Source: Rhodosorus marinus CCMP1338
Lineage: Eukaryota; Plantae; Rhodophyta
Length of the DNA: 64,000 nucleotides
Assembly: GCA_029953675.1 (NCBI GenBank)
Contig: JAMWBK010000003.1
Location: 248,001-312,000 of the forward strand
Direction: 5' to 3'
Below are positions 1-64,000 of this stretch, one piece after another. A program made the translations under genes and the position numbers. The notes under the pieces are model-generated. The model had not been told where the DNA came from. It searched no databases and saw only the letters and a list, made by a program, of their open reading frames with translations. The first letter of the stretch is position 1, and the number at the start of each line of letters is the position of its first letter.

Positions 1-212
1 AGCAGGAGCCGTTTTCCTTTTTGTCTGCTTGGCGTTGATACTTAATCGTTACTAACTGTTAGATAGGAGTCGCACAGTGGTATTGCAACTTACTCAGAGA
101 TTTATTTTGTTCAAACTGTACAACTGACGTCATCTTCTCGAGCACATCCGAGTGCTGATACAGTATATGCAATGGCTTAAATACGAACACGCCTAAGGTC
201 TTTAACAATCGA

Positions 213-2153
213 TCAGTCCGCTGGAGAAGTCAACGGTCCCGGAGTCTCGATTGCGGCGTCCGAGACATCCTTCTGCTTGCTAAAGAGCGAGGATACCGCT
301 TTCATGAGCCGGGAATAGGCCACAAGCAGCTGGAACGCATAAATACGGATGTGCATGTTTAGAGTTCTTGACCTGACCTGAAGCGTGGACATCCAGTCAC
401 CCGGATCCAAGTTGGAAAGACCCTCCTCCTCTATCACTCGACTTATGGTCTCCGCCGTAATGGTCAACGTGTTCAGTGGGGCCCCTAGGGCACGGTCGAT
501 GCTCCGAAGATTATCGTTTGTCTTCATAACAAGGAGAAGCTCCCTCGGCATGGACGATAGGAGTTCGCTGATCTCTGGAAAGTACTGTTCGACGTACCCC
601 CTCAGCTCCTCACTGTTGTCCGTGCCGTGTTTCATCTCCAGCCTATCAAATGCAAGCTTGCTTTCCACCTCATTATCCACCCCAACGATCTGATTCCATG
701 ATTTCAGCGTCAGCATCGCCGCCAGGAGGCGAAAAGATTCCCCATCCGCCCCAAGTCCGACCGCGCTCGACTGAACCTCTGATTCATTTCTAGTCATCAA
801 ACCATGCCAAAGATGCGCATAATCTATCCTAAATCTGTCTCCGAGTTCTTTGTACAGGCCATGGTCAAGAAGAACCAGCTGTGGCTTGGTCGGCCTCTCA
901 GGGTGTCTCCTGACAAGAATATTCCCCCCGTGAGGGTCACAGTGTAGAAACCCATGCTTGAAGATCTAGTCCATGAGAGCGCGCAACAAAAAACAGTGGG
1001 TTCGTGGTACCGTACGGTTCGTCTCAGATTTCTGGACGGAATGTCTCAGCTAGCGGTTAGAGAGGACAACTTACTTGATCCGCAAAAGTCCTGGAAATGA
1101 TCCTGGAGACGTCCTTTGGGTCCAATCCCATCCCCATGATCTTGTCAACCATCAAAATTTGGGTGCCTTCCTCGAAGCTCATCGTCAGAACACTGGACGT
1201 CGTCCAATCCCAGTGCACATCGGGCGTAACCATCTCAGTTGAATCTCCAAGGTTGCGCCTGCACCGTTCCAAGTTTTCACCTGTACGGGGCACATCCAAC
1301 GTTTGGCTTGTTCTTTGAGAAACCTCCTACTTAACACAACGGAGGGCTCGAAAGTCTGTCAACACCGCTTGTCGTGTCCAAACGGACATTTTCTCACCTT
1401 CAAGAACAAAATCGAGCTCTTTTGGAAGGTTTTCTGCGGTCTCCTCTGCTATCCACCGGAAGTCAAAGTTTGGGAAAAGGTGGTGCGCAAGACTGACCAG
1501 TGACGTTACAGTGAAGATATCAGCCTTCGACGACTCTTGCAGTCCTAAATGCTGAACTTTTACGGCTACTTTCTGATTGCTGTCCTTTCGAACTGCAGAA
1601 TGTACCTGTAGATGCAGCCGGATGTCCGTCTTTAAGATGCGCAGGAAAGGCAGTGGAAAAGGATCATGGACGTTGTTACACGTACTTGAGCCAACGACGC
1701 AACGGCGATTGGTTCTTCAGAGAACGAGCTGAAACAAGAGTCTATGTCTGAGCCAAATTCTCTCCTGAAAACTTCACGAATTTGACTGATTGACCTCGGC
1801 CGACAGGCAGCCAACAAGGAGGAGAGTGTACGGCAGTACTGCGCTGGGATGACATGATCTAGTTGAGCCAGATGCTGGCCAAATTTGATATAAAGACCGC
1901 CATTCTTCTCACAGAGCTCCAACAATCTCCTTGCACCTCGTTCGTGAGCTAAATTCCGCAATACGTCAGGATCCCCATCCCTATATCGGTTCAGTTTGTA
2001 GTCCGCTGCAACCTGAGAGGCAACCGCGACACTCCGAGACAATCTAACAAACCCAGAAATACCGTTTCCATCGTTCCTGATGAGGTCATTCGATCCGAAA
2101 AGTCCACCAGTCATTACCAGAGATCCGACTAGTCTCCATCTCACGCGTTTCAT
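213..2153 (-). CDS. ABC1/aarF-domain atypical kinase (ADCK1-like), multi-exon
   Basis: ABC1-family motifs in successive exons: 'GGLYIKFGQHL', 'F..EPIAVASLAQV', 'DVHWDWTTSSVLTMSFEEG', and 'GFLHCDPHGGN' read on the minus strand near 900-960. C-terminus 'ELLLVMKTNDNLRS'. Probable ATG at 2153 (MKRVRW). Confidence 0.9.
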
Positions 2154-2494
2154 CTCTCGAGAAAAGGAAGAATTGTGGTCACCAATCTTCACATTCCTCC
2201 TATGGAAACCTTTGCTTTCGAATCCACGCCATTGTGCCTACTTCCCCTTCAGCATCCATAGACTCTCCCAAATATAGACTTTTCTACAGAAGCTAATGCT
2301 CCAAACCCATTTCTCTGAATTCTCGATGGATGCATTGAATCACCGCAGCTCATTAGTCCCTTAAAATCGTCAGTCGTCAGCTCTAAATATTTCACACTCA
2401 GCCACAGCTCTCCAACCTTCACCTCCTCACCCGTCGTCAATCGAACCATCTCCTTCCACATCACCGTCAGCTCCAACGTAGGCTTGTCATCTCC

Positions 2495-2668
2495 GTCCGA
2501 TAACCATATCGGACCGTCTGATAACCGTTTATCGGACCTGTATTTAGTAATAATAGAGCATATTTTCTGTGGATCCCATCCGATATGAGTTTATCGGACC
2601 TGAATAAAAACGAAAAACAAAGCTTTTGTCTGATAAATAGTCCGATAACGACCGATTGCGTCCGATAT
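2495..2668. repeat. Array of about 9 GTCYGATAW / TATCGGAC motifs arranged as short inverted pairs
   Basis: Copies at about 2495, 2507(rc), 2516, 2529(rc), 2578, 2591(rc), 2628, 2640 and 2660. Two more lie at 3470 and 3577. CGTTTATCGGACCTG is identical at 2526-2540 and 3467-3481. Confidence 0.85.
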
Positions 2669-4267
2669 TTTTCAATGCATCTTTTTCGGTGCGTTGGGAC
2701 TTTTGTGTGTTTGGCAAATCACTCGCACAGAGCAGCAGGTTGTTGACCTACTAAGAGTATCCTGTTTTAAGTCCGAGGAGCCATCGCGTAAGGAACAGTA
2801 CAAGGGGTAGGAAGAGGGGAGAAGGCTGTTGCCGACTATATTGTGAGGAGGATGTGAAAGTATGAACTAGTGCCAGGGAGCTGGAACCGGGGGATTAAGT
2901 CCTTCGTATTATCCAAGGGTTTCAGTGCCTGCCGAATCCGGCTGGGCTGACCGCCTCTTCTTTGATCCTCGCATGTTCAGGATATCCTTTTGGTTCCGGC
3001 GCTGTGTGGGTGAAGGAACTCTTCTTGTACCAGCGCAAGGGGCTACTGAAAGCTGCTGAGGAGCTCAGGGGTTGTTATCCGGCGCTGCAGTGCTGCTCCT
3101 CTGTATGCAAATCAGCCCCTCCCCCATATCCTTGGTTCCGATCTTCTGGTTTCTCAAAGTTTGCTGTCTCGACAAAGGTTTGATTTTTTTTCATCAGTAC
3201 GCGAGGAATAATTGTTACCTTTTTCGGTGGCACGACAAAGGCGGCTTTCGCTGGTTCAACCGAATGTAAAGACAGCCTGTCGAGTTCAGAAGTAATCATA
3301 ATTCATTACATGATAGTGCCCGCTTCTCATGTTTAAAAATAATCATAATTCATGATGCACGAGTGAGACCTTGGCATACCAAGAAGTAATCATGATTCAA
3401 TGATTGGCCCGGAGATGATTGATTATTCGCGTAACGTTGATTGAATATTTGACGATTTATCGTCGCCGTTTATCGGACCTGGCAATCTGACCGGTTTTTT
3501 TCAAAGAGTTTCAATCAGACGCAAACCCTGCCAGTGATTTTACGCTGATTCTCAATAGTCCCATCCACTTCAAAATTTATCGGACAGTCAGTGTGTGACT
3601 GACTGTCCATCACAGCACTTCTCAACGGCTTTTGTTCGTTTCCTCCATTCATTAGAAAGAAAAACAAAACTGGCTAATTTCTTCTTCAATACATATATTG
3701 GAAAACTACCAATAGAATTTTTTCCTGAACTTTCCTAACCAATCAAGAACCCAGAATTCATAAATTTAATTATGGTAATTTCTGACGTTTCTTTCTTGGT
3801 TGAATGAATGGAACGACTCCTGATAGCGGGAAGTCCCCAACGACCATCCTCCTCGAGGCTCCCGTCGTTTACGAGTCTCGTTTGCGGTCGTTCATTCTTG
3901 GGACCAGCTAGCCCTTCGAATAAAGTTCACAGTTAAATACTTGGTCGGCCACCTACCTATTCTCTTAATAGAACAGATGTGATCACTTGGATTCCCTCCA
4001 CAGTGGTTCTCAAGCCGAGCGGAGGATATCAGATTCCATCCGAGGTTTTCGCGATTAGGTTGGGTGGGCGGAGATTATCTGCTCGAGTTAGTGGGAAGGC
4101 GGTTGAGGTTCCATCAGTTGCTCAAAGGAGACATAGAGCTAAGGAGACTGGGGGCAGGGACAGGAACGGTGGGGAAGGGAGGGGGAAGGGTTTTGTGGAG
4201 CTGGGGGGTGGTCTCTTGTCTACTTTGTTCCTTGGATTTGTTGGATTTGTCACGGTTTGGTTGAGCT

Positions 4268-5445
4268 ATGGGTAGCACAGATGAGAGAGCTTCGTTGCTG
4301 GAGCAAGGGAATAACATGGAATCTGCTGTGGCGCCGGTGCGCGGGGAGATGCATGCTAGTGTTGCTGGGGTTGTGCAGGATATTATCCTAGGCGCTGCTG
4401 ATGGTTTAACTGTACCGTTTGCCCTTGCAGCTGGTCTGACTAGTGCCTTCTCGGATTCGAAATATATCATCGTTGCTGTGCTCTCGGAGCTCGCCGCAGG
4501 AGCAATCAGGTAAGCCTTGCGCTACAGGGTGCTCGGAAATTCAGAAGATTAGTCGCGAGATCTCTAAGGACGTGCCGATTTACTATCATCTCTGTTAGCA
4601 TGGGCCTCGGGGGTTACCTCAGCGGGAAGACTGAACTAGACCACTACAAGATCGAGAAAAAAAGGGAGGAATACGAGGTCAAACACCAAGAAGATGACGA
4701 AGTTGAAGAAACCTTGGAGATCTTCCGTGAATATGGCCTATCCGATGAGCAAATTGCACCTATATGCGAACATTTCAAGAAGAATCACGTAAGATTTTGC
4801 CCAATACAAATCGCGGACGCACTCTCCCCCCCCAATTACGAATCGTGCATGCACTCTCCTTTGTAATTGAGATGCTAAGCGAAGTCCCTGGTCCCGCCGA
4901 CGCACCTTGTTTCTTCCGTACAGGTTGCTTGGGTTGACTTTATGATGAAATTCGAGCTACAACTAGACAAACCAGATGAGATGCAGCCAATTTATAGCGC
5001 TCTAGTAATCGGCGGAGCTTATCTCCTGGCTGGAATGATACCTCTCCTCCCAGTAAGCTCGTCCACACCTGGTCCCTTTTGAAGGAATATCAAGAATTAA
5101 CTGTCCCGGCGAAAAGAAACTAAGAAGATTCTGTTCTTACAGTACTTGATCATAGGGGACGCTCGACTAGCGCTGAAGTACAGTATCGTCTTCACGCTCA
5201 TTGCTCTCTTCGTCTTTGGAATCCTGAAGGTAGGTCAAGCAGACCCATGCTCTGAACGTCTCTTATCCAACCATCGAAACCCATGCCATCTCTTACAATG
5301 CTTCCCATTGCTCCAACGCTTCCGACAAAACCAGAGCAAAGTATTGAGGCAACCGAACGCGTTGAAGGCGGCAATTGAGACCATGATCACTGGAGGTGTA
5401 GCCGCTGCAGCTGCTTTCTTTATCGCAAGATTGATTCCGACATAA
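4268..5445 (+). CDS. VIT1: Vacuolar iron transporter, VIT1/CCC1 family, about 5 exons
   Basis: 'DIILGAADGLTVPFALAAGL', 'ELAAGAI(S)MGLGGYLS', 'WVDFMMKFEL', 'LFVFGILK' and 'ETMITGGVAAAAAFFIA' are hallmark VIT1 segments joined by GT-AG introns. Confidence 0.96.
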
Positions 5446-5719
5446 AGCGCGGAGAGGGCGACAAAAACTGTTGCGCAATCCGCCAAGCAAGCGTGTTGAT
5501 ACTCTGAAACCCGAAACAATGAACCATATGAGTTTTAAATATTCATGTATGTTTGGACAGATATGGATTCTCACCTCAGCTTTGCTCATCCTTCCATGAA
5601 TGCATATCAATTAGAGTTGCCAACTTCAAGCCGGGGTGCTAGTCGCATGCCCATGTCCAAACAAAATCAGTGAGCCCTTGAGAACCGAGCATCAGCGATA
5701 TTCAAGGAGTAGCCTTAAC

Positions 5720-6560
5720 TGCAGACATACCTGAATAGTCCGAACGAGCTCCTGGGAAGAGCCACCGAGGAGCTGTACAGCAGACCTTTGATTTTGGAGC
5801 AGCACACTCAACATCTCGACTCTAGATTCGAATTCGTTGGGCCCAGTCTTACGAAAGCGTTTAAGAAAGTCGAGACGATTAGAGGCAGTAGGCATTGATG
5901 GAGCGCGATGAGTGGCATTCCTTACTGCTAGTCTGAACATCTCAGCACCGCTTACTATCGTTCGGTCGAGTTTTCCTGCTACCAAATATGACCCTTGCGG
6001 ATGTAGAATAAATAGATACGTCTTTGATCAGGAAAAACAGCATCACACATGCGCGCAAGTTGCTTTCGTAGAGCAGCTTTACTCTGAAGAGTTTTCTTTG
6101 CTTTCTTTAGCACTTCAGAAATCGCGTCGAACTCGTTGGAGACAATCAGTGCGGATTCACTAACTTCGAAAATCGGTATAAGATCTTCCAGTCTATTAAA
6201 AGGACGATTAAGCCGATTTTCAACCCCTCCGATAGGTACCTTTCCTTACAACAAGGCAATTCGACTTACCCTTGGGAACTGGCCACCTCCTTACCAACCC
6301 ATGGAGCAATATAAGCGACGTCCACATTCTCGCTATACGATTCCAATTTTCTCCTGTTTTTGATTTCGATTGAAGCAACCTGTCACTCAGGATTTTATCG
6401 AGCATCAAGCTCTAGCTGACTCTAAAAACGGTGCAATAGTCCGAGGTTTACCTTACGTCCGCCCAGTACCCTTCACCAAACATTTGCAGAACAGCCGCAT
6501 AGCGATTCTGGATGAGAAATTGTGAAATCTCGTACACACGCACGGCCTTTTGAATAGCTA
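5720..6560 (-). CDS. Hypothetical multi-exon protein, family not recognised
   Basis: Spliceable open frames 'VASIEIKNRRKLESYSENVDVAYIAPWVGKEVASSQG / LEDLIPIFEVSESALIV / SYLVAGKLDRT...ELVRTIQ' with canonical GTAAGT and GTATGT donors. Ends are uncertain. Confidence 0.5.
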
Positions 6561-7171
6561 ATATTTGCCGTGCATCCGCACGAGACTGCATCTTGCCTCA
6601 AGCTCGGCGATCCTCGTCAACCAACACACACCCACCAACAAGGCGATCCAGACACAAGCATCCGCGATCTACCTCAAAAACCGAAACCGAAATATCCAAC
6701 CGTTCCAGATCTTTTAGAGACCTAATCCTTTCCTACTACTGCTCCTAATGCTCAAAAGCAAAACGATTGGTACCATCATCCTAGGAAGACGAAACCAAAT
6801 CTCAGGCGAAGCACAACCACAACCCCTACCCCTGCCACTAGCTCATCTCATACCCCAACGACAAAGTAGGCTTTCTAAGTGCTCCAGAAGCCTGAGTTCC
6901 AAAGCTCCAAAATCAACAAAGAAATCTAATTTCACCATTAAACAATTAGAACGCCTGTTTAATTGGTAATTACTAGTCAGTATCTACCAATTATTTCCTG
7001 ATATGAGATTGATCTCTATTTTAATAGGAGTATTGGTGCTGTAAGCAATATAAGTGAAGATAATTCGTTGATTAAGAGCGTTTTGTCCAGTTATTTTATA
7101 TGATCTACTGTTACATATAATAGAATACTTGGTTGGTTAATAGGCATGTAAACATTCGGTGATTGGATTAG

Positions 7172-10100
7172 TTAGTTTTCTGAAATGATTAGTCGGCGGA
7201 CGTTGGTGAGGACCGGGTGGTCCGTGAGGTTCATGTTGGGGTCGGCGAACTTCTGCCAGAGGAGGTCGTCCAGCTGCTTTCGAAGGGTTCGTACAAGAAC
7301 GCCAACTTTCGCCGGAGCCCTGAACTGGATCCAATCGTCTACGGTAATGATTCCTCGGTCGTGATGTATCCTGATGTCACCACCGAATAACAAGAGAGCA
7401 AAGGGGGATACCATCGTCGAATCTCGCAGAAAATCTTTCCCTTCTTTCCCGGGCCCTCCACGTCGAATCTTCTCATTGTAAACAAGCCAACCTGTCTCCA
7501 GCACATTCTCCTCAAAATTCACGCTCCCCTTGTCCAGGAATACTCTCTGCCCGTCTCGGAGCCTCAGCTTCAGTTCCCTGGGCAGCCTCCTTGAATTATC
7601 AACTACCTTGCCTCCAGCAACCTCGCGATAGACCTGTTCGGGTGAATCTACTCGAACTACATGTGGGTAGAGCGCTGCACACACTACCGCTTTCACGATT
7701 TGGGTCACCGAGGAACTATCGTTGCTCCGCGTAGAGAAGCCGGCATCGGAAAGCGCTTGTTCAAACTGCTTGACGCCCTCCGAAATTGTGTTCATCGTGC
7801 GCCTGGACACGGAATTTGCCTCGCAGAAGGCTTTCGCGTTCTTTGCAGACCTGAACGCTTCGTGCACCTTGCTATATGCTAGCAGATCAGATTTGCCCCA
7901 ATTGAAGGCCCGCTTGCGGCTGGGGTCTGAGAACGGCTGACGAACTAGCCCAGCAGATACGATAGCCAGGCATGGGTCAACACACCCAAGCAGGGACGAG
8001 TAAATCAGAAGCTTTCCAAGCCGTACATCCATGGGAAGAACTGCCAGGTGGGCCCCAAGTGCGGTTAGCTCCCGGCCCTTTGGACTGGAGCGAGAAATGG
8101 AGCCGAGGTCGGTGAGGTTGCGCAGCGACGACTCCACGGCATCAGGACTTGGCGGATCGACCGCTAACGCAAGAACCTCTCCAGGATCCCGATTAAGGGC
8201 AGACATTACAGTCAAGCAGCACCGATCGAGGGAAGTCCTTAGTAACTCTGGAACATCCATGTTCCGCAGGCCCTCGAAAGTAGCTTTCTTGACTAGCCGA
8301 AAACAAATGCCAGGCCTTACCCTACCGGCTCGACCGGCGCGCTGCTTCGCGCTAGCCTTTGAAATAAACTGTTCATCGAGTGTGAACGATTGGCTCAACT
8401 CGTCGAACCCGGAAATTTTCGCTCGAATGGAGTCGACCACATAAACAACGTCCTCCACTGTTACCGACGTCTCAGCGACGTTCGTTGAGCAAACTACCTT
8501 TCGTAGCCCGCGAGGTGGTCTCGAAAAAGCTTTTTGGGAGTCTGCAGGGCTTAGCAATGCGTGCAGTGGAACCGGCCACAAGCAGTTCGAGTCGGAGAGT
8601 CTTGATACTAGGGCCATGATATCTGCGATTCCTGGCAGGAAGACCAGGATAGATCCATCCTTTTCCTCCGCTTGTTTGTCAATGGCAAAAACGAGCCTCT
8701 TGATCAAGTCAAGGTTCACAAAGCCCTCGTCAATGATGTTCAGAGTTCTCTGGAATGGATCTTCGCTAACCACTTCGTCGTTGTTCTTCCTTACGCCTCT
8801 TTTCGTCCCAACATCTCCATCTCGCAGCTTGAACTCAGCTGTTCGTAATGCTTCCTCGAGGTAAAACTCAGTGACGGGGAACGTTCTCCCCGAAATAGAG
8901 ATTATCGGTATACTACGATTCAGCTTCTCCTTGAAGTACGATGCAAACCTCTCCGCGTCCAAGGTTGCCGACATCAGCACCACTTTAAGGTCTTTTCTCG
9001 AAGCAAGCACCTCGCGCAAAAGGAGCAGAAGAATATCCGTCTCAATAGACCTCTCATGAACCTCATCCACAACAACATGTGTTATATCTCGAATTCCTGG
9101 ATCACCCTGAAGTCGCCTAAGCAAAATCCCCTACAAGGTCCCACAACCAGCGGAAGCAATAGAAAGGCACGTTTAACATGATGTCCGCGAGATCAATGGC
9201 CTTGCTCAGTTTTGAAGACAAACCGTTGTACAAAACGCAAGGCGCGTGTTGGGGCCTATCTTCGAGTCCAGACGCACTTGGTAGCCAACGTCTTGTCCCA
9301 CTTTTTGGTTTCTAAACGGATTACAACCAGGCAAAAACAACAAGAACACGAAGGGAATTCGCTTTCTCAGTGAGCGCCCAAAGTTCGGAAGCAGCTTGTC
9401 GGTAGACTTTCTGGCCTGCGTACCTCTCCAGCGCGACTCTCTCAGCGACTGAAGCGGCCGCAAGCCTCCTCGGCTGTGTCACCATGATAAACACGTTCGG
9501 ATCATCTACCTCATAGCTGTCTAAAATAAACTATATATGTGTGAACATGAACATCTGAAGCTCAATAATTCTGTCCATCCTCAGAACTTACAAACCCATG
9601 AAAGTGTTGCCCTACTCACCTGGGGAACCTGCGTAGTCTTTCCCGAGCCTGTGGCACCACTAACGACCAATACTTGGTTTTCGGACAGGTCTTCAATGAC
9701 AGACGTCTGATGTTTCCAAGCAGGCAAGGATCTCCTCTTCGCCATAATTTCCGCTGACGGGTTGGAAGCGAATGTCTGCCTCTTGCGAGTTACTCGCTTT
9801 TGCGTAGCACGGGTTCTTTGGGAAGCCTTGCGTCCATCGTGTGCAGGAGATTGGATTCCGACTTTTCCAACCGCGGAAGCGATTTCGTCATCAGCCCGCT
9901 TGCTCACAAGGTGCCGTCGCCGAGCAATCAAACCTGCATCGTCGACGATTTTTTCGAGGTCGCTATGATGCAGGTATGAAATCAGGTTCATCAAAATCGG
10001 CTCCGGATGAGATAATTCCAGTTCGGCCCACGCTGCGCGGGAACGCTCCGCCTCCGACACCAAGCCTCGCATCAACGCCCGACGAGTTGCGGCAGACGTG

Positions 10101-11299
10101 TTCTCTCCGCTCACGTCGACAACAGGCAAAGCATAAGGATACGAACCGAGCACGTCACGGAAGCAAATTCGGACCTTGCCCGATACCGCAGGCAGGTCTC
10201 TCAGACCATCGATACAAACGAAAAAGAGTCCATCATCATCAGTACCAAAGGAAATTTGGTCATCGTAAATCGCTTTTAGAGCCTCTGCTTCTTCTTGCCG
10301 GAGATTTGCCAGTTGTCCTTCAGAGACAACGGACGGGCTCTCATAATCCTCGAACGGTCCAACGACCGACTTAAATAATGATATGACCGCCGCTGGAAGG
10401 TCGCTTCCATTGTCCCTCAAAGCTCGCTCAGCCGCGAGCTTGCTCGAAGCGTACCGCTTGCTCAGCTCGCGCGCTCGCCCTGCATCCACATAGATTCCAT
10501 CCCGAACCACTTCAAGGTCGGCGTGCGGCTTGTACGCTTTCGGAAGCTCTGCCTCATCGAGGTTCATGCACAGCCAGTCGAGTGCTGCGTCATAGTTGCA
10601 ACCAGGTACCCTAGCTGCGGCCACCTCCACGTCCGTTCTCGCAAAGCCCAAAAACGTCAATCTTCGAACCGTATTCTCAAAAGCCCTGCTTGAAATCTCT
10701 TCGTCCGGCTCGACGTGGTGCTGAGATGCCCCCAACTGCAGCGCAGCATCTTCGATAGCAAGCCTCGATTTCTCGGAGAGCCTGACCTCAGCAAGCTTCG
10801 TATTCTGTTTTTCACGTGCCACTTTCTTCTTGTCTATTTCCTTCTTTCGTGTATCCCTCTCCTCGGCAGCCTTCTCAGCCTTCGCAAAAGTGGACCCCAG
10901 TTCAGCCCAAGTGGTTCTGTACTCCGGTGCCATCAAACGATGCAGTGGTTTCCCTCGCTCAAGTTTCGCCAGCACCGTAAGCGCTGCCAGCTCTTCATCA
11001 GCTCCCTCACCGAAAACTGGTTCCCATTCTCCTTTCGCGCCCTTTGGCTCTCCCCGTTTCCCCCGGGGAATCAAGCACTTCACCTTTCCATCGGGCAGAT
11101 TCCTATAAACCGGCCTCAACCTCTTATCCCGTTGACAGCACTCCGAAAGAAGACCTTTGGGCGTCTTCCCAAGCCAACCTCCACCTCCAGTTTCTTTTCT
11201 CTTGTCCTCATCTCCACCTCGCACAACACCACCTCTAAGTGCGGAGGCAGAAGAAACTACAGCTCCTCCTGCGCCAGTTCGACCCCTTCTCTTACCCAT
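7172..11299 (-). CDS. DExH-box RNA helicase, DHX57/DHX29/YLR419W-like (UBA + RWD + helicase core + HA2 + OB)
   Basis: 'GATGSGKTTQVPQ', 'DEVHER', 'MSAT', 'STNVAETSVT', 'QRAGRAGR'. UBA-like 'DAALDWLCMNLDEAELP' and RWD-like 'EEAEALKAIY'. Confidence 0.93.
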
Positions 11300-12074
11300 C
11301 GTACACCCAACTCCAGCTTACGCAAGATCCCCACACAGAACCTTGAAACACTCTACCCAACAGGCTCTAGAAAACGAAGACAAGCTACTAGACGAAGGAA
11401 AAACTAAGACTCTAGCCTTCTCGGAAAGAAACTGGTGGTCTACTCTTACAGCCCCTCACAGCTCTCATCGCCAACCCCCCAACCCAACCTCATTCCGTCT
11501 TCTTCAATGTCTTGTCGTCGACAGGGAGTGCATTCAGCGCCCATCAATAAGAACACGGATTGTTGATGATCGGACAGCAGTTAAAAGTTAACATTTATCA
11601 CAACTAGGAACGTAAACGATATGTCACTGCTAGAGTCTGCTCACGTACAGACACTGTTTTACACTGCCTCCCCCAATGAAGCATAGACTTGTGCGTTCTC
11701 GTACAATCTAACCGAATGAACCGCCGTGCCCTGGCGATTACTACTCTGGGGAGTTCTGGTGACTGGATATGGTTAAAAGTCAGAAACAGCTGAGACTTAT
11801 ACGAGCTTTCCCAGTCGAGAGATGATCAAGGCAAACAACTCACCCCAGAATGATGCCAGCTGCTGCTGCTCGTTGCTACCCCCACTCCCAAGTACGTTCC
11901 GAGGAGCATAAAGAAGCATAGAGGAGTAGATGACTTGATGGTGTGGGTGGAGTCGAAGGCGGATGGTCAGTTTTTCAGCAAACGAATGTGACTGTTAAAA
12001 GGTGATGATACGAGGGGATTCTATATGAATGGAGGGTCTTAGGAGGCTAAAAGTGGTATGAGTTTAGAAGAAAG

Positions 12075-13210
12075 ATGTTGGATGGATATGTCTGGGCTAG
12101 TGGAGCTGATATACTTCGATCAGCTCAGAAGGACCGTGAATACGTGAGTGAGCTACGGAAGCAAATTGAGGAGGCTCTCAAGGCATCTCTGCCTCCGAGG
12201 ATGTGGAGTGATACGGCTTCTGTGATGCTGGAAATGGCGTCTTCGATGTACTATTATTTGGTTACTAGCATAGCCGGGAAGCAGACCTTGGGTGAGGAAT
12301 ATTGTGATGTGTTCGAGGTTGATAGTGCGTCCAATGGGCGCTATGCACCGCCGCTGTTGTCCACTGCATCGCTGATGATTTTTCACGCTGTAGGGAAACT
12401 GGCTGTTAAAACAGCGTTAAAGGCGCTCCCCAGATCTTACGGATTGTCCGTCAGAGATGACGCCCTGAACGCTTTGGTAAGCTCGAGCTGATCGATTCAC
12501 AAAAAGAGTATGGTTTGTTCTCAAAAGTCGGCTTATCGTCATTTAAATCGCTTGTGCAGATATCTTGGATACAGAGAGCGCATCTAGCCCTGTTCTATTT
12601 GACGGGGAAATACTACGAACTGCCGAAAAGATTGGCCGGTATTCGATACCTGAGAATCGCGGCTGTCAGAAGGCTCGTACCTAGGTACCAACTCCTCGGT
12701 GTACTCCTTTCCGTTCAAGTTGTGTTGTCGGCTATGCTTCAGGTCTGGAGCATGATCCCAGGAAGTGACCATCGACGCAATTCGAAGAGCTCCCAAAAGC
12801 CTATTCTTGAGAGAGTGCCATCCGCAGAGGTGATGCTCGCGCGAAAAGACATGGCCTTGCAGTGCGCTTGAATCCTCTGAAAGTTTTCCCCATTGAACGT
12901 TGGACATCTAAAATTGTAGGATGAAGCAACGGACTCAGTGGAACAAGTTGACCCAGACGTTGAAGACGAGAAGACCTGCTCTCTGTGCTTGTCACCTTTG
13001 AAGGATCCTGCCTTAACAGAGTGTGGACATGTTTTCTGTTGGGACTGTATATCTGAATGGTGTTCTACTCAGGTATGGACACGCGCTTGAGTTTGAATAC
13101 TTGGCCTGTACCCTCACCAATTCTTTCGGTTACTCCCCATCTAGGACATCTGTCCACTCTGTAGGCAAAATATTCATTTGCATAGTCTGCTGTGCCTATA
13201 TAATTACTGA
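12075..13210 (+). CDS. PEX10: Peroxisome biogenesis factor 10 (RING peroxin)
   Basis: 'ADILRSAQKD', 'GKQTLGEEYCD', 'RAHLALFYLTGKYYELPKRLAGIRY', and a C3HC4 RING 'CSLCL...TECGHVFCWDCISEWC / DICPLCRQ' whose last exon is read at 13146-13210. Confidence 0.95.
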
Positions 13211-13561
13211 CTCTTGGATAGCCACCAGCTTACCGAAGGCGTACTATCCAACGGGTTCCCTGCCACCGCCGAAGACTCAGACCAGATTAACTCTAAACTG
13301 ACAGAACTCACAGCTGCGCTTGGGTCAACGCGACGTCTTTGGATTGTTGTAGAGGTTGGTGAAGCTCATGAGTGCGACGAGGCCAAGCGTTATTCGAGGA
13401 GCCTGCTAGCGTTTAGAAAACCTCCGAGGCGGTTTCCAGGTCTCGTTTTACTACATATCAGGATAGCGCGTCCTTAATACTATACATCTTCACAATATAC
13501 AATCCTACGACTACAATTACATAGGGGTTTGCGCGGCTTTCTTCGCGCGCTGCTCACTACT

Positions 13562-14932
13562 CTACATGACAATCAAAGCGGCCAATTGTTCCGTCTGATT
13601 ATCCACCTTGTCACCCTCGGCCTTTCGATAATGACAAAAACGAACGACAAGACCAGTCTCAGTTTCAACAACCAAATCGGTAATGAGTCGGACTTGGAGG
13701 TTGAACATGTTTCCTACCTTGAGAGCCCGCTGATCGGAAGGCGACTCTCGTTCAGGGTGGTACATGTTCGAGGTAGAGAGCATATCAATGTCATCGATTC
13801 CTCTCTGTCGAATTCGCTCGGCTACGATCTGCGGAATGTTCAAAAACCAGACGTCGCCGTCGCCGAATTTGGAACGAACGGCAAGCTTCACAACCGGCCC
13901 GGATGATCTTTTGCTATTTTGTTTCATTCAATAGGGGGGCATATTTATGCGTCAGTCAGTCCTTGTCACTGGTCGAAGACATGCCCGGCAAGATGTCAGA
14001 TTTGTGCATACCGACTGCGGGCGATGACGCTTGTCTCTGTGTAGCCCTTTGAGAAGTCATGAACGAAGAAAATCCGTCGCTTGGCCCCCCTAGCAAGCGT
14101 TTCTTCCCATGGGAAGAAAAACTTGTTCACGTATTCGGTTTCCACAGCTACTGGAAGATCGAATCGCTCGTCCGTACCTACAGCGGCGATGAGCGACCTT
14201 TTGGGAAGGTCTACAGCCTCTAAAATCAGGTTTATCAGCTGCTCAATCATACCCGCTGCAACGCTCATCAGAGTTACCTGTACACCGCACCATAGAAGAC
14301 TCAGTCTTCCAGTAACCAAACAGCCTATGTCGTGAAGGCATACGTTACACGCGGCAATCATCTGTCCTCCTTTTGTGCCAATCAGCACTGGAACACCAAC
14401 ATTACGTGGCTCTACATCCAGTCTGCTTCTGAGAGCCGCTATTCCAACTCCTCTTTCAGTAGTCCAAATCGCATCAGCTTCCCTTACAGGACTCCCTTCA
14501 CTACTGACTAGTTTCCCGGACTCAACTCTGGCGATCGTACTGCTCCCAGCTCTGGACGTGGAGAATAGCCTTCGAAATGAAAGCAGCAAAAGCACACAAA
14601 TAAAAACGACGGAATCAGGGCTTGGATAGGGCCGATTAGAGTTTACGGATTATGTAACGCTATTTGTGCAAGCTGGAAACCTACGTTCTACTAGGTACGT
14701 CCAGAGCCGACTCGCCTGAGTCTCCGCTGCCTTCCAGTGACAAGTAGGGGAAAAAGCTGTGTTCAACGTTTGCCTCCCTCAACTTCTCCGCTTCCTTCTC
14801 CCAGCCGTGATCAGCCCTTCGCTTCTTCTTAATCGATCCTCCTCCACGCTTCCGACCAGAGCACGATGTGTACCCTCGAAACCGATTCCTCCGGAATTGC
14901 ACAGGGAAATTAACAAACATCAAATCATCCAT
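13562..14932 (-). CDS. YfiH/LACC1(FAMIN)-like protein (Cu-oxidase_4 fold), divergent, with organelle transit-peptide-like N-terminus
   Basis: The spliced product shows the family's motifs in order: 'LFSTSRAGSS' (cf. FTTRxGGVS), 'EADAIWTTERGVGIA' (cf. ADALITxxxGVxLA), 'VPVLI...MIAA', 'LIAAVG', 'WFLNIPQIV..RI..RGIDDI', 'FCHYRK...QLAALI' (cf. FFSYRR...RMxAxI). Confidence 0.7.
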
Positions 14933-15601
14933 AGCCTTTAGATAGCTACCTATACCGTCAATCCCCACCTATGCACTCCAACATGTTGCAACCGTCGCAT
15001 CCACCTTCAAACCTTCATCCCCATCAAGCTATACTCTCCTCCCTCACCACCGGCCTAAGAGCACTGTCCCAATATTTTTTGAGAGACTCTGTCCCACATC
15101 CGCAAGAACTCTGAAGATCGACGGCTGTGGTCGTCTGTGGGTCCCTTGAGTAGAGCGCCAAGGTTTGAAGATACTTAGGAGGCTGTTAGCAGAGCCTTGG
15201 TGTACCTAGGGATGAGTTATCGCGAAGGCGACTCACGAGGCTCATGGATGGTGGGGACCCGGCTTTTGGCATGGTCAAAGTATTTGAAGTAAGGTTGTCA
15301 AGGACGGGCGCTCAAAGGAATGCGATTTGGTGGAATAGAACTCAATTCCCATTCGCTACAGCATTGACAAAAGACTAGTTCAGCTCAGACTAGAGTTTTG
15401 ATGGTTGATGCAGCTGTCCCACGTCCTGCAGTCCTTGAGATGATATTCAACGGCGAGTGTCAGCTACAGTAAGCTCAGTTTCGCCGACGCGGTTCGCTGG
15501 TCGTCTTTACTCTTTGAAGCACGTCGGAAAGGGAGATTGAGCCCGGACGATAATGCCACAACGCGCGTTAAGAAATAATGCAGAGCTAGCGGGGGGGCAC
15601 T

Positions 15602-16390
15602 ATGATAGGCAGGATGTACGCTAGCGGCAGACTAGTTAGAACTGGTCTGCGGCTGAGCTTTTGTCGAAGGCTATGCGACCGAATTGATCCAGAGGTTTTG
15701 CGTCACGCCCTGAAATCATGGGACCATGGTGATATTAGAGACTTTCAGACGCGTTTTTCGGGACTGCAGGGAGTGCAGATTAAGCTGAAAGGGCCCGTCG
15801 GACAAGGGGAGCTTCCGCCTACCGTGGAATGGAATGGATTGATCTACAAAGTTCTCGTGCAGGATAGAGATATTGAGAGAGTTGTCGACAGGTTCTTGGA
15901 TGACGTGGATGATCTAGATCTTACCATTGAGACGTCCGAGAGCAATGGAGTCGTATCCTTCACAGTCTTCCTCAGCGAAGACGAGAATGGGGACAAATTA
16001 CAGCTCGCGAGAACCACAACTCCCTTTGACGAGGAGGAGGTAGCGAAAATGAAGAAACAGTGCAGGCTAGTTGCCAAAAAGGAGATGCGAAAGCGTAATC
16101 ACAGAATTGAACGTTTGAAAGTGCTCGGACACGTGATGGAGGAAATCAAAGCGGACGATCGATTCTTGAGCAAGTACTGCCAGGACTATATGATCGACCT
16201 TTCAGATGATATGAAAATAGCCTACGTTTCCCTGAAAGTTCGTGACGATCACAACCTGCGCAAATCTACGGAAGAACATGTAGCCGAGCAAAGCTTCAAA
16301 TGGAACCAGCAAGCGTTTGCCCTGTTTTGTAAGCTTACGCGTTCGAGAAGCGCTCCCAACTTGTTCTTTGACGTTTTCGTGGATGAATAG
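15602..16390 (+). CDS. Single-exon, probably mitochondrion-targeted protein with an RbfA-like C-terminal domain
   Basis: 262-aa ORF with an Arg-rich, acid-free N-terminus. C-terminal 'EEIKADDRF...IDLSDDMKIAYV...RSAPNLFF' resembles RbfA 'EIKDPR...VSPDLxHAKV...RxxPELxF'. Confidence 0.5.
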   Translation: MIGRMYASGRLVRTGLRLSFCRRLCDRIDPEVLRHALKSWDHGDIRDFQTRFSGLQGVQIKLKGPVGQGELPPTVEWNGLIYKVLVQDRDIERVVDRFLDDVDDLDLTIETSESNGVVSFTVFLSEDENGDKLQLARTTTPFDEEEVAKMKKQCRLVAKKEMRKRNHRIERLKVLGHVMEEIKADDRFLSKYCQDYMIDLSDDMKIAYVSLKVRDDHNLRKSTEEHVAEQSFKWNQQAFALFCKLTRSRSAPNLFFDVFVDE

Positions 16391-17167
16391 TGATTGACAC
16401 AAGCGGTCACTTGGAAATCATATCTGAAGCGATCCACGATAAGTAGTGTGGTTGACAGACCCTGGACTACTCAACTTTGTCAAATTGCATGGAAAAGTTT
16501 TCTTCATAGGACTGACTCGTGGGCCCTTGAGGAGACCATGCTTGAACGAGGATTCTAGTTGTTGAGCATGTTCACAGGATGAGTTTCGGCAGACCTCTAG
16601 TTAGACCTCTAGGCTGCGATCGTCTACAGTGAATGCCTGATACTCTTCAGAAATGGAACCACGATCGTTCGTATTCTATGTTCGGGCGTTTGGTTTTAGT
16701 ATATTTCAAGATAATGGGCTCGCGCTGGTTCCCGAGTTTTTTTAGTTAACTGAGAAATTTGCAATCAGCTGCGCTGTGCTGTGCACCCGCTCTGGATCTG
16801 CGACAAGCCGTGTCTCTAGCCGAAGACGAGCGCATCGGGGTTCGATTGCTTTCGTGACGTGTGCGTGACATCACCAAGTATATAAAGGACAGCTGGATCC
16901 ATTGCCAGGAGCGTGAAAAGTTTTTCTACTTATCATTAGACGGAAATGCCGGTTATCCATGCACGTTATGCTATTCTTCTAATTCGATCTCAAGCTTACA
17001 ATTTGCGACGGGCAATCAGTTCCAGTGTGTCCAATGCTACCCTAGTCATCCATATCCTTCCAAGGCCAAACGAAGCCCTGCCCTCACCACAAGCTACCGA
17101 ATAGCAACTCCTTAGAACAGAAGTCACCTACTCGGCACACAAATGGACAGCCGTGCGTGACTGCTCT

Positions 17168-18463
17168 TATGGCGTTGCTTTCACAAAATACATGTTTTGC
17201 TATTAAAATCCATCACATCCTCAAAAAAGAAAGAAATATATCATTATTCTTCATTATTTATTTGAATAGCGCTATAAACAAGAAAAGTGTCAATAATATA
17301 GTTGCATAAACAAATATGAAAAAAAATTCATATAAAAATTTCGAGGGGTAGGGTATATTCCTTTTTTTCCGAGAGTAAAATTCCTTTTGTCAAATATTTT
17401 CCTTGCTTTTCTGAGCCTTTCAACCAATTGAAACGAAACTTGAACGGGAGTCCCTTTTTTTTTTTTGCGTTCCTTTTCGCAAGGAGCTGACGAAGTTGTA
17501 TTTCAACTGTCCCAGAAAGTATGTTCTCTAATATCATTGAAGACAAATACGAAAAACGAAAAGGATTCGTTTTATATGGTTTTGGGGGGCGGGGGGGGGG
17601 GGAGGCGGGAGTAGGAAATCGCGGTTGGTTGACACTGGTCGACGGTAGTCAGAGTCTGCGTATGTTGTTGACTGTGAAGCACATTTTTTCGGTTCAGGAA
17701 ATATTGATTATATATAGATCAATATGAAACAACTCTATCCAATTAGGACTTTTCTTGAAGAATTCTGATTGATATACCGTCAGGTAGAAGACAAGTTTGA
17801 AAACCGTAATATACTATACATTTACGTTTATGTGTGTTCAGTTTCTATTATATGGTTTATTTTTCCTCATCCTACAGCGTATCTACCCTACTAAACACTA
17901 CTAGGCCCATTCGTCAAACTTCAGATTGCTTAGATGGCTTGGACGACCTATGTTTTTTCTTCTAAGTTCTGATGGTGCATGGCCAATACTACAATTTCGA
18001 CGTATTGTAGAACCAAAATGGTTTTGTACTCCGAAATTTCCAGATTTGGAGAGGATGGTGTTAAAATATGAATAGTTGAAATATGTAGCCATTGGTGGGG
18101 ACCTAATGGCACAGTATGCCAACTTATGGATGATATTAATATTGCATAATAAAGAAAAATACGTCTAAATTAAATAGGTCCTTATAAGTCATCCAAATTC
18201 AGTTCCGACAGTTTTGAAGAATTCTAAGGGCGCAACCCCCACGGAACCCATGTTGGAAAACCGCAATTGCGTGTATTTATTTACTTAAGTTTTACTTAGA
18301 CAACAATAGATGGCTTTTTTACCCCCTGAGATAGATCATCGATTTTTGGCCACGTACGTTGTAAGTATGAATATAACAGATAATTTTGTATTAAAATATT
18401 GACTAGACGGTTTATCAGGTGGTGACGCCTAAGATAATCGAGAAAAAAGAGTCCAACGCCATA
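17168..18463. mobile_element. AT-rich island, possible degenerate or non-autonomous DNA transposon
   Basis: Sharp drop in GC, no credible long ORF, and a bounding 10-bp inverted repeat TATGGCGTTG (17168-17177) / CAACGCCATA (18454-18463). No target-site duplication seen. Confidence 0.3.
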
Positions 18464-18779
18464 GTTGATTATTTATTTTTTTTCACATGTTCAAGAAAAT
18501 CTTTGCGTACGTGCTCATTTTCACGATGTGACCTCAGAAAGTTGGGTTCCGGGGAGGGATGAGAACAGTTCGGGCGAAGGTGGGGGATGTCAACCTACCT
18601 GGATAAAGGGAGCGAGCGGATAGATTGTGATTTTGGGTAAGGTACAGCGGTTATAGGCTGTTAGTGAGGGGGATAGTTTATTGAGAGAAAGTGGTTTGTG
18701 ATTTAGACGGCCAGCTGTAGAAGCTGATAATTCGGTTCTGGGAAAGAGTGAGAGAGTAGCGGCTTGAGGTTGTTGAACG

Positions 18780-21700
18780 ATGGGGGGTGGTTCGCCGCCG
18801 GTTCCGGATAGTGATGACCGGGGCAGTCCCAGCCGAACGAATGGGTTCGCAGAAGACTCGTTTGTGTCAGGGTACAATACGAATGGTGATAGTATGAGAG
18901 TCCCTTTCGCATCGGGTAGTAATTCGGGAATGGCCAGCTCCAGAACAACAAGGTCGATTTTCGGCACAAGGCTGGCGTTGAACTTGTTGGGTCTTGCAGA
19001 AGAGGCGGAGGCAGCCGAAAACGCTAGACCCCACGAAGAGAAGGGAATGGTCAATGGAATTCAGGAGCAGGAGACGCTTGAGCGGACTACGCAAGAATTT
19101 ACAGATGAGGTTTCTCAGGTTCGACGCTCCTCATGATCCTGTCTATATGATTTTTTTCAATGCTTAGCAAGCGGACAGAGCTGTGAGAGAAAGGTTTGTG
19201 TCTGGGCCAGAATATCAGTGCTCTGTCATCTGAAAAAGAGTATTTCCTTGTGCTTCGTATCATACGCAGGTTGATCTTACGAAGCTCTCGCTGGAAGATT
19301 TGATGCGTGAGGTTGGATGGTGGCGCACGATGAAGATAAAGACGCAGAAATTCGCCAAAGACAATTGGCCGCTTTTCATTTTCTGTGGTTTGTGCGGCCT
19401 CGCGTTGATGTTTCTTGGCATTTTCGCATTTGATCCACTGAGCTGGCAGGCATGGATGGCATTTGCCATCGTTATTTTGTTACTCGCGCTGCTGATGAAG
19501 AGCACAATTCCGACTCAGGTTTCCATGCTGTTAGCAGTGACGGCCATGCTTGCATTCAAAATCGTTACACCCTCGCAGGCCCTCGTAGGGTTCAGCAACG
19601 ACGGAGTTGCATCTGTGGCAGTACTGTTTGCTGTAGCTGAAGGAGTTCAGCGTACGAGTATGCTGAGACCTGTTTTCAGGTATGAGACTCTGCTGGTCAG
19701 GGAGAACAGTTCAGCCCAACTGTTTCCCCATGTCTATCAAGGAAAGTATAACACCAACAGCTTGTGACTCCCTTTTTGCTGTAGGTTTCTCCTGGGCAAA
19801 CCAAAGAAGCTGATTTGGGCTTTGATACGACTCACTCTACCAGTGGCGTTAGTGTCCGCGTTCCTAAACAATACGCCGGTTATCGCGATGATGATTCCCA
19901 TTGTCAAGACTTGGTCCAGACGTGCGGGTTTCTCTGCGTCGAAGCTGTTGATGCCTCTGAACGACGCTGCTCTGTTAGGTGGTACAGTGACGCTGTTGGG
20001 AACTTCGACCAACCTTGTGGTGAAGGGTCTCGCGGACCAAGCTAACCTCGAATTCAATGGAGAGCCGGTATGGTCTTGTTCTAGGAGCGAACAAACTCGA
20101 ACTCACTGTATGTCGCATTGTAGCCGGCCAATACTCAGCATCTTGCACGTTGCGTCTCAACATCAGGTCGAATTGAACATTTTCGGAATCACCCCGGTCG
20201 GGCTTCCCACACTTTGTATCGGATTGGTTTACATTTACCTGATGTCGAACATCCTTATTAAGGACCGGACGGAGTCAGTCACGGATGTCATGAACAATCC
20301 GAAAGAATACACTGTGGCTTTAAAGGTTGAGGCGAAGAGTCCAATTGTAGGGGAAACGCTTCTCGAGGCCGGTCTCCGACAGCTTCACGGTCTCTACCTA
20401 GTAGAACTGACTCGCGATTCGGGTGACGTTATTCCTGCACCTGACCCTGAGACCACGGTATGTTGATTCGAACCATCGCCCTGGGCGGTTGCTGCATGAC
20501 AAGCGTGTGCTCCTGGACTAGTTTGCAAACTCACTTGTCCTTTATCTTTCCCGCAGCTTGAGGCGAATGATATCTTACTGTTTGCCGGAGTTGTGGACAC
20601 TGTGACAGAACTTTACCATATTCCCGGACTTGTCCCCGCTACTGCGCAGACAAACAAGATCAAGGCCATGAGGCACAAGCGAAGGCTCTACGAGGTTGTC
20701 ATTAATCCCGCCTCTTTCCTTGTTGGGTGAGTTTTGGTTCTAGAAAGCGTACTTCCAACTATCTGGTTCCCGAGGTCGAAGCTGATGACAAATTTCAATC
20801 TGGACTGCATACATAGGCTTTCGGTGAAGGAGTCTAAGTTCAGGTCAAAGTTCAAGGCTGCTATCATTGCAGTCCATAGACAAGGAGAGCATGTCAAAGA
20901 GAAAATTGCGGACATTGTCCTCAAGGGTGGAGACACGTTGCTGATTGAGGCGAGCGAGGAGTTTGTTGAGCTCCACGAGAACGACTCGAACTTTGCATTG
21001 CTGAACGAAGTAGGTTGATATTCTCAGCAACTTCAGGGTGCGAATCCGCCAGTATCGATTCTAACCCCGCCCGTTCACTGTTTAGGTCAGCGGCTCTCAG
21101 CCACCAAGAGAGGACAGGTTTCATATGCTGATATGCGCCTTCCTAGTAATCACTATGATCGCGATTGTCACGGCAAACCTGATGAACCTGCTTACGATGG
21201 CGTTGATAACGTCGTTCTTGCTGATATTCACAAGATGCATGACCATGGCAAACGCGGCGAGCTCCGTATCCATACCAGTCATTATGACAATTGCTCTGTC
21301 TTTTGGAGTGTCTGTTGGTCTGGCGGTAAGTTTCACGGGCAGCACGTTTTTCGACCATGACTTGAGCTCAGCGAGTTTTGGGGGCTAACCTCTTTGATTG
21401 TATTGTAGAATACTGGAGGTGCTACACAGCTTGCAAATTTCATCGTCAGTGTTTTCTCGCCGATAGGCACCATTGGAGTGCTCTTCGGTATTTACATTGG
21501 CACAGTTCTCCTGTCGTCTGTGATCACAAACAACGCTGCAGTCGCTCTAATGTTTCCGATTGTTGCCGACCCGGAAACGGGAATTATCGTGCAGCAAAAT
21601 CTGAACCCTTACGCCGCACTTTACACAATGATGCTTGCCGCGAGCGCGTCCTTGTCAACGCCAATTGGATATCAGACAAATCTCATGGTTCACGGTCCTG

Positions 21701-21804
21701 GAGGATATACATTCGTGGATTGGGTCAAGTTTGGTGTCCCTCTGCAGATTCTGCTGTGCGCAACGAGTGTACCCCTTTGCAACGTAATCTGGCCCTCGGG
21801 CTAG
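18780..21804 (+). CDS. SLC13/CitMHS-family transporter with TrkA-C domains (algal SLT1/SLT2/SAC1-type Na+/sulfate cotransporter), about 8 exons
   Basis: 'ALVGFSNDGVASVAVLFAVAEGV', 'SAFLNNTPVIAMMIP', 'GGTVTLLGTSTNL', TrkA-C segments 'VEAKSPIVGETLLEAGLRQLHGLYL' and 'AAIIAVHRQG', then 'SSVITNNAAVALMFPI' and 'TPIGYQTNLMV.GPGGY'. Confidence 0.93.
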
Positions 21805-22173
21805 ACGAGGATCGATCGGGCGATAGACTGGAATGAATTGCTGTACCGGGATAGCTATTCGAGAAGGCAAAGCCTGGGGTTGAGATAAGACTATTGAGCC
21901 AATTCTAGCTGAACGAAATGTTAAATATTTTGCTTAGAAGAGGAGAACTTCACTATTGGTTCGCATCCCCGAGCGGGTAGGATTTGTCGGAGGTATTAAA
22001 ACAACTTTGGAAGTAGCAAAACCCAAAGAATAGAGGATTTCTCTTGGGACGATACAGTGACTCTCCACGCGACGGGACCCGGCTCCCGGACGGAACTATG
22101 CCTTCGGCTCGCTGGATTTCGTTTAACGTTCTTTGTGCTCTTGTGAAAATCGTATTCCATGCCACTTTCTTGG

Positions 22174-23950
22174 CTAGGGCCTCATCCGTTTCGTCAAGTT
22201 CTTTGCAAGAAATGAGTCGCACCTCGAAAGAGCGCAGAATAGAGTATCTCGGTAAGGTCTTAGGTCGTCCGCTGGAGTCCTATTCAGAATCAGCATTGCT
22301 AGCTTTGCAAATCTGAGACCATACCGCAAGGGTAGATTGTATCAAGGACGGGATTAGCCGGCAAGTGGACATCTAGCTGCGTCATTGTGTGCATTTTCGG
22401 AACCTCCGCACCTAACAGAACTACCCAGGTTGGAAGAATTCCGGTCGAAAGCAGAGATCATGTACTTCACTGACTCGCCCTCGGGCTTGCAGCTCGTGAA
22501 CAACCCTTCCACGAGCTTCACTGCTGATTCATTCCAGATTTTCCTACAGGTCTGCTCAAGTGCCGCCTCAGAGAACTCTGGTTTACCAATCTCACGGCTC
22601 ACCCGAGTAAGAACCTCCGCTATATGAAGGGTTGTCGACGTCAGAGTCATGGACGCCGCAAGTGACCGGGAGATCAGGTAGACTTACCGATGGCAACACT
22701 CAGATGGTCTAAGCATTCTGGAAAGAGTGTTTCAAGGGCCGCTCTTGGATAACTCGTGCACAATCGTACTGTACTCGACATGAACTCCCTCGTAGCAGAT
22801 GCATTCAAGGCTACGAGTCGAGGGCAAATTGAGTACTTCATGCATGCGTTGGCGACGCGATAGCACATGTCTTCCTCTGCAGCTTTCCACAAGCGACAGG
22901 GAGACAAGTCAATAATGCAGTACTTTTTACAGGACTAGATGAGCATGCGAGCTTGAGCCTTCACCTTGGAGGAGTTGATCAACCATGAGAGCCAGTGATT
23001 CGTCGGACCAGCTCTTGTCACTTTCAGCAAGTGAGGCCCATAACTCGAGGTGGGTCGAGTTGAGGAATGCTTTGAGGGAAGCTTTTGGTAGTTTCAACCT
23101 CCTCATTGTGTCATTTTGCCTTCCCCACGAATCCAGCGACTTCCACAGTTCTAGCTCATCCCCAACCAGGGATGATTCTTACCAGACAAACGCAGTTATC
23201 GGAGAATCAATCATACAAGGTCTACAGAAACAATGTGCACTTTCTGGCGAGTACTCACGTGGGTCGCGTTGTGTATCCTCAAGTTGCGCAGACGTGTCGA
23301 GGCTCTTTTTCTCGACAAGAAATTGGTGCGAGTTCTCCGCGCGGACTGCCAGAGTCTCGGAGCTCGCCCTGTTCGGAACATTCGGATGATCGGTGTCTCT
23401 CTGATGCTCCTCAATCGGCGGCTCATGTTGATCCCTGGAAGGATAGATCTCTCTCGAAAAGTCGTTCTTCAGCTTCGACTTGGCAGCGTGAAGTATCCGG
23501 CTCTCAAATCTTCCCAATTCAAGGAAACGAGGTTGTGAGCTTGGCACCTTTCTCTCAAAGGAAGAATGAAAACCACCTCACCGATATTCCAACGCCTTAA
23601 GGACAACAGCCAAGTTCCTCTGTTCTCTAATCGGAACGTTTGGGAGTCGCTCGACCGCATCCTTCGCCCATTCAACCGCCTTCACAGGATCATGCTTGCA
23701 AGCCTTCAAACATGCAGAACTACGAAACCGTTTCCCAGGAATCCAACCCTCGTTTGTCCCGGTGTCAACCTTCGTTGAACGAGGTCTTTTCATGCTCCTA
23801 GGAGCTACAAATTCGCCAATATTGTTTCCATATACTCTCTTCGTCGAAGAGCGACTAAAAGTCTTAGCATCTTCCTGAGCAGAATAGTATTTTCGATATT
23901 TTCAAGTAGGAAATGATCCAAATCCTCTGTCTGCAGCTCCACCTTTCCCG
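22174..23950 (-). CDS. FANCE: Fanconi anemia group E (FANCE)-like protein, multi-exon; 5' end uncertain
   Basis: The spliced C-terminus 'LVALNASATREFMSSTVRLCTSYPRAALETLF...IWNESAVKLV...SSVRFAKLAML...LSRCDSFLAKNL*' resembles the FANCE C-terminal repeats 'ILSLTSSASRLL...FCAKY...W.EET...S.AYAKL...NTTFLRKSL'. Stop TAG at 22174-22176. Confidence 0.7.
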
Positions 23951-24110
23951 TTCCTCGCGTGAAGCGACAGTCTGTTGCTCCTCGTCAAGTCCAAATCCCA
24001 AACCCTAAACTACTTCAAGCACACGAGTGTCATAGTCTGATATTCAGTTTTTCATTTTCGTTGTAGGAGATGGAGCTGCCCTCTACCTCTACATCTGTGG
24101 GGCTGGATGT

Positions 24111-25072
24111 AGAGGCTTCGAGCGCGATCTATTAGGCTCATCGCCGTCCAGGGTCTGAAGCGTCCCTCCAGCAGCACAACAAACGTGATTGCGGATGAAA
24201 CGAAGAAGGGTACAAAGGGTTGTGACGACATCAGACGAGAGATTTGCGCCGGGTTCTTGGTTAGAGGACAAGGCGGAAGGATTTGTAGTGGTTCGTTAGA
24301 TAACATCTTGGTCTACTCCAGGCTGAAGGAGGAGCGAGAAGGTTATCCAGGCAAGATTTCCGATCTCAATCCACTAGGTGCCATTCCACAATCGAAATGT
24401 CTGAAGCACGTTCATATCCGAGTTCGGAGCACACTTTTCAATAGAGTCGGATGGACATCCTGTTCCGCGTCCATCTCTCGATTGCAGTCATCAGTTGAAT
24501 TGTTGTGGTGCGCTTGGTGATAGTACCTTGATCTACTCCCGAACGGAGGAGGTGCACGAGGGAAGGCCATCTCCGCCAAGTCTTCGAGGAGCTCAAGAGA
24601 CTCTTCAAGCCAGCTCTGTCTTGGCGGGTTATAAATAGAGATCATGCCATCAGGGAATGATGCTTGACGGCTTTTTAATATAGTTGGACTTGGTCGACAT
24701 GAAGGCACACTTTGAAGAGCATCGTCCATGAAAGAAGCGGGGCATGAGACAGAATACTAGCCAAGCTCAAGCCAGGCGTTTACCGCTGAAGGGTGAAATA
24801 CCAGTTACGACCTGAGCAGCTCAGGAGTGCTGTGTTCAGTCGTTCCCCTCGTGCGGTGTTGAGAATCACACCATATCCGCGTTGAGCTATAAGGTGAACC
24901 TGGTACCGACAACAACGTGATTGACTTCCGGGAGCGATAGACCAAAAGCCCGAGGAAGGGACGCCGTCAAAGTCCTTCACAGTGCGGTTGTCAATCCGCA
25001 AGCACGCTGTGCCAGATGGACGCTTCAGACCCTAAGCGACGGTGAGCTGATTAGATCGCGCTCGAAGTCTCT
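24111..25072. repeat. Imperfect inverted repeat with 55-bp core arms at 24111-24165 and 25018-25072
   Basis: 46/55 identity by manual count (GGACGCTTCAGACCCT...AGATCGCGCTCGAAG). Weaker similarity extends on both sides of the core. Confidence 0.85.
24280..24930 (+). mobile_element. Degenerate Ty3/Gypsy pol relic: two RT fragments and a possible RNase H fragment
   Basis: About 24281-24365 reads 'FVVVxLDNILVYSRLKEEREG' (one frameshift). About 24495-24600 reads 'VV..LIYSRTEEVHE / GHLRQVFEELKR'. Both match RT 'FVVVYLDDILIYSxxxEEHxxHLRxV'. About 24860-24930 'AVL..HTISALSYKVN' weakly resembles RNase H. Confidence 0.6.
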
Positions 25073-25399
25073 CGTCGAGTCTTACGGTTTCAAAGTAGAG
25101 GAGCTCCACCCAATCAATAAGACTCAAACTGGTGCTTTCCATGGGTTCCCAGACTAACGTAACCCCAGCACAATCCGTCCGGGCGCAAGTTTTTCTCCAA
25201 TATGTATGGGCAAACGCGCCCCTTGACTTCGCTTTTGATGGAGAGACAGGCTCTTCGGTTCTTCAAGATACAGTGCTTGTGTTCCTCGAAGCACTCGGGT
25301 TGAGCTCCATCTCGCGAGTTTTCGTAGCGTTGAGGTGATTGCTCTGCGTGCTCCAGTCAATCTAAGGAGAATACTGTCATGCTCAAAAGTTGTCTCTCG

Positions 25400-26176
25400 C
25401 GACTAGTCATCGGGCGGGCTTTTCGTGTTCTCTTCTTTCTTCCTCCGCTTGCTCTGGTCTGGTCCATTCTTCTCGCTCTTCAACACCTGGGTAGTTGTAG
25501 GAAAAGTACGGCGCTGAGCTTTGACTTACAGAAACATGATTTGACCTTGTCAGTCAGATAGAATGACCACCTTTCTTAGTCTCCTAGAATGCTTGCTACA
25601 CAAACTGAGCTTTACGAGTGTGGTTTTCTTTGTCCTTTTCTCTTCATAAGAAAATGGAACCTCAAACGTCAGAAGCCCATTGCTCCTTCTACAGCGCTCC
25701 TCCCCGCATACTTGTGAGCCTTTGCCAGTTCTCACTTCTTCTTCTGTACACCATCGGAGACCCAAAAGACCTAAGGGCAGACAAGTTTATATCCTCAGTT
25801 TCCTTCCTTGGATCCAGGTTCTGTTGTGGACGTGGTAGCCGTCCTCACCATCACGGTAGCGAGAAAGATTCGCAATAGCATACTCCTTGAACATCCGATC
25901 GTAGTGCTTCCTTGCCAGCTTTTCCTCATAGCTCATCTCTTCCAAAGGCACATCATCATCCTCTCTCAGAAACTCAAAGTTTTCACGCAGCACGTCAGCG
26001 TCTGTCTTCCTCTTGACTTCCCTATCGGAGTCATCACCTCCATAATACCTCCTTCTATCCCGTTCAGAACGGACAAAACGCTCATTTCTCGTCATTCCAG
26101 ATACTCTCAGCGCAGCATCACGTCTAGAAGCCGAGCCGTAGACTTCTGCTATCGAATCCGACCGATGAAAGCTCAT
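25400..26176 (-). CDS. FRA10AC1: FRA10AC1 homolog (spliceosome-associated)
   Basis: 'TDADVLRENFEFLR', 'EEKLARKHYDRMFKEYAIANLSRY', 'GLRWCTEEEVRTGKG..VCG...C', 'FEVPFSYEE...KK.TLVKL.LC..HS'. The last exon boundary is approximate. Confidence 0.92.
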
Positions 26177-27146
26177 CCTCTACGCCTAATAAGTAACGTC
26201 TATTTCAATATATACCTCGTAAAATCCTTCACGCTGCATCAAAGGCCCCATCAACAAACCCATTTGGAGCAATCTGTCCTCTCCAAGCTCAGCTCAGCTC
26301 GTCAAAACCTCTTTTCACCTTTTACGACTTGACTGGCATCAAGCTCTTGAGTTCCGAATTGACCCGCCCCAGCAGAGAACGAAACTATCTACTGGTATGT
26401 AATGAAACGGATTTTTGGAGGGGGCTTGCAACGCCTTTGTAGCTTACCCAACGAATTCCAGTATGTTGCAGACTCTTGAAGGTCAACCAGGTCCGGCTTG
26501 ATACCAAGAACAACCCTTAAAGAAAGGGGACAAAGCTATTTCCTGATATCGAATCAACTGGATTTTGGTATTGAAACGCCTCAAGATATCTTTCTCCGGC
26601 CGAAGAAGAGTCTGTCGCTTTGGACATGGACGTCATCGAGCTTTTGGTTTCCGACGAAGCAAACCGTCCAGAAGAGGACAAATCGATCTGAAGGTATTCT
26701 GCCCCTTAGGATCCAATGCTCGAGATGAATACTAGTTTCGTCTTCGGGTCTTCCGCTTGATGAATATCATGAATTCCAGTTTCCGAAGAATACTAGTCTT
26801 TCTCAAACCTTAAATCCTTGGGCGTGAAGTTTGCTATCCAGCCAGGTTTCCGATGAAGCGGCCTCTTCACAGCCCCCGTCGTGTTGTGAAAGAGCAGCTT
26901 CCTGTTCGAATAGGCAGTTTGGGAAGAGGAAGGAGCTGACCGCCACAGAGGAGGTTGAGCTTTTTGATTTTAGGGTTTGAAATGAAATCAGCAATTGAAT
27001 GATAGATTTTTGAATAGGAACAATGAGCCTGTTGGGAGGTTGATAGGAAGAGCTCCACCCAACGTCAGAGTTGGTTGGGTTTTTGCTTTGAGGTTTTGGT
27101 TTTTTTTTGGTTTTGGTATTCTTCGTCCTCCATTTTGAAGAACGAA

Positions 27147-30100
27147 ATGAGTGCTGAGGTCGTGGAGAACGCGGAGAAGCATGCTTCTTCAACTTCTCCG
27201 GTAAGAACTAGACAGCTGGTGTAACTCTTGGTTAATCCTCTCCACTCAAATCTGGTGTCTCTCTTTTTGGTCAGGTTGTGAAAGAGCTTGTCCTCACAGG
27301 TCTATCTGAGAAGAAGATCGCGTCTTTAGAGTTTGGGACGTTGGATCCAGGGGAGTGCTCAAAGCTATCCACTATCGAGATTGAAAATGGCGAAATGTAT
27401 ACCTCCAGACGAGATCCAGCTCGTAATGGACCTCTTGATCCCAGGTTGGGTAAGGGTTTCGCGCTTGTCTTTTATGTTTTCAACGCTTTTATGTTTTCAA
27501 CGCATCGGATCTACTGTCGAACCGTGCGTATTGATGTATACCATACTCGTGCATGCACCACAGGGCCCATCGATAAACGCGCTGTCTGTGATACTTGCGG
27601 TTCCGACCTTGCAAATTGCGCTGGTCATTGGGGATGCATTCGGCTCGCGTTGCCAGTATTTCACATTGGATTTTTCAAGACCACCGTCCAAATTCTGCAA
27701 ATGATTTGTAAAACTTGCTCAAGGATATTGATCCTCGAGCCCGAGAGAAGTCAGCTGCTGCAGAGAGTTCGGAGGCCTAAAATCGTACGGGCTTGCAACG
27801 ACCGCACTTTCGCAAGAATTGTGCAGTTTTCCCGCGCTCACCTGTTTCGCGTTTCTCGTTTGGATATTGTAGACTTCGGAGTCACATGTTCGCAACGCAA
27901 TGCTAAAGAGGATCTGGACAAAAGCGAAGAAAAATTCTGTCTGCCCTTGGTGCGGAGCCGTCCAGGGTCCCGTTAAGCGTGTAGGGGTTTTGAAGATAGT
28001 TCACTATCCCCACAACGTGAAACTATCTCGCATCCACCAGCACAGAAAACTTGAGGTTGGTGGCACTTGTGTAAGCAGCCTCAGCGCGCTGGCATTCACT
28101 AACGCGGTGCTCATTTTTAAACGATCTGCAGCTGCAGGATTTTTCTGCAGTGATTTCGAAAAACCCTGAAATTGAAAGACACCTGGGAAAAGCGGCCGAC
28201 GACCTTACTCCCATCAGAGTTCTTCGCCTGTTTCAGCAAGTTCCTGACGACGATGTTGAGCTCCTACTCATGAACCCGAAAATCGGCCGCCCGGAAAAGC
28301 TTTTAATGACCATCTTAGCGGTTCCTCCCGTTTGCATACGCCCCAGCGGTGAGTTTCGTCCGTGTACAGCTGATGTTGAACAAATCCTAAACCCCGGTAC
28401 CTTTGTGCGCTTCCAAAACAGTTTGCGCTGACCCAACTGTTGGGTCGACGGAGGACGACTTGACAATTCTGTTTTCTCAGATTGCCAATACGAACAATGG
28501 AATCAAAGAAGCGCTAAGCAGGGGTAATCCCGTAGAGCAAATTTTCGAACTGTGGGAGTTTATTCAGGTACCTTCTTCTTCAGGCTCGGCAGAACTCCCC
28601 TCCAAGCCGAATTTCAAGCTTTTAGCTCAGTCAGTCTGACCTGCACGGGATCTCATGTGAATGCTTGTAACTGAAGGTGCTTTGTGCTCGGTTCATCAAC
28701 TCTGATCTGCCCGGAGTGCCACCTTCAGTAACGGGAACGAAGCCCGTACGGGGCCTCAGTCAACGACTAAAAGGAAAGACTGGTAGATTCCGAGGCAACT
28801 TGAGCGGAAAAAGAGTGGATTTCACCTCGAGAACAGTAAGACAATCGAGCTTCCTCAACCATCTACTCCGATGAGGTCTACGCCTGACCTTTTCGAAATC
28901 GGGCATTTCTGCAAAAACATTGATTAGGTTATTTCTCCGGACCCGAACCTACGAATTGATGAAGTAGGAGTTCCTATTCGAGTTGCTCGCACTTTGACGT
29001 ACCCAGAAAGGGTGACCAGTCACAACATTGAGCGGCTCCGAAAGATGATACTGAAAGGACCTGACGATTATCCGGGCGCAAACTTCATTGAATTTCCCGA
29101 CAGTACGTTATCAGTCTCCCGAAAGCAGTTTGTCAAATGTTTTTGGATCTTAGTAAGGGCCGTCAACCCACTCTTTCTCTAGAATCGAAGAGATATCTCA
29201 AGTACGGCGATCGTCACAAGTATGCACAAGAGATTGGAGCCGGGTGCATAGTCGAAAGACACCTGGTGGATGGCGACATCGTTCTGTTCAACCGGCAACC
29301 TAGTCTCCACAAGAACTCGATTATGTCGCACAGTGTCAAGGTCGTCCCCTGGAGAACCTTCCGCTTCAACGAGTGCGCCTTTCCCACGAAGCGCGTACTA
29401 TGGATTCCTGCCGCACGAAAATGTAAATCTGAATCCTACGTTTTGGCAACAGATGTGTTTGCGCGCCGTACAATGCTGATTTTGACGGTGATGAGATGAA
29501 TCTTCACGTTCCGCAGACGGAGGAAGCAAGAGCGGAGGCTTCTGAATTGCTTTGCACACTGAGAAATATAGTCACAGCACGAAACGGGGAACCTCTGATT
29601 GCAGCGACCCAGGATTTTTTAACGGTAAGCCAGGCCTGTTCTTTAGAAGCATCTCATTCTACTCGGTCTTTTCGAATCCCTCACCTGTGGAGGACTCGCC
29701 TGCGCATTTCTTGGTTTCCGAACCACTAGGCTTCGTACTTAATTACGAGAAAAGATCGATTCTTTGATCGGGCTGAAGCAGGTAGAATTCTGAGCTTCCT
29801 GATGGACGCGGAGGAGCATGTGGTCCTCCCGGAGCCTGCGATTATCAAACCGATTGAACTATGGACAGGTGAGAGGAACGTACATGGATTAGTAACGAGA
29901 ACTTGATTGTGAGAGTTATGAAGCCTAAATGGTTGATCGGTTCTGCCTTTCAGGCAAGCAGATATATTCGTGCCTATTGCTGAGTGCCGTCGGTTTCGAC
30001 CAGGAGCGTCTACGAGGCTTTACTCTTGAATGCGCTGAGAAGTCGTTCTCACTGCGAGCTATGAAGAGTGACTCTTATCCGCCACATATGTGCCCACAAG

Positions 30101-33100
30101 ATGGGTGAGTATCGGTCTGCAGAGCGAATAAGCAACTCCCCAGTGTTCTCGGCCTCACTCTGCTCGTCCTCCCTAGGTGGGTGGCCGTTGACAATGGAGA
30201 GATAATTTCTGGTCAACTTGGAAAGGGCAGCCTAGGATCGGGCTCGAAGAAATCGATTCTGTACTGCCTTATGAGGGAGTGCGGGAACGAAGTAGCAGCA
30301 TCAGCAATGAACCGTATCGCCAAGTTTTCGGCAAGATGGCACTCGGACGCAGGATTCTCCATCGGACTGGATGACGTGACTCCTTCGGGTCAGCTTACAC
30401 GGCGAAAAATGGAGATCGTACAGGCAGGGTAAGCTACTCAGATAGACGAGCTCGGTGCCGCTGTGCCCTCCATCCTCCCTGTTTCCAAAACATACTCAAT
30501 GTGAGTACAAGCCTGATCCCTAAGTATTGATCCGGTTACGTGCGCTTATTTGCAGGTATGAAAAGTGTGAGGAGATTATAGGCCTTCTCGCAAAAGGAAA
30601 GCTCCAGCCTCGCCCGGGGTGCAATCAGGAGCAAACGATGGAAGCCCTCGTCAACCACGAGCTGTCTGGTATTCGTGAAGAGGGGGGTACGCAGAAGCTT
30701 GCTATTACTTTCTTATCAACGCGCTGAACCTTACGTCAAGGTTTTTCAAGGTTTTAAACTCACCTGATCATGGGACTGAACAATGTTAATAGGCAAGGCC
30801 TGTATAAACGAGATCGACCCCAAAGAAAACGCAGCGCTAGCAATGGCCTTGTGCGGATCGAAGGGAAGCAACATTAATATATCACAAATGGTGGCCTGTG
30901 TCGGGCAACAGACGGTTGGGGGAAAACGCCCTCCAAACGGGTTTTTCGGACGTGCTTTGCCACACTTTGAAGGCGGTGAGTGTTCAGCTCATTCGTGGGT
31001 GTAATTTTTTGTGTTGGTAGCTTCGCAATGGGGCATGAAAGAACTAATACTTTTCTGTACGAATGTTCACAATAGGCTTGAAGGCTCAAACGCCAGCCGC
31101 GAAGGGCTTTGTTCAGAACAGCTTTTTTTCGGGTCTCACAAGCACTGAGTTCTTCTTTCACACAATGGGCGGCAGGGAGGGTTTGGTTGATACCGCAGTG
31201 AAGACAGCTCAGACAGGTACGATCCGGTGGTCAATCCAGTCTTTTCGTTCGAACAGCGAGACTCACTGCCAAGGGCCTTCTGAACTGGATTTGACTTATC
31301 TAGGCTATATGCAAAGAAGGCTGATGAAAGCGCTGGAAGATCTGGGAGTTATGTACGATTCAACTGTTCGAGCAAGCGACGGGTCCGTCGTACAATTCAC
31401 TTACGGTGATGATGGGCTTGATCCGGCAGAAATGGAGAGCGAATTTGACGGAAGACCGCTCAACTTCGACAGGTAAAGCACGGGCTATATGTGCTACAGT
31501 AGTGGACTTCGTTTTTTGAAAGTTACGTATCTAACGTTCCAGGGCGATTCCCGTTGGTTGTGATCAGATCATTCTCGGACGGAAAGGCTTTCAATCGATC
31601 ATCCACAGAACGGGTTCTCACACCAGAGCAGCTGGTTGACCTAGCTGACAATATCCAAGAGAGACCGGACGTATTCAAGATGAATCTCCCGCTCGTCGTG
31701 CGGGATCTCGTGTCCACTATAAAGAAGGTAGTGCTACGAAATTCCTATAGTCATGGTAAGCCAAGCTGTGGGCTCACGACGTTCTGCCTTTTCAAATGTG
31801 CAGAGTGCTCAAAAACACCAAGCCGCGCGTGAGATGCATGATCTGAAGTCGTTCAAAACGGATGAGGACCGCGTTGCGTGGCTAGAGACAGTCGACGAAG
31901 CCTATGGCATAAGACCGAATCAAGTTGAACGGCTTGTCGCAACCATGAAGAGCAAGGTGCTCAAGTGTTCAATTGAACCCGGTACAACGGTTGGAGCGAT
32001 TGGTGCAACAAGTATTGGGGAGCCCGCAACACAAATGACTCTCAAGACTTTCCATTTCGCTGGCGTGGCTTCAATGAACATAACACTCGGTGAGGATACA
32101 AAGCCATTCATGACTGCATCTCTGTGACCCGCGGAATCTAGTTTTCATCCTTTTTGACGAATGTTCTTCCTACATCCCGCAGGTGTACCAAGAATAACCG
32201 AGATTATAAACGCTTCCAAATCAATATCCACCCCCATCATAACGGCTCCTCTGGTAAATGACAGGGACGTCCTCACCGCCAGGATCGTGAAGGGAAGAAT
32301 CGAGAGGACAACCCTAGGACAAGTTGCAAAGTACGTCCGCGTGGTGTATAGAGGCGGCGATGTAAGTGGATGATGATGAACATATCACACGCTAGTTCTC
32401 TCGAACAAGTCACTGAGAAGGGAGCGCACTGTCATCAATCTTTGCAGGTATATATTTCAATTAGGTTGAACGTAGAGGTGATCAGTAAGCTGCACCTGGA
32501 GATAATCATTGGCAGGGTTAGAACCTCAATAATTCGAACGCTGAAAGCGAAGGAGGCGGATGTGACGGTGATGTCGAAGGACAAGATTCATGTCCGTCCC
32601 TCCCAGCACATGAAGGGTTCTCTGTTTTATCAGATCAACAACCTTTTATCGAGATTGCCGAAGTATGTACCGTGCCGCTGGTCGAATTGTCTTGCTTTTG
32701 GATCCACTGGGCGGCGTGACTGAAATAGTTCTGTTTTATTTTTTTCTCCCCCCGTCAGTGTCGATGTGGAAGGCCTCCCAGGTGCGAGGAGGGCGGTGAT
32801 CAACGACGTAAATGAAGGAGCGGGAACACCAAAATACAACCTGCTGGTTGAAGGGGATTGTATGTTGCGAGTTATGACGATTCCTGGCGTTCGGGTGTGC
32901 TAACTACTATAGAGAAATTTCCGTCTTTAAGCCAGCAAGTGCTAACCTCTTCGCAATATTGCGGTTATCTTTTAGGGAGAGGAAACGACTTGCAACCACG
33001 TCGCGGCAGTTGAGAAGACACTTGGCATAGAAGCAGCAAGGAAGACGATTATGAACGAGATCGTATACACCATGGAGAGCCACGGAATGTCTATAGACGT

Positions 33101-33609
33101 TCGACATGTGACCCTGCTCGCTGATGTGATGAGTTTTCGCGGGGAAGTCCTTGGTATCCAAAGGTAAGCTCGGCTCTTGAATCAAAGCGTTGCCAGTTGT
33201 GAGTACTTTTGACCTCGTCGTTAATTCTCCAAACTTGAAAACGTTCGTCCTTGATAGGTTCGGAATCATCAAGATGAAGACGTCGACGCTGATGCTTGCG
33301 TCCTTCGAGACGGCAGTGGACCATTTGTTCGATGCTGCGGTAAGTTTCTTATGATCTCGTAATCGTTTGACGAACGACGGTGGACAACACATAACATCGG
33401 ACTGAAAAGAAAGAGAAACGCCAACAACCCCCCGGAAACAGGTTCACAGTAGGAAGGACGATGTCGTCAGTGTTTCCGAGTGCATCATCCTCGGTGTACC
33501 GATTCCACTGGGCACGGGCCTCTTCAAGTTAATGAGATCGGCTTCCCAGTCTCCGGTTCCGGCTCAACGCCAATTCCTGCTTCGCGATACGTTCAAACCA
33601 ATTTTGTAG
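27147..33609 (+). CDS. RPC1: RNA polymerase III largest subunit, with roughly two dozen short introns
   Basis: '[20 protein letters not shown]', catalytic '[11 protein letters not shown]' (about 29470), '[20 protein letters not shown]', '[25 protein letters not shown]'. It ends '[18 protein letters not shown]' with no heptad CTD, as expected for Pol III. Confidence 0.96.
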
Positions 33610-33777
33610 ATCCAACTTCCGACCTGAGCAGGCTGCTATCTAACACCCTGGCCATGGTCCAGTATTGTATTACTCTGTAAACATTGTTTTTGTGTTAGAC
33701 CTGTAAAGAGCATGCTTGTTCATCTTGTGCTACAGCGGTCAAGGCCGAGTGTTCCGAACCCTTGCCGCATAAAATAG

Positions 33778-36700
33778 TTAGGCGTGCACACGTTTCAAAA
33801 CTGCCCTTGACGATATAGTACTACCCTCTGGACAGGCTACAGCAAACAAATCTCCGAATACGACCTTGTGATCGTGCTTATATCTCTCTCGCGCAAGGGT
33901 CCGCAGCGGTTCGCTGTCCTCTCGACTAGTGCCTGGAGCGGAATCAACGGAAAGTTTACGTTTGTCAGACGGAGCATCCAAACAGCAAGGATTGTGCGGA
34001 GGGAAGAGCTACTACCTTTTGAACCATCAACATTAACCGCCATGCAGCGAACACACGGCTTGACGTTGGCAATCGCAAGCTCACCTGCGTTAAACCGTCC
34101 CTTAAAATCCGCGCTCGCAACTGGTGAAGTCTCGACATAAACGTTGCCTCGGAACACATCCTCGTCAGCTGGAAGCTTTCCGTCCTTGATCAGCTTCTCG
34201 TTCAGGCTCCTAACGGTGGCTCGAGAGACAACCAGAAGCGCCTCCTCGTTCTGCATTTGAGAAACCCCTTCTACGATTCTAACATCAGCTTTTAAAACTC
34301 TTGAAAGCCACTCCCAGGAACTTGGCAAGCCCGCATCTGCATCAAACAGAATCGAAGCTCAGGCACGGCGAAATTGTGGACGCTCGTTTTCTGTTCCCCA
34401 TTGAATTCCAATTGACGGCGATAGCTACCTCTAACCTGCTCCATTCTACCACATACCCGAATCTCACGGTTCTCTTGAGCTGAATTCTCCTCCAAAGGTA
34501 CAGATATAGATTCCTCCCCAGCGGCGAAACCCAGTTCGGCCGCTACCGCGTCACTGATCTTCAAAGTAAGGCATGTCCCTGCCGGGTCTATCTCTGCCTC
34601 AACAAACGCCATTCGTGGATTCCTAAGCAGCAAGGATACAGCCTCTTAGCAAAAGCACACCCAGCAACACTACATGTTTGGGAATCGCGAAGCAGATACC
34701 CATTGGCATACTTTTTCAACGAAATCGCTCTCTTCACCCCTCGCTCGATTACTGAAAACCTGCGGTCCTGGCTTAAGCCGTCCGGCCCGATCTTCCACTG
34801 ATCCACGTCCATGCCCCCAAGACCCTTCACCGGGTAGACAACAATACGCTTCACTTGGATCTCTTGAACCGGTACGCTAGGGTTGATCGTCACTTCGTTT
34901 GCATCGCTGAGGAAGTGGTCCCCGAGAAAAGCTATTAGTTTGTCCACATCATCCATAGTGCTCGCCAGTCCAAAAGAGACTCGTACTGCACCAGTTCTCA
35001 TGTCTTTGACAATGTCCTTTGTTTGTTGAGAACAGTGAACGATGGAATTCAGTCTAGATTGAGCCGGCAAGTCACTACGGCAGTACCACAGAATTGCGTT
35101 CTTCTGGACATACCTTGTCATCTCCGCAAACATGTCCGGCTTCGTACTGCGCCTGAACGTCTTCGCTTGAAAGTCCTAGAAGCCGGTGGCATGCACCAGG
35201 ACTACACATGCACCCAGTCCGCAGTGCGATTCCTGTCTCAAATGAGGCACCAACTGATTTCAGCAACTACATCCAGGATAGATTTGATGCACCAAAACCT
35301 CACCTTCCAATGCGGCATATTTTTCCACTGTTTTGTGGCCGATCGCGTTGCCATGGTGATCGTTCAGAACGAATGCAATCACTGAGCCCGCCGACTCCTG
35401 AACAAGCACCATCTCGTTGTCCGGACCTGCAAGGCAACGGTGGACACAAAGGACGCTTAGAGAGCTGCAACGACCGATCATGCAAAATGAAGTAGACGAG
35501 AACAAGCTTCCCGACGAAGATCTGCTGTTGATTCTCGGTCAGAAGGTCCGGTCTCGAATGAAGCGATCAAGTCAACGCTCACCCACTTGGTCGTCCAGAA
35601 TTGTGACCAGTTTTTGTCCGTTTGAGTACGACATGATCTCGAGTCTGGAGACAGCCTCAGATTTGAGTTCGCAAACAACCTGAGAAGTTCTGGAGACACC
35701 ACCAATTCTCTCGAGCTGGTCGAATCCACTTTTAAGTGCAGCCAAAGCATTCATGTTCAACGATCCGTCCTCAAAAAAGTCCTCTGTAATGGATTTAGGG
35801 CGTATGAATCCATCGCTCGAATAGGCAGCCACCGTACCACCGCCAAAGAATGACTAAAACGGCACAAAGGCACAAAGGAGACGAGAGTTAGATCGGACCT
35901 CGATGTCTCCGGTCTTGCAACTGCAAGTCACACCTTTCCACGCTTCAGAAGCTTCTCTCCTACCGACCGCTTCTTGACGATCATAGCAGCCAAGCCCGTC
36001 GGATATCCGAACAGTTTGTAAAACGACATCACGAATATGTCAATGTCGGGATTCTGGGAGAGATGTATCTTTGACGTCGATGCGAGCTTTGCCCCATCAA
36101 CTAACGTAGCTACTTGTCCACCAGCGAATCCTGCAGAAGTCATGGTATTCCGTTCGCTTCAATGCCAATGCTCGGATTCAGAAGCAGGTGAGATCTTCAG
36201 CAGACAACAGACCTGAAACTCCATTTCGCTTCACGTGTGAACAGATGTCCAAACTATACCTTCTGCCAGAGAAGTTAGATTCTCCAGGAAACGCGAATAG
36301 TGCAAAATTTGAGTCGTCAGGGTTTAGCGAGTCTTCAGGTCTTTGAAGCAGCTCTTGAAGTTGACAGGGATCGAGAACACGAGAAGCTGCTCCGTAGCGA
36401 TTAGCCTGGGGATATCCCACAGTCAATCAGAGTTCTGAAACCTGTCGTTTGGATGTAAGAAGATGCGCTTACTATATCCTTAATGGACATCAAGGATTGG
36501 TGAGCGTCCGCAGAGATGATGGCCTTGCAGCCTTCATTCCAGGGGAGGCATGACCCCACCAAGTTGAGCGCTGCTGTTGCTCTTAATGTTCACAAGAAGA
36601 AGAAAAGGGGCGTATTGCCGGGGAGAAACATACGCAGAAACTCTTAGCGTACGCCTGATTTCTGGGAGCTTGAAAGGCACCTTCAAGACCTCTTCGAAGC

Positions 36701-37142
36701 TGTTTACCCTGAAGTGAACACCACCGCGTGCGATTCTTTCGTTACATCAAAGTGCTTAAGAACCATATCTCTACATTGGTCAATCAGCTTCGAGCTTGCC
36801 GTAGATAAACTCCCAGAACTAGCTGGATGGCCACACATATCCTTCACCAACAGTCGAGCCGTTTCCTCAACCTAAAGAACCAAACAAAAACCAAACAAAA
36901 TCATATAACTCAGATGTCTTCGGGGTGGACTGTCGTTTGACAAAACGCTAGCCAACCTGGAAGGATGTATACAACGCCGCTCCAGCATAATCAAGGTAGC
37001 ACTCGCCTCTAAGCCTTGATCTAATATCTAACCATTTAAACGCAAATACGAAAAACTGTTCAGTCAAACATCGGCCCTCTGACACAGACATACCCTAACC
37101 ATCGTCTCCATTCTCACCATCTTTCACCTTCTCAAATTCCAT
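33778..37142 (-). CDS. MOCOS: Molybdenum cofactor sulfurase (NifS-like PLP domain + MOSC domains), multi-exon
   Basis: 'CYLDYAGAALY', 'SFYKLFGYPTGL' (PLP lysine), 'FEDGSLN', 'LRTGCMCSPGAC', 'GAVRVSFG', MOSC-N 'VYPVKG', 'FRGNVYV', 'EPLRTLARER'. Confidence 0.93.
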
Positions 37143-37806
37143 CTTCTTCTAACTACTTAAGTAGTCGTTCAAGTCCTTCCTCCCAATTCAACAGACAGAA
37201 CTTCCCAAAACCCTAATGTCTCATTCCACAACGGCCCCCAACCCCTTTTTTCCATCTATTTTCATACCGTTTTCAGGGATTTCATATCATCTACAGGATT
37301 TAGATCTCCTTCGTCAGCAATATGAACTTAATGTCATCCTCAGGCTCAGGATGAAGAGGTTCGCTTGTCCTGTCAATGCGGAATCCAAAGTTCGATGTAT
37401 CCTATAGAATCTTCCTTAGGAATCTGTAAGGGTTTCTGTTATGGACAGTATAGGAACTGAGGTGTAGAAGACGATCCATTGCTGGAGTAAGTCTTGGCTG
37501 TTGGGGTTCTTATATAGCTAGCTGAATAGGAGAAGGGCCGATGTATGGTATAGAACGATTCTTTAGGACCGGACAAGTCCCTTCATTGACAGCGTAAGGA
37601 TTTGGAGATAGATCTCGACGTCTTGGGTGGTCACCCGGTTTATTGAGAAGGTCGAGTTTTTGGTTTGGTCTTCTGAACAGGACACAGACGCGGGTTGATG
37701 CATTCCGTACAACACTTATTTAGGACTGGATCAGGTTAGTTTGTTATGGCTGATTTCAGAAGGTAACAAGATGATTGAATGAGCGGCATAAGGTTTAGGA
37801 CGATAG

Positions 37807-39386
37807 ATGGGACCCAAACGACAGTCATCGGGAATCTCCAACGGAGAAGACCGAGATGGGGTAGGAGTGAGGGGCAGTTGGGGATGTAGTTCGAGTACGA
37901 GGAGGCTGTCGAGGCTGGTTTTTCAGCGGCTTGTTGCTCCTGCCTCGGTGGCCTATGTTGAGGAACTGATGAGCGCCGATCAGCATAGAGTTTTGGTGCT
38001 AAGAGGCGAAAAACAAAGGATTGGAGCCGGCTTGGCGATCGATGCTGCGATAGCTGCGTTAGAGGATTATCTACTAGCTCCAGTTCAATCGGAATATATT
38101 CAAGATGAACCTATCGTTTCCTCTGGACATCTTATCCTTGTTCCTAGAGCTCCAGGACTCGAAACAGAAGTTTCAATACTTACATCCGACACCGCCTCTC
38201 TCCCTAGACATATGTTCGCGGTTGAGAAAGGTATGAGTACGATATTCAACACTGTTTCATTCATGAAGCGATTCTGAATCCATATATAACATCGCGCTGG
38301 ATGGACTAGTCCAGGCGAAGAAGGCCAAGAAGCAGCGGGTAATCAAAGTTGGCGATGGCGATGCACTTTTCGTCCCACGAGGAGTCCTGATCTCGGCTGG
38401 GAAGGAACCCGTCCTAGGTTTTTGCCTGAATACAGGCTGGTTGTGGGCGGATTTAATTGGTAAGAAGGTTTCTCGAACACACATCTCCACCCTGTCCGAC
38501 CAATGGTCGACTAGGCACTAATCACAGCCGACGACAACAGGAGGCTGCATTTCTGATCTAGTCGACAGAGCTGCGGAACATGAACGAGGACTGAGGCAGA
38601 CATTGCCGACTAGAACGCTTAGTACGTTCGGCGCAGCTGTGAAGAAACCCGCCAGACAGAGGAAAGGGTTACTCCTCCAGGAATACGGGGCTCGGTTAGC
38701 AAAAAAATCGCTGGCTCGTCAGTTTGATATCGACTATGCCGCAGATCAGCTTGCTAAACGATTCTTCTCCAGACGGTTAGCTACTTCTGCACCCCGCATC
38801 GTAGTAGCACACTGATGATTTTCGGCTTAACCTGGTGCACAAACATGATTGAATCCTTGCGTTTAGGAAACTTCCGCCAATGCGACTACCTGAAGCCTAT
38901 GAACCCGTTGATCAGGACACTCTGGTCAGGTAAGAGCGCGACGGAAAGACTGTATGTTTGTCTATTCCATGGCGTCTCTAACAGAATGCGACTCCGTGCA
39001 GGTTGCTCTTCAGCTCCGTCCTGAGGATCATTGTGAGCGGCAACGATGGTCAGACGCAGGTTCTTTACTGCTCGGGATCAGGCCGCGGAGAGATCACCTG
39101 CACCGCCCAAGAAGCCAACGCGATTAGTTTCTTGTGTAGAAGATATCCACGCTGGATACCTGTGAGGCTTATACGCCAGGCACTCACCTTGTTTTCTTCA
39201 TGTCCATTGAAGGTGTCCATCTGCTCGTTTCTGGTGATATAGGCCCGTGCAATACCGATGGAGAGCGAAGAGGACCGACTTAATCTCGCTAGATGTCTTA
39301 GAAGCATGGGAGCTCTTGCTCTTGGGACGGATAGAGACGCCGTTGACCTTTCTCAGAGGCAGTGGTTCTCTCCTGGAAGCACCTAG
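37807..39386 (+). CDS. Divergent ribosomal oxygenase RIOX1/NO66-MINA53-like protein, multi-exon
   Basis: Segments are collinear with NO66: 'RLVAP...RVLVLR', 'GDGDALFVPRG' (cf. PGDLLYFPRG), 'WADLI...AAEHERGLRQTLP' (cf. WGDFL...AMEENVEFRRGLP), 'DYAADQLAKRF' (cf. DAVADQRAKDF), 'ANAISFLCRRYP' (cf. ADAMELLLGSYP), 'ESEEDRLNLARCL' (cf. DSVEDQLSLATTL). Confidence 0.7.
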
Positions 39387-40068
39387 TAACATTGCTTTTC
39401 GAAGTCTCAACGATCTTCAGCTTTTTCGTCTCTGTCTACTATCGCGCTGAGAATGACTACGCCTTCTCCGATCCTGATTCAAGCTGAGCCCCTGGGCACC
39501 TAACTCAATCGAACACGAGAATAGAACAATGCCTGATCTCTGCTGGTGAAAAGGCAATCCCACTCAGCTACTCGGGGGCGAGAAGCGCAAAGGTGCTTAG
39601 ACGAGAGCGGCACCCTTTGTGTTGCCTACTTTGATGCGTTCGTCACCCCTGGGTCGGGGCGTCATCTTCTCTGATGAAATAACAACTACTTGATAAACAG
39701 TTTTAGTTCCATTCGTACTGGAGTCTGGATATCTTTCATCCCTCCAGACCATTGGGGTAGTAGACTAACACAAACTTATTAAAAAGAAGAACACAGAGGG
39801 CACAAGCACACAACGACAGGCAAGCAGGAACCACATATCTCCGTAGGGTTCGTTTCCTCGCCTTTCACACATCTATGTCACGGACAGACATGCAATTAAT
39901 ATAAGGGAACAGGGAACAAGCTCGTGAACACCAAAAGACGTAGGGATTGTAGTGGGCAAACACAGAGGGGTGGTGGGGGGGCGCTGTTCAGCTCCGAGCA
40001 AGTACATAAGCAGTACTCTCGCGAATATATCCACAGGTAAATTCAGATCGATCAAGCTTCTGAGCGCA

Positions 40069-41477
40069 TTATAGCATGGATCTCTCCATTCGTCGTAGGG
40101 TGAGGTACGCTCCACCGGGACGCTCGGGAATGATGGTTCCATCAAGTAGCTGTTCGCACTCGATGCGAGTGCTTGCCGCAATTCGATTAAGACCTGCGAG
40201 ATATCGGAAGACAATTTGACGTCCTAAGTTTTAGGCTCCCTACAACCGGCTGATGAGCAACCGATCTCCAGGTAGCTTACCCATCTCATCGACATCCCTT
40301 CCAACACCGAACGCAAAGAGCCGGACACCCATGAGCTCAGCTGCACTCCTAGCTTCCCGCTGAGAGGCTTCAAGTTCTGATGTTGAAGTCTGACCGTCGC
40401 TTAGCAGGAGCACAACGGCATCACCTCCAAAGTTGCCATCTTCAGTTAGCAGTTCGTGTGCCGTCTTGATGGGTGCCGCAATATCCGTGGAACCCATGAG
40501 CTGCTGCATTTTATCGACACGCTCGGGTATGTCCTCCGAAATATGGCAGATAGGAATAATCGTTCTTGGCGACTGATTGAACTGAATAAGTCCCACGGCG
40601 GAATCGGGTCTCCGCTCCCTGAGATTGTCGATCAGCTTGCGAGTGAAGGACTTCATTGCGTCAAAATCTTCACGGGTGACGCTGGAGGAACCATCGAGCA
40701 ACAGCACGACTGTCAGACCCCTCTTCAGACCCCGGGCAGGTGCCATTTCGCTCATCACGCTGGACGTTGGAGAAAGAGATATCGGAGAACCTGGTTGTGG
40801 GTGGAACAAAGGTTCAGTCTTCTCTACAAAAAACGTGTGACGGGATTACTGAGCGTGTTGCCGTACCAACCCTGTCACGAGAACTGTCTCCACGGACGAG
40901 CTCTAGAATTGCCTCAATCTCCGGGTTTGAGGGCACAACCCATGGCTTGTTCTTCTTCTCGGAGACATGCTTCTGAGCATAGAGGTTCTTCCAACCGCCT
41001 GCCAAGTCCGCAGAAGCTTTACGAGCGGGACGAGACGAACAAGCATTTTGCATCAGACAAACACCTTTAGAAAACTTTCAAGCAAAGAGCAACTACTGTC
41101 CAAAGGTGCAGTGGGTCATACCTTCGAGAAGGCTGTTGTTGGCCTGCATTCCCCAGCGGACTTTAACTTTGTCCTTCCACAGATTGTTGTTCTTGAGCAC
41201 AAGCTCTCTCAACCTGTGATTTATCTGAGAGCAGGAGATCATATCACACAAACGTACCGAGAGTGAATGAGACATAGGGCTCTTCCGCCAGACTGTTCAA
41301 GACGGCCCGAAAGAGAAAGCGAATTCGAACCATTTCCATATGCAGAAGATCCCTAGCTGTGAGCTCAGCCAAACATATGTTGATAATTTCATTTGGCAGC
41401 ATATCCATCTCAATTACGTCGTTCTTCTTGCCTGATTCCTGTTCCCGTTCAAGAGCCATCCTGGATACTGTTGCCAT
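40069..41477 (-). CDS. F-box + von Willebrand factor A domain protein, 5 exons
   Basis: F-box 'LPNEIINICLAELTARDLLHMEM / INHRLRELV...LWK' splices in frame to a VWA domain 'VVLLLDGSSSV...GSTDIAAPI...VVLLLSDG...LFAFGVG..VDEM / GLNRIAAS'. Stop TAA at 40069-40071. Confidence 0.85.
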
Positions 41478-42831
41478 TCCCTCACTACTCGTTCCCAACA
41501 AAATAAGGAATGCCACAAAAGCAGAATAGTCATTCAGAACAGAAGAACACCGTGGGGGGCGGGCGGGGCAATGGGATTCAAGAATATCAACAGGCTGCTG
41601 GATCCACTGATTTCAAACAAAGGTATACAACAAGCGGATTACTTCTCGCGTGACCCTCATCGCAGCTCGAAGCTCAAGAAATTCGAAAAGCACAGAAATA
41701 AATTCAAGTCAATTTCCTAATGATCCAGCCCAAACAGATTCATTAAGACTTCAAGAACCGTAAATTCAGTCCGAATAGCGTGCGAGTGGAGCTTTGGAAA
41801 TCGCTGGTCAACAGCTGATAGGCAACAGCTGGGGTTAATGGTGTGGTGACCACAAGCAGAGAAGCTCTCGAGGCGCCACAGGACTAAAGGAGACCAACAT
41901 TCAACGAAGGGAGAAGCCGACCCTCAAAACTTTGCTAGCGGGTGGGGCCGGATATCGTATCGTAGCGGTGTTCAGAGCAAGGGAAACATGGAAAGTGTGA
42001 GTTACCTCATTGGCGCCTTCGGCGGGCCTAACAGCAGGTATTGCTCCATTGAATGTCCTCAGCGTGCGGGTTCTGAATTGTGTAAGAGGGAAGAAGATAT
42101 GTTTGATCCGTTCAGAAGACTTGATTATCATGTATCAGAGTCTGCGGGAAAAAAAACAGAAACAACTTGCAGCGCGCTTGCTAGGCGTAGAAAGACAAAG
42201 CATGCCGGTGAAAATAACCAGCAGAAGGCAAAGAACCCGAAGGGCAGGCTGGACATGTCGCCATGTCCTTTGCTTGGTGGCGCTCTGTCGAGCTCCGTCA
42301 GAACATTGGTCCCCATAACATGGAGCTTTTTGACGCCACCCACCTCTTGCAAGCTTGGATCTGGCACTCGTCCTCCAGACGGGTTTCAACTGTAGCTTGC
42401 GGCCGAACCAAAATCTCCACACTACAGCTCGCTCTCTCAAGTTCGCTCAAAGCACACCAAACTCTTCTGCACACCTTGCGCTTTCGGTCATTTCAAACTT
42501 GCAGCTCAGCGCATACCATTCTCCGTCAGCTGACGAACTCTCTCAACCACGCTGTATCAACTCTGACCGCGTGCTTTCAGACCCATCATTCAACAGAACT
42601 CAAAGCAGTTGCCCATTAAGACCAGCCGCCCCGAACATTAGACAGGAACATAAAACCCCCTGAAAACCTAACCCCCATTGATCTCTGCATCCCAGCATTC
42701 TGTGAGAAACGTAAATCCCACCCACCCTCGAAACCCATTCCCGAAACTCTCCGCGAAACATTACACTACAAGATATACCCCTCTGAAGACTAGCTAGTAT
42801 GCCCAAATTGTCAGAATGGCATAGCACAAAA

Positions 42832-44450
42832 ACCTACCCCTTTTCAAAAAGCCACTAACAATATCATAGTCTTCTTTCCTTTAAAAACTTCTCATCTGTT
42901 TGTCAACCACATGTCCCCTACCATCCCCCCTGATCCATGTCAGCTTCGGTTCTTAGAATGGACTCATACGGCCTGTTATGGATGACTAATCTTGTTAAAT
43001 CGACTAAGCAAATCTCATTGACAACATTTTACACCCGGGGTAAAAGAATTCTGTATCTCATGAAAATCCTTTCCATTCATTTTAGATGCCCAGCTGACCC
43101 CTCGCAAACTTCTGGATTTTTGCGTTAACCTCCGTCACTCCTTTTTTGTTAGACTTTTTGCAGTCTATTGGAATATGACAATTAACTACTATTGTTGACC
43201 ACATCTCAAAATACTGTAGTTCAAAATTTCCCTGAAATCGAAGAAATGGGTGCAGGCGAAGGAACAAGCATTGATTGTAGTTGTCACTGATATCCAAAAT
43301 GTCCTTTTTTTATTTTTGATATTTTTCTGTTTTCCATCCATTCGCCGTTTATTTTTACAAAAAAGGACAGGTATTTCTTTGTTGGGTTTCCCTCAAAATT
43401 TGCTGCTCGTAAAAATTATAGTTATACGAAATGTATGGAAAAAGCAAGATTTTGGGAGTGGAAAGAAAAAAAACTGGACATCCACGGAACTATAGCAATC
43501 TGAGGTCTTCATCTTGATTTATAAAAAAACAAATCATATTTTGAATTGAGATTCTAATTTTGATGGATTCTACCAACCCCCCTCAAGGTGTTTTCGTTTG
43601 ATAGGGAAAGCCTGTCTCAACCAATTTATCCTACCCCTAATTCGATGTTGGATAAGTGACAAATCGTGTATATTTGTTTCGTAATTTCAGATAACGGGAA
43701 AGGTATAGAGGATTTTCAAAAGGGGGTATGTAAAAGGGACCAACACATCCTCATGAGATCATCGGAGGTCAAGAGTTTCGTAGAAACAGTAAACCTTATT
43801 ACAAATATCCAATAAAATCACGTTCTCAGTGAACTAGAGGCGCATAGAGTTGGAACTTCTGGAAATTGCATAATATTCCATCCATGGTTGTGTCCTCAAG
43901 GAAACAACAGAAAATCTCGAATTGCTTCTGTGAAATAAAATAACAGAAAAACAAAAATATACGGGTTCTCTACTCTACCCCTACAGAAACAGATACTTTT
44001 AGACCAAATGCTGAACAATACCGTCTAGCTGATGTAAACGTCGACGATCGGAATGTGATATGCGCGAAAATGGTTAGGGGGTAGATCTAATTGTAGGAGA
44101 TGATGTTCGGCTTTTCTTTTTTTAGAATGAAAGTTTGAGGTCGGTTGTGAATGGTTTACGGCCAAGAATCTCAGCAAATGCCATCTCAAGCGCCGTATTT
44201 TCTTCTCAAAAACAAACTTCTAGCTCATAAACTAGACCATAGAAACGTGTAATTTCTCAGGGCCTGGTACGAACGGAAATGCTTTCATTGAAATTTATAG
44301 GAAGAGCATCATTGTAATTGGATATCTTGATGAAGTTTCCGAATCGAAACGCCGCATTATTGGAAAATAGTTTTGGAAAATGTTATTCTCTTGGGGCGTG
44401 GAAGAGAACTTCAAATCTCAAGCAACGCAAAGCGCTTTTTGAATAGTACG
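42832..44450. other. AT-rich island without a credible gene, possibly transposon-derived
   Basis: Low GC. Imperfect inverted repeat ACCTACCCCTTTTCAAAA (42832-42849) vs TTTTCAAAAGGGGGTATGT (43713-43731). Recurrent TACCCC/GGGGTA motifs. Confidence 0.3.
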
Positions 44451-44585
44451 GATAGTTTTCTGTACTATACTATGCTTGCCGAGATCGCTGAACTGTCAGT
44501 TGATGTCCTTTCATGGATGACGCCCTTGTTGAATTGGTGAGGCCAACTGCGAGTGCTGGCTGGTCAACAACCTGTGCTAGGTTCA
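44440..44585 (+). repeat. Dispersed, diverged copy of the 62.8-63.3 kb repeat unit
   Basis: Shares collinear blocks with the copy at 62880-62970: CTATAsTATG, ATGACGCCCTTG (12-bp exact), CTGGnTnGTCAAC and CTAG. Confidence 0.55.
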
Positions 44586-45183
44586 AACGACCTGTAACAA
44601 AAGATGGTGGCCCTCCAATCATATGCTTTTAAGTATAATCTACTGTGCTACACCGGATCCGGTGTGGCAAAAGACCCTCAGTGCTACCATGTGCAACCCC
44701 ATACAGGGTCACGTCGGAAGTGTCTCGTTTGTTTTGATACTCACGCAATACTCGGCCTTTGTGCTGGCTGGGTTTCTTGGCAGCTACGGTATCGCAAAGA
44801 TGGCCCATGGGCATGCGGAAGAACGCAGCGACATTTCTCGCCAGTAAAAGGATCCCCGGCGTTCTGAGAATCGGTCCCAGCCCGGCTTGGAGACAGGAAC
44901 AGCGCGGGCACCAGTTACGGCGTACATTCAAATCGCTGGTTTCTAGTTCCTGTTCAGATAGATGTTTGTGCCCTGCAGCTTCAGAACATTCAAGTCACAT
45001 TCTCGGGAGGATTTTAAATAGAGCCATTGTTGTAACTCTCTTAGAATACACGTGGGAGTGGTGTACAGCCCTATCGTATGCAGTCATGTCCGTGTACTCC
45101 GGAGGCTCAAGTAGATTTGTCCAGTTAAACGAAAATCAAGTGGCTGAGTCTTTACTCCGAAGTGGGCACCTACTTACAATCCA

Positions 45184-45852
45184 TCAATGCTGACCATCGC
45201 AATCAGTGTGGTGATGGAGGTTCGGATCCTTCTCTGAAGTGGTCGAAGTGGGGTGCAATGCCAAGGCAGGTCCTCCACGAATGCGGATGACATGGGGAAT
45301 TGCCTGGAACACGGGATCCAAGCACTCGGCAATAGCCTTTGGAGACCCTGGGAGGTTAATAATGAAGGTTGTCCCGCGGACTCCCGCCGTTGAACGTGAT
45401 AGAATGGAGGTTGATACCTTCGTAAACGTTGTCATCCTCATAGCTTCGCCAAAGCCAGGCATGATTTTTTCGACCACCGCTACGGTCGCCTCCGGTGCAC
45501 AGTCTCTCTCTGCTGGTCCAGTTCCTACGAGTTTTCAGCAAACACATCGTCAGAGACAGCGTGACATAGAGAATTATTCGCAGGTATCCAAACAACGTTC
45601 TCCCGCCCGAGATGCGAAGCCAGGCTCACCTCCGGTAGTGAGAATCAGCGAGCATTTCCTCTCATCGCTCCACTCTTTCAATTTGGCCTCAATCACCGCT
45701 TGTTCATCAGGAACCACTTCAACCAACGTTTCATGTTCTGATTTCACCTTCGCAGCCAGGTACTCCGTTACCGCCCGGCTTCCCCGGTCCTCATAAACAC
45801 CAGCCGATGCTCGATCGGAGCAAACCAATACTCCAATAATCATCTTGGACAT
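45184..45852 (-). CDS. mogA: Stand-alone molybdopterin adenylyltransferase (MogA / CNX1 G-domain), 2 exons
   Basis: 'SDRASAGVYEDRG', 'VVPDEQAVIE', 'LILTTG / GTGPAERD', 'MPGFGEAMR', 'LSRSTAGVRG..IINLPGSPKAI.ECL'. One GTGAGC...AG intron at about 45530-45624. Confidence 0.93.
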
Positions 45853-46613
45853 ATTGACAGAGACAACATAAGACCAAAACCTACAGAAAATTTGATCCAA
45901 AATTCACAAATCGTGATTCAAACAACCACATAGTCCCGCTCCAACCTCAACCCCACCCCCCGAACCCCCTCCCACCAAAAGGACTGCGGTCACAATATCC
46001 AAACAAACCTCACCGAACTCTGAGTCAGCAAAATCTCTCTGTTTTTGCCTCAAAACCCTACCAATCTAAAAATAACAAGACAACTGAATGATTATAATGA
46101 TTGACTGAATCTGAAATTCGGAACTAATAAGCAAATATCAATCGAGTAAAATCGATACATTGATTGATTTCCGAGATTTTGTGTTTTGGTGGAGTTTCAT
46201 TAAATTCGGTTTAATCGTCACTTTGTAGGAACGGCGATGAAAGTAAGGAGTATAATTTTCTAGTTCACGGATGGACGATTTTTGAGTGGTCTGATGATGA
46301 CGCTTTTGCCCATGTTTGCTTTGGCTGGGTATGATTTTTCGGTTTTTAATTGTTTCTGTATTATGGCTTTTGAATACAAGAGTGCGCTGGGTGGATTTGC
46401 GCCATCGCGCTAGTTTGGAAGTGTCGATCCGGCAGGCGAAGAATCCATTGCTCATGGAGGCTTCACAGCAGGGTGATCGAGCCAGGCGATGAACTCGAAC
46501 ATTGCCAGTTACTGCGTAACCGCCCCGTGCGTTGTTTCTTCTGGGCAATATTTTGCAGTCAGGTTCGAACACATCTGAGTTTAATTAGCAGTCTGTACAG
46601 TTTCTGTTTATTT

Positions 46614-48725
46614 TCACCGATTCCTCTTCGGGTTTTGGTTCACTGCGTTAGGGTTCCTCCTCCCGTATCCGACAATAAGGCGCCGATCTTCAAGCGGTCT
46701 CGCTCCTGCGGACAAGGGCGATTGAAGCTTGAGGACGCTGTGGAAAAAAAAAATCATCTTAGAGAACACTGAGGAACTCTGCCATACCTGGATTATACTT
46801 GGTGTTCGGATCAAAGACATCGACTACCTTCTTTTTCCTACGCGGGAGTTGTCTTCTCCTTTCCCTTAACTGATCCTCGGTCAGGATGAGATCCGTATTA
46901 TTTCTTCCACCTTTCGGCTTGGGAATAGGATACTAAGATGAACGATACAGACGGACGAGCCTATGAGCCTGGTGCTAGGTCCCCTGGAATAGGTTCTCCT
47001 CTTAATAAGCCTACCTTGATGCCTCTCAAGCTCGGGTGTCTGTTCGGATCGTAGTATACTCGGGCGACTCCTTTCTTGTCAATTGAGAACGGCAATCGTA
47101 CTAGCGTATGGTTGCCACAGCCCGGGCAAAACTGTCGATGTAATTCACGCGTAAGAGTTGTGCAGCAGGAACATCTGAGTATGTATCTGGATTGCGAACG
47201 CGGAGGAATATAGAGTGTTGAATAAGTAGGGCATCTGACCAGCAATCTCAAGGACGGGAAAATGATACAACTTACCTTCGGATGTGTTTCACGACCTTCT
47301 GGCCATCGACTGACAGCAGCTCAAGGCCCATCTGAAGTAGGACGTTCTGCATTGAGTAGTCAGTTGTCACGCACCTACGCCATACAAAGAACCGATACGA
47401 TGAAAACCAGTAAGTTCAAAATTCCCCGCACCACGGGTTGTCCCATTGCGATCATACCCAACGAGGTAAGTCTTTTCTTCGCTCTCCGTCATCCCAAGGT
47501 CCTTTTCCAGTTCAGTTTTCAAGTTGTCAGGGTTAATCCACCCGCTCCCATCATCGTCAACCTCCTCCTCCTCTTCCTCCTCTTCCGCCTGTTCAGCCTC
47601 GTGCACAGTACCAGCCAAGTCCCCGCTTGTCTCTTCCTGTGCAACCCCATCCTGTTCTTCCTCATCACCACTGACCTCATCATATTCCAAGTCGCCGCTA
47701 GCATACTCAAATTCTTCCTCTTCAGAACCCTTCTCGTCGATATTTGATTGCTCGTCCTCTGGTTCGTCATCCAGCCCATCCTCATCAACACGATCACGGC
47801 TTCCGATCGAGCCAGAAGCAGCGTCTTGAACGTGGTTTCCGTCAGGTCCTAGTCGCTCAGTCCCGTCAGATTCCTCAGCAGCTAGCCTTGCGAGAATTCG
47901 CTCCTTCTCTCGCTCCTCTGCTAGCTTGTGTTCTGATACAACAAGATCCCGCAGCTCGCTTTGCAAGTCCAGAACCAACCCGTCTATAGCCTTTGATTCT
48001 TTCCCTTGGTTTGTTCCAGTAACAGAGATCTGTTCTGGAACAGAGTCAAACTTTGATGACCTGGAACCCTTCGACTTGACAGTTTGCCAACCGTCCTCAT
48101 CAACCTCTTCTGGCTCTTCCTTAGGGTCTGCTTCACGGAAGAGTTTAATCATACTAGGTGGATAAGAATGAAGGTACGAGAAAAGAACGCCTCAGAACTC
48201 GATTATTTCACTTACCAGAGCTTTTCTGGTTTCGCTTCTTGTGTCTGTGATGGATGAGTTTGTATTCGAGCGCTTTCTGATACCACGAACGTTGAACAGG
48301 AGAGCCGAACGTTAGCATTCCATCCACATTCAGAGCGGAGTTTTCCAGATTTGTCCGTGGATCACAGTTCTCACCGGCTCTGGTTTAATGTTCTTTTTTC
48401 CGTGTCGCTCCACCTCCACCTGGTACGTCAGCGCAATAACTTTCATGTCCACAAGAGACAGAGCATGGAAGTCACCCGTCTCTCTTGAAAAGCTCTTCAC
48501 AAAATTCAAACTCTCAACAGTAGGCTCAACAAAATTTATCTTGTCGATGATCATATCCAGGCGCTCCCTCGACAGAGCGTCCCGAACCTCCAACGTCAGC
48601 TCAGGAACCGCATACGCCTCAGAACTTCCATCCAGAACTCCATAGTAATGCCCTTCCTCAGAGTTGTACATGCGCGCGTTCGATATGAACGCAGATGAGT
48701 CAAATATTAGCGTCCTAGCAGCCAT
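46614..48725 (-). CDS. NOB1: 20S pre-rRNA D-site endonuclease NOB1 (PIN domain + acidic linker + Zn ribbon)
   Basis: 'LIFDSSAFI', 'TGDFHALSLVDMKVIALTY', 'DDDGSGWINPDN', 'RYILRCSCC...RQFCPGCGNHTL', 'YPIPKPKGG', and C-terminal 'VGYGRRNPN'. Confidence 0.95.
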
Positions 48726-49452
48726 CTTTCGACTCTCATTTCCTTACATCCCCCCGCTAACCGCTTCCTCCCAAACCCCAATCCTTCATCCCATTTCCCA
48801 TTCCATTGATATACTTTTCCCCACCCGCGTCCACCGTCCATTAAGCCGCCAGTCAACGGCCGTTCATAAATAATAATGTAATTTCCTTTTATCAACAAAA
48901 AAGATTGATTCTCTATTATGTTGATTGATTATTGTTTACTAAGCATTAGTACTACTGAGGTAACTAGCTCATGGTTTTCGGGGTGTGTGAGGTACGGGTT
49001 GGACTTGAGGAAGCAGAAGCACCGACACTTGGCGAGATCCTGTACAATTTTTTAGAACATAAACACGTTTAGAATCCTCCATCCCAAAACGGTCCGCGTA
49101 GCTGGACGGATGAACCCCCTCGGCTGGGATTCTCTTTTTTTTAGGGTTTTGACTGTTCAGTTGGTTTAAATGGAGGTTGGAGCAGATGGCTTCGATATCC
49201 CCCTCTGGATTCTTAGTTTCCTGTTCCTAGAGAAAAGTGCTACTGGAAAATCCCAGAATCGCTCCCCGGTCTGAGTACCACCAGTGAGCTCAGTGAGCCT
49301 TTCATTCGAAAACGGGGCAACAGCAAGGAACTGGGAGCGTGGAGTTAAGAGCTTAGATGATCTGCGTTGATGTTCGCAACGTGAAGACCTCTGTGGATAG
49401 AATTGAGCCTGACCAGTCATGAGGTAGATCATGGGGTTGATTCCGAGGAAGA

Positions 49453-50372
49453 ATGGCCACTAAGGAAGGATACGTAGCCCAAGCCCCTCGGAAGAAGGAA
49501 GGCGATGGGGTCACTACGCGAGGTGGGTGTACGAATTCTTATGGAAGAAATATGACGTTCTTGACCTTTCTGAAAGGTGAGCTCTATCCTCGTGCTTGGT
49601 CCTGCTTTGACCAGGTAGGAAACCGCCGAGATCTCCTGAGATTGATGTGATCTATGAAGATGAAGGTTATGTCGTTGTCAACAAACCAGCCGATGTCCGG
49701 ATGGATGGAGAGTTCGACGTCACTGTAGAGAAACTGGTCAGGGCACATATGACAAAAAAAGATGCGACCTGGGAGAAGGAGGGGAAAATCCGATTTGTGC
49801 ATCAGCTTGATTATGCAACGTCCGGTGTCTTGCTCCTCGCACTTACTCGACCAGCGGCAGCTTTCACCTGCAAGCAATTTGAACGGCGTACGGTACAGAA
49901 AAAGTACCTCGCCCTTGTCTATGGCACAATACCGCCAGGTACCTACAAGTACGACGAGCATATTGCGAATCAACCAGGCCTTGACTTTCGTATGACAGTG
50001 GGCACGAGCTCAAACCCAGGGAGGTCAGCGCTTACTTATTGCACTCCAGTAGGCTATGGAGAGTATCTCGGGAAACGCGTCACCAAGGTACTGTTGGAGC
50101 CGTCGAGCGGAAGGCGACACCAGCTTCGCGTGCACCTGCTGACGGCAGGGTTCCCGATTGTGGGAGACGCAACCTACGCGCTTGACTCAGAACTCGGTCC
50201 GGATGACCCAAGCACACCACCTAGGATGTTTCTTCACGCATGGAATCTCCTGATCAAGCTCCCAGCACCAATCGGGTTTAGGCTGTTTGAGACAGAAGAT
50301 CCGTTCAAGGGCTTTGTCGAGCTTTCTCCGTCACCGCCAGCCGACTTTTCCGCGCTGGTCAGTCTGGCATGA
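49453..50372 (+). CDS. RluA-family RNA pseudouridine synthase, RPUSD1-like
   Basis: 'VVVNKP.DVRMD', catalytic 'VHQLDYATSG' (the HQLD variant typical of RPUSD1), 'KKYLALV', 'GRRHQLRVH...G.PIVGD..Y', 'RMFLHAW'. A short first exon splices in frame at about 49523/49617. Confidence 0.9.
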
Positions 50373-51080
50373 CTTACGATACCTATATGAGCCAACTGGA
50401 GCTAGTCCAAGAGATTCACTTCACAAGAACCATCCCATTGACTTGAGAAGGTTTCGAGTGTTTCCCAACTACGATCAAGTTGCCAACCTAGACCCATAGG
50501 GGTGTGAGCCGCGCTAAAGGATGACTGGATCGCTGCGCAGTTGTAATTTGTTCGAAGTTGTCGTGTGAACGACTTACGCGGACTTCCAACACTACCACGG
50601 CCTTATTATCTCAACTAAACGAACAAACCCGGCAATTCTTAGCAAGAAGCCTATCGATTTTGCCCAAGTCGTTTGCTCCTAAGGCTTCTGATTTTGAACG
50701 GTGTCCAATCGTCACACCTCAAGCGTAGTCAATGGCACCGGCGCAGTCGCAATCCAGCGTGTGGAATCCCATGGACATGTTCGCAGAACAATAAAGAAAT
50801 ACCAGCAGCGGATCAAGGCATGTCATTTCTCCTCAAACTGTAATTTATCATTATTGCCACGTCTATGGCTGTCTTATGCCGATTGGTAAGTTCGCTGTCT
50901 CTCCCGAATCACTTTTCGGACAAGATAACAACTTCACATTTCCTCAGGGAGGATATAAGTGTTATAAAAATGCAAAAATAACGAAGCTCTCGCTAACGAG
51001 TAAGTCAAACCTTGCAAATCATTGTACACGGACTTGCACCTCCTCGCCGCCTCCGCCATTCAAAAGAAGCGAAAAAAGAT

Positions 51081-51563
51081 CTACATCGGAGCCGGCGCCT
51101 CGGTGCCTGATGGCGCTGACCGGTATCCACCGCTGCCTTCAGCACCACGGCCAAAGCCTCTACCACCTCCTTCCCTGTACTCCGGGCGGAAATCGCCACC
51201 TGGACCCATCTTCTTCTCACCAAAGCCTCCGCCAAAACCACCTCCGGGTCCACCACGCTGAGGACCAGGTCTCTGCTGCGTCTGCTTCTTGGTAGTATCC
51301 GGCTTCACATTGTCCGGGTAGTTGAGGTAGCCCTGCAAGTACTGAATTCCGTCCTCAGTCAAAAAGTAATAGAAGTACTGCCAGCTGAACACTTCCTTAA
51401 CGTATCCGCGAGACTTAAGACTCTGCATCAACTTCAACACATGCAGATTCGGGACATCCACGTCCTTGTGGCTCGGAAGGTTGTAGTCCTTTGGCGCAAC
51501 CATCACTCCATCCTTGAACAGTTGCTTGTACACCTCCACACGAGTTTTCTTAGGCAAAAGCAT
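51081..51563 (-). CDS. RPS10: 40S ribosomal protein eS10
   Basis: 'MLLPKKTR..VYKQLFKDGVMVAPKD', 'VPNLHVLKLMQSLKSRGYVKEVFSWQYFYYFLT', and an RGG-rich tail. Confidence 0.98.
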   Translation of the reverse strand: MLLPKKTRVEVYKQLFKDGVMVAPKDYNLPSHKDVDVPNLHVLKLMQSLKSRGYVKEVFSWQYFYYFLTEDGIQYLQGYLNYPDNVKPDTTKKQTQQRPGPQRGGPGGGFGGGFGEKKMGPGGDFRPEYREGGGRGFGRGAEGSGGYRSAPSGTEAPAPM

Positions 51564-53237
51564 CTTGACTATTCCACAAAAAAAGAATATTCACAAGATC
51601 CTTTCACAATTCCCTTATTCCTCTCAAATCCCAAGAACAAAAGTCCCCTTCCGAACAGCCCGGCACTCACACATCTTCCCCCATCCGATCTTAAGAAACC
51701 CGTCCTCAATACGAGTCTCCACCCGCGTCCCCAACAATTCCTCCGTCACAACACGACATCTAAAAAAACATTACTTTCTTCGCCACCCCACAAAACCCGT
51801 CATAAATCAGCAATTTCTGATCATGTCTAATTGATAAAACTTTAGATGTTGGAACGACGGCGGCGAAAATTCCGTTCCTAACGAGTCTGATCCCGTCCGA
51901 AAAGACCTATAGTATTGACAAAACCTTTGGTGAAATAAAAATAAATAAATATTTGAGGGTTATCAATCTATTTATGTTTAAATAAAGAAAGAAAACAACC
52001 CCTGTTTATCGTTTATATTGTCTCTTGTATTGTACGAGTTGACTATGTGGAGGGGTGGAGGACACTGCAGTCTCGTGGAAAACAAACTAGTAGTTAATAA
52101 TTTCTATTATATAGGATGAAGTGACAACATTTGGTAGGGGAGGGAGTTCTTCCACATTTATTGTTATTCAGACTTGTGGTGCGATAATATTGACTGAGGA
52201 AAGACGAAGTTTTAGTTCCGATTGGATAATTACACCTCTTTGCTTATTTTTTTTCATGGGACTCCCCGCATCTTGACTAGCCATGCCTTGAAGCAAGATT
52301 GACGAAGCCTAAACGAAACCTCCTGTTTTCGATAAAAACGAATTCAATTACAGGTGTCCAAAAATAAAAATACTTGAAAAACAAGTTTATAGAAAGTTAA
52401 ACCAACCCCCTCTCTGAGACCCCACTCAAACTACGTGGATGGGATAAAGAGGAAACTAACCATCATTAGTTTTACATAAAATAAGAATCCATGGGCAAAC
52501 GCTCATCATGAAATCCTGTGATTGGACCTTACCAGAGGGGGTAGGAATCAATGCATCGGTGTTTCCCCTCCCTCCCGCCCCCCCTCCCCTGGTCCTGTGT
52601 GCATTGAAACCTCTCCCCTACCCTCTCGTTCTCTGTTCCCATAGTCCTCTTTTCTGTAAACTTCTAGAGGCCAGCCAAGAAAATGCATTGATTTTTGGAG
52701 GAGGCATCCACCTCAAGATATACCCCATTTATGAATTTTTAAAATATTCTGTTACACAGAGACTTGGAACATAAGCCATCGTTGAGCTCTGCGGGGTGGA
52801 AGATTGGGAATTTATGAAAAAAAGTGATTGGAAGTACTGATAGGAAACTCCTCCTTGAGTAGAAGCCCCTTTTCTAATTCATAAAGAAGCCGATTTGAGT
52901 TGTTTTGGCAGGCGTCCAGTAAATGACTGCTCTATGGGCCTAGTTCTAAAGGTCGTTGAGGAGGTTGTGTTTGGGCGTCTTGGGGCTTCTTTTTAAGGAC
53001 TGGGGAGGGCCACCGGAGAGGATGGCGTTTGAGGTCTAGATAAGTTGTGTTTGTGGAGCACTCAGAGAAGAAGGGAGTTGGCATGTATAGAAAGGAGTAG
53101 GTTCGGAGGGTTTTCTTTGGGAGGGGAGGGGGGTTGGGGGGTGTGGGGGCTTGTTTTAGCTGTTGGAAGTTTTGTTTTGTGCGAAGTGTCGCTGGAGCTG
53201 AAGGGTGGTGGTTTGAGAGGTGGTTGTAGGGGAAAAC

Positions 53238-54048
53238 ATGGCGCTTGTTCTAGCGGCTGCTGGGTTCATGACTGTTGGTCATGTTTACCGCTCGTTGAAT
53301 GAGAGAAACGGCCAGAGGAGGAGGGCGGTGGGTCCATGCGCGGAGGACCTTGGGTTGACGTGCTCTGTGTGTTTGGAAGACCTTTGTTTGCCGAAAGTTC
53401 TTCCATGTGGGCATTCTTTATGTCTAGGCTGTGTGGTGGGGCTACTGAGCGCGAGAAATATGCTGGACAAGTGCCCTGTATGGTGAGCGCCTTGGAGTTA
53501 TCCTTCCGAGTGTTTTTCAAAATGACCCTGTGGTTTCGCTAATGCCTGCTTTTCCCTCTTTCTTTTTGTGCGAACGTGTAGCCGGAAGAGAATTTCAAAG
53601 CGTGTTGATCAATTGCCCTACAATTACGCGCTAATTAATTGCATAGAAAAACTTTTGGAATTGGGCAATCCGACAGTGGTCGAGCAATATAGAGACAGAG
53701 AAAAACATTGCAAGTACCAGATGGAGAAGTACAAACAGCAAAGAACTACGAGGTAAGGAGTTGCCGGACCAACTCGTTTTCAGGAGTCCTGTTGACGCGT
53801 TTGGAATGAATGCTATCAAGAAACTCTGGTCAGGGCTCAAAGAGTTGTTTTCTGTCTCGAACGTTTGACTTTGTGCTCATGTACCATGTTTGCTCTGTTA
53901 CCTTTGCAGGAAGCTAAAGCCTATCAAGTGGGTACGCTTGTCGTTACTCGTCGCTGCTGAACTGGGAGGTCTTGTGTTCACTTTAAGGGAGGCAATCAAC
54001 GCTCCCTCAGGTCGTCCTAGAGATAAGGCCGCTGACCCCCAATACTAG
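53238..54048 (+). CDS. Small RING-HC E3 ligase with N- and C-terminal hydrophobic segments, 3 exons
   Basis: 'CSVCLEDLCLPKVLPCGHSLCLGCV...KCP / xC', 'LPYNYAL', N-terminal 'MALVLAAAGFMTVGHVY' and last exon 'WVRLSLLVAAELGGLVFTL'. Confidence 0.8.
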
Positions 54049-54523
54049 GGGGAACGTCTGGCTAACCAGCGGATGTCACGTCGCTAACTGTTAACTTGCT
54101 TAGAATAATATTAATTATATTCTTTAGGCACACTGCCAACAAGGGCATTGTTAACTAGGGAACCAAGAAAACCATCGGGAACAAATAAAATTGTCGACAC
54201 GTAAAAGACAACCTGCTGAACACTTACATCTATCTCTGAGTGAAATTGGGTTTGATTTACAGTGCGAACCCTGGGAACCTTCCCCGGAACTCAAGCGTTC
54301 TTTAAAGCGTAGCAGCTTCCTGGCCGCCAAGCCTACCATAAGAAACGCTAAGGCATTCGCGGGACGTTGACATCCTCCCAGGACACACTGAGCAGCAGCA
54401 ATTGCAAATGCAATGACTTTGTTACGAATTAGTTTATTGATCAAGAAGCAGATTTCATGTTGGCAAGCATGTTGACCGACCCTAGGAAAGCAATTGTTAT
54501 GTCAGGACTAGGGGCAATAACTC

Positions 54524-56799
54524 CTAATCCCTCTCATCGTCACTGTTCAGCATTTTTCTTGTGCGATCTACTTCTTCCTTAATGTCAATAAACTCCTCCT
54601 CAACTTCTTCGATTTCAATATAGTCATCTTCCTTTCCGATGTTGAACTCGGCTAACTTGTCCTCAATTGCCTTCATGAGGTCCGCCTTTGTGGCCAAATA
54701 TTCAGCCCACTTCAGACGCATATCTCGCCTCTCCGCCGCCTTACCACTTCTCATTGATTCCTTGAGCTCATCGTCCTCCCGCTTGAACTCCTCGCGATAT
54801 TTTTTGATGTTCTTCCTTACATTCTTTTCCTGCTCCGCGGTGAGGTACAGCTGCGGACGCGGTCTCCACAGGAACTGGTACATCTTGTTCATGTTAACTG
54901 TAGCCGTCATCCTTCCACTGATGTTGTAAACGTTGTAGCCGTTGTCGGCCTCCCAAGACTCGTTCGTGGTGTAACTGCAAACGAATCTTCCGCTTGCGTC
55001 CCACTCCATGTGAGTTGCGCTGTAGTGTTCAGCCAGTCCAATCTAATCAAAAGAGCGAGCATGCAAACTATGGCGTAAGCACACGAGGGAGCAGCAATAG
55101 AGGAAAAAAAAGAGGTTCAAAATTCTACCAAGTCAACATACCAATTCGTGTTCAGTCACGTTGTACCATTCGTACGTTCCGTTCGTTGCTTCTGACGGAT
55201 GCCCTACACGAGCGAGGAGCGCAACCGTACCCAGCGGAGACCATAAGATCGACTTGAATTGCTTCTTCGGGACAGTGAAGATATGCTTCAGCTTTCCGGT
55301 TGAGGTGCTGTCCATAGAGTAGAAGGACACGTCGGCGTAGTTGGCTTCCTCTCCGTGAATAACTCCAAAGCGGTTCCCCTTGGGCTCCCATTCGAATGCT
55401 GATACCTTCTCCTTCTCCTTGAACTCTAAAATGTCAATGGGGTAGTTCTTGTCGCGCATGTGGAAAATCTCAAAGTTGGTGTACTGGTGTTTGCGGTTCT
55501 TTCCGAAACGGATTACTCTGCAGCTCAGGAAATTTCCATCCTCCTTCCACTTCAACTGTACATTGCTGACCGAATAGAGACCCTTCTGCCTCAATTCTAC
55601 CCGCGACGGGATTTCCAGCAAGCATACCCGCGCGGGGGAATCGCCCATTTCCGGTGTCCAGTACGCAATAATGGGGTCCGTCGGAGACCATTCAAAGGCC
55701 TGCACGCCGGGAATTGCGATCTTCTTCTTCCCCAGCAAACCCATTGACGGCGTAGTGTACACGGAAATCACGTTCTCGCCTAAGCGCGCGAAATAACGGT
55801 CATCGGGAGACCACTTGAAGATCGGCCATACTGGCGGAACCTCCTTGCCTTCCTCGCCCGTCAGCTCTGTCCTCTTGTAGACCGGAAACCATCGCAGCGG
55901 CCTCCCCGTCGCAACCTCCCAAACGACAACGTAACGATCGTCAATGTAATCATCGGAGGGTGGCGACTCCTCTCCAGGAGAGATTTCTACACCGCTCCAG
56001 GTCACCAAAAAGCTATTGAAAAGTAAGTGCGGTACCATAGCGAACGTGAGCAGGTGAAAGCTGGCATAAGCATTGCGATATAATCAAAGCTGTTTAGATG
56101 CGTTTCTTACTTTTCCTGCTTGGAAAACTGAGCATAGGAAACATTCTCATGGGGGAATCTCTTCAGCTTCTTAAATTCCGGACCACCCCACACCGCGATA
56201 CCCTTGTCATGGAAAGTAGCCAAATAGTTCCCTCTAGTAGACCACATTGCCTTGGAATCAGTCCAGTACTCTTTTGCGAGAATTCGCTCACTTCCTACTA
56301 CAGAATCAAACCAGAACACCTCGACTGCATTATTCTCTTGAACGACTGCGAATTGCTCTCTAGATCGCTTATCATCGAGCCACTCGGGAAGAGAGCGCTG
56401 GGCATCAGCGTCCAGCTCATACTCCTTCTCAACAAGGGAGGATTCATCAAATGTCTCCGTGGTGCTCATAATCTTGTCAGCATCCGCGAGGAGAATAACA
56501 GAGAGTCTGTGGTTCGCATCCAGGCGAAAACCATCCAGAACCTTCAAAGCCCTCATCGCCGTTTCCGGCTTTTTATATTCCACAAAAGCAATACCGGTCG
56601 TGTCCCCATTCTCATCCTTCTGAATCGCGATCCCCTTCTCACCAAGATCACCTACCTCCAACCTGGGACTCAGGAACTTGAAAAGCTTTTCATACTTCGA
56701 CTCCCCTACTTTCGGAATATTCAACACTACAATCGACCTGGCAAGAGCCGCCTTCTGACGATTCTTTCTCTCCCGCTCCACACTCCTAGATTCTACCAT
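54524..56799 (-). CDS. eIF3b: Translation initiation factor eIF3 subunit B (RRM + WD beta-propeller), 3 exons
   Basis: RRM 'TTGIAFVEY...LDGFRLDANHRL', 'WSTRGNYLATFHDKGIAVWGG', 'FKWSPDDRYFAR', 'FEWEPKGNRF', 'MEWDASGRFVCS...DNGYNVY', 'QFLWRPRP'. Confidence 0.97.
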
Positions 56800-57082
56800 C
56801 CTAAACACCTATACCACGCACACACAACCCCCCCCCCAAAAAACCACAACAACCACCACCAAGCTCTACTCCCAAGTCAATCCACTCTTCACATAACCTC
56901 TTTACCTCCCTCAATCCATCCTCACAACTTTCATCAAACCCCAAACAATCTATCAAACCCTTTAGTGTCTATGTACCTCCTCCTCACCCCCTTCACGAAA
57001 CCCTTACGAATCCTTTTACTACAATTCCATCGTCTTTCCGAAACCTTTTCTTCGTCTTCTCATCCAGTCTTTCATTCGAAAG

Positions 57083-57138
57083 AACATCGGCCATTTTGCC
57101 CGAGGCCCGGGGTTCCCGGGCCCAAAATGGCCAATGTT
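57083..57138. other. Long GC-rich hairpin upstream of eIF3b
   Basis: Outer stem AACATCGGCCATTTTG / CAAAATGGCCAATGTT (15/16 paired), 5-nt bulge, inner stem GGCCCGGG / CCCGGGCC (8/8) with a GTT loop. Confidence 0.8.
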
Positions 57139-58176
57139 TTTTTTTTGGTTAGATTAAGTTGGGACATGAAAAACCTAGTAGGGGTGGGAAACCACGCAGC
57201 ATTTTCGGAGTGGGTCTAAAGAGTACCTGCCAAGCAAACAATAAAGACTGATAACTGTAAATGAAGGAGAGTATAGGTCTTGTCTAACCTTTTGTAGCGA
57301 CCATAGTTCTTCTTCACCGATCTTGTCTCTGCCTTGTATCCTCTCACTTGGAGTGACCGCCCCTAACCCCCAGAGTTGACATTTCCAATACGGGGGTCAC
57401 CGCCGTCACAAAAAAAAAATGATCGACGAGCTTATAATATTTTAAACTATTCACCAATAGAACACCAATCACTATGAGTTTCAGTTGTTATCTTGACTGA
57501 TTACATCAAAATTAAAGATTGAATCTAGTCAATATAAAGCTGGATTACTATTTTATACTTTTACATGAGATAACACACATTTACTTTTAGAAATAATTGA
57601 GCATTAGAATCGAAATATTTATGAAATACTGTATGTACATTGTTGATATTTAAGATAAAATTAACCAGTGAAATACAATGATTGAATACAACTCGTGGGG
57701 ATTCACCCCACGAGTGGTAGAATGTCGGGGGTTTTGGGGAAGAGTTTGGTAGTTGTGAGACCTGAGCAGGTTGAGCGAAGCTGGAGATGATCTTGTTGTA
57801 CTTCATAATGATTGTAACCGTTTGAAGTACTCGTATGAGCTCTAAAATCAACCCGCTGGCCCCACCCAAGGCTCGTTGAAACAATTCACTGTTCTGAAAT
57901 GACAATGGAGCGGAGGAGGTTTGCAAGGCTTTGGATGTGAGCTGAGAGCAACGACTGTTAGAAAAGCTTGCCCTAGGTTCAGATGCTCTTGATTCGAAAG
58001 GAAATATGAATGGAAAGCCAATTGTGGAGGTCCCTGAGCTCCTTGGCCCCATCTGAACTATCCGGAAAAGGAAGAAGTCGGGATTAGAAGAAACTCATGA
58101 CTCTTTCGCTATGTGCGTTTGTCAGACGTTTCTTCTTGACGGGGTTTTGGCGGAGGAGGACTTGTATATATTTATG

Positions 58177-60839
58177 GATGGATGCAAGATGCGGTACTCT
58201 TCTCGAGGTTGGTGAAGAGCATGCCGCGAACCCTTTGACAGAAGGGCTTTTCGCTTGGCGTTTGTTTTGGGCGAGATGCAAAGGATAAGAGCTAGGATTG
58301 AGCGGGTTTCGAACGCGGATACGCGATTTAAATCCATTTCAAACAGGGCTCCAGATGTCAATCGACTTGCGAGCTTGGGCGATCTCACGCTCTTCTTTGT
58401 TGACGATGATGTAGGTTGCTCTTTCAATCCCTGAACATTTGGTGGAATTCCCTCGCATTTCGGCGCTCGTGGCTAAACCTCTATTCTGTTTTCAACTTTG
58501 CTGTTGTTTAGAGCCAATTGTTCATGGTCGATCTGGGCATCATCGGAGGAGTCTGGAAGGTTGTTCTGAGCGAACCCGTAGAGGATATTGAGTCGATTGC
58601 TGCGGGCAGCGGTGATAAGCTTTTGGTTTTATGGAGTACTTCTTCAGCGTACATCATAGAAGTCGATACCTCTTTTGTCAGAACTGGCAAACCGTTGAGA
58701 GTCTTGAAGTTAGGAAGCGAGGCTTTTGCAGCTCGTCCCGGGCTGAAGATTATCCACGTCGAGTGGCATCCTCGATGTGAGGGACACATTGGGCTGTTTA
58801 CGTCGGATTCCTCGTTTTGGCTGTTTAATGTAGCAAAGTCTGTGGAAGAAGAGGAGCAGCGAATTCTCGTGGGGCCAACGAATCGGGTTATCGTGAGCTT
58901 CGCCTTCGGGCCAGCCTCGGCGTCCAACTGGGAGGTCCTCACGGTTTATTTTACTTCCTTGGACGCTTCAATATTCGCCCTATGCCCGGTGGCACCACAT
59001 GGGCTAAGCTTACCGATCTCAGTGGCAGCTTCCCTCGTCTCCGCAGCTGAGAAGAGATTCGAAGAAACCATTCCGCAGTACAGGACAGCGGAAGACAGCA
59101 GTCGCATGTTGGAAGATGCCGAATTCGGGAACGAGAGCAGCTTTCTAGGTGGAGATTTCCCACAAAAAGCGGAACCGCGACGAATACTGGATTTTCAAAA
59201 GCTGAAAACCGACCCAACCGCGTTCGCAGCTGATCCGCGAGCCGAGGATAGCAGTGCTACGTGGTGGACCAAGCAAGCACGAATTCGGCTCGGGTGGGTC
59301 CGAGAAAGCCTCATCGCTCGCGAGGGAGATCCGACTAGAGCGATTGTGAGGAAACCACGATCCTTTTCACCACAAATGGTTCCGCTTCTTCAAGGTCCAA
59401 TGTACCTAAGAAACGAAGCACTTTCGACGGATCGAATACAGCGAGACTGTCATGAGATAACCGTTCTAGACAATTCTCCTACGGTTATCTTCAGGAGCAT
59501 GGCCGGGAACCGAATCGATGTCCTATTAGCGCATGAGGAAATCGAGCCCGTTTGGAAGCTCTCCAGCAATGGAGTCGAAGACTCTGGCGACGAGGAAGAG
59601 GAAAACCTGAAGGCTGGGGAGGAAGTAGCGCCAGGCTTGATCTCCTTTGAGCAGGTGAAGCTTCCTGGCTGGAGCGCCGAGGAAACTGTCAACAGGCGAT
59701 CGCTGAATAGCATAGGAAAAGTGTTCGCGCTGAGAGGAAAGAGGGCGGAACCTGCCGTCTTTGTGAGATGTGCGGCCGGTTTGTTGTGCCTGAGAATGCC
59801 CTGGCTGAACATGTTGGAGTCGAACGATCCCGAGCAAGTCGCAAACGTGCCGGTTTCCCTGCTGTCGGCGCAGATCGCGACTGGTCATTCTGCGCCAATT
59901 GGTGGCGCGGGAGTCTTCACGGTACCGGAAGGGACAATCGGAGTTATTCTGACCTCTGAGGGCCTGCTGCAGATATCTTCGATGGCAAAGTCGATGCGCG
60001 ATTGGGGAATAGAATCTGCGCCGACGCCGATAGCCAGGAGGAAGCGTGATGAGAAGGATGGACCTAGTGGGAGCGCATTTGAGACTCATCTAGGCAGTGT
60101 CGTTGCCTCTCTTCCTTCCCCGGTGCGATTGGACACGGGTGCGTTCTCCAAGATGAGTTTGATGGAAGCTTTCAAGGTGCTCCTGAACCGGAAGACCAAC
60201 ATGCAAGGAACTTATTTTGGATCGTTTGCTCAGCTGCATGAGTTGATTACCGAGAGGTCGACACTGTGTCGTGATCTAACCCGAGAGCAGAGAAAACGAA
60301 CAGAAGAACTGGAGGACATCATTGCTGTAACTCAGGACAAATCGTCATCAGTCAAGAGAAAGCTAGACCGTTGTAACCTACAGTACGAGAATTTGGCGGC
60401 GCGAGTACGGATGGTCATGCAGATTATTAACGATGGATCTGCGAAGCTGAGCAAAGCAGAGGAGAGGCAGCTAGCAGATTACAAGCTCAGGTGACTCCTT
60501 CTCTGTGCATCGGTCACCTTTGCCCGACCGTTCATGCAATAGGCTAACCCAGATGCCTTTTTACTTTTTGGATGTTCAATGATTAGGAATGCTGAGCTGG
60601 AAAACCGGAGAACTCGTGTCCAGGGGCTTGCACAGGCAGCACGACAGCTTCAGGAAGAAGTTCTTGCGCAGAGAACCACTGAGTCCAGCACGCGATCAAA
60701 TCCGCTTATTCTCCGTACAGCTGATCGAAAGAAGATACACCAGGCCCTCGAAGACCACTCTACAGCAGTACAGAGGGCTCTCGAAACGAACGACGAGCTA
60801 TGCAAACGACTGCGCAGACTAGCGCTGGAGAGCTCCTGA
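58177..60839 (+). CDS. NUP88: Nucleoporin NUP88/Nup82 family (beta-propeller + C-terminal coiled coil); 5' end approximate
   Basis: 'IIHVEWHP...HIGLFTSDSSFWLFNV', 'SFAFGP..WEVLTVYF', 'IFALCPVAP', 'LQGP', and a long C-terminal heptad region. Confidence 0.8.
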
Positions 60840-61447
60840 GGACCGAGCGAACATCGCCGGGATGCTGCCAGTTTCCTAGCTGTTGATGGCTCCTACCAGT
60901 GTCCCAGCCAAGTCTTGTCCATAGAGATCGTTTTGCCTCCAACGTAGTCGAAGCCCTGCGGCGGGAAATGCGGCTACAATACGCGCAATGAAGGCATCCA
61001 CATCTACAACCCGTTGGAACTGAGTCCTCTTGCTTTTTGCTTGTCACTCTTCTTTTAATCAAAAGAACTTGTATCTTAATCTTTTCTGCATGGTCGTTCG
61101 CCTTTGGATGAACACAGCTATTGTCGGCAAACATAAGAAAGCCCGATATGCTATTAATAATAATAAAAAGAACAAAAGCAAAACGTCAGAAACGGACGAG
61201 GAAGCTGAGATGCAACATCGCTAAAGCAATTTTCTCCCGATCTTCATTCAGGTCTTCATTGCCGCCACTAAAAGACAAACTGCGAAGACCTTCGGTTTCG
61301 TTCCATCAATCTCCCTGGAGGCTGTGGACAGAGCTTCACCTCTCCAAGAGTGAAGCTTGTTGAGCGCTGACAGCGAAGAGTGCCAATGTACGCGTATTGT
61401 CTAGCAAAGGAGCTGGTCTTTTCCCGTAAAGAACAGCTGTCCGTCCA

Positions 61448-62502
61448 TTAAACGAGCCTTCCACTGACAGTGACGACGGCGAACAATACGAATGTGACAC
61501 CACCTGTGAGAAGGACTGCTCGTTCGGATATTTGTGCGGCAAGTAGGCGTCCTCCGACTACGGCGATCGATGTGCAGACAGTGTGACCTAGCATTCCACC
61601 GAGAATCACTCCATAAAGCTGTTCGGGGTTATGTGTAGGAAGCGGTTTCAGGCGAACGCAGGCCAGCGGGTTGGGAATTAGGTTAGACGCATGCTACTTA
61701 CGTTCTTGGCGGCAGCTAAGGCGATTGTTGCGAACTGTGAGCGGTCACCCCATTCCGCGAGGAACGTCATCGTAAATGCTTTGACTACCAGTGGAGACAG
61801 AATGCTGTACAAAAGCCTTCTAGTGTTGTAGCGGTACTTGTCATTGTCATCATTTGCTGGTTCCCCTTGCTCGACATCTAACGAGAGACAAGATAGCCGG
61901 TAAGAGAAGTTGTGTGCGTGCATCTTGGTCTGAGCCCGAACTGTTTATGAAGGCACTATCCAACCTTCGGGAGCGTTCAGTTCCTCCTCAACGTCGTGAA
62001 GTTCCTCGCTTTCCTTCCCTTGTTCAGATCGTTTTTGATACCACTCTTTGAGCATCGTTCCGCCAAAGTACAGGAACAGAACTGCAGCAGCTAGGGAGGT
62101 GTACTTCACATCGAGCATGAGCGGGAACGCTACTCCAAGAGCGGCAGATAATATCGTCATCAAATAGAGCGCTACAAGTGCACCTACCAAAACCTGCAAT
62201 CTTCCATTCTTCATCGCCAAAATGGCCGCGATAAAAAACGTCCTATCCCCAATCTCGGTGACCAAAATGATCAAAAAGCTCTGGAACAAAGCCGTAAAGA
62301 AACCAGTTCCTGTAAAAACCAAAACCAGGCCCGACAAACAAGGACGCCCCTCAGAAACAGAAGAAAAAAAGTCCAAATTACACTTGTCGACAAATCCCTT
62401 ACCAGTAAAATACCCGTGAAAAGAGCTGGGCAGACTTCCCAAAGCTTCATGCGCTGCTGCTGAAGCATCCACTCCGGCCCCTTGAGAAACTGTTTGTTCC
62501 AT
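61448..62502 (-). CDS. GDT1/TMEM165 (UPF0016) Ca2+/Mn2+ transporter
   Basis: Both signature motifs are present, 'EIGDRTFFIAAILA' and 'LAEWGDRSQFATIALAA', plus the last exon 'GGMLGHTVCTSIAVVGG'. Confidence 0.95.
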
Positions 62503-62826
62503 TCTTCCCACCCCTCCCTCCACCAGAAGACCGTCTTCAAACTCTTTCACAATCCACAATCCTCTCTCTCCCCTCCCCCCCCGTAACAGAACTCCAACAC
62601 ACTCACCAACGTTTTCTCCACAGCTAACAACTACTAACCCTCTTTAACTCCATATCCGAAACCCTCAAATCCATTTCTTAGTAGAGTTTTCATTACACAA
62701 TATTCCCAAACACATTTGTCAGTCAGTGACCACCGCGACAGCACCGTACAGATACCCTCCCCCAACCACCACTCCCACGGTGGTCAATCACCTGACGTGA
62801 TCTATGTCAAGAGAACACGAGTTTGA

Positions 62827-63290
62827 TCTCTCCATTGGTGAGTTAGTTGATTTGGTTTTGTTCATAGGTACTATCAGGTATTTTTTCCTATAGTATGAGT
62901 GCTGGGCGTCATGTCCATGACGCCCTTGAAAAGTCAGTTGACTCACTGGTTTGTCAACGTCTCCTAGCTGAGCTGATCTATTTTTATAGAACACCAGTTT
63001 GGTCTCCAATGTTGAGTTAGTTCATGGTACTAGCGGGTTTTTTTCGATGGTATGAGTGACGTGGGTATCAAGTCCATGACGAAGCAAGGACGCCACGGAC
63101 ATGACGCTCTTGCTTCACCCGATTGACTTACTGGCTTGTCAACGGCTCCTAGCTGAGCTGATATTTCTCTATAAAACACCGGTTTAGGTCTCGATTGGTA
63201 CGACAGTTGACAGGGTTCTTCATAGTGCTAAGAGGTGGGTTTCGATGGCATGAATGCTGAGCGTCATGGCCATGCGCCTTGACTCCACCC
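62827..63290 (+). repeat. Three tandem diverged copies of a ~175-190-bp unit containing palindromes
   Basis: Units start at about 62827, 63001 and 63187 (TCTCCA/GGTCTCSA). Shared blocks: GAGTTAGTT, GGTACTA, ATGAGTG, GTCATG-N2-CATGACG, TTGACT.ACTGG.TTGTCAACG, CTCCTAGCTGAGCTGAT, TATARAACACC.GTTT. Confidence 0.9.
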
Positions 63291-63782
63291 AACTAGGACG
63301 TTGAATAGTCACCTCAGACACAGTACACACGTTATACACCTGATCGCTCCAGCTGTGCTTCTCCAGGGTTCTTCGACGGTACTAACATTTTCATTTGGTG
63401 GTACTAACAGACAACTGCTTCAATTATTTGAAGAACATTATTTAAATCGTTGCTTTAGTACAACCATGCCGTACTAGCCGAGATTGTGAGATAGGGGACC
63501 TCACGGGTGGTGGGTAAGCACAAGTGAGCCAACGATACTCGTGAAGCTAGGAAGCAGAGGTCAGTCGCAGACAGGACGACAACAAGCAGCCTGATGAAGT
63601 ATGGAAAGGGACAGTTATGATCAATATTGACACATCCTCGTTCAGATGAACTCCTTGCTTGTCTCAGATATCTTTAGACAGGCAAAGGTTTCCTTCTGAG
63701 TCTCTACCCGGCAAAGCTCACTAGAAAGTCCGTTTACACAAATTTAATTGTCATTAACTACAAATGGTTTTAAAAATGTTAA

Positions 63783-64000
63783 TCAGTGGTCCTGAGACCA
63801 TTGAACGCTTTTCAAATCTACTCCTTCCTGTACCATCTCCCACAGAGGTGACATCTTCCGCAGCCGTGTAACCTCTCGAACTGTCTGGTCGCCCACGAAA
63901 TCGATCTCTTCGCTCGTGGTGAATCTACCAATACCGAACCGGATTGACGTATGGGCGAGTTCATCATCCACACCTAGAGCTCGAAGAACGTAGCTGGGCT
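63783..64000 (-). CDS. NFS1: Cysteine desulfurase NFS1/IscS, 3' end only (gene continues beyond the window)
   Basis: '[32 protein letters not shown]...[16 protein letters not shown]'. Confidence 0.95.

What the first reader, a model, noticed from the sequence alone, without database searches (positions are those of the whole stretch)
40069..41477. F-box protein fused in frame to an integrin-I-type VWA domain with an intact MIDAS site
Seen: five exons joined by GT-AG introns give one reading frame containing a textbook F-box (LPNEII...DLLHMEMINHRLRELV...LW), a linker, and a complete VWA domain with DxSxS (DGSSS), the conserved Thr ('GSTDI') and the 'SDG' Asp. Established: F-box proteins are SCF substrate receptors whose usual recognition domains are WD40, LRR or Kelch, and MIDAS sites bind ligand carboxylates through a divalent cation. 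Inference: this could be an SCF receptor that recognises substrates in a metal-dependent way, an architecture I do not recall being characterised.
Basis: partly seen in the sequence, partly recalled or inferred. Interest (0 to 1): 0.72.

Follow-up and report, generated by a model that had tools for sequence, protein, structure and literature searches.

The report
Algal F-box protein with MIDAS VWA domain
This red-alga gene really does encode one protein that joins an F-box (the handle that plugs into SCF ubiquitin ligases) to a metal-binding VWA domain. The family is conserved in red and green algae, nobody has studied it, and it is a good but unproven candidate for a ligase that recognises its targets through a bound metal ion.

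Summary
On the minus strand, ATG 41477 to stop 40069, five exons joined by four GT-AG introns (106, 105, 76 and 87 nt) encode a 344-aa protein. From Met7 it is identical to GenBank KAJ8906342.1, a hypothetical protein of Rhodosorus marinus. Transcripts of a second Rhodosorus strain confirm all four junctions. The Gracilariopsis ortholog is one uninterrupted ORF, so the fusion does not depend on splicing.

The VWA domain is unambiguous (Pfam 86.8 bits), and all five MIDAS residues are invariant in 50 of 50 relatives. The F-box is real but not textbook. It falls below Pfam's cut-off in this protein, passes in orthologs (up to 42 bits), and its predicted fold matches only Skp1-bound F-box proteins.

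- The predicted VWA lacks the C-terminal alpha7 helix, which is the allosteric switch of integrin I domains.
- The family is widespread in red and green algae, including Chlamydomonas CHLRE_12g518800v5. No land-plant name appeared among the hits.

Databases call these proteins hypothetical, cochlin or collagen, and I found no paper on the architecture.

An SCF receptor that binds substrates through a MIDAS metal is the best reading, but it is untested. The closest analogues are the plant RING-VWA ligases RGLG and WAV3/SOR1. I class it as a new variant of a known kind, of moderate interest.

The parts
40069..41477 (-). Whole coding region of the F-box-VWA gene (ATG 41477, TAA ending at 40069; 5 exons, 344 aa). 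GenBank's model starts at Met7 (41459).
   Evidence: Identical from Met7 to KAJ8906342.1 of Rhodosorus marinus.
41331..41477 (-). Exon 1 (aa 1-49): hydrophilic N-terminus and the first two F-box helices (LPNEIINICLAELTARDLLHMEM).
   Evidence: Junction confirmed by transcripts P0031, P0033 and P0034.
41225..41330 (-). Intron 1, 106 nt, GT..AG. It lies inside the F-box. If retained in this strain it gives a stop at codon 78.
   Evidence: The other Rhodosorus strain has a 105-nt open version that is retained in isoforms P0001 and P0032.
41122..41224 (-). Exon 2 (aa 50-84): third F-box helix (INHRLRELVLKNNNLW) and the start of the helical linker.
41017..41121 (-). Intron 2, 105 nt, GTATGA..AAG.
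   Evidence: transcripts.
40867..41016 (-). Exon 3 (aa 84-134): linker helices with the family-invariant AGGW, LY, PW (W109) and E116.
40791..40866 (-). Intron 3, 76 nt, GTACGG..CAG. An alternative in-frame acceptor at 40824 would add 11 aa, but no transcript uses it.
40281..40790 (-). Exon 4 (aa 134-304): disordered Ser/Pro linker and most of the VWA domain, including all five MIDAS residues.
40194..40280 (-). Intron 4, 87 nt, GTAAGC..CAG.
40069..40193 (-). Exon 5 (aa 304-344 plus stop): VWA helix alpha6, an insertion, strand beta6 (AYLTLRR) and a 5-residue tail. No alpha7 helix.
41177..41402 (-). F-box, aa 26-65 (genomic span includes intron 1). Three predicted helices at 29-36, 41-50 and 52-60.
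   Evidence: Pfam F-box 16.4 bits here; 19.2 bits in the other strain's ortholog P0031, and family-level hits. PDB profile hits FBXO31, cyclin F, FBXO3 and Skp2. Foldseek top 50 are all F-box proteins.
40892..41176 (-). Helical linker domain, aa 66-125 (span includes intron 2). Predicted to pack against the VWA domain.
   Evidence: AlphaFold pTM 0.82. A beta-bridge at 109-110 appears only in the full-length model. W109 is conserved in 49 of 50 members and E116 in 50 of 50.
40087..40716 (-). VWA domain, aa 159-339 (span includes intron 4).
   Evidence: Pfam VWA 86.8 bits, E 2.6e-24. PDB sequence hits to collagen VI, PTMP1, vWF A3, integrins and CMG2. Foldseek to CMG2: E 3e-10, TM 0.72-0.75.
40681..40695 (-). 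MIDAS motif 1: D166-G-S168-S-S170 (DxSxS) at the end of beta1.
   Evidence: 50 of 50 invariant. Aligned to the DDSSS of PTMP1.
40486..40488 (-). MIDAS Thr235 (GSTDI).
   Evidence: 50 of 50.
40396..40398 (-). MIDAS Asp265 (SDGQT).
   Evidence: 50 of 50.

Best explanation
The locus encodes a soluble, non-secreted 344-aa F-box protein of the red alga Rhodosorus marinus. It belongs to an uncharacterised family conserved across red and green algae.

Proposed mechanism:
- The N-terminal three-helix F-box docks on SKP1 and so on CUL1-RBX1.
- A conserved four-helix linker packs rigidly against the C-terminal VWA domain. This linker may stand in for the missing alpha7 helix.
- The VWA domain acts as the substrate receptor. 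It holds a divalent cation in a perfect MIDAS site (D166, S168, S170, T235, D265), and the cation completes its coordination with an acidic side chain of the target. The target is thereby positioned for ubiquitination.

Shown here: the gene model, the single-polypeptide architecture, domain identities by profile and predicted fold, and invariance of the MIDAS residues and the linker residues W109 and E116.

Inferred: SKP1 binding, SCF assembly, metal binding, substrate recognition through the MIDAS site, and any link to metal levels.
For: Gene model:
- Splice model.
- Identical to the GenBank protein, and confirmed by transcripts from a second strain.
- The G. chorda ortholog is a single ORF.

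VWA and MIDAS:
- Pfam VWA 86.8 bits.
- Motif-by-motif alignment to the solved VWA domains of PTMP1 and collagen VI.
- AlphaFold pLDDT 86.4 and pTM 0.82. Foldseek to CMG2, vWF A3, factor B and integrin I domains, E down to 3e-10.
- All five MIDAS residues are 50/50 invariant. The other residues conserved in at least 95% of VWA sequences lie in the loops that carry or flank the MIDAS residues (G233, G266, V296-G297, D301), on helix alpha1 (F176, M179, F182) and in strand beta2 (Q203, F204).

F-box:
- Pfam F-box-like in 26 of 28 and F-box in 22 of 28 red-algal members at E <= 0.01.
- Above Pfam's cut-off in Pterosperma (42.3 bits), Galdieria (38.3), Mesostigma (28.0) and a Porphyridium paralog (24.8).
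- The N-terminal profile hits FBXO31, cyclin F, FBXO3, Skp2 and GID2; 10 of its 11 PDB hits at E <= 1 are F-box proteins.
- The N-terminal model's 50 best PDB matches are all F-box proteins in SKP1 complexes. Skp2 superposes at rmsd 1.1 A over 41-44 residues.
- The Leu-Pro dipeptide is conserved: Pro in 49 of 50 members.

Location:
- No signal peptide or membrane segment (maximum Kyte-Doolittle score over 19 residues is 1.0, and the N-terminus is hydrophilic).

Precedent:
- RING E3 ligases use a MIDAS VWA domain as an interaction module: RGLG1 with PP2CA (PMC7155146) and SOR1/WAV3 (PMC5924906).
- A VIT-vWFA protein associates with an SCF F-box protein in Dictyostelium (PMC10539598).
Against: - The window protein's own F-box score is below Pfam's cut-off: 16.4 bits against 20.5.
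- Foldseek E-values for the short N-terminal model are weak, 0.1 to 6.
- The conserved Trp of many F-boxes is Leu54 here.
- There are no data on SKP1 binding. Some F-box proteins act outside SCF complexes (established knowledge: Ctf13, Rcy1).
- No substrate or phenotype is known, and no paper was found.
- The invariant Glu116 in the linker, or the C-terminal tail that ends near the MIDAS face, could occupy the MIDAS site within the same molecule. The metal site would then be structural rather than substrate-binding.
- Model coordinates could not be inspected, so the linker-VWA contact and the idea that the linker replaces alpha7 remain unverified.
Confidence: 0.6

Rival explanations
1. The metal site is an internal staple or switch. 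The MIDAS cation is coordinated by a residue of the same polypeptide: the invariant Glu116 of the linker, or an acidic residue or the carboxylate of the short C-terminal tail. The metal site would then hold or regulate the F-box-linker-VWA assembly instead of binding substrate. Substrates, if any, would bind another surface.
For: - Glu116 is invariant in 50 of 50 members and Trp109 in 49 of 50, as strongly conserved as the MIDAS residues.
- The model packs the linker on the VWA domain: pTM 0.82, and a beta-bridge at 109-110 appears only in the full-length model.
- The chain ends 5 residues after beta6, which from VWA topology is on the MIDAS face.
- Green-algal members end in a conserved acidic D-[DE]-x-P-W tail.
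- Integrins use an intrinsic Glu after alpha7 as an internal MIDAS ligand (established knowledge).
Against: - Red-algal C-terminal tails are basic and variable.
- Surface loops around the MIDAS site (GVGRD, MGSTDIAAP, TDGQT) are conserved beyond what metal binding alone needs.
Confidence: 0.17
2. The protein binds SKP1 but does not work as a conventional SCF substrate receptor. The F-box would tether a VWA scaffold to SKP1 in a non-cullin complex, or bring SCF to a large assembly such as the proteasome, in the way the Rpn10 VWA domain is a structural subunit.
For: - Rpn10 VWA domains are among the structural neighbours (8amz_W, 5t0c, 5ln1).
- Non-SCF F-box proteins exist (established knowledge).
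- The VWA domain of SOR1 was proposed to act as a facilitator of degradation rather than a receptor (PMC5924906).
Against: - The closest VWA relatives by sequence and fold are ligand-binding MIDAS domains, not Rpn10. Rpn10 is only 12-16% identical and ranks 44th to 50th.
- Perfect invariance of the MIDAS residues argues for ligand binding through the metal.
Confidence: 0.13
3. The N-terminal region is a degenerate helical domain that no longer binds SKP1, and the protein is simply a cytosolic VWA adaptor.
For: - This protein scores below the Pfam cut-off on both F-box models.
- The Trp position of the F-box consensus is Leu.
- Annotators saw only 'VWFA domain-containing protein'.
Against: - Orthologs pass the cut-off by a wide margin, up to 42 bits.
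- The Leu-Pro dipeptide and the hydrophobic pattern are conserved over the red-green divergence.
- Sequence-profile and fold searches return F-box proteins almost exclusively.
Confidence: 0.07
4. Gene-model artefact or secreted matrix protein. Either the F-box and VWA parts belong to separate genes, or the protein is an extracellular collagen- or cochlin-like adhesin, as database names suggest.
For: - Names given to orthologs include Cochlin, Collagen alpha-6(VI), COL14A1 and collagen-related protein.
- The best PDB sequence hits are collagen VI VWA domains.
Against: - Transcripts span all the exons.
- The G. chorda ortholog is intron-free.
- Fifty orthologs share the architecture.
- There is no signal peptide or membrane segment, and Pfam finds no collagen or LCCL domain.
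Confidence: 0.02

Closest known systems
Canonical F-box substrate receptors of SCF ligases (Skp2, Fbw7/Cdc4, beta-TrCP, FBXO31, FBXO3, SLY1/GID2)
   Same: - An N-terminal three-helix F-box of about 40 aa with the Leu-Pro start.
- A helical linker that rigidly couples the F-box to a C-terminal protein-binding domain.
- The predicted fold superposes on Skp1-bound F-boxes.
   Different: - The recognition domain is a VWA/MIDAS fold instead of WD40, LRR, Kelch or the FBXO-specific domains.
- Recognition is predicted to go through a bound divalent cation.
- The window protein's F-box is divergent and falls below Pfam's cut-off.
Plant RING-VWA E3 ligases: RGLG1-5 (copine-like VWA plus RING; PMC7155146) and WAV3/SOR1 (RING plus VWA; PMC5924906)
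   Same: - An intracellular E3-ligase component in Archaeplastida that carries a VWA domain with a MIDAS motif as the interaction module.
- RGLG1 binds its substrate PP2CA, and its VWA domain has open and closed states.
   Different: - Those are single-chain RING ligases. This protein has no RING and would work through SKP1-CUL1-RBX1.
- The VWA subtypes differ. Here the nearest are collagen VI, vWF A3, CMG2 and integrin I domains.
- This family was found in algae only, with no land-plant name among the hits.
Integrin alpha I domains and the CMG2/ANTXR2 VWA domain
   Same: - A perfect DxSxS...T...D MIDAS motif with near-identical spacing. Asp to Thr is 69 residues and Thr to Asp is 30. By my recollection of the published numbering, the values are 69 and 33 in alphaM and 68 and 30 in CMG2.
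- The closest fold matches.
   Different: - Those domains are extracellular. This protein is cytosolic-type with no signal peptide.
- The predicted domain stops after beta6 and lacks alpha7, the helix whose movement switches integrin I domains between closed and open states.
Dictyostelium Vwa1 (VIT-vWFA) working with the WD40 F-box protein FbxwD (PMC10539598)
   Same: A cytoplasmic vWFA protein with conserved MIDAS residues is functionally and physically linked to an SCF F-box protein.
   Different: - There the two are separate polypeptides, and the VWA domain belongs to the VIT/ITIH/VWA5A clade.
- Here the F-box and VWA are fused in one chain, with no VIT domain.
Midasin (Mdn1/Rea1) MIDAS domain (PMC8837202)
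   Same: An intracellular MIDAS domain that grips protein substrates through an acidic residue coordinated to the metal. This is precedent for MIDAS-mediated recognition inside the cell.
   Different: It is part of a giant AAA+ ribosome-biogenesis machine and has no link to ubiquitin ligases.

Membership tests
F-box proteins (SCF substrate receptors) | The protein's own match to Pfam F-box (PF00646) or F-box-like (PF12937) reaches the curated cut-off. | tested here: not met
   PF00646 16.4 bits against 20.5; PF12937 14.0 bits against 24.3. The ortholog in the other strain scores 19.2 and 16.9 bits.
F-box proteins (SCF substrate receptors) | Orthologs and the family profile are recognised as F-box. 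| tested here: met
   - F-box-like in 26 of 28 and F-box in 22 of 28 members (best E 6.9e-7).
- Pterosperma 42.3 bits, Galdieria 38.3 and 32.2, Mesostigma 28.0, Porphyridium paralog 24.8.
- the family N-terminal profile hits FBXO31 (E 4.9e-4), cyclin F, FBXO3, Skp2 and GID2; 10 of its 11 PDB hits at E <= 1 are F-box proteins.
F-box proteins (SCF substrate receptors) | A three-helix F-box fold that superposes on Skp1-bound F-boxes. | tested here: met
   This rests on a prediction only. AlphaFold places helices at 29-36, 41-50 and 52-60. For the N-terminal model, all 50 best PDB matches are F-box proteins in SKP1 complexes. Skp2 superposes at rmsd 1.1 A over 41-44 aa, and SLY1 gives TM 0.60-0.63. 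E-values are weak (0.1 or higher) because the domain is short.
F-box proteins (SCF substrate receptors) | A conserved Leu-Pro start and the hydrophobic core pattern. | tested here: met
   L27-P28 are present. Pro is conserved in 49 of 50 members and Leu in 44 of 50, and W65 in at least 95%. The Trp of the 'xRW' position is Leu54.
F-box proteins (SCF substrate receptors) | Binds SKP1 and assembles with CUL1-RBX1 into an active ligase. | not testable with these tools
   This needs a pull-down, a two-hybrid assay or a co-folding prediction with the Rhodosorus SKP1.
VWA domain with a functional MIDAS site (integrin alpha-I / CMG2 type) | Pfam VWA (PF00092) above the cut-off. | tested here: met
   86.8 bits against 23.8, E 2.6e-24. 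All 28 of 28 family members match.
VWA domain with a functional MIDAS site (integrin alpha-I / CMG2 type) | All five MIDAS residues, DxSxS...T...D. | tested here: met
   D166, S168, S170, T235 and D265 are present and invariant in 50 of 50 members. They align with the corresponding motifs of the PTMP1 VWA domains.
VWA domain with a functional MIDAS site (integrin alpha-I / CMG2 type) | A Rossmann-like alpha/beta fold with six strands. | tested here: met
   This rests on a prediction. Strands are at 159-166, 198-204, 210-216, 257-264, 289-297 and 333-339. Foldseek to CMG2 gives E 3e-10 and TM 0.72-0.75.
VWA domain with a functional MIDAS site (integrin alpha-I / CMG2 type) | A C-terminal alpha7 helix, the allosteric switch of integrin I domains. 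| tested here: not met
   - The model ends 5 residues after beta6.
- The Pfam match stops at profile position 155 of 174.
- Family members in the alignments end within about 4 to 10 residues of beta6.
VWA domain with a functional MIDAS site (integrin alpha-I / CMG2 type) | Binds Mg2+/Mn2+ and an acidic ligand residue. | not testable with these tools
   This needs ITC, a crystal structure, or binding assays with and without EDTA.
RING-VWA E3 ligases (RGLG, WAV3/SOR1) | A RING finger in the same chain as the VWA domain. | tested here: not met
   No RING match in Pfam at E <= 1. The protein has only three cysteines.
Secreted matrix VWA proteins (collagen VI, cochlin), as orthologs are named in databases | A signal peptide, plus collagen triple-helix or LCCL domains. 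| tested here: not met
   - The N-terminus is hydrophilic, and the maximum Kyte-Doolittle score over 19 residues is 1.0.
- No collagen or LCCL match in Pfam.
- The names come from best-hit transfer of the VWA domain only.

The most novel reading that the evidence does not exclude
This would be the first cullin-RING substrate receptor that reads its degron through a protein-bound divalent cation. An acidic residue of the target would complete the MIDAS coordination sphere. The receptor would be an alpha7-less VWA domain held in a fixed, possibly permanently open and high-affinity, state by the F-box linker. Such a receptor could tie the turnover of a conserved algal protein to cytosolic Mg2+, Mn2+ or Ca2+. 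It has been kept for the whole red-green algal history and then apparently lost in land plants.
Probability: 0.3. Interest if true: 0.7.

Novelty: new variant of a known kind. Interest (0 to 1): 0.47.

Why it matters
F-box proteins define what SCF ligases degrade, and each new recognition domain opens a new class of degron. A MIDAS-based receptor would add metal-mediated recognition of carboxylates to the known modes: phosphodegrons, glycans, hormone-glued degrons and iron sensing by FBXL5.

The family is single-copy or low-copy, short (about 340-400 aa) and soluble. It is present in tractable algae, including Chlamydomonas reinhardtii CHLRE_12g518800v5, as well as Porphyridium and Galdieria. 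The hypothesis is therefore directly testable.

The work also corrects misleading database names (cochlin, collagen VI, COL14A1, alpha-amylase) and at least two fused or truncated gene models.

The family's presence in red and green algae, with no land-plant hit, hints at an algal-specific regulatory pathway.

Tried and rejected
1. First splice model with the intron-3 donor at 40870. It was out of frame with either acceptor and was replaced by the GTACGG donor at 40866.
2. Intron-3 acceptor at 40824. It is in frame and adds EKTEPLFHPQP, but it is absent from all transcripts and from the GenBank protein, so I rejected it in favour of 40791.
3. Extending exon 1 to the strong GTACGT donor near 41256. 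This leaves a 33-nt intron and puts exon 2 out of frame with an early stop (my reading).
4. Intron-1 retention as a real isoform. It is open (105 nt) in the MMETSP strain (P0001, P0032) but is 106 nt with a stop in this strain, so it is most likely unspliced RNA.
5. Searching the 5.8-billion-protein set with the 116-aa N-terminal alignment. It returned only two fragments and told me nothing.
6. Two-gene or secreted-matrix readings. These are refuted.
7. The 204-aa antisense ORF at 40456-41070(+). It lies opposite the conserved VWA exon and is a shadow ORF.
8. Literature searches for the architecture and for Cre12.g518800. There were no direct hits.
9. The contact between the linker and the VWA domain, and the distance from Glu116 to the MIDAS site, could not be checked because the tools do not return model coordinates.
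Full report
**1. What is in the sequence**

The feature lies on the minus strand. Reading down from ATG 41477, five exons give a 1035-nt CDS and a 344-aa product that ends at TAA 40069. The exons are 41477-41331, 41224-41122, 41016-40867, 40790-40281 and 40193-40069. Four GT-AG introns of 106, 105, 76 and 87 nt join them.

My first two attempts at intron 3 were wrong. A donor at 40870 broke the frame. An acceptor at 40824 kept the frame but added 11 residues. The transcript and GenBank comparison settled it as GTACGG at 40866 to CAG at 40791. Retaining any single intron gives a premature stop in this strain.

**2. Independent support for the gene model**

A search of the 5.8-billion-protein collection found 29 relatives. 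The cluster of the best hit contains KAJ8906342.1, 'hypothetical protein NDN08_002835 [Rhodosorus marinus]'. UniRef calls it 'VWFA domain-containing protein'. It is 100% identical to my model from Met7 onward. The window is therefore nuclear DNA of this stylonematophycean red alga.

MMETSP transcripts from another Rhodosorus strain (P0031, P0033, P0034; about 94-95% identical) carry exactly the four junctions. Two further isoforms of that strain (P0001, P0032) retain intron 1 in frame. In the window strain that intron is 106 nt and closed, so this looks like unspliced RNA rather than a conserved isoform.

The Gracilariopsis chorda ortholog (P0011) is encoded by a single uninterrupted 1089-nt ORF (L001 4001-5089). 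The F-box-VWA fusion therefore does not depend on any splicing assumption.

**3. The VWA domain and its MIDAS site**

- Pfam VWA scores 86.8 bits (E 2.6e-24, cut-off 23.8) and VWA_2 scores 58.4 bits.
- The closest solved sequences are the VWA domains of collagen VI, mussel PTMP1, vWF A3, integrins alphaX/alphaM and CMG2.
- In the PTMP1 alignments the three motif blocks line up: DGSSS with DDSSS, GSTDI with GQTEI, and SDGQT with TDGKS.
- AlphaFold2 with a 27-sequence alignment gives mean pLDDT 86.4 and pTM 0.82.
- Foldseek places the model next to CMG2 (E 3e-10, TM 0.72-0.75), collagen VI, vWF A3, factor B/C2a, integrin I domains and, further down, Rpn10.
- In an alignment of 50 red and green algal family members, D166, S168, S170, T235 and D265 are each invariant in 50 of 50. 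The other VWA residues conserved in at least 95% of sequences lie in the loops that carry or flank the MIDAS residues (G233, G266, V296-G297, D301), on helix alpha1 (F176, M179, F182) and in strand beta2 (Q203, F204).

The model has beta1 to beta6 and alpha1 to alpha6 but ends five residues after beta6. The Pfam match stops at profile position 155 of 174. Family members in the alignments end within about 4 to 10 residues of beta6. The alpha7 helix, whose displacement switches integrin I domains between closed and open states (background in PMC7155146), is absent.

**4. The F-box**

On its own the window protein is below threshold: PF00646 16.4 bits against 20.5, and PF12937 14.0 bits against 24.3. 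At family level the call is solid.

- F-box-like is found in 26 of 28 and F-box in 22 of 28 red-algal members at E <= 0.01.
- Distant orthologs pass the curated cut-offs: Pterosperma 42.3 bits, Galdieria phlegrea 38.3 and 32.2, Mesostigma 28.0, and a Porphyridium paralog 24.8.
- A profile of the N-terminal 116 residues hits FBXO31, cyclin F, FBXO3, Skp2 and GID2 in the PDB, with E from 4.9e-4 to about 0.7; 10 of its 11 hits at E <= 1 are F-box proteins.
- An AlphaFold model of the N-terminal region alone (pLDDT 80.4) has F-box proteins in SKP1 complexes as all 50 of its best PDB matches. Examples are Fbw7, SLY1 (TM 0.60-0.63), FBXO31, FBXO3 and Skp2 (rmsd 1.1 A over 41-44 residues). The E-values are weak (0.1 or higher), as expected for so short a domain.
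- Pro28 of the Leu-Pro start is conserved in 49 of 50 members.

I conclude that it is a genuine but divergent F-box, not a textbook one.

**5. The linker**

Residues 66-125 form four helices with invariant or near-invariant AG[GS]W, LY, PW (W109, 49 of 50) and E116 (50 of 50). A disordered Ser/Pro-rich stretch follows at 134-149. In red algae it contains an invariant S-P (S140-P141).

Three observations suggest that the model packs the linker against the VWA domain:
- pTM is 0.82 despite the disordered stretch.
- A beta-bridge appears at 109-110 that is missing from the N-terminal-only model.
- pLDDT is higher for residues 30-125 in the full-length model than alone.

Rigid coupling of the F-box to the recognition domain is a hallmark of SCF receptors (established knowledge from the Skp2, Cdc4 and beta-TrCP structures). 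Whether the last linker helix fills the empty alpha7 groove, and whether Glu116 approaches the metal, could not be checked, because coordinates are not returned.

**6. Cellular location**

The N-terminus is hydrophilic and there is no hydrophobic segment (maximum Kyte-Doolittle score over 19 residues is 1.0). The protein has only three cysteines and a pI of 5.6. This is a cytosolic or nuclear type of protein, not a matrix protein.

**7. Distribution**

An exhaustive HMMER scan of 1.84 billion representative proteins with the full-length profile found about 25 clusters (at 50% identity) that match end to end. Many giant multi-VWA proteins match only the VWA part. Name look-ups and a second word-index search place full-length members in the following groups.

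- Red algae: Rhodosorus, Bangiopsis, Purpureofilum, Erythrolobus, Porphyridium purpureum and P. aerugineum, Gracilariopsis, Galdieria phlegrea and G. yellowstonensis.
- Green algae: Chlamydomonas reinhardtii CHLRE_12g518800v5, Volvox, Astrephomene, Edaphochlamys, Chlorella, Micractinium, Auxenochlorella, Tetradesmus, Scenedesmus, Trebouxia, Nannochloris, Tetraselmis, Chloropicon and Pterosperma.
- Streptophyte algae: Mesostigma and Chlorokybus.

No land-plant name appeared. That is absence of evidence at this sensitivity, not proof of loss.

Source names are 'hypothetical', 'VWFA domain-containing', 'Cochlin', 'Collagen alpha-6(VI)', 'COL14A1', 'collagen-related protein' and even 'Alpha-amylase'. 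None mentions the F-box.

**8. Literature**

Seven full-text searches found no paper on an F-box-VWA fusion or on Cre12.g518800. The nearest published systems are:
- Arabidopsis RGLG1, a RING E3 whose MIDAS VWA domain has open and closed states and which targets PP2CA (PMC7155146).
- Rice SOR1 and Arabidopsis WAV3, which are RING plus VWA (PMC5924906).
- Dictyostelium Vwa1, a cytoplasmic VIT-vWFA protein with conserved MIDAS residues that co-purifies with the SCF F-box protein FbxwD (PMC10539598).
- The MIDAS domain of Mdn1, which grips substrates inside the cell (PMC8837202; listed).

**9. Most likely mechanism**

The F-box docks on SKP1-CUL1-RBX1. The linker fixes the VWA domain in position. 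The MIDAS cation binds an acidic residue of a conserved substrate, which is then ubiquitinated.

- Shown: the architecture, the domain identities and the conservation pattern.
- Inferred: every binding and catalytic step.
- I put this reading at about 0.6.

The rivals are:
- An internal metal staple or switch, using Glu116 or the C-terminal tail (about 0.17).
- A SKP1-bound but non-SCF or scaffolding role (about 0.13).
- A dead F-box (about 0.07).
- Artefact or secreted protein (about 0.02, effectively refuted).

**10. Verdict**

- The architecture is widespread in algae and already in databases, but it is uncharacterised and mostly misnamed.
- It is a new variant of a known kind: an F-box receptor with a new recognition module, paralleled by the RING-VWA ligases.
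- Interest is moderate.

Noticed in passing
window 41225-41330 (intron 1); proteins P0001, P0032: In another Rhodosorus strain's transcriptome, isoforms retain intron 1 in frame (105 nt). This inserts 35 aa between F-box helices 2 and 3. In the window strain the intron is 106 nt and contains a stop, so retention would truncate the protein at 77 aa.
   Followed up: partly
window 40791-40824: An alternative AG acceptor at 40824 for intron 3 is in frame and would add 11 aa (EKTEPLFHPQP) to the disordered linker. No transcript and no GenBank model uses it.
   Followed up: yes
window 40919-40921 (Glu116) and 40940-40942 (Trp109): Glu116 is invariant in 50 of 50 red and green algal members and Trp109 in 49 of 50, as conserved as the MIDAS residues. 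Their role is unexplained. Glu116 could be an internal MIDAS ligand or a packing residue where alpha7 is missing.
   Followed up: partly
window 40768-40773 (Ser140-Pro141): An invariant Ser-Pro lies in the otherwise disordered, variable linker of the 27-28 aligned relatives (motif SSPxSVM). It could be a proline-directed phosphorylation site just before the VWA domain. It is less clear in green algae.
   Followed up: no
window 40456-41070 (+): A 204-aa ORF lies antisense to the VWA and linker exons. It is a shadow of the conserved minus-strand coding region, not a gene.
   Followed up: partly
orthologs P0011, P0023, P0204, P0215, P0220: Database names for family members are best-hit transfers from the VWA domain or plain errors: Cochlin, Collagen alpha-6(VI) chain, COL14A1, collagen-related protein, Alpha-amylase. 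None mentions the F-box.
   Followed up: yes
P0189 (Chlorella variabilis EFN55714.1) and P0058 (Galdieria phlegrea): These are probable gene-model errors. The C. variabilis model lacks the F-box exon and is fused to an upstream LRR gene; a Logan-assembled version, P0175, does have the F-box. The G. phlegrea model is fused to an upstream NAD-dependent epimerase gene.
   Followed up: partly
P0153 (Pterosperma sp. CCMP1384): This prasinophyte ortholog carries CCCH zinc fingers in front of the F-box. This hints at a link to RNA binding in at least one lineage.
   Followed up: no
P0234, P0235: VWA-only proteins from metagenome contigs, labelled 'YegL', are 41-43% identical to the green-algal VWA domain. 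They may be bacterial relatives of the module, or algal fragments labelled by a COG pipeline. The origin of the VWA module is unresolved.
   Followed up: no
window 7172-11299 (-), 33837-35133 (-), 49647-50372 (+), 55133-56038 (-), 58518-60494 (+): The neighbouring genes are ordinary eukaryotic housekeeping genes: a DHX29/DHX57-like DEAH helicase (UBA, RWD, Helicase_C, HA2, OB), a MOSC_N plus MOSC protein, an RNA pseudouridine synthase, an eIF2A beta-propeller and a weak Nup88-like ORF. The window has no tRNA genes and one small tandem repeat at 4800-4859.
   Followed up: partly
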